In this document: one piece after another, positions 1 through 64,000 of the stretch
Layout: the number at the start of each line of letters is the position of its first letter
How positions within the stretch are numbered: position 1 is the stretch's first letter
Position numbers and translations under genes: made by a program
Notes under the pieces: model-generated
Seen by the model: the letters and a program-made list of their open reading frames with translations, nothing else
Database searches by the model: none
Told to the model about the DNA's origin: nothing
Source: Pseudomonadota bacterium
GTDB taxonomy: Bacteria > Desulfobacterota > Desulfobulbia > Desulfobulbales > SURF-16
Assembly: GCA_018822545.1 (NCBI GenBank)
Contig: JAHJKA010000051.1
Coordinates: 12,570-76,569 of the forward strand
Direction of reading: 5' to 3'
Length of the DNA: 64,000 nt

Positions 1-1
1 C

Positions 2-37
2 CAGTGCCACGGCATTGCCCATGACTTGAACAAATAG
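2..37 (+). CDS. 3' end of an ORF truncated by the window edge, possibly a c-type cytochrome C-terminus
   Basis: Frame 2 reads QCHGIAHDLNK then TAG at 35-37. A hairpin terminator follows. Too short to assign. Confidence 0.2.
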   Translation, partial: QCHGIAHDLNK

Positions 38-60
38 TATCAGCTGTAAGTGCACCAACC

Positions 61-98
61 AAAAAGGGCTCAGATCCATGTGGATCCGAGCCCTTTTT
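61..98 (+). terminator. Rho-independent terminator hairpin, A-tract/T-tract flanked and possibly bidirectional
   Basis: GGGCTCAGATCC (66-77), loop ATGT, GGATCCGAGCCC (82-93), one mismatch. AAAAA precedes it and TTTTT follows. Confidence 0.7.
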
Positions 99-162
99 GG
101 TTTTTTGGTCCTTGGCAAAATATCAAGCAACCCAGCCAATTTGTTCATGGTACACTGACACC

Positions 163-1350
163 ATGATCCTGTATGCCCTTGCCATCCTGACTCTCCTTGT
201 GCTTCTCGCCATTAGTGTTGAAATGGCCGTGGGGAGTTTTAAATTAAAAAACCTGGGCTCCATAGCGCCTGAGGTCCAGCCGCCAGCGCCTTACGTCTCT
301 ATTATCGTCCCAGCCTTAAATGAAGAAACATCCATAGTCGAGGCGATGGAATCATTGATTACTCTTGACTATGAACATTTTGAAATTATTGCTATTAACG
401 ATCGTTCCACAGATCAGACAGGACCACTGCTGGATCAATTTGCCCGACTCCATAGCAAAATACATGTTTTGCATATCTCAGAACTCCCCTCGGACTGGCT
501 GGGAAAACAGCACGCTTTACAGGAAGGAGCGGACAGGGCAAAGGGTGATCTTCTTCTCTTTACCGATGCTGATGTCACATTTGCGCCTTCAACCTTGAAA
601 CGAGCTATCCGGCGTATGCAGGACACTAATCTTGACCACCTCACCCTGCTGTTTGGCGTCGTGCTCTCGGGCAGTTTACTCAACATGGTGGTTATTGAAT
701 TTGGCGTTAACCTGGCTTGCTTCCTGAAGCCCTGGAAGGCATCTGACCCTAAAAGCGTTCACAGTATCGGCATAGGGGCCTTCAACCTGGTGCGTCGGGA
801 GGCCTACGAAAAGATTGGAGGCCATAGGGAAATCGCCATGTCCCCCATCGACGATGTGCTGCTGGGTGTCCTTCTCAAAACCGAGGGCTTCAGGCAGGAG
901 TGTCTCCGTGGCTCGCAATTTGTCACGGTACCCTGGTACCATTCCCTTCAGGAAATGATTCAAGGGTTGGAGAAAAACAGCTTTGCCGCTTTAGACTACA
1001 GCATGGCTAAGGTTGCTGCGGCCAGCATCTTCATAATTATTGTCGGGATTTGGCCGTACTGGGCTGTCGCTCTCACCAGTGGACCAACCAGGGTCATCAA
1101 TGCCTGCATCATCGGCTGTTCCATCCTTCTTTTCGGCAGCGCTGCCCATGTTGCCGACATACCAAAAAGACACCTGCTCTGGCTCCCTGTTTCTCCCTAC
1201 ATCAGACTCTACACATTATGGCGAGCCGTGGGTATCACCCTTCATCAGGGCGGCATAACCTGGCGCGGTACTTTTTACCCCTTGCCGAAATTGAAAGCTC
1301 GGCACATCCCCATACACGGAGGTCATCATGGCAAAAGGAGTGTCAAATAA
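163..1350 (+). CDS. Membrane-bound family-2 glycosyltransferase
   Basis: N-terminal TM helix, then VSIIVPALNEE...INDRSTDQT...LLFTDADV (GT-A fold, DxD-type motifs), with C-terminal TM helices. The ORF track opens at 97. The first ATG, directly before the TM helix, is at 163. Confidence 0.85.
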   Translation: MILYALAILTLLVLLAISVEMAVGSFKLKNLGSIAPEVQPPAPYVSIIVPALNEETSIVEAMESLITLDYEHFEIIAINDRSTDQTGPLLDQFARLHSKIHVLHISELPSDWLGKQHALQEGADRAKGDLLLFTDADVTFAPSTLKRAIRRMQDTNLDHLTLLFGVVLSGSLLNMVVIEFGVNLACFLKPWKASDPKSVHSIGIGAFNLVRREAYEKIGGHREIAMSPIDDVLLGVLLKTEGFRQECLRGSQFVTVPWYHSLQEMIQGLEKNSFAALDYSMAKVAAASIFIIIVGIWPYWAVALTSGPTRVINACIIGCSILLFGSAAHVADIPKRHLLWLPVSPYIRLYTLWRAVGITLHQGGITWRGTFYPLPKLKARHIPIHGGHHGKRSVK

Positions 1351-1723
1351 AAAAGCTCGCATCGATGCCCTGGCACACCTTGGTAAGGATTTGACAAGAA
1401 GATGCCGGGCCCACTGCGAGCTCTGTGGCCATGGCAACAGAGGCCTTGAAGCTCTAGAGGTTGAGCCACTCCCCGCAGAACCAGACCTTGATCACACCAT
1501 GTTTATCTGTGAACAATGCCGGCAGGCAATGAGGCCTAAAGAGCTCAACCATCAATACTGGCGTTTTTTAGAAACAACTATCTGGAGTGACCTGCCGGCA
1601 GTGCAGGTCACGGCTGTCAGGCTGACGCGCCGACTGAGCGTGCAGGGTGAAGAATGGGCCACCTCTCTTCTAGAAGGGCTCTACCTTTCACCTGCCATCA
1701 TCGAATGGCTCAACGAACCATAA
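1328..1723 (+). CDS. PhnA-like zinc-ribbon protein (function unknown)
   Basis: CELCGH...FICEQC cysteine pairs followed by WRFLETTIWSDLPAVQVTAVRL, a pattern I recognise from PhnA-domain proteins. GGAGG lies 5 nt upstream of the ATG. Overlaps the GT2 gene end. Confidence 0.65.
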   Translation: MAKGVSNKKARIDALAHLGKDLTRRCRAHCELCGHGNRGLEALEVEPLPAEPDLDHTMFICEQCRQAMRPKELNHQYWRFLETTIWSDLPAVQVTAVRLTRRLSVQGEEWATSLLEGLYLSPAIIEWLNEP

Positions 1724-1726
1724 AGA

Positions 1727-2047
1727 TCAGGGGGTATTTGATTTACGACGGATAACTGTCTTATTGTTTTGACAGTCCCCCTTCTTGCCATCCCGGCCCA
1801 GAGAGAAATCCTGCTCCCCCTCAGACACATCGTCCACCTGATGGCTGTCCAGATTGGCCATACGGATGGCCAATCTCCGGCGATGGGTCGGCATTTCCTT
1901 GAAGGTGAACTCTTTCTGGCCATCATGGTGCTGAAATCGCTGCCATTGGGCCTTCCAGTTATCACGATACCACAGGGAGTGATAGGTTCCCTCGTGCCGC
2001 TGTTGGGTATACTTGCGTTTGGCACTCTCAAGACATATTTTTTTCAT
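1727..2047 (-). CDS. Hypothetical basic, hydrophilic protein
   Basis: 106-aa ORF starting MKKI, convergent with the PhnA-like gene. No recognisable motif and no clear SD. Confidence 0.35.
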   Translation of the reverse strand: MKKICLESAKRKYTQQRHEGTYHSLWYRDNWKAQWQRFQHHDGQKEFTFKEMPTHRRRLAIRMANLDSHQVDDVSEGEQDFSLGRDGKKGDCQNNKTVIRRKSNTP

Positions 2048-2380
2048 AATCCATAAAACTTATGGTCATACTTGTGCGAAAAGCCTGACCAACTCATAAC
2101 TTAAACTTTAATTAAGCCTGATTCCCTGACAACTAAATCGCGTTATGGATAAGTTGAGAACCCGGCTCAGCCCCTAACATACTGACACACCAATGCGTAT
2201 GGTAAATCCATGAATCTCCTTGCAAAAGACGTAGTGAAGACTACTCTTAAATAGGAAGAATTACCAGCAAAAAATGCATTCAGAAACAATATCAAGCGGT
2301 TATAGAGAAAATAATCCAGCTTTGAGAGATGGTAAAAACAGAATCAAAGGAATTGTTAGCAGCCGTACCTGTGCTGGACA

Positions 2381-2423
2381 AAAAAAAACGGCGCAATCCA
2401 AAGAGATGGATTGCGCCGTTTTG
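2381..2423 (-). terminator. Rho-independent terminator of the NifU-like/GGGtGRT operon
   Basis: Perfect 11-bp stem CGGCGCAATCC (2389-2399) / GGATTGCGCCG (2408-2418). A T9 run follows on the minus strand and TTTT on the plus strand. Confidence 0.85.
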
Positions 2424-2450
2424 CTCAGCTGAAATGCTGCGGGACAAAAA

Positions 2451-3446
2451 TCAGGAGGCTTGCTCCAGGGCAACGCTTACGGCCACGGTGGCTCCCACCA
2501 TGGGGTTGTTGCCCATACCGATCAGGCCCATCATCTCGACATGGGCTGGCACCGAGGAAGAACCGGCAAACTGGGCATCAGAATGCATGCGTCCCATGGT
2601 ATCGGTCATGCCATACGACGCCGGGCCAGCCCCCATATTATCGGGATGCAGGGTGCGACCGGTGCCGCCGCCTGAAGCCACCGAAAAATACTTCTTGCCC
2701 TGCTGAATGCATTCCTTCTTGTAGGTGCCGGCCACCGGATGCTGGAAACGGGTGGGATTGGTGGAGTTACCGGTGATGGAGACATCCACACCCTCCAGAT
2801 GGTTGATGGCCACGCCCTCGCGGACATCGTCGGCGCCATAGCAACGCACCTTGCCTCGATCACCCTCTGAGTACACCGTTTCTTCAACGATGCTCACCAC
2901 ACCCTTGCTATAATCAAAGGCGGTTTTCACATGGGTGAAGCCGTTTATGCGGGCGATGATATGGGCGGCATCCTTGCCCAGACCATTCAAGATGACCTTA
3001 AGCGGCGACTTGCGGACCCGATTGGCAGATTTGGCGATACCAATGGCACCTTCGGCGGCGGCAAAGGATTCGTGGCCGGCCAGAAAGGCAAAGCATTTGG
3101 TCTCGTCGCGCAGCAGCATGGCGCCCAGATTGCCGTGGCCAAGGCCCACTTTCCGATCTTCAGCAACAGAGCCTGGGATGCAGAAGCTCTGCAACCCTTC
3201 GCCAAGGGCAGCGGCTATATCTGAGGCCACGGTGAGGTTTTTCTTGATGGCAATGGCTGCCCCGACAATATAGGCCCAGCAGGCGTTCTCAAAACAGATG
3301 GGTTGAATGCCCTTTACAAGCTTATAAACATCAACACCATAGTCTTCACAGATCTGCCGGGCCTCTTCCAATGAGGAGATGCCATACTGCGCAAGCACAG
3401 GGGTAATCTGGCCGATTCTTCTCTCATATCCTTCAAACAATGCCAT
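2451..3446 (-). CDS. GGGtGRT family protein
   Basis: Contains the literal family motif ...SVASGGGTGRTLHPDN... 331 aa. Sits directly downstream of a NifU-like gene, which is the usual pairing. Confidence 0.85.
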   Translation of the reverse strand: MALFEGYERRIGQITPVLAQYGISSLEEARQICEDYGVDVYKLVKGIQPICFENACWAYIVGAAIAIKKNLTVASDIAAALGEGLQSFCIPGSVAEDRKVGLGHGNLGAMLLRDETKCFAFLAGHESFAAAEGAIGIAKSANRVRKSPLKVILNGLGKDAAHIIARINGFTHVKTAFDYSKGVVSIVEETVYSEGDRGKVRCYGADDVREGVAINHLEGVDVSITGNSTNPTRFQHPVAGTYKKECIQQGKKYFSVASGGGTGRTLHPDNMGAGPASYGMTDTMGRMHSDAQFAGSSSVPAHVEMMGLIGMGNNPMVGATVAVSVALEQAS

Positions 3447-3463
3447 GTCTTTCTCCTTTGAGC

Positions 3464-4156
3464 CTATTCCTTCCGCGGATCAATTATTTTGACGGCCTCG
3501 CTGAAACGACCGTAGGTGCCGGTGGCGTCTGCCAGGGCCTTATTGGCATCAACCCCTTTCTTGATGGCATCCATCATCAGCCCGAGGTGGACAAATTTAT
3601 AGCCGATGATCTCGTCATTAGTATCCAGGCCGTTCGCAAGGACATAGCCTTCAGCCATCTCCAGATAACGGGGCCCTTTAAGCGCTGTGCCATACATGGA
3701 ACCGGTTACAGAGCGCAGCCCTTTGCCGAGATCCTCAAGGCCAGCGCCAATGGGCAGGCCACCTTCGGAAAAGGCAGACTGACTGCGGCCATAAACGATC
3801 TGCTGGAAGAGCTCGCGCATGGCAACATTGATGGCATCACAGACCAGGTCGGTATTCAGTGCCTCTAAAATAGTCTTGCCCGGCAGAATTTCAGCGGCCA
3901 TGGCAGCCGAGTGAGTCATGCCCGTGCAGCCCACCGTCTCAATCAGGGCCTCTTCGACAATGCCCTTCTTGATATTAAGGGTGAGTTTACAGGCACCCTG
4001 GTGGGGGGCGCACCAGCCGATACCATGGGTCAGACCGCTGACATCACCGATCTGCTTGACCTGCGTCCAGCCACCCTCCTGGGGGATGGGGGCAGGGCCG
4101 TTTTTAGGGCCCTTGGCCACACAGCACATTTCTTCAACTTCCGGGGAATAAATCAT
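3464..4156 (-). CDS. NifU/IscU-like N-terminal-domain iron-sulfur scaffold-like protein
   Basis: GWCAPHQGACKLTLNI..., ETVGCTGMTHSAAMAAE and LVCDAINVAM resemble the IscU-type three-Cys scaffold pattern. 17-nt gap to the GGGtGRT gene. Confidence 0.7.
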   Translation of the reverse strand: MIYSPEVEEMCCVAKGPKNGPAPIPQEGGWTQVKQIGDVSGLTHGIGWCAPHQGACKLTLNIKKGIVEEALIETVGCTGMTHSAAMAAEILPGKTILEALNTDLVCDAINVAMRELFQQIVYGRSQSAFSEGGLPIGAGLEDLGKGLRSVTGSMYGTALKGPRYLEMAEGYVLANGLDTNDEIIGYKFVHLGLMMDAIKKGVDANKALADATGTYGRFSEAVKIIDPRKE

Positions 4157-4471
4157 GGTTTTACTCCATAATGGGTTTTACCTGGGAATAACACCCCTGG
4201 CGATTCCGTTATTTTTAGTTTCTCGACAGCAGTCATGGCACACACCAAACATCATCTTGGATCCATATCAATCAATGAGCTACCATGAGTACACCATCCA
4301 TATAACCGATCTACAAAAAAAATCCAGCGCTGCTATCATCTCCTCTATTCTCAAAACCACCCGCCTGTTGCATAACTGCCAACAACATTGAGTCAAGAAT
4401 GCCGTCATGCGCACGGCCGGACTGCTCACCCTGCTTTTCTCCACCCTTTCTCTAGCCCCGCTCCTGGCTGA

Positions 4472-4914
4472 TCACCATACAGGAACCAAAAAAAAGATCC
4501 CAAACTGGAATATCTCAGCCCACAGGTCATTGAATTTTACGTCAAGATTTCCTCCTGGGAGCAGGAGGTGGTGAAAGAATCAGGCCTTAGCCCGACCCAG
4601 ATGCACGCCATTGAGATTATCGGCCATGCAGGAGAATTGCGGATGAAGGAACTGGCCGCACAGATGAGGCCGCCACCGGCACCATTACCGGAATGGTGGA
4701 TGGCCTGGAAAAGCAGGACGCTGTTAAGCGCAAAAGGCACGAAGTAGACCGACGCTCTGTGCTGGTAGTCTTTATAACCCCAAGAGGTCAAAAGCTTTTT
4801 GCCGAACACCATCAGTTACACATGAAGCGCACCCATGATCTGAGTTTCAGCCTGCCAACACAGGAGTCAGGCTACCTCTCCGTCATCCTCACCAAAATGA
4901 ACCTGCAGATCTAA
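4472..4914 (+). pseudogene. MarR-family transcriptional regulator interrupted by a frameshift (or a sequencing error)
   Basis: Frame 2 reads ...SGLSPTQMHAIEIIGHAGELRMKELAAQM... and frame 1 continues ...TGTITGMVDGLEKQDAVKRKRHEVDRRSVLVVFITPRGQKLF... (winged-helix wing). The two frames overlap around 4615-4700. There is no ATG at the head of frame 2 after the stop at 4469. Confidence 0.5.
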
Positions 4915-4938
4915 GGCATCATCTTGGCCCCGGAGTTG

Positions 4939-5457
4939 TCAGACCTTGAACTTGGCCAGCTGCTGACAGGCATACTGCTGAGTATCAGAAAGGGCGCCCT
5001 GCTCTACATCTTTGAGTCCGAGCTGGACCTCTGCCACTCGGCCCTGCAACTCAGCAATACTCGAATTTACCACAGCCGCAAAATCCTGCAGGGGGTCCCC
5101 CTCCCGCAAGACGATTTTGACGGTGAGATCACCTTCACCCACCCGCCGAAAATCCTCTTCCACATGATAGAGAGGCCCTGCTATCTTCTGGGGCAGGAAA
5201 AGTGCAATCAGGAGGCCACTGATCAAACTGACGGCCGACCCAGCAAGGATGACCGGCAACAGGAGATCACTGACCCGGCGCACGGTAATGTGGGCTGTAT
5301 AAAAAGAATCCCCCAGTTCTTTGCGTGAATAAAAATAAAGGACAAGGGCAGCCACCAGGGCACTGAAAACAACAGCCCCCAAAATACGAAGCAACAGCCA
5401 CCGTTGAAACTCTCTTTTAACACCAATATTTAATTTCTTTCTCTTGTAGTTTTCCAT
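4939..5457 (-). CDS. Small membrane protein with a HAMP domain
   Basis: Two TM helices followed by PQKIAGPLYHVEEDFRRVGEGDLTVKI...DPLQDFAAVVNSSIAELQ (HAMP pattern). Last gene of the cytochrome train. Confidence 0.75.
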   Translation of the reverse strand: MENYKRKKLNIGVKREFQRWLLLRILGAVVFSALVAALVLYFYSRKELGDSFYTAHITVRRVSDLLLPVILAGSAVSLISGLLIALFLPQKIAGPLYHVEEDFRRVGEGDLTVKIVLREGDPLQDFAAVVNSSIAELQGRVAEVQLGLKDVEQGALSDTQQYACQQLAKFKV

Positions 5458-5478
5458 GACAACCTTCCTTGATCGGCT

Positions 5479-6666
5479 TTAGCCGAAGTTACGATGACAG
5501 CCGAGACAGAGATCCTTACGCTTTGCCCGAGTTAAACGATACTCATTGTCCGAGGCGTGGGCCTGGTGACAAGACATACAACTTAAACGGCCATCAGCCA
5601 TGGTGCGATACTCTGGAGGGATATGCATCCCGGCCTTGGGACGGATATCCACAGGATGTGAATGTTCGCCCTTGGACTGAGGATGGCAACCGACACAGAC
5701 AGTTATCGTCAGCGAGTAGGGATCGGTCAACTCAAGATGCTCTTGTGGCCGATTGGTTCCTACCCCATTCGCCTCTACTCTTAAGGTCTGCTCGCCAGTC
5801 CGGCCAAGGCGCACAGCCACCGGATGGCTGGTTGCAAAACGGGCAAAAAACCTTCCCTGCTCCTGATAAAAATGTGCCTTCATCGCAATCTGACCAGGCT
5901 GCCCCTTGGGCTTGAGCACAGGCTCGCTATAAAAATCACGGGTAGAGAGAATCATTTCTTGGGACATGGCCTTATTGCCATAGATATCGTGGGACACAAC
6001 GACAAACCTGTAGCGGCTCCCCGCATCAAGCCCGGCAACCAAAATCTCATGTTCGGTTGCCCACCTGTTGTCAAGTGCGGTGCTTGAGCCTAAATCCCCT
6101 TCACCATAGAATACCTGGGCATCGGTAATACGATCCGTCTTCCAGGCAATAATGGCAGAGAGAAAAACTCCTTTTTTCACCTCAACAACGCGGAGATCTG
6201 AAATCGTAATCTCTCCCTGTTGCAGGGAAAAGCGTTCTGCGTGATCAAGGGTCGGCAAGTTTATCTCTTGGTTTAGCACCTTGTTCTCACCCGCATTGGC
6301 CATGAGAGTAATCTTGGTACCCGCATAATGCGACGGCAGTTCAAACCAGTGCTCGTTATGCTCCTGACTATCCCGGACAAACCATTCAATTTCCTCATTG
6401 GCCTCTTCCTGGACAGCCCCAAGGCCAACAGACGGCATCCCTCCCTTGACATGACATACAGCACAATGATTTTCAAGAATAGGAGCATGGACATAGCGCT
6501 TAGAGGCACGCTCCTCGCAGACTTGAAAATGACAGCGACAGCACTCTTCCGGCGCAACAGTCCCACTTGCATCACCCTGCGCGGCAGCAATAATACAGGT
6601 TAGCCCGAACAAACCGGCTAGCCCCAAAAGAAATATTTTAAATCTTTTAAAACAAGGCATCTTCAT
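5479..6666 (-). CDS. Pentaheme c-type cytochrome with a central FN3-like beta-sandwich domain
   Basis: Signal peptide. Heme motifs CCRCH, CAVCH, CVGCH, CMSCH, CLGCH. The central segment AIIAWKTDRITDAQVFYGEGD...HEILVAGLDAGSRYRFVVVSHDIYGN follows an FN3/PAP-N-like pattern. Confidence 0.9.
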   Translation of the reverse strand: MKMPCFKRFKIFLLGLAGLFGLTCIIAAAQGDASGTVAPEECCRCHFQVCEERASKRYVHAPILENHCAVCHVKGGMPSVGLGAVQEEANEEIEWFVRDSQEHNEHWFELPSHYAGTKITLMANAGENKVLNQEINLPTLDHAERFSLQQGEITISDLRVVEVKKGVFLSAIIAWKTDRITDAQVFYGEGDLGSSTALDNRWATEHEILVAGLDAGSRYRFVVVSHDIYGNKAMSQEMILSTRDFYSEPVLKPKGQPGQIAMKAHFYQEQGRFFARFATSHPVAVRLGRTGEQTLRVEANGVGTNRPQEHLELTDPYSLTITVCVGCHPQSKGEHSHPVDIRPKAGMHIPPEYRTMADGRLSCMSCHQAHASDNEYRLTRAKRKDLCLGCHRNFG

Positions 6667-6687
6667 TTCAAAACTCTATCACATTCT

Positions 6688-8172
6688 TTAATCAACGACC
6701 ACGACATCGGCAGGCCGAGAACCAAGTTCAATGGTAGTCGCCACCTTGTTTGAAGTCTGATCAATAACCGAAATCACACCACCATCCTGGGCCGCCACAT
6801 AGAGCCACTTGCTTCGGTCAGCTGCGGCCATTTCAAGGGGCGTACTGCCCACAGCTATGGACCGAACCACCCGCTGTTGCCGAACAAGGACAAGGGACAC
6901 CGAGTTGCTCCGGGAATTACTGACATACAGGGTATTATCTTTTTTCAGGAGACGGCGCGGCGTAAAACCAACAGCCAGTCTTTTGACAACCTGACGGCTG
7001 TCGAGATCAAATATCCCGATATTATTGGCGCCCTGCTCTGCCACATAGAGGTAGTCACCATCCACCAACAGGCCGTCGGGGCTACTTCCTGCCGGGACGA
7101 TGTCTCGGGTTTCCAGGGTTTCAGGGTCAACAAAATAGATCTTTTGATCAAGAGCGGAGGACAGAATAAGCTGCTGGCTGGCTTCATACCAGACAAGGTG
7201 GCGGGGCTGGTAACCAAGACGTACCTTTTTATCCATGGAGCCCCGCACAAGGTCCATACGGATAAGATAATTCCCGCCCTCATCAAGGATATAGCCCCAG
7301 TTGCCTTGAGGGCTCATGAAATAGGAGGGCGATACTATCATGGGTATCTTAAATTGGTCGACAATGCGGTTGGTGGCAGTTTCTACCACGGTGATCGTTG
7401 ACTGCTTTTCCGAAAGAACATAGAGCCTCTTTCTCGCCGCCGAATAGACCATATGGGAAGGCCGACCTTTAATGGCAAGGGAGCCAGAGACCCGATTGCG
7501 ATCGGTACTGAGCAGGTAGAGGGTATCAATGTCCGGGCAGCTCACATAGGCAAGATCAGCAAGCAGGGGCTGGTGGGGACTTAACACCGCCATCTTGGCC
7601 GTAAAATGGGAGGCCTGGCCAACAGAGGCCTTATCATCCCAGGAGATGATGAGCACCCGACTCTCTCCTGCCTGTAGTTGAAAATTGCCGGGCAAGGGGA
7701 GATCGACAACCGGCTTGTCCAGGGCAAGCAAGAATTTTTCGCCGCCCCTTAGCAGAGCGGCGTTCTCCAGACTCAGGCGCAGGAAACGGTAGTCAGCGGC
7801 CAAGACCGAACCACGGGCCAAAAAACGCTGACCGCCGCCGATATCCGCGGCCGCCAGCTCTCTGTTGCCGCCGACAAGGGGGACGATAGAGGTCTCGCCA
7901 ACCAGTTCCACAGCAGAGATCTTCAGCCAGGCCTCGCCGCCATTATCCTGGGCCAGTTGGACAAAAACCGTGACCAGGGCCTCCTGGGGCGACATCTTTT
8001 GGCCAGGGACGAGAGGAGAAGAGCTGACGCCCGCCCCCTTCACACAACCATTTAAGCCAAAAAAAATTCCAAATAGAATTAAAGACAATAGTATAACTTG
8101 CCTCCATTCCCTACCGGAGCCCCTAGTAAAAACCTTGATTTCCATTTTCGAGTGCTTCCCCCAGCGTATCAT
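6688..8172 (-). CDS. YVTN-type beta-propeller repeat protein, probable lipoprotein
   Basis: Lipobox-like FFGLNGC. C-terminal repeats of the type LYVSNSRSNSVSLV..., WLYVAAQDGGVISVIDQTSNKV. The start is ambiguous (8172 or 8145). Confidence 0.85.
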   Translation of the reverse strand: MIRWGKHSKMEIKVFTRGSGREWRQVILLSLILFGIFFGLNGCVKGAGVSSSPLVPGQKMSPQEALVTVFVQLAQDNGGEAWLKISAVELVGETSIVPLVGGNRELAAADIGGGQRFLARGSVLAADYRFLRLSLENAALLRGGEKFLLALDKPVVDLPLPGNFQLQAGESRVLIISWDDKASVGQASHFTAKMAVLSPHQPLLADLAYVSCPDIDTLYLLSTDRNRVSGSLAIKGRPSHMVYSAARKRLYVLSEKQSTITVVETATNRIVDQFKIPMIVSPSYFMSPQGNWGYILDEGGNYLIRMDLVRGSMDKKVRLGYQPRHLVWYEASQQLILSSALDQKIYFVDPETLETRDIVPAGSSPDGLLVDGDYLYVAEQGANNIGIFDLDSRQVVKRLAVGFTPRRLLKKDNTLYVSNSRSNSVSLVLVRQQRVVRSIAVGSTPLEMAAADRSKWLYVAAQDGGVISVIDQTSNKVATTIELGSRPADVVVVD

Positions 8173-8180
8173 TACTCATA

Positions 8181-9470
8181 TTAAAAAGTCTTGCGATTGG
8201 TCTGCCTGGCTCCCGCCCAACTATCATCACTTCCGTGAAAATGGCAATTGCCACAGGGAATTGGTGGAGGATTTGAACCACCACTACCGTGACAAAGGGC
8301 ACACTGAGTCGGCGAATAAGGCCGATCAGAAGAATAGTGATGGATGTATTGCCATTTGCCGACGGTATTCGTACCGGCACTGGCGGCGGCATCATCCTTG
8401 TGGCATTGGCGACACAGGGCTCCCATGACATTGGTTGTGGTGATGGTGGCACTCAGATCGCCACCATTGACTCGTTTGCGCAGCAGCATGATATTTGAGG
8501 AACCATGGGGCTCATGGCAGTCCAGGCAAGAGAGGAGAAAATTGCTCTTGGTGGCAGCGGCTGCGGTATAAGGATTCAGGGAATCAAGGAGTCCTTCCCG
8601 CACCAAGCCACCATGTTTGTCACCACTGCTCGACCAGTCTATGCTGCGCAAATTTCTGGCCAGGGTTGTGCTGTAGATGGTGTTGCTCGTATTATGGCAA
8701 TTGGTACAGAAACCGACATAATCAGCAGTTTTCGAGCCATCCGCCGTGGTGGATCCATCCGGCTCCCTGGCAGTACTGGTGGCATTGGCATAGGGCGCCT
8801 CGTAACTGCTGTAGGACGACATCAACTCCGTCTGGCCCCAGAGGTTGAAATGGTCGGTGGGTTTGGAGATGGCGCTGGAAAGAGGGGCGCTGAAATCCTG
8901 ATAATTCCGCTTGGCAAGATGGGGGTTATGGCAAGCGTTACAAGGGTTGGAATACTCGCTGTACCAGGGGAACAGGATGCTCTCACCATCAACAAAATTA
9001 TGAATGTCACCCAGGTTATGGTAGGAGCGCTGGTTAAAGGCTTCCATAATATACTGGGGCAGGGTACCCGAGGCGTCACCGCCGAAGGTGGTGGCGTAAT
9101 CACCATTGACCACCACCTGCGCCGTGGCAGAGGCACTATGGCAGTAAAAGCAGACATTATCAGCCACCAGATAGGAGCCAGGCACGGCGCTCGTATTGAA
9201 ATTGGTGGCGAACAGGGTGTAGGCGCTTGGCGTGCCAGCCGTAGGCGCTGGCTCAGAGCCGGCCACGCTGGCATGCGTTTCATGACAATGGAGGCAATTG
9301 CCGGTGGCAAAGCTGGTGGTTGCCGAGCGCTCCACCCCAGCGCTGCTTGAACCGTGGGCCGAATCAAGATAGCCCCCTGCCCACAACGCCTCTGGCAGCA
9401 GGAGGAGCCCCGCCAGGGTCACCGACAGTGGCAACATATTTAATCTTTGGCAGTATGACATATGGCGCAT
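8181..9470 (-). CDS. Octaheme c-type cytochrome
   Basis: CLHCH, CFYCH, CNACH, CTNCH, CLDCH, CRQCH, CALCH, CGNCH. Signal peptide. The 5' end overlaps the stop of the upstream OmcS-like gene. Confidence 0.9.
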   Translation of the reverse strand: MRHMSYCQRLNMLPLSVTLAGLLLLPEALWAGGYLDSAHGSSSAGVERSATTSFATGNCLHCHETHASVAGSEPAPTAGTPSAYTLFATNFNTSAVPGSYLVADNVCFYCHSASATAQVVVNGDYATTFGGDASGTLPQYIMEAFNQRSYHNLGDIHNFVDGESILFPWYSEYSNPCNACHNPHLAKRNYQDFSAPLSSAISKPTDHFNLWGQTELMSSYSSYEAPYANATSTAREPDGSTTADGSKTADYVGFCTNCHNTSNTIYSTTLARNLRSIDWSSSGDKHGGLVREGLLDSLNPYTAAAATKSNFLLSCLDCHEPHGSSNIMLLRKRVNGGDLSATITTTNVMGALCRQCHKDDAAASAGTNTVGKWQYIHHYSSDRPYSPTQCALCHGSGGSNPPPIPCGNCHFHGSDDSWAGARQTNRKTF

Positions 9471-10528
9471 CCGTTAAAGCCGGTTCCCGGCCAGTTCTTA
9501 TAATCCCACCGCAAACTGCCGTCAAACTGGCTGCCGTGGGCCCGATGACAAGAAAGACACATGACAATGGCATCATTGGCCTGACCATAGACCACGCTGT
9601 TGAGGGTGGTCGAGGTATCGGCGGTAGCCACCGGCGAAATTACGCTGTAGGGATTCCCCGCCCCCTGATAATCATTGTAATAATAATATTCCGAGGTGCT
9701 GAAGGTGGGGCCCTGCGAGCGGGCATTACTCATATCGTAATCGGTGGGATGGCGGATCCAGACATTATTGGTGAAGATGCCGGCGGAAATTTCACCAGTG
9801 CCATTATGGAAGTCATTATGGCAACGACCACAATGACTGCTGATGGTGCCAGCGCTGTCTGACTCTCCGGTGCGGTCGATACTATAATACTTGTTATGGG
9901 CCGCACTGGTGGGTTGAAACTCATAATCGCCATCTTCCAGACCCTTGACACCTTCGATGAAACGATAACTCTTAGCCACACTACTGCCGTCGTTCCAGGC
10001 CGACATATCATTTTTATGATGGCTGCCCAGCACGGACAGGGTTGGATCGACCTGGCCCTGGGAACCATGACAGCCATAGGTGCCGGCACAGGTAAGCTGA
10101 CTGAGCAATAATGCCCCCCCTGGAGGCTTATTGCCGTGTTCCAGGTCCTGACCTGCAAGATCCACAACGTTATGGCCGGCCCGATTATTGCCCGTGCTGA
10201 CCCAGTAGAAATTACCGCCGGCCAGGGTGTTGCCCTCGGTGCCGGTGGCCCCATAGGTGGGGCCGGCGGCATCAAAGACGTAGGGCACAGAACCGCTGCT
10301 GTTGCCCCCCTGGTGGCAGCCCACACAATCGGTGGTGAGCAGTCCCTTGTTGGCCACCGAGGTGTATGTCTTTACACCGCTGGCCATGGTAAAAGCCATA
10401 GGGCTACCGGCCTGACTGTTGTGCATGGTGTGGCAATTGACACAGGACCCGGAGACCTTGGCCCGGGCAGCCCAGGGCAACACGAGCAGGACGGCTAAGC
10501 ATATCCATATATATTTCTTAGAGTCCAT
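9440..10528 (-). CDS. OmcS-family hexaheme c-type cytochrome (paralogue 1)
   Basis: Blocks match my recollection of Geobacter OmcS: CVNCHTMHNS, AGGNFYWV, AGHNVV, CGRCHNDFHN...WIRHP, MCLSCHRAHGSQFD, C-terminal CAICHTAKD. Five CxxCH plus CAGTYGCH. Confidence 0.85.
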   Translation of the reverse strand: MDSKKYIWICLAVLLVLPWAARAKVSGSCVNCHTMHNSQAGSPMAFTMASGVKTYTSVANKGLLTTDCVGCHQGGNSSGSVPYVFDAAGPTYGATGTEGNTLAGGNFYWVSTGNNRAGHNVVDLAGQDLEHGNKPPGGALLLSQLTCAGTYGCHGSQGQVDPTLSVLGSHHKNDMSAWNDGSSVAKSYRFIEGVKGLEDGDYEFQPTSAAHNKYYSIDRTGESDSAGTISSHCGRCHNDFHNGTGEISAGIFTNNVWIRHPTDYDMSNARSQGPTFSTSEYYYYNDYQGAGNPYSVISPVATADTSTTLNSVVYGQANDAIVMCLSCHRAHGSQFDGSLRWDYKNWPGTGFNGCAICHTAKD

Positions 10529-10537
10529 ACTCCTCCT

Positions 10538-11443
10538 TTACCGCCCAAACACCTGAACCCGATTATTACCCTCATCGACAATGCACAGACGGCCCCAGGG
10601 ATCAAAAAGAATCTCCATGGGATAATAAAGGCTCTGCGGGCCATGGCCCTTATCAAGAAATCTGTATTTGAGCTTGGCCTTGCGATCCAGAACAATCACC
10701 TCGCCCTGATGCCGGTCGAGAATATAGACAAGACCACCGTTATCCAAGGCAAGGGCAACTGGAAACTTCACCAAGTCCGAGATATCTATCCGTTTCGTGA
10801 TTAAACCGTTGTCGCTATAGACATATAGGGTTTTTTCCTGTTGCCCCAAGGCCCATATCTGTTTGTCGACAATCTTGAAATCAACAATACCACCGCTGTT
10901 TTCCGGCAGAGGGAAGCGCTGCTCAATCTTAAAAGAATCCGACAGACGATATATCTGCCCGGTGGCCCTATCCAGAACATAGAGACTGCCCGCCGAGCTT
11001 TCAAGACGGTCGACCATGACTTGCCGCCCCTGATCCTGGACCACCACCCTCGTTGTTTCTTTGCTGGCAAAATCGATTTTGGTCAGGGAGTTTTTGCCCT
11101 TTTCAACAACAACCAGAACCGATTCATCCAGGCGAACCATGTCAAAAGGCTTAAGCAGGCCGCCCTCAGGGCTGAATGTTTTCTGGAAGGCGCCCTGGTC
11201 ATCAAAAGAGGCAAGCCGACCGCCGGCACTGTCCACCATATAATAGCGTTTCTTGTCACCATCCACATAGAGCGCTGTCGGCAAGGCGTCATGGAGGCTC
11301 TTGTCACTCAAAGTGAAGGCTAATTTCCAGGGGCTTGGAGCGTCCGTCGCCCGAACGTGACCGGGGATGGCCAGACAGAAAAGGAGAGCCACAACCCCGG
11401 CCACTGGCAGGGAACATCTTTTTACAATCCAGATGGTATCCAT
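10538..11443 (-). CDS. NHL-repeat beta-propeller protein
   Basis: Repeats ending ...PMEILFDPWGRLCIVDEGNNRVQVFGR. Signal peptide. ATG at 11443 with AGAGGA upstream (the ORF track's GTG is at 11458). Confidence 0.85.
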   Translation of the reverse strand: MDTIWIVKRCSLPVAGVVALLFCLAIPGHVRATDAPSPWKLAFTLSDKSLHDALPTALYVDGDKKRYYMVDSAGGRLASFDDQGAFQKTFSPEGGLLKPFDMVRLDESVLVVVEKGKNSLTKIDFASKETTRVVVQDQGRQVMVDRLESSAGSLYVLDRATGQIYRLSDSFKIEQRFPLPENSGGIVDFKIVDKQIWALGQQEKTLYVYSDNGLITKRIDISDLVKFPVALALDNGGLVYILDRHQGEVIVLDRKAKLKYRFLDKGHGPQSLYYPMEILFDPWGRLCIVDEGNNRVQVFGR

Positions 11444-11667
11444 TTTTTCCTCTAACACCTTTGACGGTAATATTTTTTAAGACCGGCACTCATTTCAGTA
11501 CCACCTCGGAGTCTAGCGCTTACCTGAGGGGTATAAGTGACTCGAAGGTCTCGCTTGCTCGCTATCTGGAGCTAACCAAAAGTAAGTAGTTCCCACAATG
11601 ATTCTCCAGTCTCTCGGAGTCTCGTCCCTCGCTTACCTTTTTTTCGCAAAGGTTAACGATTAAGTCA

Positions 11668-12831
11668 CTAATAGCTTCGGTGACATTGTACACACAGGGC
11701 CTTTTTACCGCTGAGCTTCAGATTATAGCGATACTCAGTGCCCATGGGATCATGACAGGAAAGGCAGGTCATGCCCTGGCCAGTGCGGTGATCAACGATG
11801 TCACTGCCCACCGGATGACTGAACTCACCTTGAGTCTTGTGGCAGCGTGAACAAACAGCATTGCCATCGGCATTGAGCATCACCAGCCTATCTGAGCCAT
11901 GGGCATCATGGCAGTCCGTACATTTCTCGGTCTTCGGATGGGGATGGAGGCTGCGTCGGTTCCGGTCAAAGGTGTCGGTATGGCACGACCGGCAGAGCTG
12001 CTCATAGGGGGCCTTGAGAAGACCCGCTATGTCAGAGGCATGGGGGCTATGACACTCCACGCAGGTGCCATCCCCGGCAAACATATGGGTATGGGGAGCC
12101 AGCATCTGCTCTCTGACCCCGGCATGACAGCTCAGACATAACTCGCTGCCCTTGGCCTCTTTGCCATGACACGAGGTACAACCCTTTTTAAAGGGGGCAT
12201 GACTATTTGCCCGGATCAGGCCCTTGCCTTTGCCGCCATGGGGATTATGGCAGGAGAGACATTTGCCCGCCTTGCCAGGGAAACCCTTATGACCGGCCAA
12301 GGCATCCGGCTGGCTATGACACCCCAGACACAGCTTGTCGCTATCCTCCTTAAGGAGCTGGTAGTTGTCAGCGTTATGGGGCTGGTGACAGGCCACACAG
12401 TTCCCCTCGGCAAAGGGCTTATGTTTCCGCGCAAACTCATTTTTAGCAAGGGACTCATGGCAACTAAAACAGCTGTCGGCAATTGGCCTGCTCAACAAAC
12501 CCTTCTGGGCTGAGGCATGGGGGCTATGACACGCCAGACACTTCCCCTCGCGAACCGGCAGGTGCTGCACCCCTTGACCAAAGGCCTTTTTAGCCTCCCC
12601 ATGACAAGAATAGCAGAGATCGCCACCCTGCTTCTGGAGCAAACCCTTGAATTTGGCGACATGGGGATTATGGCACTGGGTGCATTTACCCTGGGCCACA
12701 GGCTCATGAACAATCTTGCCGCTGAATTCCTTTTTGGGATGACAGCTGATGCATCCCTGCGCAGCCAAGGCAGAATTACAAAATAAGACCAGGACGCCTG
12801 CTGCAAGCAGTATCGCAAAACGAATCTTCAT
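11668..12831 (-). CDS. 16-heme c-type cytochrome (c7/c3-type tandem modules)
   Basis: 16 CxxCH motifs in 387 aa with a regular ...H.PV..G.C..CH.PH... periodicity. Signal peptide ending ALAAQG. The start overlaps the upstream stop (ATGA). Confidence 0.92.
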   Translation of the reverse strand: MKIRFAILLAAGVLVLFCNSALAAQGCISCHPKKEFSGKIVHEPVAQGKCTQCHNPHVAKFKGLLQKQGGDLCYSCHGEAKKAFGQGVQHLPVREGKCLACHSPHASAQKGLLSRPIADSCFSCHESLAKNEFARKHKPFAEGNCVACHQPHNADNYQLLKEDSDKLCLGCHSQPDALAGHKGFPGKAGKCLSCHNPHGGKGKGLIRANSHAPFKKGCTSCHGKEAKGSELCLSCHAGVREQMLAPHTHMFAGDGTCVECHSPHASDIAGLLKAPYEQLCRSCHTDTFDRNRRSLHPHPKTEKCTDCHDAHGSDRLVMLNADGNAVCSRCHKTQGEFSHPVGSDIVDHRTGQGMTCLSCHDPMGTEYRYNLKLSGKKALCVQCHRSY

Positions 12832-14780
12832 CAGTTTCCCTCCCCATGACAGGCCTTGCAGCCCCCCTTCTTAAACGGGGTATGGTGCACCGGATAGAGC
12901 AATCCCTTCTCAGGAGAGCCATGGGGATCATGGCAACTCAAACAGGATGTGCCTTTGGGTTCCATGCCTTGATGAACATTCCGAAAACGAGCGGCCTTGT
13001 TATCATGGCAGGAAAAGCAGAGCTTCGCAGCATCCATCTTCAGAAGGGCCTGAGAAGCCCCACCATGGGGGGCATGGCAAAGCCCACAATCCTGAAGGGC
13101 CGGGGCATGGGCCACCCCATCCTGCCAGTATTGCTGGATATCCTGATGGCAGGTCAGACAGAGTTCAGGTTTCTTTTTCATCAACAGTTTCGCTTCCCCG
13201 GAACCATGGGCGACATGACAAACACCGCAGTTCATGGCAGCCACCGGCGAGTGCACAAATGTACCCGCCTTAACCAGTTTGGCGACATTCTGATGACAGG
13301 AGAGGCAAATCTCCCCTTCAGGCTGGCGCAGAACAAAAGAATTATCGCTGGCATGGGGAACATGACAGGTCTGGCACTTACCCTCCACAAAGGGCGAGTG
13401 CCCATGCTCCTTTTTCTGCTCCGTGGCAGAATTTTTGTGACAGCTCAAACAGAGTTCACCGTTGTCAGTGGATGCTGTTAAGCGATTCTTCAAGGTACCC
13501 TGATGGGGGCTGTGGCACCGACTGCATTCACCGGCAGCAAAGGGCATATGCAGACTAAACTTACCAAGCTCTTCGCCCACCCCCTTATGACATTTGATGC
13601 ACACATCGCCGTCCCGTTTGACGAGAAGGCTTTTTTCCTGGGAGGTATGAGGCAGATGGCAGGTCAGGCACTCTCCTTTGGCGGCCGGAGCATGGCCAAA
13701 GGCGCCCTGGCCATATTTGCCCGGCTCATGGCATTTCCCGCAGAGCGCGACAGGTTCCGCAATGAGTCCCTTATTGGTTGTCTTACCGTGTCCGGCATGG
13801 CAATCAAGACAGGTTCCTTTTTTATAGGGTTCATGACGGCTGCGCATTTTTGCTCCATGCTCATCCGTATGGCACTCTAAACAGAGTCGGTCTGGACTGG
13901 TAACCAGGAGATATGTATCCTCACTGGCATGGGCATCATGACACTTGCTGCAATTGCCCTCCATCACCGGCTTATGAACACCAGCAGCCTTATCATAGAC
14001 GGGCTGATGGCAGGAGACACAAAGGGCATCTGGTTTGGCGGGCGGCAGCAAGGCTCCGCCCTCACCGGCAGCATGGCAGGAGGTACATTTACCACTTGCC
14101 ATGGGTCCATGAACATCGGCCTTCAACAACCCAGGCCCGTCAGAACTATGGGGATTATGGCAACTGACACAGGTGCTGCCGACAACATGACCAAAATGGG
14201 CCTTATTTAAGGCTTCAGCCTTTGCGTCATGACAACTGAGACAAAGGGCATCGGCCTCCTGAACCAGCAGCTTCGGTTGCCCGGCGCTATGGGGATTATG
14301 ACAGAAGGTACAGCCATCTTGCAGAGGAGGATGGACGTTTTTCCGCTCGAAATTTTGTCTGGCGTGGCACTCATAGCACGATTCATTCACTGTTTTTTGC
14401 AACAAATGCTCCTGGGGCGCATTATGGCTGGCGTGACATTTCCCGCACTGGCCCTTCTGCACGGGCTGATGAACAGAGACATCACCCACCGCAGATGCCA
14501 ATTGCTGGTGGCAGCGGAAGCAAAGGCCGGGAGATTCCTGACGCAGAAAAATACCACCTATAATTCCATGGGGGAGATGGCAAGCACTGCAGGCATTATC
14601 AGCCACAGGCTTGTGAACATTCCCTTGCTTAAAAGCAGCTGCCATATCGGCATGGCAATCCTGACATCCCTTGCGCGCAGCCTGCCGGGGGTGCTCCTTA
14701 ACACAGGCACCCAGACCACAGATCAGGACAAACAGGACAATAAACTTACTTGTTTTCCTTAGATTCATTTTGTTGCTCAA
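12831..14780 (-). CDS. 26-heme c-type cytochrome, probable lipoprotein
   Basis: 26 CxxCH motifs in 649 aa. N-terminus FVLICGLGAC is lipobox-like. Same modular repeat as the following 16-heme gene. Confidence 0.92.
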   Translation of the reverse strand: MSNKMNLRKTSKFIVLFVLICGLGACVKEHPRQAARKGCQDCHADMAAAFKQGNVHKPVADNACSACHLPHGIIGGIFLRQESPGLCFRCHQQLASAVGDVSVHQPVQKGQCGKCHASHNAPQEHLLQKTVNESCYECHARQNFERKNVHPPLQDGCTFCHNPHSAGQPKLLVQEADALCLSCHDAKAEALNKAHFGHVVGSTCVSCHNPHSSDGPGLLKADVHGPMASGKCTSCHAAGEGGALLPPAKPDALCVSCHQPVYDKAAGVHKPVMEGNCSKCHDAHASEDTYLLVTSPDRLCLECHTDEHGAKMRSRHEPYKKGTCLDCHAGHGKTTNKGLIAEPVALCGKCHEPGKYGQGAFGHAPAAKGECLTCHLPHTSQEKSLLVKRDGDVCIKCHKGVGEELGKFSLHMPFAAGECSRCHSPHQGTLKNRLTASTDNGELCLSCHKNSATEQKKEHGHSPFVEGKCQTCHVPHASDNSFVLRQPEGEICLSCHQNVAKLVKAGTFVHSPVAAMNCGVCHVAHGSGEAKLLMKKKPELCLTCHQDIQQYWQDGVAHAPALQDCGLCHAPHGGASQALLKMDAAKLCFSCHDNKAARFRNVHQGMEPKGTSCLSCHDPHGSPEKGLLYPVHHTPFKKGGCKACHGEGN

Positions 14781-16380
14781 GCTCCTTGCGTAGCTTACTC
14801 CAGGTCTTGTTGTTTACTTTTATGGCGGATTTCTTCTTAAGCTGATCAAGAAATTCCTTGCGGCTTGCTGCAAACTTTTCATCACTGAGTTTCTTGTCGA
14901 TCTCTTCTTTTACCTGCAAAAACGGCACAGGCATAGCAGGTCTCCGATTGACGACCTTGGCCATGGCAAAATTATGATCCATGGCAAACGGCATACTCAC
15001 CTCGCCCTTATTAAGGGCAAGCAAAGGCCCTTTCAGAGCGGCATCAAGATGACTGACAGGCACCTGTATGACAGGCAGACCGCCAGGAAAATGCTTGGCG
15101 GCAACCTCTAAGAAATCTTCGCCCTGGGTAACGTCCTGGCGCATCCGGTTAATCAATTCTTCTTCCCCTTCGGCAAGAACGTAACTTATCATTTCAGGAT
15201 GGGAGAACTTCTCTTGATTCTCTTCATAATAGGCCTTGGCCTCTGCCTCGTCCAGCTTTGCTTTGGGTTGAATAAAACGTTTCTCAATTTCCTTGGTGAG
15301 CCGATGCTTGCGGTAAAACTGATACACCGCCGCAAAGGGCTCCTTTTCTTCATAATGCCTGTTGATGGCATCCCAGGAAATCAGTGTCTGGGCCAACATA
15401 CTTCCCACCACCCTTTCTTTCAGGCTTTGCGTGTCTTCGGGACTGAAATTATACTGTTTCCTGAACTGACGCTCTTTTGCCATCATGGCCTGCAAAGCGC
15501 CAGCGCTAATATCCCCCTGAGTCGTTGTGACCACAGGCTTCTCCGAGCTTTCAAGATCAAGGGAAGTCTCGCCAATGGTGGCCAAAAATTCTTCATCAAC
15601 GTTGACCTTATATTTTTTCTTCAAATCCTGAACAAGCTTAAAAGTAAGGTCAGCACTGAGCTGGTCCCTGACCTTTGACTGGATGGTTGCCATAACATGA
15701 GCAAAATCTTCTTCTTCCGGGCCTTTTTCATCCACTAAATAAAGGATCATGAAATGCTTGCCCATGGCCTGCGGGGCTGTAACATACCCAGGTTTCTGGC
15801 CATTTAATGATGCAAGCCACTCTTCTTTAATCTGTGGCACGCGCAGCCATTTCGCTTCAGAAAAGAGGGGACCACCATCCGTGACCGTTAATGCCCTCAG
15901 GTCATCCCCGGAGATTGTACCAGCCGCAAGCTCCTTGCCCTTTGCAGCAGCCTGCGTTTCAGTTTCAAAGAAAAAAACCTCGATATTCCAACGAGGACAA
16001 TATTCCTTTTCGTAGACGGCCCACATCTCTGCCCTGGTCGGCGTGGCCTTTGCATCCACTTCCTCGTTTTTAAGTATCATCAGAGAGCGAACCTTCAGAA
16101 AGGTATCCACCTTACGCTGATAGTCCGGTTCACTGTCGAGCTGCATGCGGGTGCCCTCCTGGGCCATGAGCTGCCAGTTGATAAACTCATCAGGAGACTC
16201 AGGGAGCGACATATTTTCTTCCTGCCAGTTCCGCCACCAGTCGCGGTAGTCCTGGGCTGAAAATGTCTCGCCACCAATAGTCACCAGCGAGGCATCATCC
16301 CAAAACCAGGCCCGGGCATCATGACTGATCCCGCCAACAAAAAACAGTGTCCAAAGGACCAACCATGTCAGTTTATGCAT
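14746..16380 (-). CDS. SurA/PpiD-like periplasmic chaperone with a parvulin-type PPIase domain
   Basis: Signal or anchor MHKLTWLVLWTLFFVGG. The C-terminal part ...GEDFLEVAAKHF...LNKGEVSMPFAMDHNFAMAKVVNRR follows the parvulin pattern. ATG at 16380 overlaps the upstream stop. Confidence 0.8.
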   Translation of the reverse strand: MHKLTWLVLWTLFFVGGISHDARAWFWDDASLVTIGGETFSAQDYRDWWRNWQEENMSLPESPDEFINWQLMAQEGTRMQLDSEPDYQRKVDTFLKVRSLMILKNEEVDAKATPTRAEMWAVYEKEYCPRWNIEVFFFETETQAAAKGKELAAGTISGDDLRALTVTDGGPLFSEAKWLRVPQIKEEWLASLNGQKPGYVTAPQAMGKHFMILYLVDEKGPEEEDFAHVMATIQSKVRDQLSADLTFKLVQDLKKKYKVNVDEEFLATIGETSLDLESSEKPVVTTTQGDISAGALQAMMAKERQFRKQYNFSPEDTQSLKERVVGSMLAQTLISWDAINRHYEEKEPFAAVYQFYRKHRLTKEIEKRFIQPKAKLDEAEAKAYYEENQEKFSHPEMISYVLAEGEEELINRMRQDVTQGEDFLEVAAKHFPGGLPVIQVPVSHLDAALKGPLLALNKGEVSMPFAMDHNFAMAKVVNRRPAMPVPFLQVKEEIDKKLSDEKFAASRKEFLDQLKKKSAIKVNNKTWSKLRKELEQQNESKENK

Positions 16381-16970
16381 GCCAACAGCTCTTCTTCTTC
16401 CCATAACCCCAGAATTTCCTTCATCATCTTTTTGCCCAGCTCGCTTACCGTATTGCTCAGGCCAAAATGCATTAATTTTCGATAATCCGTACCCTGTTTC
16501 CCGTGATAGGTAGACCACAACAAGGTTCCATCCTTACCATTATAGACCTGGAGCTGGATTTTAAGGCGGGGATTAACTCGATCACCTTCCACCTGCTCCT
16601 CCATCTCCAAAATCTCGCCGCCAACCAGAAGATCAACCCCCAGGCGAGAAGCGATAATCTGCATCTGTTCCGGGTTGGGCTGGATCCAGGGTCTGAGCCG
16701 CAATTCCCGATAAATCCTCCGGATATCACCCTCCAGTGCCAGACGCCAAGGACGCTGAATGACCAGCTCGGCCATAATCACCCTGTACAATATCTTGTCG
16801 CCCTGACTGTATGCACTTCTGTTTATAAGGGGCAAAACCCCGACGCTACAGGCCTGGACAGGATACCTACTTGCAAACTGCTGAAGATGGGGGCGTTTCC
16901 CGGCGCAACCGCTCAGAGTAAAAAGGCAGCTAAGTGCCATGATCGTATAGATCAAAAATCTTCTACCCAT
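16368..16970 (-). CDS. Lipoprotein with an LpoB/FlgO/CsgG-like (TolB-N-like) domain
   Basis: Lipobox LFTLSGC. Motifs VGVLPLINRS... and LGVDLLVGGEI... are shared with the two neighbouring genes. Confidence 0.7.
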   Translation of the reverse strand: MGRRFLIYTIMALSCLFTLSGCAGKRPHLQQFASRYPVQACSVGVLPLINRSAYSQGDKILYRVIMAELVIQRPWRLALEGDIRRIYRELRLRPWIQPNPEQMQIIASRLGVDLLVGGEILEMEEQVEGDRVNPRLKIQLQVYNGKDGTLLWSTYHGKQGTDYRKLMHFGLSNTVSELGKKMMKEILGLWEEEELLACIN

Positions 16971-18469
16971 ATCTCCCTCAACGCCATCTTATTCACCTCT
17001 TTATCAGCAAAAAAATCGGATTCTCCTTCTGTTTTTTTCTCCTCCACAGGAACCAGGGCTGCCACATTGCGGCGCAGCCGGTTGCCCAGCATATCCTGAG
17101 CATAAAGGCGGTAACTCATGTTCTGGCCGGCAACAGCGGCAAGGGGCATCATAAGACTGCCGGTTGACTCGGTTCCACTGCTTTCCGAAATAATATCACC
17201 GTTCTGGTTCTGAATCTCAAGACGCCAATAGGCAAGGGGTATTTCACCATCATATTCCAGGTTCAGGGCCAGGCTGTTTTCCTGCTCTTTCATGGCCACT
17301 ACTATTTTGGGCTCCCGGCGTATCACCCGGATTGCTTCTTCAGCAAAAGCCTTGTTACCTGCCCTGTCCCAGACCGTAAGATTAATGGTATAAAAGCCAT
17401 CCCCCACCAGAGCACCATTTTTTGCTTGCCCCCACCATGAAAACCGATCTGGCAAACTGTCCCAGCCCTCATCATTCATGATTTCGACACCATCTTTATC
17501 GCGTACTGTCATCAACCAACGACTGATGGGTTCTGGATTTTTCATAAGGGGCACAATGGCCACATTTTTCTGGAGCACGACAATGCCATTAAGCTCCTGA
17601 CCTTTGAGCTGCAGAGTCAAGGCCGGTATCTGGTTATCAACAAGATAACTACCAATAAGCACCTCCTGGTTTGCAACACCAGGGCGAGAAATAGCTGCCA
17701 TTACAGGATAGCGCTCATTTTTGAGCGCAGCCGGCCACGATGCCACAAAACTGTTTTCATCTTCGTGATAGCTGGCCTCAATAATACGCTCATCAACATA
17801 CAAAGAGACTGAAGTATAAAAAAGGCTGGCCGGTAAGACTCCCAACTTGATGCGACAAAGAACCATATCACCAGGCTTTAAGATTTCAGGCCCCATTTCA
17901 ACCGACTCAATAGTCTCACGAATATCCAGGGGCCGACCATGTTGGAAATCAGCAGGAATGGTCAACAGCGCCCTGCGCACCACCATTTCCTCCATCTCAT
18001 CCATGTCCTGGGGCTGTGATAACCCCAACAGACCAATTTCATCGGCACCGGACAACTCAGTACTTTGCGCCCAGATTATCTGCGCGTCTCCGGTCCTGAT
18101 TAATTGCAAGGTGAGACCAAGGGCAAAGGGTTTCTTGACCCGCCGTTGATTCACTGAACCAAGAAGAAGATATTCAACACCAAGGTCATCATGAAGACGG
18201 CGGACATATTGACTGCCAAGATATCCAAGCCAGCGTACCCTATTTTTCACCATAAAGGTGATGACCTCATTTTGATCGGCCATGGCAAAACCCTTTGCCG
18301 CCATACCATCACTAAGCCGCTGGGTAATGGCAAGGTTCAAACCATTCCCCCCACGGCTCAAATCCTCCATGGGCATAACGGCAACCTTAACGCCCTGACT
18401 GAACCCGACATGGGGGTGCAGCGTGGTCAGCATCAAAAGCAGCAGTATGAAGGTTTTACGATAACGCAT
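16952..18469 (-). CDS. Secreted protein: N-terminal LpoB/CsgG-like domain plus C-terminal Ig-like (FlgD-Ig-type) domains
   Basis: Signal peptide. VAVMPMEDLS... and LGVEYLLLGSV... at the N-terminus. The C-terminal beta-rich segments GDGFYTINLTVWDRAGNKA and YRLYAQDMLGN are typical of Ig-like sandwich domains. Confidence 0.7.
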   Translation of the reverse strand: MRYRKTFILLLLMLTTLHPHVGFSQGVKVAVMPMEDLSRGGNGLNLAITQRLSDGMAAKGFAMADQNEVITFMVKNRVRWLGYLGSQYVRRLHDDLGVEYLLLGSVNQRRVKKPFALGLTLQLIRTGDAQIIWAQSTELSGADEIGLLGLSQPQDMDEMEEMVVRRALLTIPADFQHGRPLDIRETIESVEMGPEILKPGDMVLCRIKLGVLPASLFYTSVSLYVDERIIEASYHEDENSFVASWPAALKNERYPVMAAISRPGVANQEVLIGSYLVDNQIPALTLQLKGQELNGIVVLQKNVAIVPLMKNPEPISRWLMTVRDKDGVEIMNDEGWDSLPDRFSWWGQAKNGALVGDGFYTINLTVWDRAGNKAFAEEAIRVIRREPKIVVAMKEQENSLALNLEYDGEIPLAYWRLEIQNQNGDIISESSGTESTGSLMMPLAAVAGQNMSYRLYAQDMLGNRLRRNVAALVPVEEKKTEGESDFFADKEVNKMALREIWVEDF

Positions 18470-18485
18470 CGCCCTTATGGCAACC

Positions 18486-19055
18486 TCAATGGGGTATGGT
18501 GCTCAGTATTTTATCAACAAGGGCCAGCGTGAGCTCAAACGGCCCCACCGAGGCCAGGCCAAAGAGCCGGCGCCAGGCTGAATCGCCACTTTCATGACCG
18601 CTGGCCTGCCAGATCACCAGGCCGCTCTCCACCTCCAGCAGACGCATGGTTACTGATAATTCAGGATACACCACCGCCCCTTTCCGACCCTCGTCGGCAA
18701 GATCAATGGTGCCAAGCATGACAGCCTGGATATTAAGGCGCTGGCCTATGCGCCGCAGAGCCTGACGATCCAGGGGTTTGCCGGGATCAATGGCCTCCTC
18801 GTGGAGAAGACTATCCACCACCCCCTTGTCAATCACGTCAAAAAGCCCCCGGCCAAGAACCTGAGTCATGACGAGATTGCGAACCCGTTCCGGGGCATAT
18901 TCATCCTTGCTGTTATTTTCCAAGGGGAGAACAGCTATGCTTCTGACAAAACCAATATCAATATTTTCCCTGCTGAAACTTTCAAGCCCCCCCCTCATCG
19001 CACAACCAGATGCGCTTAAAGAGAGCAGCAGCAAGACTACAAATATTCTTTTCAT
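18486..19055 (-). CDS. Lipoprotein with an LpoB/FlgO/CsgG-like domain
   Basis: MKRIFVVLLLLSLSASGC lipobox, IAVLPLENNS..., LNIQAVMLGTI... The ORF track's upstream extension to 19286 translates a DNA repeat (RKARKPKRKARKPK) and is not credible. Confidence 0.75.
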   Translation of the reverse strand: MKRIFVVLLLLSLSASGCAMRGGLESFSRENIDIGFVRSIAVLPLENNSKDEYAPERVRNLVMTQVLGRGLFDVIDKGVVDSLLHEEAIDPGKPLDRQALRRIGQRLNIQAVMLGTIDLADEGRKGAVVYPELSVTMRLLEVESGLVIWQASGHESGDSAWRRLFGLASVGPFELTLALVDKILSTIPH

Positions 19056-19140
19056 AATTATATATGCCTCATCATTATATAGTACACCCTCATGAAACCG
19101 GAGGAGGGGTAAACTCTGCAGCCCCGTAAACCGATTTTTT

Positions 19141-19230
19141 GCCACGGAATCCACGGAACCCTCTGAAAAAACCTTTTTTGGTTTCCGTGCCTTCCGTTTT
19201 GGTTTCCGTGCCTTCCGTGGATTCCGTGGC
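19141..19230. repeat. Composite palindromic/tandem repeat element (CCGTGG-type)
   Basis: Perfect 18-bp inverted repeat GCCACGGAATCCACGGAA (19141-19158) / TTCCGTGGATTCCGTGGC (19213-19230). It encloses two tandem ~20-21-bp units GGTTTCCGTGCCTTCCGT.. (19180-19200, 19201-19220). Confidence 0.9.
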
Positions 19231-19298
19231 CAAACTGTAAAGGTACAACCTTGCCAACCAGCACACCATAGCCATTTCAGGTCCAAGCCGTTTCGCTG

Positions 19299-21395
19299 CT
19301 ACATAACAGAAAACCTGGCCACCAATTGCGACTGTACCAGCCACTCTTCCTCGCCCTGACTTTCAGAATAACTGCCATTGCCCTGGATGGTAAAATGGGG
19401 CCCCAGGGACCAGCTGCCAAATAGGGAATATTTATCAATGCGATTGATGGCTTTTGCGTAAATATAGTTCATGGAAAACTGGGTGGTATCTGTGGGAGCC
19501 AAAGAGAGCGAAACGCTAGCCCCTTCACTTTGGCTGTCACTGCCGAGCCACTCCTTGTTGCCGGACACATGCATCGACAGCATATCACTTGCCCGCCAGT
19601 TAATACTGAGATCAGCCCCGGTGGTCTCACTGCCGTCATCGCCCAAGGTGTGTTGATAATCCGTGGTCAGATCAGCGGTAACAGAGGGGACAAGACGGGC
19701 TGTCAGGGTAAGAATGGTGTGATAATTTCTGGTGGTTAGATCGGTGTCTTCTTGTTTGATCCAGCCATAGTTAAGATCAACACTGGCATCCAAATCAGGA
19801 TAGAGGGCTGCCGTGGTAAACAAGCCGACGTTATGATTGACCGACTGACGCTCTGAGCCCTCATATTCTTCAGACCTGGTAAGGCCCATATTGACATCAA
19901 CCGTATCCAGCGGGATGGCGTCCATATTCAGGGTATAGGAACGGCTGGAAGATTCGTCGGCATCGCCGTTCTGGGATTTCGACTCATTCACTCCCACCGT
20001 GGTGGTCAAGGCGGCAAGGGTCTGCCATGTGAGGTGCCCAGCCTGGCTGGAGCGGTCATACTCAACCCCAGAGCCATATTCACCGTTCTCAAAAGAGAGG
20101 TTATAGGTCAGGGTCAGAGTATCAGTCAACCGAGCGCCAAGGTTCAGATCGGTGATCATGCTGGACGAGGTGGAGGTGAGCTCTGCCTTATCCACGCCTG
20201 TGACTCGCTGATAGGCCTCAATTTCTGTAAAATCCACCGTGGTCAAGGGACTTGAGGTGATAACCAGTTTCAGCCACAGATTATTCAAGGCCGGAATGGG
20301 GAATTCAAAACGTTTTTCAGCGCTATTATAGCTGAAAGGCAGTGAGTTCGTACTCAGTTGCCAGTTGCTACCATTATCACTGGTATAGAGGGCAAAGGTG
20401 AAACTTGCAGCCACTGCGGCACGATCTACGGCGGTATACAGGTAGATCTCGTCAATGATCTTAAAATCCGTCTTCATGGCGATGCTATGGGGGGAGGGGA
20501 CATCAATGCCGTTGGTGGCCACAGAAGAGGCTGTGGTCAGATCACCATCATGGAGGGCAGCCACCGCGTTGAGCTCTCCAGCCGTAGTTATGGTTAAGGG
20601 GGCAACGTCGAGACCATGGAGAACCTGGGACAGGCTCTGACGAATCAGGGCAGAGCTTGTCGTGCCAAGGGCCGTAGTGGATTTCTCACGATTTTCGGAG
20701 AACTGGTTGGCAAAACCAAAGGTCAGGCGATTTTGCCACAAACTATGATCGGCCTCCAGGCGGGCAAAATTGCTGGTGCTATCGCTTTGCCGGTCAGTGG
20801 CGATGTTGTTATATTTGTTACGGTTGTAGTTAAAATAGGTTTTAAAAAGCTCAAAATCCCAGTCCAGGGCCACACTTTCATTTTTATTTTCACTATCGGT
20901 TAATCTCGGAGAATTATCATCCTCCTGAAAATCTTCACCGTAGGTGGTCCGCAGATTGGGCCAGAAACGCTTTTCCCAGGAACTGGCCCACACTGCCTCC
21001 CAACTTGCCCTCTTCTGATCGGCAGATATGGTATTACGCTGCTGACTGGCAGAGCCAAAAAGCTCAAAAACAAACAGATCGTTGCTAATGCCAAAACGCA
21101 TGCTGGGATCAACACTCTGGGTGTCGTACTCTTCACGCCAGCCCGAGCTGTAACGCATTGATTCCTGCAAAGACATCGCCTCAGTGACCTCCTGTTTCAG
21201 GTCCAGGGTGTAGGTTAAGAAATACTCATCAGTCGCAACCTCATCCTTACCATCACTGTGAGACCAGTTTGCCGTAAGATCCTGCCCACCTCCTGCTACC
21301 TGAGGCATAATGAGCACACAAAAAAGAAATGACAGAAGAACAACGGTGCGAGAATGTATGCCTTGCCTCATCTCCTCGTTATTTCCTTCTGTCAC
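19299..21395 (-). CDS. Large outer-membrane beta-barrel protein with an internal discoidin (F5/8 type C)-like domain
   Basis: Signal peptide. Long runs of alternating hydrophobic/polar residues at both ends. Central ALHDGDLTTASS...IDEIYLYTA...FALYTSDNGSNWQL...WLKLVITS...DFTEIEAYQ follows the discoidin pattern. Confidence 0.7.
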   Translation of the reverse strand: MTEGNNEEMRQGIHSRTVVLLSFLFCVLIMPQVAGGGQDLTANWSHSDGKDEVATDEYFLTYTLDLKQEVTEAMSLQESMRYSSGWREEYDTQSVDPSMRFGISNDLFVFELFGSASQQRNTISADQKRASWEAVWASSWEKRFWPNLRTTYGEDFQEDDNSPRLTDSENKNESVALDWDFELFKTYFNYNRNKYNNIATDRQSDSTSNFARLEADHSLWQNRLTFGFANQFSENREKSTTALGTTSSALIRQSLSQVLHGLDVAPLTITTAGELNAVAALHDGDLTTASSVATNGIDVPSPHSIAMKTDFKIIDEIYLYTAVDRAAVAASFTFALYTSDNGSNWQLSTNSLPFSYNSAEKRFEFPIPALNNLWLKLVITSSPLTTVDFTEIEAYQRVTGVDKAELTSTSSSMITDLNLGARLTDTLTLTYNLSFENGEYGSGVEYDRSSQAGHLTWQTLAALTTTVGVNESKSQNGDADESSSRSYTLNMDAIPLDTVDVNMGLTRSEEYEGSERQSVNHNVGLFTTAALYPDLDASVDLNYGWIKQEDTDLTTRNYHTILTLTARLVPSVTADLTTDYQHTLGDDGSETTGADLSINWRASDMLSMHVSGNKEWLGSDSQSEGASVSLSLAPTDTTQFSMNYIYAKAINRIDKYSLFGSWSLGPHFTIQGNGSYSESQGEEEWLVQSQLVARFSVM

Positions 21396-21449
21396 TTTTT
21401 CACAACGACGACATCCTCGTACCGAAGAAAACCGCCTCCCCTGTCTGGG

Positions 21450-23207
21450 CTATCTGCTCGGTTTAATCTGGGGTTTATTCCGATCATAGGACTTTGGAGC
21501 ATGGCAGCCCACAACGCAGGTGGCGCCATTCTTGTCTTTGGTTATCGAAATCGGATACGACCAGGCACCAAAAGGCACCTCCGTGCGGATATGTTTCGCC
21601 TGGGTACTGACATGGGGATCATGGCAGGCGATACAACTGCGCCCCTTCTTCATGTTAACATGGAAATAATGGAGGTTGTATTCACCGTCCCTGAAATTGG
21701 TAAGGGTCTTGGTGAATTTCTTCTTGGCGATATCCTTATTATGACAGCCGAAACAGAGCTCATAATTCTCCGGCCGATACTCCATGTAGAATTCCTCCGG
21801 GAAATACTTGGAGAGTATCCGGGTGTTATTGGAACCATGAACATCGTGGCAGGCCATACAGTCACCTGTCTGCACAGGGCCATGACGAAACTGGCTACCT
21901 GCGACCTCGTCGGCCAATTCATCATGGCAGGTGAAACAGAGCTCTTCGGTATTCTTCTTCAGCATGGATTTCACATCGGAAGAATGAGCCCGATGGCAAT
22001 CGGTACAACGCCCCTTCTCCACCGGCTCATGCTTGAATTTTGAATTCTTGATGGCATCATAGAGCTTGGGGCTCTTCTTCTCGTGACAGTCGGCACAGAG
22101 CTGCCCCCCCTCCTTGTGGAGTTGGAAGCGGTTGTCCGAGCTGTGGGGATCATGACATTTATTACAATCATCCTGCACCGGGGCATGCACATACTTCATG
22201 GAAAATTCCTGCTGGCGATCCTTATGGCACTGAAAGCAGACCTCGCCCTTTTCCGGTGAGGCGATCAGCAGACTTTTATACTTGCCGGCATGGGGTCTGT
22301 GGCAGGCGATACAGTCACCGGAGCCCACCGGCCCATGACGATGGCTCTTGGTAAAGATCTTGGATTCATGGCAGTTAAAACAGAGGCTGCTGACACTGGC
22401 GCCATTCCCCCGGAGTTGAAAACGCATGGCAGACTCATGGGGGTTATGGCAGGAAATACAACCCTCGGTAACCGGCTTATGGATGACGCTGTCTTTAAAT
22501 TCTTCAATCTTGGCCTGATGGCAGACCACACATAAATCCTGACCGGTACGGGCAATGGCCATGGCATTATAGGAACCGTGTGGGTTATGGCAGGAAATAC
22601 AGACACCGGCCCCCACGGGGCCATGGACATGCGCGCTCTTGCCCATATCGCTATGACAGCCGCCGGTGGTACAGTTGGCCTTGGCCGGGACATTCCGCTT
22701 GAAATTAAATATACCCCGTTTCAGCTTATGGCATTCCTTGCAGTCGAGTTCGGCAGGATTAGCATGGACATAGAAGCGTTTCAGGCCCGAAGGAGCAGCC
22801 TTGCCCTTTCTCAGGGCTTCAGATTCCAGATAATAGACATGAACTGTTTTCTGTTGCTTGCCGTCGGAGAGAACGATTTCATTATTTCCCTTATCAAGGG
22901 TAATCATGACACCAAAGGCCTGGTTTTCGACCTTGATCTTGCTTTTGGGGGCGTTATTTTTAACGCCCTTGATCTCCAGCTGGGTAACGGTGGTTTCACT
23001 GACAATACCCGCTAAAAAAAGCGCCTTTTCCGTGACCCAGACATTATCGGGGGGAGAAACCACGGTAATAACATTAGCCGCCAAGGCATGACCAGCACCG
23101 ACAGAGAGCAACCCACCCATCAGCAATATAACGGTCACAACAACAGACAACATGCCGATCTGTCTTGAACTTTGCTTCACTCCTTTCAACGTCTCTCCTC
23201 CAAACAT
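21450..23207 (-). CDS. Multiheme c-type cytochrome (14 CxxCH + CX4CH + CX3CH) with an N-terminal Ig-like domain
   Basis: 14 canonical motifs plus CTTGGCH and CVVGCH. TM/signal MLSVVVTVILLMGGLL. The start is uncertain: the ORF is open to 23318, and the ATG at 23207 has GGGGGAA upstream. Confidence 0.88.
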   Translation of the reverse strand: MFGGETLKGVKQSSRQIGMLSVVVTVILLMGGLLSVGAGHALAANVITVVSPPDNVWVTEKALFLAGIVSETTVTQLEIKGVKNNAPKSKIKVENQAFGVMITLDKGNNEIVLSDGKQQKTVHVYYLESEALRKGKAAPSGLKRFYVHANPAELDCKECHKLKRGIFNFKRNVPAKANCTTGGCHSDMGKSAHVHGPVGAGVCISCHNPHGSYNAMAIARTGQDLCVVCHQAKIEEFKDSVIHKPVTEGCISCHNPHESAMRFQLRGNGASVSSLCFNCHESKIFTKSHRHGPVGSGDCIACHRPHAGKYKSLLIASPEKGEVCFQCHKDRQQEFSMKYVHAPVQDDCNKCHDPHSSDNRFQLHKEGGQLCADCHEKKSPKLYDAIKNSKFKHEPVEKGRCTDCHRAHSSDVKSMLKKNTEELCFTCHDELADEVAGSQFRHGPVQTGDCMACHDVHGSNNTRILSKYFPEEFYMEYRPENYELCFGCHNKDIAKKKFTKTLTNFRDGEYNLHYFHVNMKKGRSCIACHDPHVSTQAKHIRTEVPFGAWSYPISITKDKNGATCVVGCHAPKSYDRNKPQIKPSR

Positions 23208-23395
23208 GTTTCCCCCATTCATCAAGCCGCCATGATCATGGCAAGCAGCGTGACAACCTCGACGTTCAGCAAGGGCACGAAGATTTAAAGCATTCGTGAT
23301 CTTGCTGAATCCCGACATGTAAAAAAAGCTGCAGGAGCACTAAGCGCAGACTCCGACTTCGCTCCCACAGCTTATACTAACCAGCATACACGAAA

Positions 23396-23436
23396 ACACC
23401 GCATCGGCCCATAAACTCTGAGCCGTTGCGGTGTTC
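23396..23436 (-). terminator. Candidate (leaky) intrinsic terminator after OmcS-like paralogue 2
   Basis: On the minus strand, AACACCGCAACGGC / GCCGATGCGGTGTT form a 14-bp stem with one mismatch, followed by TTTTCG. It lies in the 146-nt gap between 23465 and 23318. Confidence 0.5.
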
Positions 23437-23464
23437 ATTACCAAGACGTTACCCTGTCTTGCTG

Positions 23465-24631
23465 TTATACATCATCCTTCGTGGTATGACATGCAAAGCA
23501 GCCACTGGTATTTGAGCCGGCATGGGCATCCATCCCAGAGTAATCCCAGCGCAGCAAGTCAGCGTTTGGTGAGCCATGGGCCCGATGGCAGGAGATACAG
23601 GTCACAACCGCATTTCCGTTAGCAGATCCGGCACCACCGATGTAGTCGATGGCTGTCACGATGGTTGCGCCACTCAAGGTGACCGAAGCAACCGGAGCCT
23701 CAAGATTGTAGGCGGTATAACCGGCATACTCCGAGGTTGTGGCCAAAGCACTCATGTCAAAATCCGTAGGGTGCCGTACCCATGGAGAACCAAAGGTGCT
23801 GCTGCTGATATTGCCTGCACCGTTATGGAACGCACCGTGACATTGCGCACAGAGTGAGCTGATTGTCGACGTGGTGTTCGTTGCCTCATCAGAACGGGCA
23901 ACCCCGGAGTAGAGGTTATGATCAGCAGTTGCTTTTGTGGCATCAGCTGTATACTCCCAGTCAGCATCCTCGATGCCGGTAATACCAGACAGCATACGGA
24001 AGGCATCGGACATATCAGTGGTGGAGCCGGCAACATAGCCGTTGGTGGCAGCATTGCCTGGGCCATGATGACCGCCGGCGATGGCGCCGAACTCATCCGT
24101 CGAAGTCGCTGCCCTGTCACCATGACAACCGGTGACACCGGCGCAGGTCAGAGCGGAAGGAAGAGGAACATTAGCGGCACCACCATTGCCAGGTGCAGAC
24201 GTAAGGGTGCTTTCAAGATTTGCAGAAGGAAGGCCAATTACATTATGCCCTGATGCATCGTTACCAGCATTGACCCAATAGAAGTTACCACCAGCCAAGG
24301 TATTCACACCAGCAGCACCGGCCACACCATAGGTGGGCGCAGCAGTACCCAATACAAAAGGCACCGTGCCACCAGCATTATCACCGGTATGACAACCCAC
24401 ACAACCATAACGAAGCAGCGCACCATTTGGCGTATTATCGGCAACAATTGCCGCACCAAAGGCGCCAGTGCTGGCCATAGCCGTACCATCCTGGCTATTA
24501 TGCATGGTATGACAGTTACCACACGGGCCGCTGACCTTGGCTGCTGCCAGTGACGGCAGGGCGAAGGCTGCACTGATGGCAATGACCGCTATCAGCTTGT
24601 TTTTGTCCACATATCTCTTCATCGTTTTCAT
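23465..24631 (-). CDS. OmcS-family hexaheme c-type cytochrome (paralogue 2), first gene of the train
   Basis: CGNCHTMHNS, AGGNFYWV, SGHNVIG, CAQCHGAFHN...WVRHPTD, TCISCHRAHGSPNAD, CFACHTTKD. Five CxxCH plus CAGVTGCH. Signal peptide ending SLAAA. Confidence 0.88.
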   Translation of the reverse strand: MKTMKRYVDKNKLIAVIAISAAFALPSLAAAKVSGPCGNCHTMHNSQDGTAMASTGAFGAAIVADNTPNGALLRYGCVGCHTGDNAGGTVPFVLGTAAPTYGVAGAAGVNTLAGGNFYWVNAGNDASGHNVIGLPSANLESTLTSAPGNGGAANVPLPSALTCAGVTGCHGDRAATSTDEFGAIAGGHHGPGNAATNGYVAGSTTDMSDAFRMLSGITGIEDADWEYTADATKATADHNLYSGVARSDEATNTTSTISSLCAQCHGAFHNGAGNISSSTFGSPWVRHPTDFDMSALATTSEYAGYTAYNLEAPVASVTLSGATIVTAIDYIGGAGSANGNAVVTCISCHRAHGSPNADLLRWDYSGMDAHAGSNTSGCFACHTTKDDV

Positions 24632-24880
24632 CCTCCCTAATTCGGTTTTCCTTACACTTTGGGGGAACCCTCTCCTCTCTCAAAAGAAGGTCTCTCGCCT
24701 CTAAATAGCAGCCGATTTCAGCGTGGCGGCTTCGACTGCCCATGCTCTGTCTCCGTTTTTTTCAGCCCCGGAAACAGCACCCTCATCTATTATGATATAA
24801 CACTCACCAGCAGAGGGCAACCCTCACACCTTCTTCTTCACTCCATAAATCCACAAAGAAGGCCGTATGTATTTTAAACA

Positions 24881-24895
24881 GCAAGGGCCATGCCA
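24881..24895 (-). promoter_or_regulatory. sigma54 (-24/-12) promoter
   Basis: The minus strand reads TGGCATGGCCCTTGC(TG). GG and GC are at consensus spacing against TGGCAC-N5-TTGCW. About 250 nt upstream of the ATG at 24631. Confidence 0.75.
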
Positions 24896-25088
24896 AAACA
24901 AGATTCCAAAAAAGAAAGTGAAACTAAACCCGCCAACCCAGACCGTTAGGGCTCTTCTCTCTCCCCAATGCCCGCACTCGAAAAACTCTGCGGCCATTCG
25001 CCTCACCAGAAACTGACCACCAGGGTGATCAACTCCGGCGCACACCCGTCTGCCGAGGACAAGAAAAGCCAAAAAAAAGAGCCCCATC

Positions 25089-25132
25089 GTCGAAAAATGG
25101 CGAGAAATGCACACTTTTCACCATTTTTCGAC
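25089..25132. promoter_or_regulatory. Perfect 12-bp inverted repeat, candidate activator site or terminator stem
   Basis: GTCGAAAAATGG (25089-25100), N20, CCATTTTTCGAC (25121-25132). About 200 bp upstream of the sigma54 promoter and about 100 bp downstream of the activator gene stop. Confidence 0.3.
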
Positions 25133-25236
25133 CCCCGACAGGACGTGGCACCAAAATTAGACGCGAGAAAACCTACACCACCCTCCGCCGCCAGCTTCTG
25201 ATTTCTATCCACCAGAAACTGGTCAAAAACCAAGGC

Positions 25237-26583
25237 TTATTGGCAGCGGTTGACAATATTATAGTCAGAAATTTTCTTGCGCAGGGTGGTGGGGGAAATC
25301 TCCAGCTGTTTAGCGGTCTGGGTGATATTCCAGCGCTGCTGATTCAAGACCATTTCCACGTGGCGTTTTTCCGCCTCAGCCAGGGTAACTGGCGCCACCT
25401 GCACTGGACCTTCATGATCGCGGTGGGATTGCTCAAGACATACCTCGGCAGCGGTGAGTACGCTGTCGGTGGCCAGGGCCACCGATCGCGTCAGAACATT
25501 TTCCAGCTCACGAACGTTCCCGGGCCAAGTGTGACTGATCAGTTTCTGCATGGCCTCATCATTAATCATCGGCCGGGAACATTGGAGCTGGCGGGCAATT
25601 TTTTTCAACAGTGAATCAACAAGTTGGGGAATATCACCCGGCCTGTCGCGCAACGGCGGCAGGTAGAGAGTGGAAACGGCAATACGATAAAAAAGATCTT
25701 TTCTGAACTTGCCTTCCTTGACCAGCTTTTCAAGATCCCAATGGGTGGCTGAGACAAAACGGGCCCGGAAAGGAATGGTCTCAAGGCCGCCCACCCGGAC
25801 AAACTCTCCCTCCTGGAGAACGCGCAGGAGCTTCCCTTGCAACCCTAAAGGCATGTCGCCGATCTCGTCAAAAAAAACCGTGCCATCCGCGGCATACTCT
25901 AATTTGCCTATTTTCAGGCGATCAGCCCCGGTAAACGCCCCTTTTTCATGGCCAAAGAACTCTGACTCAAGCAGGGTGGAAACCACGGCCGAGCAGTTGA
26001 TGTCAACAAAGGGCTTATCCGGGTCACGGGCATCATGAAGAATCCGGGCCGCAAGCTCCTTACCTGTGCCGCTTTCCCCCTGGATAAGGACAGTTACCCG
26101 GCTGCGTGAAAGCAGGCCTATTTTCTTATGGAGATCAATAATGTCGGGATGGGTACCTATCATGTTGGGGTAATGATCATCCACAACCAAGGACCCTATC
26201 TGGTCAGGCAAATTTACCTCGTGGCCGCGATGCACTTCCACCCGGGACAACATGGTATAGATGTCATCAAGCTCCAAAGGCTTGCGAAGATAATCAAAGG
26301 CGCCACTGCGCATGGCCTGCACAGCAATAAAATTGTCTGATTCACCCGTCATGATGACCACGGTGGGGTCGCAGGGCAACTCGACAATACTGGGCAAGGC
26401 CTCCAACCCGCTCTGGCCAGGAAGATTAATGTCGAGAAACACCACATCCGGCCGGAATTCTGCAGCCTCGCCAATGCCATTCTCAGCAGAACTTGCCAGA
26501 TGCACCTCATGGCCCTTCAGACCGAGGGGAACCTGGAGGGAGCGGCAAAGCGCCTGATCATCATCAACAATGAGAATTTTCAT
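25237..26583 (-). CDS. NtrC-family sigma54-dependent response regulator (REC-AAA+-Fis HTH)
   Basis: MKILIVDDD...VFLDINLPG (REC), GESGTGKE (Walker A), GAFTGA, C-terminal ITQTAKQLEISPTTLRKKI. Confidence 0.93.
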   Translation of the reverse strand: MKILIVDDDQALCRSLQVPLGLKGHEVHLASSAENGIGEAAEFRPDVVFLDINLPGQSGLEALPSIVELPCDPTVVIMTGESDNFIAVQAMRSGAFDYLRKPLELDDIYTMLSRVEVHRGHEVNLPDQIGSLVVDDHYPNMIGTHPDIIDLHKKIGLLSRSRVTVLIQGESGTGKELAARILHDARDPDKPFVDINCSAVVSTLLESEFFGHEKGAFTGADRLKIGKLEYAADGTVFFDEIGDMPLGLQGKLLRVLQEGEFVRVGGLETIPFRARFVSATHWDLEKLVKEGKFRKDLFYRIAVSTLYLPPLRDRPGDIPQLVDSLLKKIARQLQCSRPMINDEAMQKLISHTWPGNVRELENVLTRSVALATDSVLTAAEVCLEQSHRDHEGPVQVAPVTLAEAEKRHVEMVLNQQRWNITQTAKQLEISPTTLRKKISDYNIVNRCQ

Positions 26584-26924
26584 TGGGGGTCACCCGTAAT
26601 AAGTAGTAACAATATCTCTCTCTCCAACACCCGGAACACAGGATGTCCTAAAATTGCATTGAGGTTCAACATGCTTGAAACTGTACAGAAACTTGTTGAC
26701 TTGGTCAATGTTTGACGATTTTCTCAACTTACGCTACACATCTGTTGCGTGAAAAAACTTCATTTCAAGCACTTACCCGCCACTTTCCATTTGACAGCAG
26801 GGAATGCTATCAGGTAAGAGGGTAAGCAATGGAAAACCTCTCTCAACCATGATTTGCTTTGCAAGTTATGTTCCATTATGCCCACCCCTCCCACCTCTCC
26901 TCACATGCTCACCGTAGCAGAATT

Positions 26925-26945
26925 GCCGCCAATTTCAGTGGCGGC
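26925..26945. promoter_or_regulatory. 7-bp dyad, candidate upstream activator site
   Basis: GCCGCCA, N7, TGGCGGC. About 110 bp upstream of the 27054 sigma54 promoter. Confidence 0.25.
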
Positions 26946-27053
26946 CGGCCCCCTACAGCTTTGATCCTTTCGGAATTTGTTCTGGGGCGCTGTGGTACGG
27001 TAGTCATCTGTTTCAAATGCTCCTTTTAGGGTTTTTTATTCCGCCATTCAGCC

Positions 27054-27068
27054 TGGCCCAAAATTTGC
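27054..27068 (+). promoter_or_regulatory. sigma54 (-24/-12) promoter
   Basis: TGGCCCAAAATTTGC(TT), with GG and GC at consensus spacing. About 210 nt upstream of the ATG at 27279. Confidence 0.6.
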
Positions 27069-27278
27069 TTTTTTTAATGTAATTTTATACTCTTAAGAAC
27101 AAGGATCTTAATCTCGACAGCATCAGGAAGATCCAGAAATCTTTATGAAAAGGGCAAGATTGCAGCAAAGAATTGTTAACCGGCATGGTCCTACCATCAG
27201 TTTGCCAAAGAAATAACAGCGACTGTCAAAGACACGCCAGCCTCAAGATTGACCGGTACTCAACGAAGGGATGATTCT

Positions 27279-28316
27279 ATGAATGTTCGCATCTTCTGTA
27301 AAATACTGTCACTGACTATTCTTCTTTCTCTCTACACCTTTCTTTCCTCAGGCGTAGCCGAGTCTTTTCCTTTTCGGACGCTTTCCGTGGGTGAGCCAAT
27401 CCCCGATGTCACCCTTGTCAAGGCCGCTGACAATAGTAAATTGTCCCTGCATGAACTCAAGGGGGCACCGGCAGTTCTTGTCTTTTGGGGGGGCGATCTG
27501 GCCGCCAAGAAAAAAAGATCCATCACCGCCCTCGCCGAATTGCAGGCCCTCCTGCCCTTTTTTACTGAAAAAAATGTCGCCCTCAAAGCAATCAACGCCC
27601 AGGGTGACACAGACGCCACCATTGCTGAAATTGTCCAGGCCTCGGGCTTTACCGCCCCGATTTATCTGGATTCGGCCCAACAGGCCTACGGCGCCTTAGG
27701 AATTTTTATCATGCCATCCGTCCTGATTCTTGACAAAAACGGCATTACCGTGGCCGGCATGGGCTACAGCAAGGACATGACAGCCACCCTCAAAGGTGAA
27801 ATTGAGATTCTCCTGGGCGAGAAATCCCGCGCCCAGGTGGAAGCTGAACTGAGTCCGGTGATGGTGGATAAATCCCCTGAAGAAAAAGAAGGTAACCGCC
27901 GCCTGGGCATGGGTCATGCTATGGCCCTCAAAGGGCAGCTTGAGGCGGCTGAACGCGAATACCAGGCCGCCCTGGCAAGCAACCCTCAACTGGCCGAGGC
28001 CCATGTGGAACTCGGCTGCCTCTATTACCAACTTGGCAAAATTGCCGAGGCCCAGAAAAGTCTTGATACCGGTCTCGGCATTGATTCCAGCTCCCTGCGC
28101 GGTGAAATTTGCGCTGCCCAGGTTACTGCGGCCCAAGGTGATGTCGACACCGCCCTTGACGACCTGAAGGCCATGCTTTTTCGCAACGGCCGTAATGCAG
28201 AACTCCATTATGTGCTGGGCACCTTGTATGAAAAAAAGGAAAATCACAGCTTGGCAGCCAAGGAGTTTCGCAAATCCTATGAACTCCTGAGCCGAAGCGC
28301 CAATTTCGAAGAGTAA
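27279..28316 (+). CDS. Periplasmic thioredoxin-fold (TlpA/redoxin-like, no CxxC) plus TPR-repeat protein
   Basis: Signal peptide. LKGAPAVLVFWGGDLAAKKKRS sits where redoxins carry WCxxC. The C-terminal half has TPR-like repeats (AEAHVELGCLYYQLGKIAEAQKSL...). ATG at 27279 has AAGGGA upstream. Confidence 0.75.
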   Translation: MNVRIFCKILSLTILLSLYTFLSSGVAESFPFRTLSVGEPIPDVTLVKAADNSKLSLHELKGAPAVLVFWGGDLAAKKKRSITALAELQALLPFFTEKNVALKAINAQGDTDATIAEIVQASGFTAPIYLDSAQQAYGALGIFIMPSVLILDKNGITVAGMGYSKDMTATLKGEIEILLGEKSRAQVEAELSPVMVDKSPEEKEGNRRLGMGHAMALKGQLEAAEREYQAALASNPQLAEAHVELGCLYYQLGKIAEAQKSLDTGLGIDSSSLRGEICAAQVTAAQGDVDTALDDLKAMLFRNGRNAELHYVLGTLYEKKENHSLAAKEFRKSYELLSRSANFEE

Positions 28317-28407
28317 CGCTATCAAAGAAATCCTCTGGCGGAACGGTAAAACATGCCTCTCTCTCCCCACAACCGCCCCACGCACACCCCATGACCAAGG
28401 TTCGCTT

Positions 28408-29586
28408 ATGAAAAGTTTGACAAACATTTCCCCTCGAGGATGCCTGTCGTTGGTCGGCAGACAAAGTACCATCTTTGCCTGCTGGCTCATCATTGGCCTC
28501 AGTCTCCAGTTTCCCCAGGGAAATGCCTGGGCGGCACCGGAAATCCTGGTGCCGCCTGCAGCAGCAACCATCTATGCCCGTCAGCCCACGACCCACCTGG
28601 TCGTCCGGCAGCAGCAAAACGACAGCATAAGCCGGACACGGGTGCGCAAGGACGATTTGCTCTTCTCGCCCCAGGGTATCTGGCAAGCAAAAAATGGTGA
28701 GTATTACCTCCACTTTCGCCTGCCCCTGATTCCGGGCAAAAACTCCTTTGAGCTCATCCCCTCAGGCAAAAATGTCGTGATCAAGTACCGACCTTTACGC
28801 TCCCTGCTCAACGTCAATTTTAACGAAAAAGGGGTCTCTCTCTTCCACCGCAACGAGCTGCTGCCCGCCTCCTGCAAGGAGTGCCACCACGCAAAACCGG
28901 CCCAGCCAACCAGACCCATTGACGAGCAGGCCCAGCCTCTCTGTTTTGAATGCCATAAAAACATCGTTGAGAATAACTGGAAACACAGCCCAGCCGCCAC
29001 CCTGCAATGCCGAGCCTGTCATCAGGAGACCACTGACCCCAACAAAATCACCATCCCGGTGGGCAAGGTGGAAACCAGCTGTTTCCAGTGCCATGTCAGC
29101 AAAAAAGCTTGGCTGAAGATGGAACATATCCACGGCCCGGTGGGTACCGGCGACTGCACGGTCTGCCACAACCCCCACGCCGACCAGAATCGTGCCCAGC
29201 TCTGGGCAGCTGGCAAGGATGTAATCTGCGTGGCCTGCCATACGGACAAAAAAGACCTGCTTGCTGAAGACAGCTCCACCTATTACATCCACGGCATCAT
29301 CAAGGGCGGCGGCTGCATTGCCTGTCACAGTCCCCATGCCACCGATCACCGTTTTCAGCTTTATAAACCAATTAATGATCTGTGCGTGGGTTGTCACACC
29401 GCCTTTAAAGATGTGGTCAAGGGCCACCCGGTTGGTGGTCACCCAGTACAAGGGGTCAAAGATCCACGCCGACCGGAAAGGACCTTTTCCTGTACCAGTT
29501 GCCACAACCCCCATGGCTCAGATTATAAGTTCCTGCTCATCGGCGATATTCTCGGCGGTCAGGTATGCAGTCAATGCCACTATTAA
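28408..29586 (+). CDS. Decaheme c-type cytochrome with an N-terminal beta-rich domain
   Basis: CKECH, CFECH, CRACH, CFQCH, CTVCH, CVACH, CIACH, CVGCH, CTSCH, CSQCH. Signal peptide. Architecture resembles the 21450 gene. Confidence 0.9.
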   Translation: MKSLTNISPRGCLSLVGRQSTIFACWLIIGLSLQFPQGNAWAAPEILVPPAAATIYARQPTTHLVVRQQQNDSISRTRVRKDDLLFSPQGIWQAKNGEYYLHFRLPLIPGKNSFELIPSGKNVVIKYRPLRSLLNVNFNEKGVSLFHRNELLPASCKECHHAKPAQPTRPIDEQAQPLCFECHKNIVENNWKHSPAATLQCRACHQETTDPNKITIPVGKVETSCFQCHVSKKAWLKMEHIHGPVGTGDCTVCHNPHADQNRAQLWAAGKDVICVACHTDKKDLLAEDSSTYYIHGIIKGGGCIACHSPHATDHRFQLYKPINDLCVGCHTAFKDVVKGHPVGGHPVQGVKDPRRPERTFSCTSCHNPHGSDYKFLLIGDILGGQVCSQCHY

Positions 29587-29598
29587 TCAACAGGCGCG

Positions 29599-30873
29599 AT
29601 GATGGCTTTTAACAAAAAACACAATACGGCCTGGAAACTTGCAGCTTTCTGGCTCCTCTTTGTGGTGCTGGCCTGGCACCTTGGTTCTCCATTGGCCCAA
29701 GAAAAACCAGCTCCTGTGGAAGAGCAGAAACCTGCTACGCCCCGTGAGGTCATGCGCCTGGTCACCATTCTCAACCAGGATGATCGAGGCAAACCCCTGC
29801 GTTTCCCCATCAACATCTCGGCAGAGAATGACCAGGAAGAAATCTACGTTATTAACGGCGGCCAGGGCAACATCCTCATCTACGGCCGGGATTTTTTCCC
29901 CCATCTTGTCCTGGGGGCCGGTCGGGGAATTGACAGCCCGCAATGCATCTTCTTTGACATGGAGCATGGCAAGGTCTTCATCGGCCAGAATCACACGGCC
30001 CAGAACCCCAGCAGGCTGACCATCTTAAATGCCGCCTTCCTGCCGGAAAAAGAAGTGACGTTCACAGCCATGCCCGATGGGGAGAAATTTTCCATCACCA
30101 ACGGCATGGTGGGTAAAAACGGCAAGCTTTACCTGATTGGCAACCAGAGCCGTGGTGCCCTGGTTCTTGATGCCGAGGGCAAGTTCTCCCACTGGCTCAA
30201 ACCCATGGATAAGATTTTCCTGGACGCGCCGGTGAAAACCTCAGACAGCACCGAGGAGAGACTGGAGTATCTTGCCGAGCTCCAAAAAAATACCGCTGCC
30301 CCCCCAGAGGAAGTCTCGGCCGTGCCAGAAGGATTACCCGCTGAACTGCTGCCAAAATCACGGGGCACCATCCCCACAGATAAGGAAAAGGGCAAAGATC
30401 TTCAGCCCGTCCTCCTCCATGACATTGCCATTGACAGTGACGGCCGCATCTTTCTGCTCAGCGAAGAGACCAGCAAAGTTTATGTCTATGGTCCCGGGGA
30501 AAACTTCCTCTTTTCCTTTGGCCAGAAGGGTGGCTCATCGGGCAAGATGAGCCGCCCCAGAGGACTTTGTCTCGATGAGAAGAAAAAATGCATCTACATC
30601 GTTGACTACATGCGGCACACCATCTTGACCTTTGACATGGCTGGGCGCTTCATTTTTGAGTTCGGGGGTAGGGGCACAGGAGCGCTGTGGTTCAACTTCC
30701 CCACGGCTATTGATGTCGATCGTCAAGGGCGGCTGCTTATTGCCGATCTTTTTAATAACCGGGTGCAAATCCTGGAGAGCGATTTTACCATCAGTTATCC
30801 GGTGTTCGGTAACACCAAGGGTCTGCCGCCTAAACAGAAAGACACCAGCAGAGATGAACCCGCGCAGCCCTAA
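29599..30873 (+). CDS. NHL-repeat beta-propeller protein
   Basis: ...RPRGLCLDEKKKCIYIVDYMRHTILTFD..., FPTAIDVDRQGRLLIADLFNNRVQILE. Signal peptide. Confidence 0.85.
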   Translation: MMAFNKKHNTAWKLAAFWLLFVVLAWHLGSPLAQEKPAPVEEQKPATPREVMRLVTILNQDDRGKPLRFPINISAENDQEEIYVINGGQGNILIYGRDFFPHLVLGAGRGIDSPQCIFFDMEHGKVFIGQNHTAQNPSRLTILNAAFLPEKEVTFTAMPDGEKFSITNGMVGKNGKLYLIGNQSRGALVLDAEGKFSHWLKPMDKIFLDAPVKTSDSTEERLEYLAELQKNTAAPPEEVSAVPEGLPAELLPKSRGTIPTDKEKGKDLQPVLLHDIAIDSDGRIFLLSEETSKVYVYGPGENFLFSFGQKGGSSGKMSRPRGLCLDEKKKCIYIVDYMRHTILTFDMAGRFIFEFGGRGTGALWFNFPTAIDVDRQGRLLIADLFNNRVQILESDFTISYPVFGNTKGLPPKQKDTSRDEPAQP

Positions 30874-30905
30874 AGAAAAAATGCGAGACCTTTTACTCTA
30901 TTAGT

Positions 30906-31364
30906 TTGGCAAGGAAAACGACTTTGAATCCTTTTAGAATCACATACATACTCTCAGCAGCCCTGGCGGCTCTCCTTCTTTTGGGGAACCCGGTATGGGC
31001 TGAGACAGAGTTTATTATTGTGGTTCACAAGGATAACCCCATCCGGCGGCTGCCGGCGGCCAAGATCAAAAGTATCTTTCTCGGCAAGGAACGCTCCTGG
31101 CCCGACGGCTCGCCCATCCTGCTGATCATGAATAAAAATGATGATATCCATGAATCCTTTACCCGAATCATGCTCCAGAAATCACCTGCACAGCTCTCCG
31201 TGTACTGGAAAAAAATCCTTTATAGCGGGGCCAGCATGCTTCCCCTTGCAGTTAAGGACGATGAAGCTGTAAAATCATATATGAGCCTGCATAAAAACAC
31301 GATCAGCTATATAGATGCCGACTCCCTAGATAAACAGGTCCGCCAATTGGAGGTTATACCCTGA
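30906..31364 (+). CDS. Short periplasmic PstS/PBP-like domain protein
   Basis: FIIVVHKDNPIRRLPAAKIKSIFLGKERSWPDGSPI...ISYIDADSLD resembles a single lobe of phosphate-type binding proteins. TTG start. Signal peptide. Confidence 0.6.
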   Translation: MARKTTLNPFRITYILSAALAALLLLGNPVWAETEFIIVVHKDNPIRRLPAAKIKSIFLGKERSWPDGSPILLIMNKNDDIHESFTRIMLQKSPAQLSVYWKKILYSGASMLPLAVKDDEAVKSYMSLHKNTISYIDADSLDKQVRQLEVIP

Positions 31365-31405
31365 CAAGAAACTGGGGAAGTATCCGAACAAAAATCTGGC
31401 TCTGT

Positions 31406-33043
31406 GTGCTTGTCTCGCTGGCCGGTTATTTTATTGCAACCATCGCCAGTTTCTACTCGAATATGGGGCAGTACGACCGCCTCTCCCATCTGGAAGAAAC
31501 ATGGTATCCCATGGCCACTCTGGGCTCCGACATGCTCCACAGCTTCAAGGCCCAAATCGACAAGCATGAGGATGCCTTTCTCACCGGCGAAGAAGAGCTT
31601 TCCGATGAGATCAATGCCCTCAATTTTATTCTGCTCGACAAGTTTGCTAAAATTGAAGAAATTTTGCGCAGCAAGCCCCGGATTCCGGTGAAAATTGCTG
31701 ACATCGAAAAGCTCAAACAGGATTATATCGCCCATCTCAAACTGGCCAAAGACATTGAAACATGGGCCGACGATGCCATTGAACTGACGCCGAAACTGCA
31801 AAAGGAGATCCAGCAGCATGGTCGCCAGCAACGCGATCTGCTTGAACGCTTCACCAGCCTCGACAAAAATTTCTCCAGCTGCTTTATCCAGGAGATTCAG
31901 CGCAACAAGGTCAAAACGCTGCACACCACCTTCTTCCTCGGCTTTCTCTTCCTCCTTGTTCTGCTTTTTGCCACCGCAATCATTGATAAAGTTGCTGACC
32001 GCCTGCTCATCAAACCTCTGGCTACCATCAAGGATAATGTCCGGCGCTTTGCGGTTTCCCAGGATATTATCGAACCCCAAGGGACAAGCGACACAGACGA
32101 GGTAGGGCTTCTGGCCTCGGCCTTCTGGGAAATGACCAAGGACCTCAAGGCCACCACCGTATCGAAAAAATATGTGGACAATATTATCCGCAATATGTCC
32201 GGCGCCCTGGTGGTGCTCAACCCTGAAGGAATTATCCAAAAAATAAACCAGCAAGCAACAGCCCTTTTTGATTATGAGGAAAAGGACCTGCTGGGTCAGC
32301 CGGCAACCCTTCTTTTTGTCGAGGCCAAGGAAAACCCCATCAAGAACCTGAGCCGCCTGGGCAACTGGCCTTTCAAAAATCTTGAGGTGAACTGCCGCAC
32401 CAAGGATGGCCGCATTTTCCCCGCCCATTTTTCTGGATCAGTCATGGATAACGAGGCCGGCAATGTGGTTGGTCTGGTCTGCGTTTTAAACGACATAACC
32501 GAGTTAAAAAATTCCGAGTTGAAACTTAAACAAATGGCGCTTCATGACCCACTCACGGGGCTTGCCAACCGCCATCTCTTTTTTGATCGCCTCGACCTTG
32601 CCACCCACGAGGCAGAACGCAGCGGCGGCAAGTTTGCCTTGCTCTTTCTTGACCTTGATAAATTTAAACCGGTTAATGACACCCTGGGCCACGATATCGG
32701 TGATCTTGTTCTCAAAAATGTCGCCACCAGGTTGCAGAATCTGGTCCGGGCCGGTGATACCGTGGCCCGTATGGGCGGTGACGAGTTCACCATTATTTTA
32801 AATGGCCTCCATTCCGACGAGGATGCTGAAAAGATTGCCGATAAAATCATTCAACGTATTGCTATTCCCTTTACCTTCGGCAATATTTCATGCAGCCTTG
32901 GCGTCAGTATCGGCATCACCCTTTTCCCGGACCACGGCACCCTTGCCGAACAGCTGATTAACAGGGCGGACCAATCCATGTATCTTGCCAAGGCCCAGGG
33001 GAGAAACACCTACTGTGTCTATCAAAATCAAGACCCGAGTTAA
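31406..33043 (+). CDS. Membrane sensor diguanylate cyclase (TM-periplasmic helical domain-TM-HAMP-PAS-GGDEF)
   Basis: RMGGDEFTIIL with an RAGD I-site 5 residues upstream, and HDPLTGLANR. By homology to the next gene the N-terminus probably extends upstream: CTG at 31361 with GGAGG 8 nt before it, otherwise GTG at 31406. Confidence 0.88.
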   Translation: MLVSLAGYFIATIASFYSNMGQYDRLSHLEETWYPMATLGSDMLHSFKAQIDKHEDAFLTGEEELSDEINALNFILLDKFAKIEEILRSKPRIPVKIADIEKLKQDYIAHLKLAKDIETWADDAIELTPKLQKEIQQHGRQQRDLLERFTSLDKNFSSCFIQEIQRNKVKTLHTTFFLGFLFLLVLLFATAIIDKVADRLLIKPLATIKDNVRRFAVSQDIIEPQGTSDTDEVGLLASAFWEMTKDLKATTVSKKYVDNIIRNMSGALVVLNPEGIIQKINQQATALFDYEEKDLLGQPATLLFVEAKENPIKNLSRLGNWPFKNLEVNCRTKDGRIFPAHFSGSVMDNEAGNVVGLVCVLNDITELKNSELKLKQMALHDPLTGLANRHLFFDRLDLATHEAERSGGKFALLFLDLDKFKPVNDTLGHDIGDLVLKNVATRLQNLVRAGDTVARMGGDEFTIILNGLHSDEDAEKIADKIIQRIAIPFTFGNISCSLGVSIGITLFPDHGTLAEQLINRADQSMYLAKAQGRNTYCVYQNQDPS

Positions 33044-33057
33044 ACGAAATTACCACC

Positions 33058-34998
33058 ATGCCCTGTGACAATTTAAAATCTAAAATAGCCAATATCCTCA
33101 GCCGCAGTGGCAGCATTCGCAGCAAGGTGTGGACCTGCGTGCTTATAGCCCTCGTCGGTTACTTTATTGCAACCTTGTCGAGCTTCTACTCCAACAGCCG
33201 TCATGCCACCCGTCTTACGCATTTGCAGAAAATAGAAATGCCTCTGGCCCTGCTCAGCGACCAGAGCCTGCAGGCCTATAAAGACCAGATAGAAAAATAT
33301 GAGAACGCCTTCCTCACCGGCGAGGCTGAACAGGCCATCCAGGGCAATCGTCTCAGCGGCCACATTGTCGAGTATTTTGAAAAAATGCAGGAAATGGCAA
33401 CCAACGACCAGGTCTTTGACCAGGAAAAATATGCCATCGCCAAACTACTGGACAACTATAATGAATTTTCCGACCTGGCCTCGGAAGTATACCTAAGCAC
33501 CCAGGCCATTGAAACATCCATTGATCTGCAGAAAAAAATCCAGGTCCTGGGGAGCATGCAGACTGACATCCTCAACGATCTTCGCCACCTAGCACAACAT
33601 TTCACCAAAAAAGTTGAGGATGAACTCCAAGAACAGCGGCGAAGCGCCCAGATCAACACCCTCTTTCTCGGCGTCCTCTTCGTGGTGGTGCTGGTCACTG
33701 CCATTTTAATCAGCCATTGTTTTGCCAGCCAGCAGCTCATCGAACCTCTGGCCAAGATCCAGACCATGGTCAAGCTCTTTGCCAAAGGCGAGGAGATTTA
33801 CCGCCCCCAACTGGGCAGCGACAAGGATGAGATCAGCAACCTGGCCTTCTCTTTCTGGGAGATGACCCAAGACCTCAAAGACTCCATGGTCTCCCGTGAT
33901 TATGTCGACAGTATTATCAAAAATATGTCCGGCTGCCTCATGGTCCTTACCCCTGGTCTGCAACTCTCGAAGATCAACACCAAGACCTCGTTTCTTCTCG
34001 ACCGCAGTGAAGACCAGCTCCTCGGCCTCAAGGTCACCGAACTCGTCTGTGATGACATGCTGTCGCTCTTTCAAGACAAGGCCATCAAACTCCTGCACAG
34101 GGGAGAGGATGTCACCAACCTGGAAATATGCCTGACAAAAAGAGATGGTAGCAAGATTCCCGTGCTCTTTTCCGGATCGGTGATGCGCAACTCCGACAAT
34201 GTCATTATCGCCCTGATCTGCGTGACCAATGATATTACCGAGCGTAAAAAAACAGAACAGGTTCTGCGCAAAAATGAAATCGAACGGGCCCTGGCCCAAA
34301 GCGCTTCCTTGGCACGGATCGGTGAATTGACCTCGAGCATTGCCCACGAGATGCGCAATCCGCTCTCCTCCATCAAAATGACCATTAAAACCATCGCCCA
34401 GGAACTTGGCACTACGAACCCCACCTTCCATGAACTGGCTACCATTGCCCAGGATCAGTCAAAACGCTTAGAAACCATGCTCAACGATCTGCTGAGCTAC
34501 GGCAAACCCCTCACCCCCAAAGTGGAACGCACCACCTTCCACGAGCTCCTTACCGAGACATTTATTGCCGTGGCCCCAGAGAAAGAGGACAAAAGCGTTA
34601 GCGTGGAGATTACCGACAATCTCAAGGAGATACCCCTTAAGGTGGACAAGGAACTCATGATCCGTGCCCTGTCCAACCTGGCCTTAAACGCTATTCAATG
34701 GTCACCGGCGCGCAGCACCATCTATATAGCAAGCCGTCTCATTTCCATTGTGGGCTCACCCGACCAGGCCATCATCGAGGTGCGCGACAGCGGCCCGGGC
34801 TTAGACAGCAAGAAGAGCCACCGCCTCTTTCAGCCTTTCATGACCACCAGACCTGGCGGTACCGGTCTCGGCCTTGCCAATGTCCGCAAGATTGTCGAAT
34901 ATCACGGCGGCACCGTAAGCGGTTGCAACTATGGCAGCGGCGGCGCCCTGTTTACCATCACCATCCCCATTGTTTCCCCCCATCTCTCCCTTTCCTGA
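33058..34998 (+). CDS. Membrane sensor histidine kinase (TM-periplasmic helical domain-TM-HAMP-PAS-HisKA-HATPase)
   Basis: SIAHEMRNPLSSI (H-box), NLALNAIQW (N-box), DSGPGL, GTGLGLA. The N-terminal ~380 aa are paralogous to the preceding cyclase. Confidence 0.9.
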   Translation: MPCDNLKSKIANILSRSGSIRSKVWTCVLIALVGYFIATLSSFYSNSRHATRLTHLQKIEMPLALLSDQSLQAYKDQIEKYENAFLTGEAEQAIQGNRLSGHIVEYFEKMQEMATNDQVFDQEKYAIAKLLDNYNEFSDLASEVYLSTQAIETSIDLQKKIQVLGSMQTDILNDLRHLAQHFTKKVEDELQEQRRSAQINTLFLGVLFVVVLVTAILISHCFASQQLIEPLAKIQTMVKLFAKGEEIYRPQLGSDKDEISNLAFSFWEMTQDLKDSMVSRDYVDSIIKNMSGCLMVLTPGLQLSKINTKTSFLLDRSEDQLLGLKVTELVCDDMLSLFQDKAIKLLHRGEDVTNLEICLTKRDGSKIPVLFSGSVMRNSDNVIIALICVTNDITERKKTEQVLRKNEIERALAQSASLARIGELTSSIAHEMRNPLSSIKMTIKTIAQELGTTNPTFHELATIAQDQSKRLETMLNDLLSYGKPLTPKVERTTFHELLTETFIAVAPEKEDKSVSVEITDNLKEIPLKVDKELMIRALSNLALNAIQWSPARSTIYIASRLISIVGSPDQAIIEVRDSGPGLDSKKSHRLFQPFMTTRPGGTGLGLANVRKIVEYHGGTVSGCNYGSGGALFTITIPIVSPHLSLS

Positions 34999-35498
34999 CA
35001 TTCCGCCCAAAATATTTGCCTGGCGCACCCGATACCATGCTGATTTCCATCTTGAGCCAATCGGTGCCCCATAGCACCTGGTTGCGCACAGCCTTACAGC
35101 GTGACTTAATCACACAAGGCGTGCGTCCTTTCCCCCCGGACAAGACACTAGGGCAAAATGCCGCATAACCAACTGTTGGCCCCTCCCCCCCTCAGAAAAT
35201 GAGCAGCCGTCTTCTAAAAAAACAGGCGAATCCCTCTCCCAAAATTCTTCAATATACATATAATGCATTATTTCTCATTGAAAACACGTCATTATTATTG
35301 GGAGCAACCTAAGTCCTCAATATGCGGTACAGCTTTTGCTATTTCCAAATCATAAAGAGAATATGCATCGATAGGCGCAAAAAACGTACTACGTCTTATC
35401 CGCCCCAGACATGGCCACACAACGACGATCATCTGCAAGACTTTAAGGATGAAGGCTGCCGCTACCCCACGCCATACTGCGAAAAAGAGAGGCAAACG

Positions 35499-35852
35499 AT
35501 GATGGATAACACATGTTCCAATGGGAAGGCAGGGACTGGGGAGCAACAACTCTCGCCCGCCATCAGGTTGAAAAATCTGCGTGATAAAGAATGGTCCATA
35601 GGAAGCGGTCAATGCCCGCACTGCCGAGGTGTAAATGAGGCCTGGCACGGCCACCCTCTCTATACAGACCCCGGCAAGATAGGTCACAGCACCTGGTGCC
35701 AGCTTGCGGCGACCATAAAGGAGTTAGGCGAAACACCTCTCTATGTAGGGACCTACCGATCAGAAAGAAAATTTGAGACCTACTGGAAGACATTTATTGA
35801 TTTGCAAGGCTTTGAACACCGACTTTTAGGAAGTAGACGACTTAACAGTTAA
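35499..35852 (+). CDS. Hypothetical Cys/His-containing protein
   Basis: ORF with GAGAGG upstream of ATGATG. Contains CPHC...H...C. No recognisable family. An opposite-strand ORF overlaps it, so coding status is uncertain. Confidence 0.35.
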   Translation: MMDNTCSNGKAGTGEQQLSPAIRLKNLRDKEWSIGSGQCPHCRGVNEAWHGHPLYTDPGKIGHSTWCQLAATIKELGETPLYVGTYRSERKFETYWKTFIDLQGFEHRLLGSRRLNS

Positions 35853-35917
35853 CGCGGTGGAAAAACCTCCACCCCTGACTTTTTTGCATTTCCATCCTGT
35901 TTGCCCTTCTCTCCCCC

Positions 35918-38068
35918 ATGAGTGAGCACACAGGGTGGAAATGCTCCTTTCACTGCACAAAAAATGCTGTGTTAGCAAACCTAAAGAGAAGGAGAACCGC
36001 TCTGAAGAATCTAGCCGAACGCCGCAATCAGTCAAGGATGCCCCTGAGCCTCAAATTTCGCCTGCGCGAGAGTTCCCAAAACCTCTCCTACGCTGCAGAA
36101 AGCTGCGACATACACGCCCACGGCATTTCAGTCTTAACCGATGCCCCTTTGCAGCCGAATATGCAGGTTGAACTTTGGCCTGAAGATGAGATGGGGATGC
36201 ACATCAAGGATTATGCCGAAGGGACCCATTATGTGCATGGTGATGTGTGCTGGGCCAAAAACGGCCGGTGTGACAACAAAACAACCTACGGCATCTCCTT
36301 CAAACGCAAGATTGACTGGCCGGTGCCCATGCAGGCCTTAACCCAGAAACTGGCATTTCCACTTTCCCAAAACGACACCCCCTCGCAATTTGTCCTGGAC
36401 GCCATGGTGGACGGCGTTTTCAGTGTTGATGCCGATTGGCGGATAACTACCTTCAATAAAGCTGCCGAAGAATTGACAGGGTGGAAAAAAGAAGACGCTA
36501 TTGGACTGCATTGCCACGAGGTCTTTAAGTCCAACACCTGTGGTGATGGCTGCGTGTTGGCGGAAAGCATGAGAAATTTGGTGCCTGTGGAAAATCGCTC
36601 CGTGTTCATTACCCATGCCAAGGGCAATCGAATCGGCGCCACCATCAGCGCCACCCCAATCATCAATAAAGAAAATGAAATCATCGGCGGTGTCCAGGTC
36701 TTCCGGGAGGCCAAATCCCTCTTGGGCCGCGCCGTAATTCTTGATAATGTCGCCGACGGCATCTTCACCGTAGACACCCAGTGGCGCATCACCTCCTTCA
36801 ACAAAGCGGCTGAAAAAATCACCGGCGTATCCCAACAAAAAGCCATCGGCAGTTACTGCAGCGATATCTTCCACAGCAGCATCTGCGGCAAGTCCTGCGC
36901 CATTGCCGCCAGTATCAGCAGTGGCCAGCCGGACAGCAACCGCTGCATCCAGATTCGTAATGCCGACAATGAGCAGGTGCCCGTGAGCATCTCGGCCGCC
37001 CCCCTCTATGACAACCAGGGCAACCTTATTGGCGGTGTCGAGACCTTCCGTGATCTGCGCCCCAGCAAAACCCAGCAATATGGCTGCTGCAAACAAAAAC
37101 AGATAGGCGATATTATCAGCAACAGCCCGGCCATGAGCCGCATCTTTGATATCCTGCCCCGCATCGCCCAAAGCGACAGCAATGTCCTTATCCTTGGCGA
37201 ATCAGGAACGGGCAAGGAGGTGCTGGCCAAGACCCTGCACAAGTTAAGTGATCGCAGTGACGGGCCCTTGATCACCGTCAACTGCGCCGCCTTGCCCGAC
37301 ACCCTGCTGGAATCCGAGCTGTTCGGCTGCAAGGCCGGGGCCTATACCGATGCCAAATCAGACCGGCTGGGCCGTATCGCCGCTGCCGAGGGTGGCACCC
37401 TCTTTCTCGATGAAATCGGTGAGATATCACTGGCCATGCAGGTCAAACTCCTCCGGGTTTTAGAGACCAAACTTTATGAACCCCTGGGCTCAAATACTTC
37501 CATCCCGGCCAACATCCGTATTCTGGCTGCCACCAATGGCAATCTTGAAGAGCTGATGCATAAAGGCCTGTTCAGGGAGGATCTCTTTTACCGCCTCAAC
37601 GTAGTTAAAATAGAAATTCCCACCCTGCGGGATCGCATCCATGATATCCCCTTGCTCCTTGAGCATTTCATTGAAAAATTCAACGCCGAGAAAAACATGG
37701 ATATCGGCGGCCTGACCGACGAGACCCTGCGCATTCTTATGCAGTATGATTTCCCAGGCAACATCCGTGAACTCCAGAACATTCTCGAATATGCCTACAT
37801 TCTCTGCAAAGGCGGCCTGATCTATCCGGAACATCTCCCTGCCACGATGAAGCCCAGCACGCCAACAGCTTCAGCACACAACCTGCCCTGCACCGAACCG
37901 AGATGTCTGGAAGAAATAGAAAAACACGCAATTTTCGACGCCCTGAAGCGTAACAAATGGAAACGGATGAGAACCTGCCGGGAGCTTGGCATTTCCAAGG
38001 ATACCCTGCGCCGGAAAATCTCGCGCTACGAATTAGACGACAAGTTACAGGAAGAGAAGGTGGCTTAA
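35918..38068 (+). CDS. sigma54-dependent activator with N-terminal PilZ-like domain and two Cys-rich PAS domains (PilZ-PAS-PAS-AAA+-HTH)
   Basis: ERRNQSR...DIHAHGISV (PilZ-like RxxxR / DxSxxG with S->H), two PAS domains, GESGTGKE, GAYTDA (variant of GAFTGA), C-terminal CRELGISKDTLRRKI. Confidence 0.88.
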   Translation: MSEHTGWKCSFHCTKNAVLANLKRRRTALKNLAERRNQSRMPLSLKFRLRESSQNLSYAAESCDIHAHGISVLTDAPLQPNMQVELWPEDEMGMHIKDYAEGTHYVHGDVCWAKNGRCDNKTTYGISFKRKIDWPVPMQALTQKLAFPLSQNDTPSQFVLDAMVDGVFSVDADWRITTFNKAAEELTGWKKEDAIGLHCHEVFKSNTCGDGCVLAESMRNLVPVENRSVFITHAKGNRIGATISATPIINKENEIIGGVQVFREAKSLLGRAVILDNVADGIFTVDTQWRITSFNKAAEKITGVSQQKAIGSYCSDIFHSSICGKSCAIAASISSGQPDSNRCIQIRNADNEQVPVSISAAPLYDNQGNLIGGVETFRDLRPSKTQQYGCCKQKQIGDIISNSPAMSRIFDILPRIAQSDSNVLILGESGTGKEVLAKTLHKLSDRSDGPLITVNCAALPDTLLESELFGCKAGAYTDAKSDRLGRIAAAEGGTLFLDEIGEISLAMQVKLLRVLETKLYEPLGSNTSIPANIRILAATNGNLEELMHKGLFREDLFYRLNVVKIEIPTLRDRIHDIPLLLEHFIEKFNAEKNMDIGGLTDETLRILMQYDFPGNIRELQNILEYAYILCKGGLIYPEHLPATMKPSTPTASAHNLPCTEPRCLEEIEKHAIFDALKRNKWKRMRTCRELGISKDTLRRKISRYELDDKLQEEKVA

Positions 38069-38080
38069 AGAAGAATTTGT

Positions 38081-38175
38081 GAAGTTGAGCAATAAGAAGC
38101 TACGCAGGAAGAATGGTTCCGAGTTAAGAAAAAGCACCTCCTTCTCACATTCTCGCCTTCTTATTGCTCAACTTC
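38081..38175. repeat. Perfect 19-bp inverted repeat with a 57-nt spacer
   Basis: GAAGTTGAGCAATAAGAAG (38081-38099) / CTTCTTATTGCTCAACTTC (38157-38175). It lies between the activator stop (38068) and the PilZ gene SD (38181). Confidence 0.9.
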
Positions 38176-38198
38176 TTAACAAGAGGAACAACAAGATC

Positions 38199-38564
38199 AT
38201 GGTTGTAGGTATGAATGAACGTCGGAACACCCAGCGAATCAAGGCCCAGGAGGATATTTTTGTCCAGGTTAATGACTGTCTGTGCAAGGTTCACGATATC
38301 AGTCTCGACGGTATCGCCTTTGACTACCAGGTCAAACCCGACACCCATATCAACGGCACTGCCACCCTGGAAATCTTCTTTATGTCCGGCCCTATCCTCT
38401 ACATTGAAAATATTCCCTATACCATTGTCGCCGACATTCCCCTTTTAGAAAAAAATGGTCGATCAGCTGTGATGCATCGCCGGGCCTGCACCCGTTTTGA
38501 CGATCTTAACTTCCGCCAGATTGTCAGCTTCAACCATCTCATGGCTGACCATCTCCTCGGCTAA
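38199..38564 (+). CDS. Stand-alone PilZ-domain c-di-GMP receptor
   Basis: Canonical ERRNTQRIK ... VHDISLDGIAF (RxxxR and DxSxxG). ATG at 38199 with AAGAGGA upstream. The GTG-initiated extension to 38079 runs through the inverted repeat and is not credible. Confidence 0.8.
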   Translation: MVVGMNERRNTQRIKAQEDIFVQVNDCLCKVHDISLDGIAFDYQVKPDTHINGTATLEIFFMSGPILYIENIPYTIVADIPLLEKNGRSAVMHRRACTRFDDLNFRQIVSFNHLMADHLLG

Positions 38565-38828
38565 CCCCCCTTCCTCCTAACATACCGGCCTTCTTCCGTC
38601 AGTCCAACCCCTCATCATTTTATCCCTGCCTGCTTTCCGTAACACCTCAATTTTCTTGACCTAAAGCCCTTAAAATAGCTACCATTCGGATGTATTTGCT
38701 GTTTTTTGTCGCATTGGTCATGACCTGCGCCCACTGTTCTCCCTCCTTCAGGAATTTGCCTCGTGTCGCCGCCTGCGGTCAACAGAGACCCCACGGTGAT
38801 AACCTCGGCCAGCCAACTTATGTGAACT

Positions 38829-39581
38829 ATGCGCTTTTCTCTCTTGCTGTTGCTCTTTTTTTCACTGCTGTTTTGCCTGCCTGGCTGCGGCGACAATCCC
38901 GATCATAAAATAACGGTTCTTGCCGGTCGGGGCCTGAGAAAACCAATGGAGGAGGTGCGCACCGCCTTTATTGCAAAATATGGCATTCAGACCCATATCG
39001 TCTATGGCGGTTCCGGCACCCTGCTTGCCACCATGCAAAGCTCAAACCAAGGCGATGTCTTTGTGCCCGGCTCCCTCTATACCCTGGAAAAGGCCGGTGA
39101 CATGATCATCCGCCATGTGCCGGTGGCCCTCCACACCCCGGTGATCGCAGTGGCCGTGACCCATCCACCATTAATACAATCCTTCGCTGACCTAGCCAAA
39201 CCAGGCGTCAAGCTGGGCATTGCCCACAAAGAAATGGCGGCCCTTGGGCGCAGCAGTGAAGAAATCTTTACGGCATCTGGCCAGTACCAAGAAATCATGG
39301 CCAATGTCATCATCAAGACCCAAAACGTCACGGTGCTCCTTGATCATCTGGCGCACAAGGAATTAGACGCTGCTCTGCTCTGGTCCGACATGCTGCTCTG
39401 GCCCGAGGCCCAAGGTCTTGCTGCCATTACCATCCCTCCGGAATTTAATAAAATTAAAGAGATCCATGCCGGCCTGCTGCGCCAGAGTACCATGCCAAAG
39501 GAAGCAGGGCTCTTTGTTGACTTCATGGCCCAGGAAGGCGCTGTTATTTTCCACAACCACGGCTTTGAGGCTATTCCATGA
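38829..39581 (+). CDS. ModA/SBP_bac_11-like periplasmic solute-binding lipoprotein
   Basis: Lipobox [23 protein letters not shown]...[26 protein letters not shown] follows the molybdate/tungstate-type SBP pattern. The stop overlaps the next start (ATGA). Confidence 0.7.
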
Positions 39582-42307
39582 AAATCCGCCATAAAATATT
39601 CGGCGGTTTCCTGCTCATCTCCTTTTTTATTGTGGTCATCGCGTTCAGCAGCCTCATTATCCAAAACAGACTCACCTCGCACATTGAGAAAATAGGCGGT
39701 CATCAACTGCCCGGCACCGTGGTGATGACCAAGCTCTATGCCAGTCTTTTCGAAATCAGAACCTTGCTGTCGCGCTACGCCGCTTTTCATGATCCCCACG
39801 TCAAGGAGAGATTGGAAGACGCCCTTATTGAACTGGCCCAGATTCGCACTGTCCATCTCATTCTCCACGGCTATCACCAAGACCATCTTGCCGAGACAGA
39901 AAACATTCTGGATCATTTCACCAGTGAAATCAGCAAATTCATCCTCCTTACAGAAAAAGGGGCCGCCCAAGCCGAACTCTCAAGGGTGGGGGCAAAGATT
40001 GACCGTCTGGCCGATGCCTATGCTGAATTTGCAGCGCCAATCATCCAGGATATGATGACGGACTCCCGCACAGACCTGGTCCAGACAGTGATAAAGGCCC
40101 GAACATCAAGCGAACTTCTCCTGGGCTTGAGCATTCTCCTTATTGTCCTGGCTGTCACCTTTTCCCTCATGCTGGCCAGGCGTATTGCCGACCCGGTTTT
40201 AAAGCTGAAAGAGGCCGTTCTCAAAATTGCCCAGGGTGATTTGAATGTGCGGGTTTTGCCTGGCACTTCCCGTGATGAAATTGACGAACTGGGTTCTGCC
40301 ATCAACAAGATGAGCAATGATCTCCAAGAGATGACCGCCTCCCGCGATGCCTTTGCCGAGGAAGCCATGGGTAAAGCGCGCCAGGCCGAGGCTGCCAACA
40401 TTGCCAAGAGTGAATTTCTGGCCAGCATGAGCCATGAAATCAGGACCCCCATGAACGCCATTCTCGGCATGGCCGATCTCCTCTGGGACTCCCCCCTGGA
40501 GCCCCAGCAACGCCGCTATGTTGAGCTTTTCCGCTCCGCCGGGGTGAATCTCTTGAACCTCTTAAACGACATCCTTGACCTCTCCAAGGTAGAGGCAGGC
40601 AAGCTGGAAATCGAAGAGGCCGGCTTTGATCTCTGCCACGAGGTGGGCAAGATCTGCGAAGTCATGGCCCTGCGCGCCCACGAAAAAGGTCTGGAACTCA
40701 TCAGCTACGTCAGAAGCGATGTGCCGGCCTGGGTGGTGGGTGATGCCAATAGGCTCAAACAGATACTGGCCAATCTCATCGGCAACGCCATCAAATTCAC
40801 CAGTCACGGCGAGGTGGTGGTCAACGTCAGCAAGGGTGACATCCGCACACAAGGCGATAAAGAGATCGCCACCATCCTGTTCAGCGTCACCGACACCGGC
40901 ATCGGTGTGCCCGCAGAAAAACAAAAGATTATCTTTGATGATTTTACCCAGGCCGATGCCTCCACCACCCGCGAGTATGGCGGCACCGGTCTCGGCCTTG
41001 CCATTTGCCAAAAACTCATTGCCAAGATGGGCGGCACCATCAGCTTAACCAGCACTGAGGGGCAAGGCAGCACCTTCCACTTCATGTTACCCTTCCAGTA
41101 TCTCCCGGCAATTGAAGGTGAACATCAAGGGGCCATGCCTGTTGTTGATCTGAGCGGCATGAAAGTGCTGATCATTGATGACAATAACACCAACCGTCTT
41201 ATTCTTCGCCATATCCTCCAGGAAGAAGGGGCTGAGACCCATGACGCTGCCAGCGGCCGGGAAGGGCTTGCATTGATCAAACAGAGCCGTGCACGTCAGC
41301 AGCCCTTTGATCTCCTTCTCTTGGATGGACGGATGCCAGGCATGGACGGCTTTGCGGTGGCCGAATACCTCAGCCGCCACCCTGACCGTGAAAATCTGAC
41401 CATCATGATGCTCTCCTCCGACAACCAGGCGGGCGATATAAAACGCTGCAAGGCCTTAGGGGTTGCCGAATATCTTGTCAAACCGGTGCAAAGACCGGCC
41501 CTGCTGGAGGCCATTGCCCTGGCCTTATGGGATAAAGGTGACGCTGACACCATGCAAAGCCCACCAAGCCCCCAGAAGCACCCAGCCGGTTCTTTCCGCA
41601 TCCTCCTGGCCGAGGATTCACAGGAGAATCAATTTCTGGTCCAGGCCTTTTTGGAGGGCAGCCCTTATCAGCTTGATTTTGCTGAAAACGGCGTGCTGGC
41701 TGTGGAGAAATTTATTGCCAATCGCTACGATCTGGTCCTCATGGACATCCAGATGCCCCGCAAAGACGGCTACAGCGCCAGCCGTGAAATCCGCGCCTTT
41801 GAGCAAAAAACCAAACAGCCTGCCACGCCGATCATTGCCCTCACCGCCCATGCCCTCGTGGAGCATAAACAAAAGAGTCTGGAGGCCGGCTGCAACGAAC
41901 ATCTTGCCAAGCCGATCAGCAAAGATCTCCTCCTTGCCACCTTGGCCAAATACTGCACAGCGCCCCTGAACATACCGCTCTCGAACCCACCGGTCACGCC
42001 CCCAGACAAAGACCCCGAAACGGTGATGATCGACGAGTCCCTCCGTCCCCTGATCCCCAGATACCTTTCCCACGTCCGCCACGACTTAGAGCAACTCAGG
42101 GCAGCAGTGGCAAGCCTGGATTTTGACACGGCCCGCATGATCAGCCACAAACTCAAAGGTTCCGGCGGCGGCTACGGTTTTGACTTGATCACCACGGTGG
42201 GCAGAGAAATGGAAGAGGGTGCCAACCAAGAAAACCCGCAAACAATCGAGAATGGCCTTGCAAAAATCCGCACCTACCTGGACACTATCCATATTGAGTA
42301 CCAATAA
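39578..42307 (+). CDS. Hybrid sensor histidine kinase (TM-helical sensor-TM-HAMP-HisKA-HATPase-REC-REC-Hpt)
   Basis: [13 protein letters not shown] (H-box), [21 protein letters not shown], two REC domains ([24 protein letters not shown]), Hpt [13 protein letters not shown]. Confidence 0.92.
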
Positions 42308-42334
42308 TTTGCTTTCGTATTACAATTGCAGCCT

Positions 42335-43330
42335 ATGAACTTCACTCATAAAAAAATACTCATCATCGATGACTCCGCTGACAGCAGAACCTTGACAGGT
42401 CATATCCTGCGCCAGGAAGGGTATTGCAATATCCTCGAGGCAGATTCGGCCCAGGAGGCCTTTGATATCATAGGCCTAGACAAATCATTTGACGAAGCTG
42501 ATCTCGCTCCGTTTCTTGACCTTATCCTTTTGGACATTGTCATGCCGGAGATGGACGGTATCGAAACCTGCATCAAACTCAAAGCATCACCCCAAACAGC
42601 CGACGTCCCCATCATCATGGTCACGGCCGACACCCAGGATGCCAGCCTGCAGCGCGCCTTTGACCGAGGTGCCGTTGACTATGTCACCAAACCCATTAAC
42701 CGGGTGGAACTCTGTGCCCGGGTCAAATCAGCCCTGCTCTTAAAAGAGGAGATGGATCGCCGCATGGAGCTTGCTAAGGACCTGGCTAAGGCAAACAAAA
42801 TCCTGCAACGCACCGCCCTTACCGATGGCCTCACCGGCATTGCCAACCGCCGTTATTTTGACGAATTTCTCGACAATGAATGGCGCCGATGCCGCCGCGA
42901 GCAACTGCCCGTTACCCTCTGCCTGATGGACATTGATTTTTTTAAAGCCTATAACGACGCCTATGGCCATCTTAAAGGCGATGAATGCCTCAAGAAGGTG
43001 GCCGCCATCCTGGCGGCCAGTGTCAAACGACCCGGCGATCTGGTGGCCCGCTACGGCGGCGAGGAGTTTGCCATCGTCCTTTCCGAGACCCCGGAGGCCG
43101 GCGGCTGTGCCGTGGCCAAAAGAGTGATGAAGGAGGTGGCAGCCCGTAATATCATCCATGAACAGTCAACAATCAGCGACCGAATCACCTTGAGCTTCGG
43201 GGTGGCCATGCTCACTCCCAAAGCGGCGACGCCGGTCAATGATCTCATCGCCCAGGCCGACCGGGCCTTGTACGAAGCCAAGAAAATGGGCCGCAACCGA
43301 ATCAGCTGCCCCGGCCTGAAAAAAATCTGA
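42335..43330 (+). CDS. PleD-like response regulator diguanylate cyclase (REC-GGDEF)
   Basis: KILIIDD...LLDIVMPEMDG (REC), TDGLTGIANRR, RYGGEEFAIVL with an RPGD I-site. Confidence 0.92.
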   Translation: MNFTHKKILIIDDSADSRTLTGHILRQEGYCNILEADSAQEAFDIIGLDKSFDEADLAPFLDLILLDIVMPEMDGIETCIKLKASPQTADVPIIMVTADTQDASLQRAFDRGAVDYVTKPINRVELCARVKSALLLKEEMDRRMELAKDLAKANKILQRTALTDGLTGIANRRYFDEFLDNEWRRCRREQLPVTLCLMDIDFFKAYNDAYGHLKGDECLKKVAAILAASVKRPGDLVARYGGEEFAIVLSETPEAGGCAVAKRVMKEVAARNIIHEQSTISDRITLSFGVAMLTPKAATPVNDLIAQADRALYEAKKMGRNRISCPGLKKI

Positions 43331-43550
43331 TTTGCCAGACACTGCTCCTTGCATTTCAAAATTTACGGCACAACACCGAGGAGCGCGCCCCTGCGACCAA
43401 GCCACCCGTCAACACTAACGGCAATCCATGACCGCCATCTGGAAAATAGATTAAATTTCTCTTTTATCTCCAATACGTTTTTCCCTATAGTGGTAGAAGG
43501 TCTTCAAACACATCGACATCTCTCAGTTGGGCAGATTCCCCTGGAGCATT

Positions 43551-46500
43551 ATGCACGACAGGCAACTACAACCTGACACCACCAAGGTCTTCCTAACCTT
43601 TGCGCTCCTCTTTCTACCCTTTATTGTTGTTCTGGTTGTTATCCTGGCTACCTTTACCAACCAGTCGATCACCAAAGACATGGCCGCCCTGCAAATCAGC
43701 AACTTCTCTCATCTGGAGTCCGGCGCCAATTCCATCCAGCACGACATCGCCATGGCGATTAGCGACATCAGCTACCTGCAGAATGATGCAGACCTGCACG
43801 AGTACGTCCTCAGCAAGGATAAAAAACACCTGAGCCGAGCCGCTGCTAGCATCCAACGCTTTTCTCAGACCAGAAAAATCTACGACCAGATCCGTTTTAT
43901 CAACAAAAAGGGCAAAGAGGAGATACGGGTCAGCTTCGATCAGGGCCTTCACCGCCTGGTTGCACCGGAACATCTCCAGGACAAGTCACAGCGCTATTAT
44001 TTCACCGACACCTTCCGTCTCCAAGCTGACGAAATCTATATCTCACCCCTGGATCTTAATATCGATCACGGCAAGATTGAGGAGCCCCATAAACCCATGC
44101 TCCGTTTTGGCATGGTCATTGTCGACAAGCAGGGCCAGAAGCAAGGTGTTATCATCATCAACTATCTGGCCCGCCTCCTGCTCAACCACTACAAGGAGGC
44201 CGTCCACGCCAGCAGTCTCAGCGGTAAACACAGCCATTTTCCAGGCAATGCCATGCTCGTAAATCAAGACGGTTACTGGCTGCTGAGCCCTGACAAGGCC
44301 GACGAGTGGGGCTTCATGCTGGGTAGACAGACCACCATGGCCCAAAAATTTCCTGAGGCCTGGCAGCAGATCCAGGCAGAAAACAGCGGCAGCATTATTA
44401 CACCGGCTGGCTGTTTCTTCTTCACCACAGTCTACCCTCTGGGCGAGCACCATCTCTCCAGCACCGGGGCCATGCCCCCCCCCGGCTTGAGCCGCAAAGA
44501 ACTGACTGCCACCGATTATAAATGGAAACTTATAAGCCATGTCCCGGCCCGTGAGCTCCGGGCTGTTAATTCCTACAGCCACCGTTTTCCATGGCTGCTC
44601 TTTACTGCCATGATCATCCTTGCTGCGCCGCTGCTCTGGGTTATGGCATGGTCCCGAAACCACCACCATCTGACCACACTGAACCTGCGCCACCGCGAGG
44701 AACAGTACCGGCTCCTCTACCATCTCGCCCCCATGCCTTACCAATCCTTAGATGAGAAAGGTCATCTCCTTGATATCAACCAAGCATGGCTGCACACCTT
44801 GGGGTATGAAGAAGACGAGGTCGTGGGTCGGCCCTTTGCCGATTTTATCATCCAAGAACAAAAGGCTGAATTCCCCCTCCATTTCTCTAAGCTCACGGAA
44901 ATCGGCCAAACGCACAATTTCCTTCTCACCCTCCTTCATAAGAATGGAACCAGCATCCTCACCTCCTTAAACGGCCAAGTTATCCGTGATAATGAGGGCA
45001 ACGTCCTGCAGACCCAATGTGTCTTCCAAGATGTCACCAGCCAGCATAAGGCCATGAGCGAATTGACCAGCAATCTGGCCCTGCTTGAAACCATTATCAA
45101 CACCATCCCTTCCATCATCTGCCTCAAGGACGACAAGGGCCGCTGGCTCCTGGCCAACCACCTCTATCTTGATATCTGCGGCCTGCAGGGCGTCAATTAC
45201 CAGGGCAAAACCGACAGCGAGCTGGCCTGGCACAGCACCCGCCTCAAAGACGAGCTGCTTTCCTCTAAAAAAGAGGATGCCAAGGTCTGGGAGGAAGGCA
45301 AGACCATGCGCAGCGAAAAGGCCATTACCCTGCCGGACAACCAGGACGAGGCCTTTTTTGATATTGTCAGACAACCAAACTACCGGGATGGCAAGCCAGA
45401 CAACCTGCTCATGGTGGGCTTTGACATCACTGCTCGTAAGAAAAACGAGAACTCCAGCCGCATAAACCAGATGCGTTTCCAGGCCCTTTGCCAGCTACAT
45501 CGCATGGCGGACCAGGACGTAAACGCCCTGCACGCCTTTGCCCTTGAGGCCGCAGGCACATTGTCCGCAAGCAAGATCGGCTATCTCCACTGCTTTGCAG
45601 GGAAAAACAGACCGCCCTCGTTTATCACCTGGTCCTTGGCTGGGCCGATACCCTGCCAGACTCCTGAAAACGCACCCCATAATCCAGAAGGCATGGGCCT
45701 CTGGCAGGAATGCCTTACCAGCCGCACAGCTGTTGTTCACAACAATTACCAGACCCTGGCCTCGCACCATGGTCTGCCCTTAGGGCATGTGCCCATCATC
45801 CACCACATGAACGTTCCTCTTCTTGACGGCGACACCGTCATCGGCGTGCTGGGGGTTGCCAACAAGGAAAGGCCCTACAGTGCTGATGATGCCGAACAAC
45901 TCATGCTCTTTGCCGCAAATATCATGGTGATTTTCAACCAGCGTCAGTTTTCCATGGCCCTGGAGCAAAGCCAGGAGGAATGGCTGCGCACCTTTGATGC
46001 CATCAGCGACGTGGTCACCATCCAGGATAAAGGCATGAACATCATCAAGGTCAACAAGGCCGGCGCCCTTATCCTTGGTATGCCCGGTGAGGAGATTATC
46101 GGCAAAAAATGCTATGAGATATTCCATGGCGCCGACATACCCTGCCCTGGCTGCCCCATTCAGGACGCACTTCACCCCTTCACCCCCTACCTGAAAGAAA
46201 TTTACCACGAGAAACTGGCCAAAACCTTTCTGGTCAATGCCTCTCCCATCGTGGATGACCAGGGCAACGCCACCAGTGTTGCCCATTTTGCCAAGGATAT
46301 TACCGCCACCAAGCACCTTGAAATGCAGCTGCGCCAATCCCAGAAAATGGAGGCGGTGGGCACCCTGGCCGGTGGCATGGCCCATGACTTTAACAATATC
46401 CTGACCGCCGTTTCCGGCTACGTGCAATTGGCCATGATGAAGATACCAGCCGCCGCCCCTGCTTTCTCTGATCTGGAAGAGGTTAAAAAAGCCGCTGATC

Positions 46501-47477
46501 GAGCTACTGAACTGGTGCGCCAGCTCATGCTTTTTGCCCGTAAAAAACAGCTGCGGCTGGTTGCTGTCGACATGAACGCAACCATACAGGGTATCCTCAA
46601 GATGCTCCAACGCCTCATTGGTGAAGACATCACCATTATCACCGATCTGAGCCAAGACCTCTGGACGGTCATGGGAGATGTGGGCAATATAGAGCAGGTG
46701 CTGATGAACCTGGCACTCAATGCCCGGGATGCCATGACCGACGGTGGCAAGCTCACTCTCCGCACCAAGAACATGGAAGTGCTCCCGCAGGACATCCCCG
46801 CAGAAAGCCCGATTCTACCGGGCAAATATGTCATGATCGGCGTTGAGGATACCGGCACGGGCATGGACCCTGTGACCTGCGACCATGTCTTTGAACCCTT
46901 CTTTACCACCAAGGAACCTGGCAAGGGCACCGGCCTGGGCCTTGCCGTGGCGTACAGCATTATTGAGGAGCATAAGGGCTGGTTTGAGGTGGAAAGCTCC
47001 CCGAACCAGGGCTCTCTCTTCAGATTCTGTCTGCCTGCAATTTCAGCTGCTGCCGCACCCAGTGCTTTACTGCACAACAGCATTAACCCCGCTCAGCTTA
47101 AAGGTCATGGCGAACGCATCCTGCTGGTGGAGGATGAAGTCATACTCAACGAATTCGCCTTCAAGGCCTTAACTCGATATGGCTATCAGGTACGCTCCAC
47201 CTATAACGCCGAAGAGGCTCTTACCATCTGGAAAAAAGAACAAGGCAATTTCGACCTGCTGTTTAGCGATGTGGTGCTGCCCGGCAAGAATGGCCTTCAG
47301 CTTGCCGAGGAACTCCGCAGTCGTAACCCCCTACTAAAAATACTTTTGACCAGCGGCTATACCGAACAAAAATCCCAAGCCCCTCTTATTAAAGAAAAAA
47401 AAATCCCCTTTCTGGAAAAACCCTATGATACTGTTAGACTGTTACAGAAAATCAAAGCCATTTTGCTCTCCTTATGA
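43551..47477 (+). CDS. Large hybrid sensor kinase (TM-Cache-like periplasmic domain-TM-PAS-PAS-GAF-PAS-HisKA-HATPase-REC)
   Basis: GGMAHDFNNILTAV (H-box), NLALNARDAM, DTGTGMD, GTGLGLAV, C-terminal REC LLFSDVVLPGKNG. ATG at 43551. Confidence 0.9.
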   Translation: MHDRQLQPDTTKVFLTFALLFLPFIVVLVVILATFTNQSITKDMAALQISNFSHLESGANSIQHDIAMAISDISYLQNDADLHEYVLSKDKKHLSRAAASIQRFSQTRKIYDQIRFINKKGKEEIRVSFDQGLHRLVAPEHLQDKSQRYYFTDTFRLQADEIYISPLDLNIDHGKIEEPHKPMLRFGMVIVDKQGQKQGVIIINYLARLLLNHYKEAVHASSLSGKHSHFPGNAMLVNQDGYWLLSPDKADEWGFMLGRQTTMAQKFPEAWQQIQAENSGSIITPAGCFFFTTVYPLGEHHLSSTGAMPPPGLSRKELTATDYKWKLISHVPARELRAVNSYSHRFPWLLFTAMIILAAPLLWVMAWSRNHHHLTTLNLRHREEQYRLLYHLAPMPYQSLDEKGHLLDINQAWLHTLGYEEDEVVGRPFADFIIQEQKAEFPLHFSKLTEIGQTHNFLLTLLHKNGTSILTSLNGQVIRDNEGNVLQTQCVFQDVTSQHKAMSELTSNLALLETIINTIPSIICLKDDKGRWLLANHLYLDICGLQGVNYQGKTDSELAWHSTRLKDELLSSKKEDAKVWEEGKTMRSEKAITLPDNQDEAFFDIVRQPNYRDGKPDNLLMVGFDITARKKNENSSRINQMRFQALCQLHRMADQDVNALHAFALEAAGTLSASKIGYLHCFAGKNRPPSFITWSLAGPIPCQTPENAPHNPEGMGLWQECLTSRTAVVHNNYQTLASHHGLPLGHVPIIHHMNVPLLDGDTVIGVLGVANKERPYSADDAEQLMLFAANIMVIFNQRQFSMALEQSQEEWLRTFDAISDVVTIQDKGMNIIKVNKAGALILGMPGEEIIGKKCYEIFHGADIPCPGCPIQDALHPFTPYLKEIYHEKLAKTFLVNASPIVDDQGNATSVAHFAKDITATKHLEMQLRQSQKMEAVGTLAGGMAHDFNNILTAVSGYVQLAMMKIPAAAPAFSDLEEVKKAADRATELVRQLMLFARKKQLRLVAVDMNATIQGILKMLQRLIGEDITIITDLSQDLWTVMGDVGNIEQVLMNLALNARDAMTDGGKLTLRTKNMEVLPQDIPAESPILPGKYVMIGVEDTGTGMDPVTCDHVFEPFFTTKEPGKGTGLGLAVAYSIIEEHKGWFEVESSPNQGSLFRFCLPAISAAAAPSALLHNSINPAQLKGHGERILLVEDEVILNEFAFKALTRYGYQVRSTYNAEEALTIWKKEQGNFDLLFSDVVLPGKNGLQLAEELRSRNPLLKILLTSGYTEQKSQAPLIKEKKIPFLEKPYDTVRLLQKIKAILLSL

Positions 47478-49648
47478 AAAATGAGCATGCCATGACCACT
47501 CGTTCGCTGCAAAAAATCAGCAAACCCAGACATTTGCTACTCCTGGCATTCATCTTGTGGAGTGCCGCCGTGGGGGGGATCTGGATGATAATCGCCATGG
47601 CCTCCCACCATACCTATGTTAAAAATATTGCTCTCCGTGAGGCCAGAACCTATATCAGTCGTACCCTCGGCATTCGGAGCTGGGTTGCCAGTCATGGTGG
47701 CGTCTATGTCCCGGCCAGCACCAAGACCCCACCTAACCCCTATCTTACCCACCTAGCTGATCGCGACATTGAGCTCCCAAATGGCAAGACCCTCACCTTG
47801 CTGAATCCGGCCTATATGCTCCGCAATCTCCAAGAGTCCTTTGCCGCCAATTTTCACATCCAGAGTCACATCACCAGCCTCAACCCTCTCCGCCCTGAAA
47901 ATGCGGCCAATGACTGGGAACGCCGGGCTCTAGAGTCCTTTACCACTGGCGCCCAGGAATTCAGCGAATTCACCAAGGACAACGATAAAGATATCCTCCA
48001 CCTCATGCAACCCCTGTTTACCCAAAAAAGCTGCCTCAAATGCCATGGGCAGCAGAGCTACCAGGAGGGGGATATCCGAGGCGGCATCAGTGTCACCATC
48101 CCCCTGGCCGAGATGATGGCCGATGCCCACGAGTACAAAATACACTTGGCCCTGTCCCTTGTCGGGCTCTGGCTCCTTGGCCTTTTCGGCATCTGGTTCT
48201 TCGGGCGCTGGATCGTTGCTGCGCTTGAGTCTCAGGATGAGGCAAACAGAAACCTTAAAATCCATCAGCTCAAACTTGAAGAGACGATCCAAAACCGCAC
48301 CAAATCATTGCGGGAAACACAAAGGCAGCTTGAAGAAGAGGCTCAAGAACGGCTCAAGATGCAGCACGCCGTGGAAAAATCCCACGGTGAGCTCCAGCAG
48401 ATCTTCGACTCTGCCGCCGACGGCATACGCGTTGTTGACTGGGACTATAATATGGTGATGTTTAACGACACCTTTGCCAGGATGGCGGGTGGCAGTCGCC
48501 AGGTACTTACCGGCCGCAAATGCTTTGAGGTCTTTCCCGGCACGTCCTGCCATACCCCTGACTGCCCACTGACCATGGCCAAAAATGGTCATGAAAAAAG
48601 CATTCACGAAGCCACTAAAACGGCGCTTACCGGCAACACCATGCGCTGCCTCACGGAAGCCTCTATTTTTCACGATACAGACGGCAAGGCCATGGGAATT
48701 CTCGAAAATTATCGTGATATTTCCAAAATAAAAGAACTGGAAGAAAATCTTTGCGAAGAGGCAGCCCGCAATGCTCGGCAGGCGGTAGATTTACAACAGA
48801 AAAATACCGATATCATCAGCCAGAATATCGCCCTGGAGCAGGCCTTAAGTGAGCTCAAGGCCACCCAGTCCCAGATGTTGCAGAATGAAAAAATGGCCAC
48901 GGTGGGCCAGCTCGCCGCCGGTGTGGCCCATGAGATCAACAATCCCACCGGCTTTGTCAGCTCAAACCTCTCAAGCCTTGAAAAATATATCCTGCGCATT
49001 ACCGATTTTCTGGCCCAGCTGCAAAAGGTGATACCACCGGAAAACCAAGAGGAAATCGCCACGCTGCGCAAAAAGATGAAAATCGATCATATCAGCGACG
49101 ACATCCACGATCTCATCCGTGAAAGTCTTGACGGTACCGAGCGCATCAAAAAAATCGTCATGTCGCTGAAGAACTTCTCGCGCACCGACCAGGAGGAGTA
49201 TGGCGCCGCCAATATCAACGACTGCCTTGATTCCACCCTGAACGTGGTCTGGAACGAGCTGAAATACAAGGCCACGGTGACCAAAGAATATGGCGAGCTG
49301 CCCCTAACAAAATGCTACGCCCAGCAACTCAATCAGGTCTTTATGAACCTGCTGGTCAACGGCGCCCAAGCCATCGCAGAGCAGGGCGTGATTACCATCA
49401 AGACCTGGTGCGATAGCGATAATATCTTCATCTCCATTAGCGATACCGGTTCCGGTATGGATGAAGAGACCATGGCCCATATCTTTGAGCCCTTCTATAC
49501 CACCAAGAAAAAAGATAAGGGCACCGGCCTGGGCTTGAGCATCGCCCACGACATCATCACCAAGAAGCACCAGGGCCGCCTCTGTGTGGAAAGCCACAAG
49601 GGCCAGGGTACCACCTTTATTATTGAAATCCCCATTGTCAGCGCCTGA
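47474..49648 (+). CDS. Sensor histidine kinase with a periplasmic DUF3365-type c-heme domain, PAS and kinase core
   Basis: RSWVASHGGVYVP...NPAYMLRN...RPENAANDWERRALESF...KSCLKCHG...IRGGISVTIP (DUF3365 pattern with a single CxxCH). AAGVAHEINNP H-box, GTGLGLSIA. Confidence 0.85.
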   Translation: MKNEHAMTTRSLQKISKPRHLLLLAFILWSAAVGGIWMIIAMASHHTYVKNIALREARTYISRTLGIRSWVASHGGVYVPASTKTPPNPYLTHLADRDIELPNGKTLTLLNPAYMLRNLQESFAANFHIQSHITSLNPLRPENAANDWERRALESFTTGAQEFSEFTKDNDKDILHLMQPLFTQKSCLKCHGQQSYQEGDIRGGISVTIPLAEMMADAHEYKIHLALSLVGLWLLGLFGIWFFGRWIVAALESQDEANRNLKIHQLKLEETIQNRTKSLRETQRQLEEEAQERLKMQHAVEKSHGELQQIFDSAADGIRVVDWDYNMVMFNDTFARMAGGSRQVLTGRKCFEVFPGTSCHTPDCPLTMAKNGHEKSIHEATKTALTGNTMRCLTEASIFHDTDGKAMGILENYRDISKIKELEENLCEEAARNARQAVDLQQKNTDIISQNIALEQALSELKATQSQMLQNEKMATVGQLAAGVAHEINNPTGFVSSNLSSLEKYILRITDFLAQLQKVIPPENQEEIATLRKKMKIDHISDDIHDLIRESLDGTERIKKIVMSLKNFSRTDQEEYGAANINDCLDSTLNVVWNELKYKATVTKEYGELPLTKCYAQQLNQVFMNLLVNGAQAIAEQGVITIKTWCDSDNIFISISDTGSGMDEETMAHIFEPFYTTKKKDKGTGLGLSIAHDIITKKHQGRLCVESHKGQGTTFIIEIPIVSA

Positions 49649-49650
49649 TT

Positions 49651-50673
49651 ATGACTGAAGAATTCCTTCATACACCGCAAGGGCGTAAGTTTCGTTTGAA
49701 CAGACAAGCTGATCAACTCAGCTATACCCTGCTCATTGTTGATGACGAACCGCAGATCATCTCAGCAGTGCGCCGCCTGCTTCTTGATGAACATATCACT
49801 ATTGCCTCCGCCACCAGCGCCGGTGAAGCCCTGGACTTTTTGGCACATCATGAGGTGGCTGTTCTTCTTACCGATAACTGCATGCCGGAGATGAGCGGCC
49901 TTGAGCTGTTAAATGCTGCCAAGAAAACCTCACCAGACACCGTGCGCCTGATGATGACCGGCAATGCTGATTTGCAGGTGGCGCTTTCAGCCATCAATGA
50001 GGGCGAGGTTTATAAATTTATCGTCAAGCCCTGGCACAACCAGGAACTGATTGCCATGATCATGGCGGCCGTCAACCGCTTTCAACTCATGCGGGCCCTG
50101 CAAAGCACTGACGAGCTTACCCTGCGCTCACTCGGCCAGACCATCGAACTCAAAGACGTCTATACCCGGGGCCATTGCGATAGGGTGGCCCATTTCGCCT
50201 TGCTGCTTGCTGACGCCCTGGGCTTCTCTGAAAAACGCAAAAAACATATCCGCCACGGCTGCTGGCTCCATGACTGCGGCAAGATCGGCATCCCCGGCGC
50301 TATCCTTAACAAGGAGGGCAAGCTCACGGCGGATGAATTTGAGCTCATTAAAAAACATCCCCTCTGGGGCTTGAAGGTGGCTGAGGAAGCCGGACTTGAT
50401 CAGGCGGTGCTCGATATTATCGTCGGCCACCATGAACGTTTTGACGGCAAGGGCTATCCCCACGGCCTTGTCGGCGAGGCCATTCCGCTTGAGGCCAGGA
50501 TTGCCGCCATTGCCGACGTCTACGACGCCCTGACCACGGACCGCGCCTACCGCACCAAGTTCAGCCACACCAAGGCTGTGAAAATTATGACCTCCGAAAG
50601 AGGCAAGGCCTTTGAAACAGCATTGCTCGATCTTTTTTGGACAAAACTTGCCGAGGAGGAAGGGGCCGTCTGA
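49651..50673 (+). CDS. Response regulator with an HD-GYP domain (RpfG-type c-di-GMP phosphodiesterase)
   Basis: REC LLTDNCMPEMSG. HDCGKIGIP ... HHERFDGKGYPHGL. Confidence 0.9.
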   Translation: MTEEFLHTPQGRKFRLNRQADQLSYTLLIVDDEPQIISAVRRLLLDEHITIASATSAGEALDFLAHHEVAVLLTDNCMPEMSGLELLNAAKKTSPDTVRLMMTGNADLQVALSAINEGEVYKFIVKPWHNQELIAMIMAAVNRFQLMRALQSTDELTLRSLGQTIELKDVYTRGHCDRVAHFALLLADALGFSEKRKKHIRHGCWLHDCGKIGIPGAILNKEGKLTADEFELIKKHPLWGLKVAEEAGLDQAVLDIIVGHHERFDGKGYPHGLVGEAIPLEARIAAIADVYDALTTDRAYRTKFSHTKAVKIMTSERGKAFETALLDLFWTKLAEEEGAV

Positions 50674-50698
50674 AAAATGGCTGCCTGAATTTACACCG

Positions 50699-50762
50699 GT
50701 AGGAGCTCGCCCCTGCGAGCGATACGAAGCACAAACTATCGCTCGCAGGGGCAAGCTCCTAC
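50699..50762. repeat. REP-like GC-rich palindrome (copy 1)
   Basis: GTAGGAGCTCGCCCCTGCGAGCGATA (50699-50724) / TATCGCTCGCAGGGGCAAGCTCCTAC (50737-50762), one mismatch. Related to the element at 62630. Confidence 0.85.
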
Positions 50763-50806
50763 AACAAACATTTCACCCCGTATGGACCTTTACTTTACGA
50801 GAAATA

Positions 50807-52438
50807 ATGGCAACAGCAGACTCCAACATCGACCACGATCAGCCGGCCGCCTATTACCACGCCATTATTAATGCCGTTCGTGATCCGCTTTTGATCATCA
50901 CCCCTGAGATGCGCTGCGTGTTCATCAACCAGGCGGCCCGTGATATTTTGCAGGTGGCTGACAACAGCTACCAAAACGCACCCTGCTTTCAACTCGTGCG
51001 CGGCTTTGACTCATCCTGCCATGAGCAGGGCGAGGAATGCCCGGTACGCGAAGCCCTGGCCAATGGCAAGACTGTCCGCATCGTCAAAGAAATGGCAATC
51101 TGCTCCTCCTTGGTGCGCACCTATGAAATCAGTGCTGTGCCCCTGAAAAATACGGCTGGGGTCATTACCCATGTGGTGGAGGTGTTACGCGACGTCACGG
51201 CCAGCCGGGACCATATGGAGCTCAAAGAGATTAGTGCCAAGATCGAGCAGGCCAAAAAGGAGTGGGAATCCACCATGGACTGTGTCCAGGATTTCGTTAT
51301 CCTCCTTGACGACCAAGGCTGTATCAAACGCCTCAACCGTCCCCTTGTCGACTTCAGTGGCCAGCCCTTTGCCAAAATCCTGGGCCAGGATTTCACGTCT
51401 TTTTTGGCCGCGCAAAATTTTGACACTACCGTGAACCCTGATGACCCGAAGAATCAAAACGAATACCTCCATGCACCCTCCGGCCGTACTTTTGTCATGC
51501 GCACCTATCCCCTGGTCACCACCCATGGCGAAATGAAGGTTGTCACCCTGAATGACATTACCCAGCGCAAATTTGCGGCCAGGCAGCTTGCTGAAAAAAA
51601 TAAAGAAATTGAAAATGCCTTCAAGGAGTTGAAGATTACTCAGTCCCACCTCCTCCAGCAGGAAAAAATGGCTTCGGTGGGCCAGCTTGCCGCAGGCGTC
51701 GCCCATGAGATTAACAACCCGGTGGGTTTTGTGACCAGCAACATCAACACCATGGGCAAATATCTGCAGAAGATCGGCGATTTTATGGAGTTACAAAACA
51801 AATTCGTCAGCAAATACTGCCCGGACGAGGACAAGGTCAAGACTCTCAAAGAGTATGCTAGTAAGATGAAGATTGATTTTATTATTGACGACACCAAGGA
51901 CCTGATCAACGAATCACTGGACGGGGTGGAGCGGGTTAAAAAAATCGTCATGAATCTGAAAAACTTTTCCCGGGTGGATCAGGCCGAACGCGCCCTGACC
52001 AATATCAACACCTGCCTGGATGACACCATCAATATCGCCTGGAACGAGCTGAAATATAAGTGTACTTTACATAAAGAGTACGGCGAACTGCCTCTGACCA
52101 AATGCTATCCCCAGCAGCTCAACCAGGTGTTTATGAACATCCTGGTCAACGCCGCCCAGGCCATAGCCAAAGAGGGCGTCATCACCCTAAAAACCTGGCT
52201 TGAAGATAACACTATTTTTATCAGCATAACCGATACCGGCAGCGGCATCAGCGCCGATAAGATCTCCCACATTTTTGAGCCTTTTTTCACCACCAAGGAT
52301 GTCGGCCAGGGCACTGGCTTGGGACTTAGTATCTCCTATGATATCATCGTCAACAAGCACGGCGGTGCTATCAACGTTACCAGCGAGGAAGGTAAAGGAA
52401 CCACCTTTACCATTACCTTGCCTGTGCTAGAAGAGTAA
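50807..52438 (+). CDS. Cytoplasmic PAS-PAS sensor histidine kinase
   Basis: ATG at 50807, since the ORF track extension translates the REP element. AAGVAHEINNPVGFV H-box, DTGSGI, GTGLGLSIS. Confidence 0.88.
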   Translation: MATADSNIDHDQPAAYYHAIINAVRDPLLIITPEMRCVFINQAARDILQVADNSYQNAPCFQLVRGFDSSCHEQGEECPVREALANGKTVRIVKEMAICSSLVRTYEISAVPLKNTAGVITHVVEVLRDVTASRDHMELKEISAKIEQAKKEWESTMDCVQDFVILLDDQGCIKRLNRPLVDFSGQPFAKILGQDFTSFLAAQNFDTTVNPDDPKNQNEYLHAPSGRTFVMRTYPLVTTHGEMKVVTLNDITQRKFAARQLAEKNKEIENAFKELKITQSHLLQQEKMASVGQLAAGVAHEINNPVGFVTSNINTMGKYLQKIGDFMELQNKFVSKYCPDEDKVKTLKEYASKMKIDFIIDDTKDLINESLDGVERVKKIVMNLKNFSRVDQAERALTNINTCLDDTINIAWNELKYKCTLHKEYGELPLTKCYPQQLNQVFMNILVNAAQAIAKEGVITLKTWLEDNTIFISITDTGSGISADKISHIFEPFFTTKDVGQGTGLGLSISYDIIVNKHGGAINVTSEEGKGTTFTITLPVLEE

Positions 52439-52448
52439 GGAGGCCCCC

Positions 52449-53663
52449 ATGACCCAAGCCAAAACCCGAATCCTCCTGATTGAAGATGATGATTTGCTCG
52501 CCCATTTCGTGGTCAATCTTCTTGAGGAGTATGCCGACGATTTTCAGATAGCCCATGCCGCCGACCTGGCTGACGGCATGGCCAAGCTCTCTGAATTGCA
52601 GCCTGAGGTTCTGCTACTTGACCTCAATCTGCCAGATTCTTCCGGGCTTGATACCCTGAAAACCGTTGTTGCTTCCGGTGCAAATACCGCGATCATCATC
52701 ATGACCGGCACCAACGATGAAGCAATAGCAACCTCAGCCCTCCAGCACGGCGCCCAGGATTATCTGATTAAAGGCCAGGGCAGCAATCTCCTCATCATCA
52801 AATCGATCCGCTACGCCCTGGAACGCAAACAGTTCCACGACCAGCTGCAGCTCAGCCAGAGCAAGATGCTGCAGAGTGAAAAAATGGCATCCATCGGCCA
52901 GCTGGCTGCCGGTGTTGCCCATGAGATCAACAACCCCATGGGTTTTATCACCAGCAATCTTAACTCCCTGGCCAAATACCTGGCACGTCTCCTTGAATTT
53001 CTGCAACTCCAGCACACGGCCCTGGCCAGCCATCCCGACCAAACCCTGCTTGCCGATCTCGCCGATCAGCGCCGAAAACTGAAAATTGATCTCATTAGTG
53101 CGGATATCAAAGAGCTCATCGCCGAATCCCTGATCGGTAGCGAGAAGGTTCAGGAGATTGTCCAGGGGCTCCGAAGTTTTTCACGCACGGACCAATCTCG
53201 CCATGAGCAGGCCAATATCAACGATATTATTGAGGACACCCTCAAGGTTGTCTGGAATGAACTTAAATATAAGACCACCATCACCAAAGATATGGGGCCG
53301 CTCCCCCTGGTTCATTGTTTTCCTCATCAACTTGGTCAGGTATTCATGAACCTGCTGGTCAACGCCGCCCAGGCCATCGACCAGCAGGGGAAGATCACCA
53401 TCCAAACTAAAGGTACGGCGGGTCAGGTTGTGATCAAAATCAGCGATACCGGCTGCGGCATTGCCCCAAGCAAAATCAAGCAGATATTCGACCCTTTTTT
53501 CACCACCAAACCAGTGGGGGAAGGAACCGGCCTGGGCTTGAGTATTGTTTATGATATAATCACCCATAAGCATGGTGGCCACATTGAGGTTACAAGCACC
53601 GTGGGTAAAGGCACCACCTTTACCATTACCTTACCTGTAGAGCAGGGGGACAACCGTGACTAA
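52449..53663 (+). CDS. REC-histidine kinase fusion
   Basis: RILLIEDD...LLLDLNLPDSSG (REC). AAGVAHEINNPMGFI H-box, DTGCGI, GTGLGLSIV. Confidence 0.9.
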   Translation: MTQAKTRILLIEDDDLLAHFVVNLLEEYADDFQIAHAADLADGMAKLSELQPEVLLLDLNLPDSSGLDTLKTVVASGANTAIIIMTGTNDEAIATSALQHGAQDYLIKGQGSNLLIIKSIRYALERKQFHDQLQLSQSKMLQSEKMASIGQLAAGVAHEINNPMGFITSNLNSLAKYLARLLEFLQLQHTALASHPDQTLLADLADQRRKLKIDLISADIKELIAESLIGSEKVQEIVQGLRSFSRTDQSRHEQANINDIIEDTLKVVWNELKYKTTITKDMGPLPLVHCFPHQLGQVFMNLLVNAAQAIDQQGKITIQTKGTAGQVVIKISDTGCGIAPSKIKQIFDPFFTTKPVGEGTGLGLSIVYDIITHKHGGHIEVTSTVGKGTTFTITLPVEQGDNRD

Positions 53664-54483
53664 TGAAAACGTGCAGATTCTCTGCGTTGATGATGAAGAA
53701 AATGTCCTCAAGGCCCTGCGTCGTCTGTTCATGGATGACGAGTATGACATCATCACCGTTACCTCCGGGGAGGAAGGCCTTGAGGCGCTCAACACTAATC
53801 CTGACGTCCAGCTGGTGATCTCCGACTACCGGATGCCGGGCATGAACGGCGTTGATTTTCTCAAAGAGGTCTGTGTGCGCCGGCCTGACACTGTCCGCCT
53901 CGTCCTTTCCGGCTACGCCGATACGGCTGCCATCGTTGCAGCCATCAACGAAGGCCAGATCTACAAATTCATTGCCAAACCCTGGAACGATGACGATCTC
54001 CGGGTCACCATTGCCAAGGCCCTGGAACTCTATTTTCTTCAGAAAGAAAATTCCTCCCTCACCATGGAGCTTCAAGACTCCAACGAGGAATTACGGCTGA
54101 TGAATGAAAATTTGGAAAAGATCGTAAAGGAACGCACTCAGGAAGTTATTTTCCAAAATAAAGCCCTGGCCACCGGCCATTTCATGCTCGACTCCCTACC
54201 GGTGGGCGTTATTGGCGTTGACCTCAACGATCTTGTTGTAAAATTCAACAAAAGCGCCGCCGAGATTCTCGCTGAACATGGTGCCATCCATGTAGGTATG
54301 GAGGCAGGGGACGTCCTACCCGCGGCCCTACAGCAGATGCTTGCCAGCCTGCAAAAAAACAGCCCCATTTTGCAAGAAAATATTGAACTTGGCAGCCATA
54401 GGGTACGCCTTACCGGCTCCTATATGAAAAGTCACGAGGGTCAGGTGGGTAAAATTCTCGTGTTGACTGCCGACCTTTCCTAA
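53656..54483 (+). CDS. Response regulator (RpfG-type REC) with a C-terminal PAS-like domain and no recognisable output
   Basis: ILCVDDEENVLKALRRLF...VISDYRMPGMNG...KPW, a coiled-coil linker, then a ~100-aa C-terminal domain. GTG start overlapping the upstream gene. Confidence 0.8.
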   Translation: MTNENVQILCVDDEENVLKALRRLFMDDEYDIITVTSGEEGLEALNTNPDVQLVISDYRMPGMNGVDFLKEVCVRRPDTVRLVLSGYADTAAIVAAINEGQIYKFIAKPWNDDDLRVTIAKALELYFLQKENSSLTMELQDSNEELRLMNENLEKIVKERTQEVIFQNKALATGHFMLDSLPVGVIGVDLNDLVVKFNKSAAEILAEHGAIHVGMEAGDVLPAALQQMLASLQKNSPILQENIELGSHRVRLTGSYMKSHEGQVGKILVLTADLS

Positions 54484-54591
54484 ATAGGACACTGTGTAAT
54501 TTACTTATCGTTACGTTTATGCAATCCATTGAACACGCACAAGGTTTGATATGTAAACCTGATTACCACTATCTTTCAGCCATGGTTTACG

Positions 54592-54623
54592 AGTCATTCC
54601 CACGCAGGCGGGAATGACTTTTG
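54592..54623 (+). terminator. Intrinsic terminator-like hairpin (GGGAATGAC-type REP motif)
   Basis: AGTCATTCCC (54592-54601) / GGGAATGACT (54610-54619) followed by TTTTG. About 110 nt after the stop at 54483. Confidence 0.55.
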
Positions 54624-54741
54624 CAGAGAGAGACCAGTTCGCTTTCAGCAAGTTCGACAGGAGTCTGTGGATGAGGCTGGAACCCCGCGGCAATCTGGTA
54701 TTTAAAAAAAATATTTTAACCTGCGCGAACATAGGGAAAAG

Positions 54742-62729: not shown

Positions 62730-64000
62730 TCACCCGCCATCGGCTAACCGAGCCGGATCAAGCAGCGCTTCGAGCTCAGCCTGTGACAAATCCGTCTCCT
62801 CCAGAGCCACCTCCAGAATAGATCGATCCTCGGCCATGGCCTTTTTAGCAATCTCCGCAGCAGCCAGATAACCGATCTTGGCGTTTAAGGCCGTCACCAG
62901 GATAGGGTTGCGGCTGACGAATCGGCCACACATTTCCTCATTGACGGTGAAGCCAGCCACTGCCTTATCTGCCAAATCCCGAGCACTGCCACTGAGCAGA
63001 TCAATAGCCTGGAGGATATTATGGGCCGCCACCGGCAGCATGGTATTGAGCTGAAAACTGCCGCCCTGACCCGCCAGAGAAACAACGTGATCGTTGCCCA
63101 TAATCTGGGCACAGGCCATGAGCACTGCCTCTGGAATCACCGGATTAACCTTGGCCGGCATGATACTTGATCCCGGCTGCAGAGCGGGCAGGGCAATCTC
63201 GGCAAGACCTGCCCCCGGGCCAGAATTCATCCAGCGCAGATCGTTACAGATCTTTATCAACACCACGGCCGCTGTCCGCAGCTGGCCGGACGTCTCCACC
63301 ACCGTGTCAAGGCTGCTCAAGCCCTTATAAAAATTGGAGGCGACGGTGCACTCCAGGGCGGTCATGCCATTAATGCGTTTTATGGCCCGGGCCGAAAAAT
63401 CAGGATGGCAATTAACGCCACTGCCCACGGCCGTACCGCCTAAGGGTAAACGCTGGAGACGAGGCATCACCGAACTGAAACGTTCCAGGCACTCATCAAG
63501 GGCAGCGGCCCACGCCTCAAGCTCTGCTCCCAAACGAATGGGCAGGGCATCCATCAGATGCGTGCGACCAGTCTTAATTACATGACCATACTCCAAAGCT
63601 CTCCGGCGAATGGTCTTGGCCAGATGACTCAAGGCAGGAATGACCAGCCCTTTTACTCCCATGGCAACAGCAAGATGGAGAGCCGTAGGAATGACATCGT
63701 TGCTGCTCTGCCCCAGATTAACATGATCGTTGGCAGACAACACCACGCCCTGGCGGGTAGCCAGACCGACAATGACCTCGTTGATATTCATGTTGGAGCT
63801 TGTGCCGGAGCCGGTCTGAAAAACCGAAACAGGAAAAGACTCAGCATGGTTGCCATCAATGATTTCCTGGGCAGCTGCAGCAATGGCCTCACCTTGAACA
63901 CTGTTCAGCAGACCGAGATCCATATTAGTCTCGGCCGCTGCCTTCTTGATTATCGCTAAGGCCTTTATCAAGGCAGCAGGCATAACAACATTACCAATGG
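62730..64000 (-). CDS. aspA: Aspartate ammonia-lyase / class II fumarase superfamily enzyme (AspA-type signature), 5' end beyond the window
   Basis: GSSIMPAKVNPVIPEAV (AspA-like, versus GKVNPTQ in FumC). The reading frame stays open to the window edge (..IGNVVMPAAL..). Confidence 0.75.
   Translation of the reverse strand, partial: IGNVVMPAALIKALAIIKKAAAETNMDLGLLNSVQGEAIAAAAQEIIDGNHAESFPVSVFQTGSGTSSNMNINEVIVGLATRQGVVLSANDHVNLGQSSNDVIPTALHLAVAMGVKGLVIPALSHLAKTIRRRALEYGHVIKTGRTHLMDALPIRLGAELEAWAAALDECLERFSSVMPRLQRLPLGGTAVGSGVNCHPDFSARAIKRINGMTALECTVASNFYKGLSSLDTVVETSGQLRTAAVVLIKICNDLRWMNSGPGAGLAEIALPALQPGSSIMPAKVNPVIPEAVLMACAQIMGNDHVVSLAGQGGSFQLNTMLPVAAHNILQAIDLLSGSARDLADKAVAGFTVNEEMCGRFVSRNPILVTALNAKIGYLAAAEIAKKAMAEDRSILEVALEETDLSQAELEALLDPARLADGG

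Follow-up and report, generated by a model that had tools for sequence, protein, structure and literature searches.

OmcS-type cytochrome filaments and their porin–cytochrome conduits play a central part in electron transfer to the cell exterior and between species. How the gene clusters that encode them are switched on outside Geobacter is, to our knowledge, essentially undescribed. The question arises for an operon found within a window of 64,000 nucleotides (the whole stretch of DNA that was analysed) from the metagenome-assembled genome of an uncultured member of the Desulfurivibrionaceae (Desulfobulbales). The operon lies on the minus strand and begins with an OmcS-like cytochrome gene, which is followed by multihaem cytochromes, an MtrB/PioB-like barrel, a PPIase, and NHL proteins. 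The closest named relatives are found in Desulfurivibrionaceae/Desulfobulbales, and the Geobacter frame of the initial annotation has accordingly been given up.

23465–24622, minus strand: OmcS-like hexahaem cytochrome gene, 385 aa from the second ATG, with five CXXCH motifs and one invariant CX5CH

The start codon is assigned to the second ATG (24622) because the first ATG is missing in L058, G005, and L054. The OmcS-like identity proposed earlier holds at the profile level only: a profile of 68 homologues matches OmcS (6EF8/6NEF, E = 1.2e-24), with profile positions 34–343 corresponding to OmcS 7–348, while a single-sequence PDB search with the cytochrome gave no OmcS match and a Foldseek search with its AlphaFold model (pLDDT 63) gave no matches. 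Beside the five CXXCH motifs, the CX5CH motif (C163...C169-H170) is invariant. A CHTMHNS block, invariant in the 68 homologues, aligns to the CHTMHNS of OmcS, in whose filament the second histidine of the N-terminal CxxCHTMH block bridges the subunits. By this homology, the product may be a “nanowire” cytochrome.

Upstream of this gene, a near-consensus sigma-54 motif had been claimed, and its sequence is as described: the minus strand at 24895–24879 reads TGGCATGGCCCTTGCTG, and the sole departure from TGGCAC-N5-TTGCW is a C-to-T change at position 6. Sigma-54 promoters start transcription ~12 nt downstream of the -12 element and carry an activating sequence ~80–200 bp upstream.

24880–24895, minus strand: probable sigma-54 promoter TGGCATGGCCCTTGCT, with the -24 GG at 24894–24893 and the -12 GC at 24882–24881
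24867–24871, minus strand: predicted transcription start, near 24869, ~12 nt downstream of the -12 C in standard sigma-54 geometry

Judged by the window only, the motif has no statistical significance, as TGGCAY-N5-TTGCW matches once where 0.37 matches are expected and at least one match occurs in 34 of 100 shuffles; the case is therefore built on conservation and context. One match per 64 kb is what would be seen if the element were a chance -24/-12 match in an intergenic region of mixed AT/GC content with no promoter function. Against this stands the invariance of GGCA[C/T]G-N4-TTGCT in 13 of 13 orthologous loci (the 12 aligned first-paralogue loci and L073), despite the divergence of the flanking sequence across the aligned loci, together with the adjoining sigma-54 activator gene and a second conserved block, from which the element is separated by a constant, phased distance. 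The consensus TGGCACG-N4-TTGCT is matched exactly in the three most distant loci (L070, L071, and L073); most close relatives have C instead of T at position 1 of the motif, and the window has T instead of C at position 6. The comparative data thus make a chance match very unlikely, to the point of being barely credible. Genome-wide, TGGCAY-N5-TTGCW matches 23 times against ~6 expected (our own arithmetic from base composition), and 15 of the 23 matches are intergenic, each with a same-strand ORF 24–411 nt downstream and many of them beside activator genes; in this genome, the motif is accordingly a good predictor of promoters. The host also encodes rpoN, as a 496-aa open frame on contig C69 with a Sigma54_DBD match (E = 4.4e-64).

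25237–26583, minus strand: response-regulator-type sigma-54 activator (EBP), composed of REC, AAA+ Sigma54_activat, AAA lid, and Fis-type HTH (HTH_8) domains according to Pfam
33058–34998, plus strand: PAS histidine kinase (Pfam HisKA, HATPase_c, and PAS), in a divergent neighbouring operon

The activator contains a Sigma54_activat domain (E = 3.9e-59) with Walker A GESGTGKE at residue 169 and GAFTGA at residue 215, and the receiver aspartate lies in FLD51INLP. In every locus whose contig extends far enough (L052, L053, L054, L056, L058, L059, L071, and L073; G003, G005, and G007), the gene directly precedes the OmcS-like gene in the same orientation, and this conserved adjacency suggests that it probably encodes the cognate activator of the promoter. 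With 385.6 bits against a cut-off of 558.6 (TIGR01818) and 321.3 against 620 (PRK10923) for the NtrC equivalogs, the protein falls below every NCBIfam equivalog cut-off and is thus not NtrC, AtoC, or ZraR proper; it can be classed as a generic response regulator of the NtrC family. The genome encodes ~30 sigma-54 activators in all, and nothing connects this one with nitrogen. The “nitrogen-type” label of the initial annotation is consequently unsupported, while its proposal of sigma-54 control through an enhancer-binding activator is supported by the invariant -24/-12 element, the phased upstream site, the adjacent GAFTGA activator, and rpoN. Judging from its proximity, the PAS kinase at 33058–34998 is possibly the cognate kinase of the activator.

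The second conserved block and its surroundings provide candidate binding sites for the activator.

24988–25019, minus strand: proximal candidate upstream activating sequence (UAS) TGGTCAGTTTCTGGTGAGGCGAATGGCCGCAG, which starts 120 bp upstream of -24 and forms a conservation island in the 12-locus alignment
25191–25224, minus strand: distal candidate activator site pair GACCAGTTTCTGGTGGATAGAAATCAGAAGCTGG, two CAG-N3-CTG palindromes ~21 bp apart
24896–24918, minus strand: T-rich tract CTTTCTTTTTTGGAATCTTGTTT, directly upstream of -24

The conserved block upstream of the -24 element is palindromic (TGGTCAGTTTCTGGTGAGGCGAATGG.CGCAG). The distance from the CAGTTTCTGG block to -24 is 120–123 bp in nine loci, and in G005 the variant CAGCTTCTG is aligned at this place. 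In the three distant loci, the distance is 108–110 bp (L070 and L071) or 111 bp (L073), one helical turn less than in the other loci, so that the helix face appears to be kept across an unconserved spacer of ~85 nt. The distal pair directly follows the stop codon of the activator gene, 206–218 bp upstream of the proximal site, and occupies the same place in seven loci; contigs P0007 and P0010 are too short to cover the upstream region. A second pair of OmcS-like genes, located on contig C39 and lacking its own activator, is likewise preceded by the palindrome pair of the upstream site. The activator is predicted to bind the proximal candidate site and perhaps also the distal pair. An AT-rich palindrome at 25089–25132, the first UAS candidate, is not conserved in the relatives and was discarded, and a sequence on contig C90 that nearly duplicates the proximal site falls within the coding region of an efflux pump and represents a chance match. 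The IHF consensus was not found at 8/9 or better in the UAS–promoter spacers of the 12 loci; the last 30 nt of the spacer have a T fraction of 0.47–0.77 in eight of eight long-leader loci, and the T-rich tract may act as an intrinsic bend that replaces an IHF site.

Classical enhancer-dependent promoters, such as glnAp2 with NtrC, follow the consensus mrNrYTGGCACG-N4-TTGCWNNw. The present locus resembles these systems in its GG/GC elements with canonical spacing, in the dyad site ~110–120 bp upstream, in the presence of rpoN, and in the REC-AAA+(GAFTGA)-Fis-HTH activator encoded beside its target; it differs in that the activator is no NtrC/AtoC/ZraR equivalog and no IHF site was found. For G. 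sulfurreducens, the sigma-54 consensus has been given as TTGGCACGGTTTTTGCT (PMC2725144). Since element spacing, a host rpoN, a GAFTGA activator, and an upstream site are all present, the element can be placed among the sigma-54 promoters, and it is very probably functional and tied to the enhancer-binding activator. The best overall explanation, to which we assign a probability of roughly 0.8, is that a sigma-54 promoter with an adjacent activator, an upstream site, and a long structured leader precedes the OmcS-like operon.

The length of this leader is unusual: 264 nt separate the motif from the ORF, compared with a median of ~90 nt for the other intergenic sigma-54 matches in the genome.

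24623–24869, minus strand: predicted 5′ untranslated leader of ~247 nt, from the predicted transcription start to the second ATG
24645–24657, minus strand: GGA box GUGUAAGGAAAAC, which is GCAAGGAA in most relatives
24632–24637, minus strand: Shine–Dalgarno sequence GGGAGG, 9 nt before the second ATG, invariant in the eight long leaders and also present in two short ones

A leader of ~240 nt had been proposed, and it is indeed long, at about 247 nt; its lower bound, given as 24632, was 9 nt off because the conserved start is the second ATG at 24622. The figure of ~247 nt hinges on the predicted transcription start, and an internal sigma-70-like element, described below, could yield a shorter transcript. 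Near the 3′ end, the long leaders share a near-invariant AAGGAAAA (replaced by CAGGAAAA in L052), and the two short leaders carry AAGGAAUAA; in L071, the ribosome-binding site is formed by GCAAGGAG itself. A distance of 15–20 nt separates the AAGGAA box from GGGAGG. An upstream ORF or leader peptide was rejected, as the reading frames differ among the leaders.

Homologous leaders are confined to the same genus and close metagenomic relatives. When 401 genomes from the order were searched with the leader by BLAST, true homologues were returned in the same genus only; ~16 short high-identity matches to leader positions 118–175 lie in unrelated coding contexts and are due to chance, and two further matches are merely other sigma-54 promoters. 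A covariance model (H2-H3-GGA-SD) run on 40 genomes of the family found one copy per genome, in genus g1 only, apart from two marginal matches to an unrelated hairpin element without a downstream gene. A metagenome pattern scan for the leader core added nothing beyond the already known L052 contig.

The leader is predicted to fold into a series of local hairpins.

24829–24862, minus strand: hairpin P0 (CCUUCUU ... AAGAAGG), with GUGGAU..UGGAGUG in the loop
24744–24780, minus strand: hairpin H1, GUGCUGUUUCC-loop-GGAGACAGAGC
24707–24740, minus strand: hairpin H2, a variable stem (GGCAGUCGA and UCGGCUGCU) around the conserved 16-nt loop AGCCGCCACGCUGAAA
24666–24692, minus strand: hairpin H3, GACCUUCUUUU-GAGAG-AGGAGAGGGUU, with a pyrimidine arm and a purine arm

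The fold energy of the whole leader is unremarkable (z = -1.6). In the RNAalifold structure of eight leaders, 90.3% of cells are paired, compared with 50–59% in slid controls, and 12 pairs are changed on both sides, a level reached by 0 of 500 shuffles, with the structure derived from the same eight related sequences that were used to test it. H1 (helix 3; 11 pairs, of which six are changed on both sides, and 89.8% of cells paired) contains the 9-bp stem that had already been noticed in the single sequence; it is formed by GCTGTTTCCG (24778–24769) and CGGAGACAG (24755–24747) with one G·U pair, and compensatory changes occur in the relatives. H2 (helix 4) has nine pairs, four of them changed on both sides, with 91.5% of cells paired, and the CCGCC core of its loop is retained in all eight leaders. 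H3 (helix 6) comprises 11 pairs, with 96.6% of cells paired; as most of its changes are one-sided, the evidence from covariation is weak. The 5′ hairpin P0 appears in the minimum-free-energy fold of the first 56 nt in six of the eight leaders, and in L052 and L053 it is formed from different sequences. RNAalifold instead pairs the CCUUCUU block with the Shine–Dalgarno sequence; this long-range pairing is not favoured, as none of its pairs is changed on both sides and it is disrupted in L052 and L053, which keep the local 5′ hairpin. The leader fold is not essential to the locus, since the short-leader loci L054, L059, L070, and L071 lack H1–H3 and keep the promoter.

GEMM-I (c-di-GMP-I/cGAMP) riboswitches sit upstream of Geobacter cytochrome genes, and the present leader is similar in being long and structured and in preceding an extracellular electron-transfer cytochrome gene. 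In contrast to these, it has no Rfam model match and no shared core: a permissive Rfam cmscan of 24500–25350 at E ≤ 10 detected no riboswitch and returned only the chance-level matches MIR8008 (E = 1.7) and SpR20 (E = 5.3). As the leader matches no Rfam family, GEMM-I is excluded, in agreement with the initial annotation, and the leader is not a member of that class. By analogy with GEMM-I, the leader might still be a ligand-sensing riboswitch of an undescribed class, responding for example to a cyclic dinucleotide, and such a reading would fit its length and conservation, the covarying hairpins, the conserved 16-nt H2 loop, and the diguanylate cyclase (GGDEF) gene in the neighbouring operon. 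It is nevertheless highly improbable given the lack of an Rfam family even at E ≤ 10, the restriction of the covariance model to one copy per genome in one genus, to which the metagenome scan adds only the known contig, the existence of L054, L059, L070, and L071 with the promoter and without H1–H3, and a structure in which neither a multi-helix junction nor a terminator/anti-terminator pair is evident.

A further reading concerns the origin of the transcript itself.

24792–24820, minus strand: sigma-70-like element TTGCCC-17-TATCAT, a 9/12 match in a promoter scan

This element could serve as a second promoter or could simply belong to the RNA. Because it sits inside the leader, part of the transcription may be independent of sigma-54, and the operon could even be expressed mainly from this internal promoter, with a leader of ~160 nt and with the sigma-54 element being auxiliary, conditional, or vestigial. 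Besides the 9/12 match, this idea draws on the conserved block TTGCCC...GAGGGTGAGGG and on the extended -10 boxes (TGnTAnnnT; TGnTATAAT) that relatives have at the corresponding position, with a perfect TGTTATAAT in G004 and L056 and TGCTATTAT/TGCTATATT at the aligned position in L053 and L058. These extended -10 boxes, however, are present in only four of the eight long leaders and missing from the short-leader loci, whereas the -24/-12 element is invariant in 13 of 13 loci, and the window has only a poor -10 of its own (TATCAT, or TATATC). Moreover, the segment between the sigma-54 and sigma-70-like elements folds as the 5′ hairpin in six of eight leaders, and the preservation of this hairpin from different sequences in two of them suggests that the segment is transcribed. 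Predominant sigma-70 expression is thus considered unlikely. The two promoters are not mutually exclusive.

With the sigma-54 promoter as the preferred origin of the transcript, the favoured view of the leader is that it sets mRNA stability and/or translation initiation, and the most concrete possibility is a GGA-recognising regulator such as CsrA that would act at the AAGGAA box and the Shine–Dalgarno sequence. Leaders controlled by CsrA/RsmA carry GGA motifs in loops, one of which overlaps the Shine–Dalgarno sequence. The present leader is similar in having an invariant AAGGAA ~15 nt upstream of GGGAGG and in displaying additional GGA motifs within the 5′ hairpin loop, and the genome contains csrA; the proposal is built only on these GGA motifs and on the presence of csrA. 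It differs in that the AAGGAA box is not clearly presented in any hairpin loop and in L071 is a plain ribosome-binding site. In G. sulfurreducens, deletion of csrA alters omcS/omcT expression, and the proposed CsrA motif VVAAGGAGRV resembles the AAGGAA box found here (PMC11934962). More tentatively, the leader, with its 5′ hairpin, H1, H2 with the conserved loop, H3, and AAGGAA, may represent an undescribed cis-regulatory RNA that gates translation or stability through CsrA, a small RNA, or a ligand, while the C39 gene pair would be co-regulated by the same activator through the shared palindrome; this combined proposal is conceivable but doubtful. If true, the sigma-54 switch would be supplemented by a checkpoint at the post-transcriptional level.

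The following sequence of events can be proposed. RNA polymerase containing sigma-54 would bind the -24 GG and -12 GC as a closed complex. The activator at 25237–26583, phosphorylated by a kinase that is possibly the PAS kinase at 33058–34998, would bind the palindromic block at 24988–25019 and perhaps also the distal pair at 25191–25224, and would then loop to the promoter over the T-rich, unconserved spacer to open the complex by ATP hydrolysis via its GAFTGA loop. Transcription from near 24869 would produce a structured, lineage-specific 5′ UTR of ~247 nt in the order 5′ hairpin, H1–H3, AAGGAA box, and Shine–Dalgarno sequence.

The closest comparison is offered by the omcS locus of G. sulfurreducens, in which omcS-omcT and companion/oet genes are flanked by GSU2506 and the histidine kinase GSU2507. 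There, omcS adjoins the sigma-54-dependent response regulator GSU2506 (PMC10599522), and omcS is up 2.6-fold in an RpoN-overexpressing strain (PMC2725144 supplement). Both loci have an OmcS-family gene in first position, followed by multihaem cytochromes, NHL, PPIase, and barrel proteins (PMC10599522; PMC10553843), and a sigma-54 activator gene nearby. They differ in that no RpoN promoter for GSU2504 is found among the predictions of PMC2725144, whereas the promoter/UAS pair described here is explicit and conserved. GSU2506 has a PAS domain and an adjacent kinase, whereas the present activator is REC-only and abuts its target promoter.

In Desulfobulbia and syntrophic sulfate reducers, an oetABI/OmcS-like “DIET” cassette has been described (Murali et al. 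2023, PMC10553843), with OmcS-type cytochromes and conduits reported from Desulfobulbia and from the syntrophic sulfate-reducing partners of methane-oxidising archaea (PMC10553843), and Desulfovibrio ferrophilus IS5 has a starvation-induced outer-membrane cytochrome cluster (Deng et al. 2018, PMC5815863). The present operon is similar in combining OmcS-like extracellular cytochromes with a porin–cytochrome conduit, a likeness in the kind of gene cluster; further points of likeness are two OmcS-like copies ~14 genes apart and the same class of bacteria. The published clusters are described as regulated, with induction by electron-donor limitation. The difference lies in regulation, as no promoter or regulator is given in PMC10553843 or PMC5815863 and the word “sigma” is absent from PMC10553843.

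The locus is thus a solid new example of an already known, ordinary regulatory architecture in an interesting operon. It gives a testable wiring diagram, consisting of a promoter, a phased candidate site, an activator gene, and a candidate kinase, that is conserved across a genus-level clade of Desulfurivibrionaceae. By analogy, the sigma-54 activator beside omcS in G. sulfurreducens hints that enhancer-dependent control of OmcS-family clusters may be old and recurrent. In practical terms, the gain is modest though real: with the activator and its site, the inducing signal could be sought, and the leader offers a candidate means of controlling cytochrome output after transcription.

Sigma-54 promoters with adjoining activators of the NtrC family are a textbook arrangement, and the sequence upstream of the OmcS-like cytochrome gene points to one, with the following elements:

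23465-24631, minus strand: OmcS-like open reading frame, 388 aa from the first ATG
24895-24880, minus strand: sigma-54 promoter element TGGCATGGCCCTTGCT, GG at 24894-24893 and GC at 24882-24881
24988-25019, minus strand: candidate upstream activating palindrome block (proximal site)
25191-25224, minus strand: distal pair of dyads
25237-26583, minus strand: activator, 448 aa, with receiver, Sigma54_activat AAA+, AAA lid and Fis-type HTH

The minus strand reads TGTTTTGGCATGGCCCTTGCTGTTTAAAAT at the promoter element, which lies where the initial annotation had placed it and has the canonical sigma-54 GG-to-GC spacing; it matches TGGCAC-N5-TTGCW at all positions except the sixth, where T replaces C. 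Inside the window alone, the motif is no more frequent than chance (one match against 0.37 expected, and at least one in 34 of 100 shuffles). The genome of origin (G000, a MAG of 3.34 Mb in 94 contigs, 85% complete) contains 23 matches against about 6 expected by our own arithmetic from base composition. Fifteen of the 23 are intergenic under a crude mask of open reading frames of at least 120 aa, each with a same-strand frame 24-411 nt downstream; the genome has about 30 genes for sigma-54 activators, many of the matches lie next to one of them, and RpoN is encoded. This excess, the intergenic placement, the nearby activators and the presence of RpoN make the motif a good predictor of sigma-54 promoters in this genome. 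A near-identical promoter, TGGCATGCCCCTTGCT, at C89:51919 (+), lies directly 3' of another sigma-54 activator gene and precedes a leader of ~240 nt and a glycosyltransferase-like membrane protein, so that G000 has more than one sigma-54 promoter with a long leader.

Orthologous loci were compared from seven same-genus genomes, contigs with close homologues and one genome-collection match. Wherever the contig is long enough, synteny is the same (divergent AhpC/TPR gene, activator, OmcS-like gene, multihaem cytochrome, ~690-aa barrel protein), and 370-640 nt of intergenic DNA separates the activator from the OmcS-like gene. A 12-locus alignment from upstream site to promoter displays two sharp islands of conservation separated by ~85 nt of unconserved spacer: the block TGGTCAGTTTCTGGTGAGGCGAATGGTCGCAG, and GGCA[C/T]G-N4-TTGCT, invariant in 12/12 loci. 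Most close relatives carry CGGCAT or CGGCAC, and the exact consensus TGGCACG-N4-TTGCT occurs in the three most distant loci (L070, L071 and L073), with cytochrome identity of ~51-52% where measured and activator identity of 76% in L073. In nine loci, the palindrome begins 120-123 bp before the -24, and genome G005 has a CAGCTTCTG variant aligned at that position. The three distant loci have CAGTAACTG or CAGTTACTG as the palindrome, 108-111 bp from the -24, one helical turn less, so that the helix face is kept. A second CAG-N3-CTG dyad pair is found directly 3' of the activator stop codon, 206-218 bp beyond the proximal palindrome; T-tracts lie just upstream of the -24 in all eight loci with long leaders, and no palindrome-promoter spacer contains an IHF-like site. 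At the sequence level, the conserved block and its spacing mark an enhancer-dependent promoter and its upstream activating sequence, and it is mainly on this ground that we give a functional sigma-54 promoter a probability of about 0.8-0.85. The invariant island and phased palindrome thus strongly support the sigma-54 reading of the initial annotation.

Between the distal and proximal sites, the window has an AT-rich palindrome (25089-25132; 21-nt arms, GTCGAAAAATGG...CCATTTTTCGAC) and, after it, a T8 run; unconserved in relatives, the palindrome may be the terminator of the activator gene or strain-specific. An activator gene also lies beside an OmcS-like gene in at least two other genera of the order (L028, with TGGCATAGCGATTGCT at -155, and L015). 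The next-closest activator (50% identity) is on L074 (CAZWZW010000067.1, labelled Verrucomicrobiota), where it is followed by a ~0.9 kb insert bounded by a ~38-nt repeat (GGTAAATCCA.ATTAACGATCGT.AAT.TGAATTTACC), with a CAGTTTCTG site just past it; this may reflect a mobile element that entered the regulatory region or a mis-binned contig.

The activator carries a Walker A motif (residue 169), GAFTGA (residue 215) and a receiver aspartate, and falls under every NCBIfam equivalog cut-off. Its NtrC score of 385.6 against a cut-off of 558.6 contradicts the "nitrogen-type" control first proposed; judged by these profiles, it belongs among the generic NtrC-family response regulators and is not the nitrogen regulator. 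The divergent operon beyond it encodes an AhpC/TPR protein, a multihaem cytochrome, an NHL protein, a GGDEF cyclase and a PAS histidine kinase (33058-34998), the last being a candidate partner of the activator. A second sigma-54-like element, TGGCCCAAAATTTGCT at 27054-27069 (+), lies 195 nt before this operon and is kept in four of six orthologous loci at 200-235 nt. No CAGTTTCTG palindrome accompanies it, and an inverted repeat at 26925-26945 (GCCGCCA-N7-TGGCGGC) is not conserved; another activator probably serves this element. Downstream of the minus-strand promoter extends a long cluster of co-directional genes:

388-aa cytochrome, first gene
622-aa multihaem cytochrome, after the 388-aa cytochrome
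698-aa protein, no family match here; relatives weakly match MtrB_PioB
266-aa and 505-aa proteins, family unassigned
PPIase, after the 505-aa protein
two further multihaem cytochromes, after the PPIase
NHL protein, after these cytochromes
second OmcS-like copy, plus more genes, after the NHL protein

A genome-wide search located the palindrome CAGTTTCTGG twice on contig C39 of G000 (15821-16143, outside the window), 197 bp apart, ahead of another two OmcS-like paralogues (C39:16395-18825), so that the palindrome is linked to OmcS-like genes at a second locus. The promoter-like TAGCATGACTTTTGCA, 110 bp downstream of the proximal copy, has AG and not GG at the -24, which makes its function doubtful; an adenylosuccinate-lyase-like gene runs divergently next to it, and no activator lies nearby. 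The window's activator may also act at C39, in which case the two loci could form a small regulon, or C39 may hold a decayed promoter.

The 388-aa frame contains five CXXCH motifs and an invariant CX5CH. A single-sequence PDB search did not return OmcS, only OmcZ at E = 0.016, and Foldseek, run with a haem-free AlphaFold model of pLDDT 63, gave no matches. A profile of 68 homologues matches OmcS (6EF8/6NEF) over nearly its full length at E = 1.2e-24, so the OmcS-like label holds as remote homology; the invariant N-terminal CHTMHNS aligns with that of OmcS. The CX5CH (CAGVTGCH, residues 163-170, window 24121-24144), an atypical haem-attachment spacing, stands in for the third CXXCH of OmcS across the 68 homologues. 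The Geobacter framing of the initial annotation was wrong, as the source names attached to the homologues and to the closest activator locus indicate Desulfurivibrionaceae / Desulfobulbales. The likely start is the second ATG (24622), which is conserved and gives a 385-aa protein, because the first (24631) directly touches the Shine-Dalgarno GGGAGG, 9 nt from the second, and is replaced by ATA or ATT in L058, G005 and L054. In G004, a homologous leader fronts a copy 50% identical to the window protein, and the downstream second copy is 63% identical, which suggests exchange or conversion between the cluster's two OmcS-like paralogues (C16:22917-24318 vs C16:9090-10184).

Transcription is predicted to start ~12 nt past the -12 C, at ~24869, so that the long leader first estimated at ~240 nt stands, refined to ~247 nt. 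Homologous "long" leaders (240-260 nt) occur in eight loci, and unrelated "short" ones in two (~165 nt) and three (~140 nt); across all 13, a long 5' UTR is constant and its sequence is not. RNAalifold predicts hairpins H1 (24780-24744), H2 (24740-24707) and H3 (24692-24666) in the eight long leaders. The 9-bp stem reported earlier is real and lies inside H1, where GCTGTTTCCG (24778-24769) pairs with CGGAGACAG (24755-24747); H2 has a variable stem and a conserved loop, AGCCGCCACGCUGAAA. Paired cells reach 90.3% against 50-59% with slid partners, and 12 pairs, most of them in H1 (6) and H2 (4), are changed on both sides, a count reached in 0/500 shuffles, although the eight related leaders tested are also those from which the structure was predicted. 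The fold energy of the leader as a whole does not stand out (z = -1.6).

The first ~50 nt form a 5'-terminal hairpin in six of the eight leaders, those of L052 and L053 being built from different sequence. This local hairpin is preferred to an RNAalifold pairing of the CU-rich 5' block with the Shine-Dalgarno, since the latter shows no pair changed on both sides and cannot form in L052 and L053; the local hairpin also argues that transcription covers the DNA immediately 3' of the sigma-54 element. A second promoter of sigma-70 type inside the leader, giving a ~160-nt leader, is plausible in some members: TTGCCC-17-TATCAT at 24820-24792 scores 9/12, and an extended -10 (TGnTAnnnT) occurs at the aligned position in four of eight long leaders, perfect in G004 and L056. 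Its absence from the other half and from all short leaders rules it out as the conserved driver of this locus.

An AAGGAA(A/U)AA box, usually GCAAGGAA (CAGGAAAA in L052), is kept in long and short leaders 15-20 nt before the invariant GGGAGG, and in L071 is itself the ribosome-binding site. The Rfam scan matched no family, in agreement with the earlier failure to see GEMM-I; a covariance model of H2-H3-box-Shine-Dalgarno finds one copy per genome in this genus only, and a metagenome scan added nothing. No conserved upstream ORF was found in the leader, nor, by scan and inspection, any terminator-like hairpin with a U run. A new riboswitch is very improbable for an element that only one genus has, that sister loci do without and that lacks a conserved junction. 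The leader is real and structured, and is most economically read as a lineage-specific structured 5' UTR, in which the 5' hairpin would protect the mRNA and the 3' end would modulate ribosome access. The most specific mechanistic candidate is CsrA control, a tentative lead: csrA is present in the genome, and GGA occurs in the 5' hairpin loop, the box and the Shine-Dalgarno. In G. sulfurreducens, csrA deletion changes omcS/omcT expression, and the proposed CsrA site, VVAAGGAGRV, resembles the box (PMC11934962). Two marginal covariance matches, L067 (G009:C36:31122-31230) and L068 (G008:C50:54-173), share a conserved hairpin, AAAGAAAGGCCGTYTYTGGGGGRACARAGACGGCC, followed by GGAG-rich sequence and no downstream ORF; unrelated to the leader, this element may be a terminator or small repeat.

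In G. sulfurreducens, where the RpoN consensus is TTGGCACGGTTTTTGCT (PMC2725144), omcS (GSU2504) adjoins a sigma-54-dependent response regulator (GSU2506) and a histidine kinase (GSU2507) (PMC10599522), and deletion of GSU2507 altered omcB and pilA expression (PMC11077965). RpoN overexpression raised omcS 2.6-fold, and an RpoN promoter is predicted for the GSU2506 operon, with none listed for GSU2504 (PMC2725144 supplement). From Desulfobulbia and syntrophic sulfate reducers, OmcS-like genes have been described together with oetABI conduits (PMC10553843), and a similar cluster is induced by electron-donor starvation in D. ferrophilus (PMC5815863); neither study describes the promoter or regulator. 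The operon carrying the promoter is of current interest, and the architecture of its regulation, itself of a known kind, is well defined here.

Follow-up and report, generated by a model that had tools for sequence, protein, structure and literature searches.

A predicted OrpR-like sigma54 activator carrying an N-terminal PilZ domain, two Fe-S-type PAS domains and a probable CTG start

We analysed a gene on the forward strand of a 64,000-nucleotide stretch of DNA (the window) whose product apparently is, by its sequence, a functional sigma54 activator. The reading that we favour with moderate confidence, from sequence, a structural model and analogy to characterised proteins, is that of an OrpR-like enhancer-binding protein (EBP) in which a PilZ domain is fused ahead of two Fe-S-type PAS domains, an AAA+ core and a helix-turn-helix (HTH), with translation starting at CTG. 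The open reading frame at 35918..38068 (+) was verified, and its product is 716 aa long. Pfam searches agree with the domain order given in a preliminary description of this DNA: PilZ, two PAS domains, AAA+ core and Fis-type HTH. The sigma54 AAA+ core and lid lie at 37112..37876 (+; Sigma54_activat PF00158, 221.6 bits, spanning residues 399-566; AAA_lid_14, 92.3 bits). Within this region, the Walker A (GESGTGK, 37196-37216, +), Walker B (LFLDEIGE, 37400-37423, +) and sensor II (GNIRELQN, 37757-37780, +) motifs are intact, and a FREDLFYRL stretch is found at 37571-37597 (+). The Fis-type HTH_8 follows at 37907..38029 (+; PF02954, 40.2 bits, residues 664-704). The activator family was found only in two families of one order, which is the Desulfobulbales to judge by homolog names.

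The PilZ domain (PF07238) occupies 36017..36313 (+), corresponding to residues 34-132 of the 716-aa ORF or 6-104 of a 688-aa form discussed below. A PilZ-like N-terminus had been proposed in the preliminary description, and rejection by HMM analysis was named there as what would speak against it. The domain was accepted, scoring 24.6 bits in the full protein, 28.5 bits in the N-terminal 161 aa and 24.7 bits in the 688-aa form against a Pfam cut-off of 22.5 bits. An AlphaFold2 model of residues 1-161 (mean pLDDT 73.6; 83-93 in the barrel core) displays a six-stranded beta-barrel, with strands between 46 and 127, followed by a helix at 138-144. When this model was compared with the PDB by Foldseek, the top 26 matches were all PilZ domains (best E = 2.3e-4), including BcsA, VCA0042/PlzD, 4xrn (P. 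aeruginosa PilZ), YcgR, PlzA, MotI, MrkH, PP4397 and PA0012. No PilZ chain was found when the PDB was searched with a profile built from N-terminal domain sequences, indicating that the domain is divergent; nothing but the Pfam HMM and the Foldseek comparison detected its relationship to PilZ. By profile score and predicted fold, it is a real PilZ domain.

Both PilZ motifs were found as previously described, with the RxxxR arm kept and Ser changed to His in DxSxxG. The arm, RRNQSR, is encoded at 36020..36037 (+; residues 35-40, with ERRNQSR at 34-40) and aligns from HMM position 1 onward. Among the 40 family members called with their N-terminus, 38 have it whole, and nothing in the domain is more strongly conserved: R40, P42 and G69 show no variation, and R35 and R36 are each conserved in at least 90%. 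The second motif, D-I-H-A-H-G (36107..36124, +; residues 64-69), differs from canonical [D/N]hSxxG in having His for Ser, its D, hydrophobic residue and G being retained. While D/N and G are conserved across the family, the third position is H in 35, N in 8, D in 4 and S in 2 of 49 members. The Ser-to-His change is thus, by sequence, a family-wide property and not particular to this protein. The residues between which this position toggles are all polar and hydrogen-bonding.

The two PAS domains (residues about 160-262 and 273-380 by Pfam) each contain a cysteine triad of the type seen in OrpR, an Fe-S signature that the preliminary description had overlooked. The triad of PAS1, CHEVFKSNTCGDGC (C-x-E-x6-C-x3-C), is encoded at 36512..36553 (+) and that of PAS2, CSDIFHSSICGKSC (C-x-D-x6-C-x3-C), at 36857..36898 (+). 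An extra invariant Cys, beyond the PAS2 triad, is found in SNRCIQ (36935-36952, +). The C-x-[DE]-x6-C-x3-C cysteines of both domains are 100% conserved in 29 orthologs, and none of the 120 nearest homologs lacks the triad, 87% of the motifs having D/E at C+2. Genome-wide, the full motif is limited to 6 of 4517 ORFs, and C-x8-C-x3-C spacing is seen in 5 of the 31 EBP ORFs. Both PAS domains carry the OrpR [4Fe-4S] signature, the cluster itself being predicted by analogy. This signature makes OrpR the closest characterised relative and suggests a second, redox, input besides PilZ; the link to OrpR (DVU2106) is one of motif spacing and loop type.

In its likeliest form, the coding sequence runs from 36002 to 38068 (+), starts at CTG and encodes 688 aa. 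A Shine-Dalgarno (SD) hexamer, AAGGAG (35989..35994, +), is unchanged across six related loci with variable flanks, and in all six an in-frame CTG (36002 in the window) is located 7 nt 3' of it and 6 codons 5' of the RR of the arm. Identity between loci is 30% over the 36 nt upstream of the SD, a random level accompanied by frame-breaking indels, versus 69% over the 36 nt from the CTG. In locus L002 a 4-nt indel throws ATG 35918 out of frame, and in L005 no canonical in-frame start was found upstream of the arm. As the arginine codons AGA AGG AGA overlap AAGGAG, the invariance of the hexamer could be partly coding. From these comparisons, translation most probably begins at CTG 36002 behind AAGGAG, giving a protein that most probably starts six residues before RRxxxR, like distant orthologs. 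With the sequence upstream unconserved and frame-shifted, ATG 35918, previously given as the start of the ORF, is probably not the true one, and the first 28 residues of the 716-aa product are probably untranslated. CTG start codons are rare.

A start at the internal ATG 36038 (MPLSLKF), which the preliminary description had envisaged, would leave a protein with no RxxxR arm and no PilZ-style c-di-GMP binding. Eight close orthologs (675-676 aa) are called from this MPL, the arm is absent from the called protein in 9 of 49 family members, and none of the canonical start codons upstream of the arm comes with a good SD. However, no SD precedes ATG 36038 in any locus, and the arm reading frame is open upstream at every locus with an MPL-called start. 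Moreover, the three arm arginines are invariant in six loci although their synonymous codons turn over (4, 3 and 5 different codons being used), and distant orthologs, whose called starts lie 5-10 residues before RR, have A, V or L in place of Met41. With the arm under selection and a conserved SD and CTG 6 codons upstream of it, we consider the internal start very unlikely. On this codon-level comparison, the arm is translated and under protein-level purifying selection. In about half of the close orthologs, gene callers have cut the protein back to the internal Met, presumably because the start is a conserved CTG, and have thereby hidden the predicted ligand-binding arm. For an arm-bearing PilZ domain, c-di-GMP binding is plausible from its motifs, with the balance tipping slightly in its favour. 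A possible but less probable alternative is that the domain has lost nucleotide binding and acts in regulation only structurally or as an adaptor between proteins; control would then come only via the PAS domains (redox) or from partner proteins, the product of the downstream small PilZ gene being one candidate. In solved complexes the ligand is touched by the Ser of [D/N]hSxxG (PMC7288161), and this canonical Ser is absent in 47 of 49 family members. General divergence and a Pfam score barely over the cut-off point the same way, and PilZ adaptors without ligand binding are well known (10.1101/814665; PMC7288161). In addition, MXAN_2902, the sole PilZ-EBP described before, is a predicted non-binder, and PlpA does not bind c-di-GMP even though its PilZ motifs are intact (PMC8316039). 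Yet the strongest conservation in the domain falls on RRxxxR, for which ligand binding is the sole known role. Motif 2 keeps its D/N, hydrophobic residue and G, its third position is still polar and is S in some members, and PilZ domains of fusion proteins generally keep binding (Galperin and Chou; 10.1101/814665). No biochemically tested PilZ-EBP was found in the literature searched.

The L1 loop has likewise been open to two interpretations. It reads GAYTDA at the GAFTGA position (37337..37354, +; residues 474-479), as the preliminary description had reported with coordinates (37336-37353) off by one. The question raised there was whether a protein with this variant loop still activates or, being unable to engage sigma54, acts as a repressor or titrator. 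Two positions of the loop do differ from GAFTGA, Dickeya VfmH (GAFTDA) gave no detectable sigma54 interaction, with its authors leaving the relevance of the G-to-D change open (PMC10714721), and the activator family includes genuinely degenerate paralogs (the C25 paralog and P0125). In those degenerate members, however, the losses come as a set (loop, Walker B Glu and HTH), of which none has occurred here, and the ATPase motifs and HTH are whole. The aromatic residue and Thr are retained in GAYTDA, with position 5 changed from G to D, and TDA-type loops are common to the nearest homologs: 119 of 120 carry GA(F/Y)TDA (GAFTDA in 90 and GAYTDA in 29), and one carries GAFTNA. In its own genome, which contains rpoN (Sigma54_DBD, 216 bits; at C69), xxxTDA loops are found in 5 of about 31 EBPs. 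Kazakov et al. placed GAFTDA and GAYTDA among activation-compatible variants, and both D. vulgaris DVU2106/OrpR (GAFTDA) and DVU2275 (GAYTDA) were assigned sigma54 regulons (PMC4641369). Experiments demonstrated that sigma54-dependent orp transcription requires OrpR (PMC8359166), so that a protein with GAFTDA is a proven activator. By sequence comparison and analogy, GAYTDA is an ordinary lineage variant and most probably a normal activating loop with no sign of a repressor, and we give the repressor or titrator interpretation hardly any credence.

A sigma54-type promoter, CGGTACAGCTTTTGCT (GG-N10-GC), is located in the intergenic region at 35325..35340 (+) with 9 of 12 consensus positions, and heads an operon made up of a small ORF, the PilZ-EBP gene and the small PilZ gene. 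It forms a conserved island in a 4-locus alignment and is kept upstream of the ortholog in L002, L006, L007 and L008 and, as TGGTACCGTTCTTGCT, in Thiovibrio L004; a sigma54-type promoter upstream of the activator gene is conserved in all loci examined. Conserved blocks were also seen upstream of 35325. Where three sigma54 promoters had been claimed for the window, we found four intergenic, correctly oriented GG-N10-GC elements: 24880-24895 (-), 26860-26875 (-), 27054-27069 (+) and 35325-35340 (+). The latter three are retained in related loci, and the 24880 site is outside the related loci covered. The window contains no exact TGGCAC-N5-TTGC, and allowing up to 2 mismatches gives, overall, a chance-level number of matches (101 observed versus 88.8 +/- 8.0 expected). 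A candidate just before ATG 35918 was rejected, the TTGCAT there having no GG at -24. Among the sigma54-type promoters, no shared inverted repeat that could serve as an upstream activator site was found, and an Rfam search for riboswitches or other RNAs over 34900-38900 gave no match at E <= 0.1. Between promoter and activator gene lies a conserved 117-aa ORF (35499..35852, +) that contains CPHC and has no Pfam match. Its ATG is preceded by GAGAGG at a distance of 6 nt, and at this place L002, L007 and L008 each have a called small gene (117, 119 and 153 aa). A terminator-like hairpin at 35856-35873 was not taken as an operon boundary because its stretch is deleted in L002.

The genes around the activator include several connected with c-di-GMP. 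Downstream of it, a small 117-aa probable PilZ protein is encoded at 38211..38564 (+), and its gene is kept 3' of the activator in L002, L003 and L007. The canonical ERRNTQR and DISLDG quoted for it in the preliminary description are present (RRNTQR, DISLDG), but its Pfam score falls slightly below the 22.5-bit cut-off (21.0 bits in the window, 22.3 in L002 and 20.3 in L007; 19.8-22.3 bits for the window protein and two orthologs). An AlphaFold2 model of it from a 3-sequence alignment was unusable (mean pLDDT 39). Upstream, a PAS-GGDEF diguanylate cyclase (31406..33043, +; Pfam GGDEF, 168.7 bits) with GGDEF, a RAGD I-site and the canonical Asp is the likely local source of c-di-GMP, as judged from these motifs; it is linked to the activator in L002, L007, L008 and Thiovibrio L004. 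A PAS-HisKA-HATPase kinase (33058..34998, +) has a sensor module of about 380 aa in common with this cyclase (40% identity over 381 aa, E = 4e-69). A REC-GGDEF cyclase (42326..43330, +) with GGEEF, an RPGD I-site and the canonical Asp is syntenic in relatives; in L002 and L007 its gene comes immediately after that of the small PilZ protein. The activator keeps its linkage to the cyclase, the kinase and a cytochrome cluster down to 62% identity. cGAMP was considered as the signal and is unsupported, given the canonical Asp at the Hypr-GGDEF specificity position in both local GGDEF proteins. Orthologs of both cyclases also have Asp at this position, but Thiovibrio has Glu. With c-di-GMP enzymes and sigma54-type promoters around the gene, it is reasonable to hypothesise that c-di-GMP feeds into a sigma54 activator. 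The PilZ-gated EBP proposed earlier agrees with the domains and the genetic context; the repressor or titrator reading attached to its loop is unsupported.

We propose that a PilZ domain of canonical fold was fused to the N-terminus of an OrpR-like core. As in OrpR, the N-terminal sensor block would keep the AAA+ ring inactive unless suitable signals arrive. Redox potential would be sensed by the PAS Fe-S clusters, and the PilZ domain would sense c-di-GMP from the adjacent PAS-GGDEF and REC-GGDEF cyclases, holding it through RRxxxR plus D-h-(H/N/S/D)-x-x-G. The hexamer may then remodel sigma54-RNA polymerase at GG-N10-GC promoters, with the promoter of its own operon (35325) and those of neighbouring cytochrome and redoxin modules as candidate targets. 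That a single EBP connects c-di-GMP, via a His-variant PilZ domain, and redox, via two [4Fe-4S] PAS domains, to sigma54 promoters of adjacent extracellular-electron-transfer cytochrome modules is a tentative idea drawn from the sequence, and we think it rather unlikely to hold in full. If true, no PilZ-gated sigma54 activator would have been demonstrated earlier, and His, Asn or Asp could stand in for the canonical PilZ Ser. To our knowledge, the only sites at which c-di-GMP acts on sigma54 activators are AAA+ or receiver-like ones (FleQ, FlrA, VpsR), and MrkH-type factors are the only ones in which PilZ gates transcription. An EBP headed by PilZ, with its arm intact and likely cyclases beside it, would represent a third route of c-di-GMP control and a clean system for studying how PilZ controls AAA+ ring assembly. 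The duplicated OrpR-type Fe-S PAS domains suggest that redox and second-messenger level are joined in one protein. Because the activator adjoins cytochrome nanowire and extracellular electron transfer genes, its control may bear on when electroactive sulfur-cyclers build them.

Among known systems, the protein most resembles OrpR (DVU2106, D. vulgaris Hildenborough), a [4Fe-4S]-PAS redox-sensing sigma54 activator whose C52/C61/C65 (C-x8-C-x3-C) with D/E54 have spacing identical to that found here (PMC8359166). Both also have a GAFTDA-type L1 loop (PMC4641369), an AAA+ core and a Fis-type HTH, and the host in either case is an anaerobic sulfur or sulfate bacterium. In OrpR, deletion of PAS and a Cys-to-Ser mutation each led to constitutive activity (PMC8359166). 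In contrast to the present protein, with two Fe-S-type PAS domains and an N-terminal PilZ, OrpR has one PAS and no PilZ, F instead of Y in its loop, and orp genes rather than cytochrome and c-di-GMP genes as its context. The combination of PilZ and a sigma54 EBP in one polypeptide is not new: MXAN_2902 of M. xanthus is already in the literature (PMC8316039), and the novelty is below what the preliminary description implied. The PilZ of MXAN_2902 is a predicted non-binder, whereas the family here, set apart from it by description, keeps RRxxxR and the D/N, hydrophobic residue and G of motif 2. FleQ, FlrA and VpsR (also EpsI/Nla24) are similar in that c-di-GMP acts directly on an NtrC-type AAA+ factor, but these EBPs bind it at AAA+ or receiver-like sites, e.g. 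LFRS / R-N / ExxxR in FleQ, and not through PilZ (PMC10333796; PMC7288161). MrkH of Klebsiella, which was among the Foldseek matches, provides a likeness in which PilZ directly gates transcription. It differs in its xPilZ-PilZ architecture with no AAA+ domain, and it is not known to be sigma54-dependent. The BcsA C-terminus, PlzD/VCA0042, YcgR and 4xrn share the six-stranded barrel and short helix, the RRxxxR arm and the D-h-x-x-x-G turn; where these canonical PilZ receptors have Ser in [D/N]hSxxG, the present protein has His and its relatives N, D or S.

The open frame at 35918-38068 (plus strand; 716 residues, by which positions are numbered here) was present, and its translation matched that of the preliminary description, in which an N-terminal PilZ-like domain is followed by two PAS domains, an AAA+ core and an HTH. 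Pfam bore out this order. PilZ (PF07238) was matched at residues 34-132 above its curated cut-off of 22.5 bits, scoring 24.6 with the whole protein as query and 28.5 with residues 1-161 alone, so that a profile search did not reject the family; two PAS domains, Sigma54_activat (221.6 bits) with an AAA+ lid, and HTH_8 made up the rest. Matches in NCBIfam to named sigma54 enhancer-binding proteins (EBPs; PrdR, AtoC, NifA and others) were all sub-threshold, placing the activator in no curated equivalog. From an alignment of 29 orthologs, AlphaFold2 gave residues 1-161 a confident beta-barrel core (pLDDT 83-93). When this model was compared with the PDB by Foldseek, PilZ domains constituted all of the top 26 matches (BcsA, VCA0042/PlzD, the P. 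aeruginosa PilZ entry 4xrn, YcgR, PlzA, MotI, MrkH, PP4397 and PA0012), while a plain sequence profile of the domain recovered none of these structures from the PDB. Positive Pfam and Foldseek results beside a blank sequence profile indicate a divergent yet real domain, and the modelled fold argues that the N-terminus is a genuine PilZ.

Translation from the internal Met (MPLSLKF) would leave out the RRxxxR arm of this domain, and eight close orthologs (675-676 residues) are called from that codon. In all six related loci fetched for comparison, however, the frame upstream of this Met is open and encodes the arm, whose three arginines are invariant with 4, 3 and 5 kinds of codon. No Shine-Dalgarno sequence precedes ATG 36038 in any of the loci compared, and distant orthologs carry A, V or L at the equivalent of Met41, with a called start 5-10 residues before RR. 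The internal start is thus not borne out, and translation of the arm is predicted with high confidence. In the window and five close loci, an invariant AAGGAG (35989-35994 in the window) is followed after 7 nt by an in-frame CTG (36002-36004) exactly six codons 5' of the RR of the arm. Identity between loci is 30% (random level) over the 36 nt upstream of the Shine-Dalgarno sequence and 69% over the 36 nt from the CTG, where the differences show third-position variation. ATG 35918, the start taken in the preliminary description, is out of frame in L002 through a 4-nt indel, and its counterpart in L008 meets a stop; together with the random identity upstream, this makes it probably wrong. Locus L005 has no canonical in-frame start anywhere upstream of the arm. 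CTG 36002 is the likely start, giving a 688-residue protein beginning MKNLAERRNQSRMPL, with the caveat that AAGGAG overlaps Arg codons should the longer form be made. Farther upstream, the nucleotides of a block at 35888-35965 (TTGCATTTCCATCCTG...CTCTCCCCCATGAGTG...ACAGGGTGGAAATGCTCCTTT) are conserved among the window, L002 and L007. Its frame differs between loci and a stop interrupts it in L008, so this conservation is not protein-coding; the block is a putative promoter or leader element some 40-110 nt upstream of the CTG start.

We then asked what the PilZ motifs imply for c-di-GMP binding. RRNQSR (36020-36037) and DIHAHG (36107-36124) lie where the preliminary description placed them. In a 30-protein alignment, R40, P42, F47, S62, G69, W87 and P88 were invariant, and R35, R36 and L45 were at least 90% conserved. 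The arm, intact in 38 of the 40 family members whose called protein includes the N-terminus (49 members in all), is the best-conserved portion of the domain, and we know of no role for it other than ligand binding. The second motif reads [D/N]-h-X-x-x-G, in which X is H, N, D and S in 35, 8, 4 and 2 of the 49 members, respectively. The S-to-H change is therefore real, but it is a family trait and not a lesion of the window copy. This third position is always polar, and the canonical Ser reappears in members such as P0129 (RDVSPLG) and P0133 (VDISAHG). Because the Ser touches the ligand in solved PilZ complexes (PMC7288161), binding is not to be assumed here. PlpA has perfect PilZ motifs, yet is reported not to bind (PMC8316039), while PilZ domains within fusion proteins generally keep binding according to Galperin and Chou (10.1101/814665). 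On balance, we lean slightly toward c-di-GMP binding by the activator.

Each of the two PAS domains contains three Cys that are 100% conserved among 29 orthologs (PAS1, CHEVFKSNTCGDGC, 36512-36553; PAS2, CSDIFHSSICGKSC, 36857-36898), and a further Cys in PAS2 and a His in PAS1 are also invariant. The C-x8-C-x3-C arrangement, with D/E at C+2, reproduces exactly the spacing of C52, C61, C65 and D/E54 in OrpR (DVU2106) of Desulfovibrio vulgaris. [quoted passage not shown] Within the genome from which the window comes (3.34 Mb; completeness about 85%), the motif with D/E at C+2 was restricted to 6 of the 4517 ORFs that have 150 residues or more, and the Cys spacing was seen in 5 of 31 EBP ORFs. 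All 120 nearest homologs possess C-x8-C-x3-C, usually in two copies in PilZ-type proteins and three in multi-PAS paralogs of about 800 residues, with D/E at C+2 in 87% of the motifs. By motif and loop identity, OrpR appears to be the closest characterised relative, and the description that fits the activator best is an OrpR-like Fe-S PAS type with the sensor duplicated and a PilZ domain added in front. Two multi-PAS EBPs of the same genome (C64:71213-73630 and C69:15731-18241, both minus strand) carry three and four OrpR-type copies, respectively. One has a GAFTDA loop and the other the canonical GAFTGA, indicating that Fe-S-type PAS domains are not strictly tied to a TDA loop.

The sigma54-contacting L1 loop of the activator does read GAYTDA, one base from where it had been placed (37337-37354), and this departure from GAFTGA had raised the possibility of a repressor or titrator. 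GAFTGA is found in most of the approximately 31 sigma54-type AAA+ ORFs of the genome, among them the REC-type activator within the window (25237-26583), and five ORFs have xxxTDA; the genome also contains rpoN. For Dickeya VfmH, which carries GAFTDA, the effect of the G-to-D change was explicitly left open by the authors (PMC10714721). Among the 120 best homologs, however, the loop is GAFTDA in 90, GAYTDA in 29, GAFTNA in one and GAFTGA in none. Kazakov et al. counted GAFTDA (DVU2106) and GAYTDA (DVU2275), both in D. vulgaris EBPs with assigned sigma54 regulons, among activation-compatible variants (PMC4641369), and sigma54-dependent transcription of orp has an absolute requirement for OrpR (PMC8359166). 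The window activator retains undamaged copies of Walker A (GESGTGK), Walker B (LFLDEIGE), FREDLFYRL and sensor II (GNIRELQN). The repressor or titrator reading is thus unsupported; GAYTDA is an ordinary loop. A degenerate paralog in the same genome (C25:115438-117261, plus strand, 608-residue open frame) bears signs that the window copy does not: its loop is destroyed (LFGASVLKNGGAIPLG), Walker B has DQ for DE, and the HTH is missing. It retains PilZ (DERRNFTRMP..., TDIHASG) and two Cys-triad PAS domains, and might, lacking a DNA-binding domain, pair with or titrate the functional paralogs. The contig ends within a third paralog, at C6:2-1921, that has GAYTDA, and C81:36448-36834 holds a fourth match to the N-terminal domain. 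P0125, a 715-residue metagenomic ortholog with full-length PilZ-PAS-PAS-AAA-HTH, has L1 shortened to GADATGD, lacking the aromatic residue and Thr; this is a second, independent loop loss within the family.

Upstream on the same strand lie genes for a redoxin-TPR protein, a multihaem cytochrome, an NHL propeller, a small PBP-like protein, a PAS-GGDEF cyclase (31406-33043) and a PAS histidine kinase (33058-34998). Downstream are a small probable PilZ protein, a solute-binding protein, a hybrid kinase, a REC-GGDEF protein (42326-43330), further kinases and then a REC-HD-GYP protein (54742). A duplicated TM-sensor-HAMP-PAS module of about 380 residues is common to the PAS-GGDEF cyclase and the kinase (40% identity over 381 residues, E = 4e-69), and one cue may be split into a c-di-GMP and a phosphorylation branch. 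With an I-site, GG(D/E)EF and, at the Hypr specificity position, the canonical Asp, both cyclases are expected to make c-di-GMP rather than cGAMP. Linkage of the activator to the redoxin-to-kinase block is kept in L002, L007 and L008 (81-87% identity), is not kept in L005 and L006, and in Thiovibrio sp. JS02 (62%) persists with the two parts convergently oriented. The SBP_bac_11 protein and HAMP-HisKA-REC-REC-Hpt hybrid kinase at 38829-42307 are missing from this place in L002 and L007, where REC-GGDEF directly follows the small PilZ gene; the pair looks like an insertion specific to this genome.

No perfect sigma54 consensus exists in the window, and loose matches occur at chance level. Instead of the three sigma54 promoters proposed earlier, the intergenic regions hold four prominent GG-N10-GC elements in the correct orientation. 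No related locus spans that at 24880-24895 (minus). Those at 26860-26875 (minus, TGGAACATAACTTGCA) and 27054-27069 (plus, TGGCCCAAAATTTGCT) are divergently oriented in the interval that separates the REC-type activator gene from the redoxin-TPR/cytochrome module, and L008 has both with almost no letter changed. The fourth (35325-35340, plus, CGGTACAGCTTTTGCT), 5' of the PilZ-EBP operon, is retained in every related locus examined, including Thiovibrio (TGGTACCGTTCTTGCT), and the gene therefore appears to depend on sigma54, with its own product or the REC-type activator as the possible regulator. No upstream activator site common to the elements was found. Between this element and the activator gene, a 117-residue ORF (35499-35852, plus) with CPHC and several His and Trp matches no Pfam family; homologs occupy the same place in L002, L007 and L008 and are absent in Thiovibrio.

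If the activator works as OrpR does, its N-terminal sensor block would keep the AAA+ motor inhibited until the right signals arrive, with the two Fe-S PAS domains reporting redox potential and the PilZ domain reporting c-di-GMP produced by the adjacent cyclases. A plausible recipient of signal from the kinase is the REC-type activator nearby; as the kinase shares its sensor with one cyclase, a single external cue could reach sigma54 promoters by two branches, phosphorylation and c-di-GMP. The domains, motifs, conservation, comparative support for the start site, synteny and promoter elements were observed, and the scheme adds to them putative ligand binding, a putative Fe-S cluster, a predicted sign of regulation and candidate target promoters. 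Overall, the observation in the preliminary description was confirmed and its interpretation partly supported.

Finally, the N-terminal domain matched only 15 of 1.84 billion cluster representatives at E <= 0.001: ortholog fragments, the 715-residue PilZ-PAS-PAS-EBP whose loop is broken, and, at 396-531 residues, a few PilZ-PAS proteins whose C-terminal regions are unannotated. Three metagenomic proteins (P0130, P0131 and P0132) combine the same PilZ subtype (RRxxxR and D-h-N/H-x-x-G) and PAS with a C-terminal region of about 250 residues that has no Pfam match and might be kinase-like; the PilZ-PAS module thus appears to be reused outside EBPs. Within the order, the domain was found in 40 of 301 genomes, confined to two families (24 of 39 and 15 of 43), with no case among 15 further families that were sampled; it lies nearly always in open frames of 680-760 residues. 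One PilZ-EBP has been catalogued but is uncharacterised; our literature search found no biochemistry on any protein of this kind, and the window activator is worth a c-di-GMP binding assay. The architecture as such is not new, since MXAN_2902 of Myxococcus xanthus already joins PilZ to an EBP; its PilZ domain was "predicted not to bind c-di-GMP" but never tested, and deleting MXAN_2902 gave no developmental phenotype (PMC8316039). An intact-arm PilZ domain with duplicated Fe-S PAS domains, beside likely cyclases, is a new combination of known kinds.
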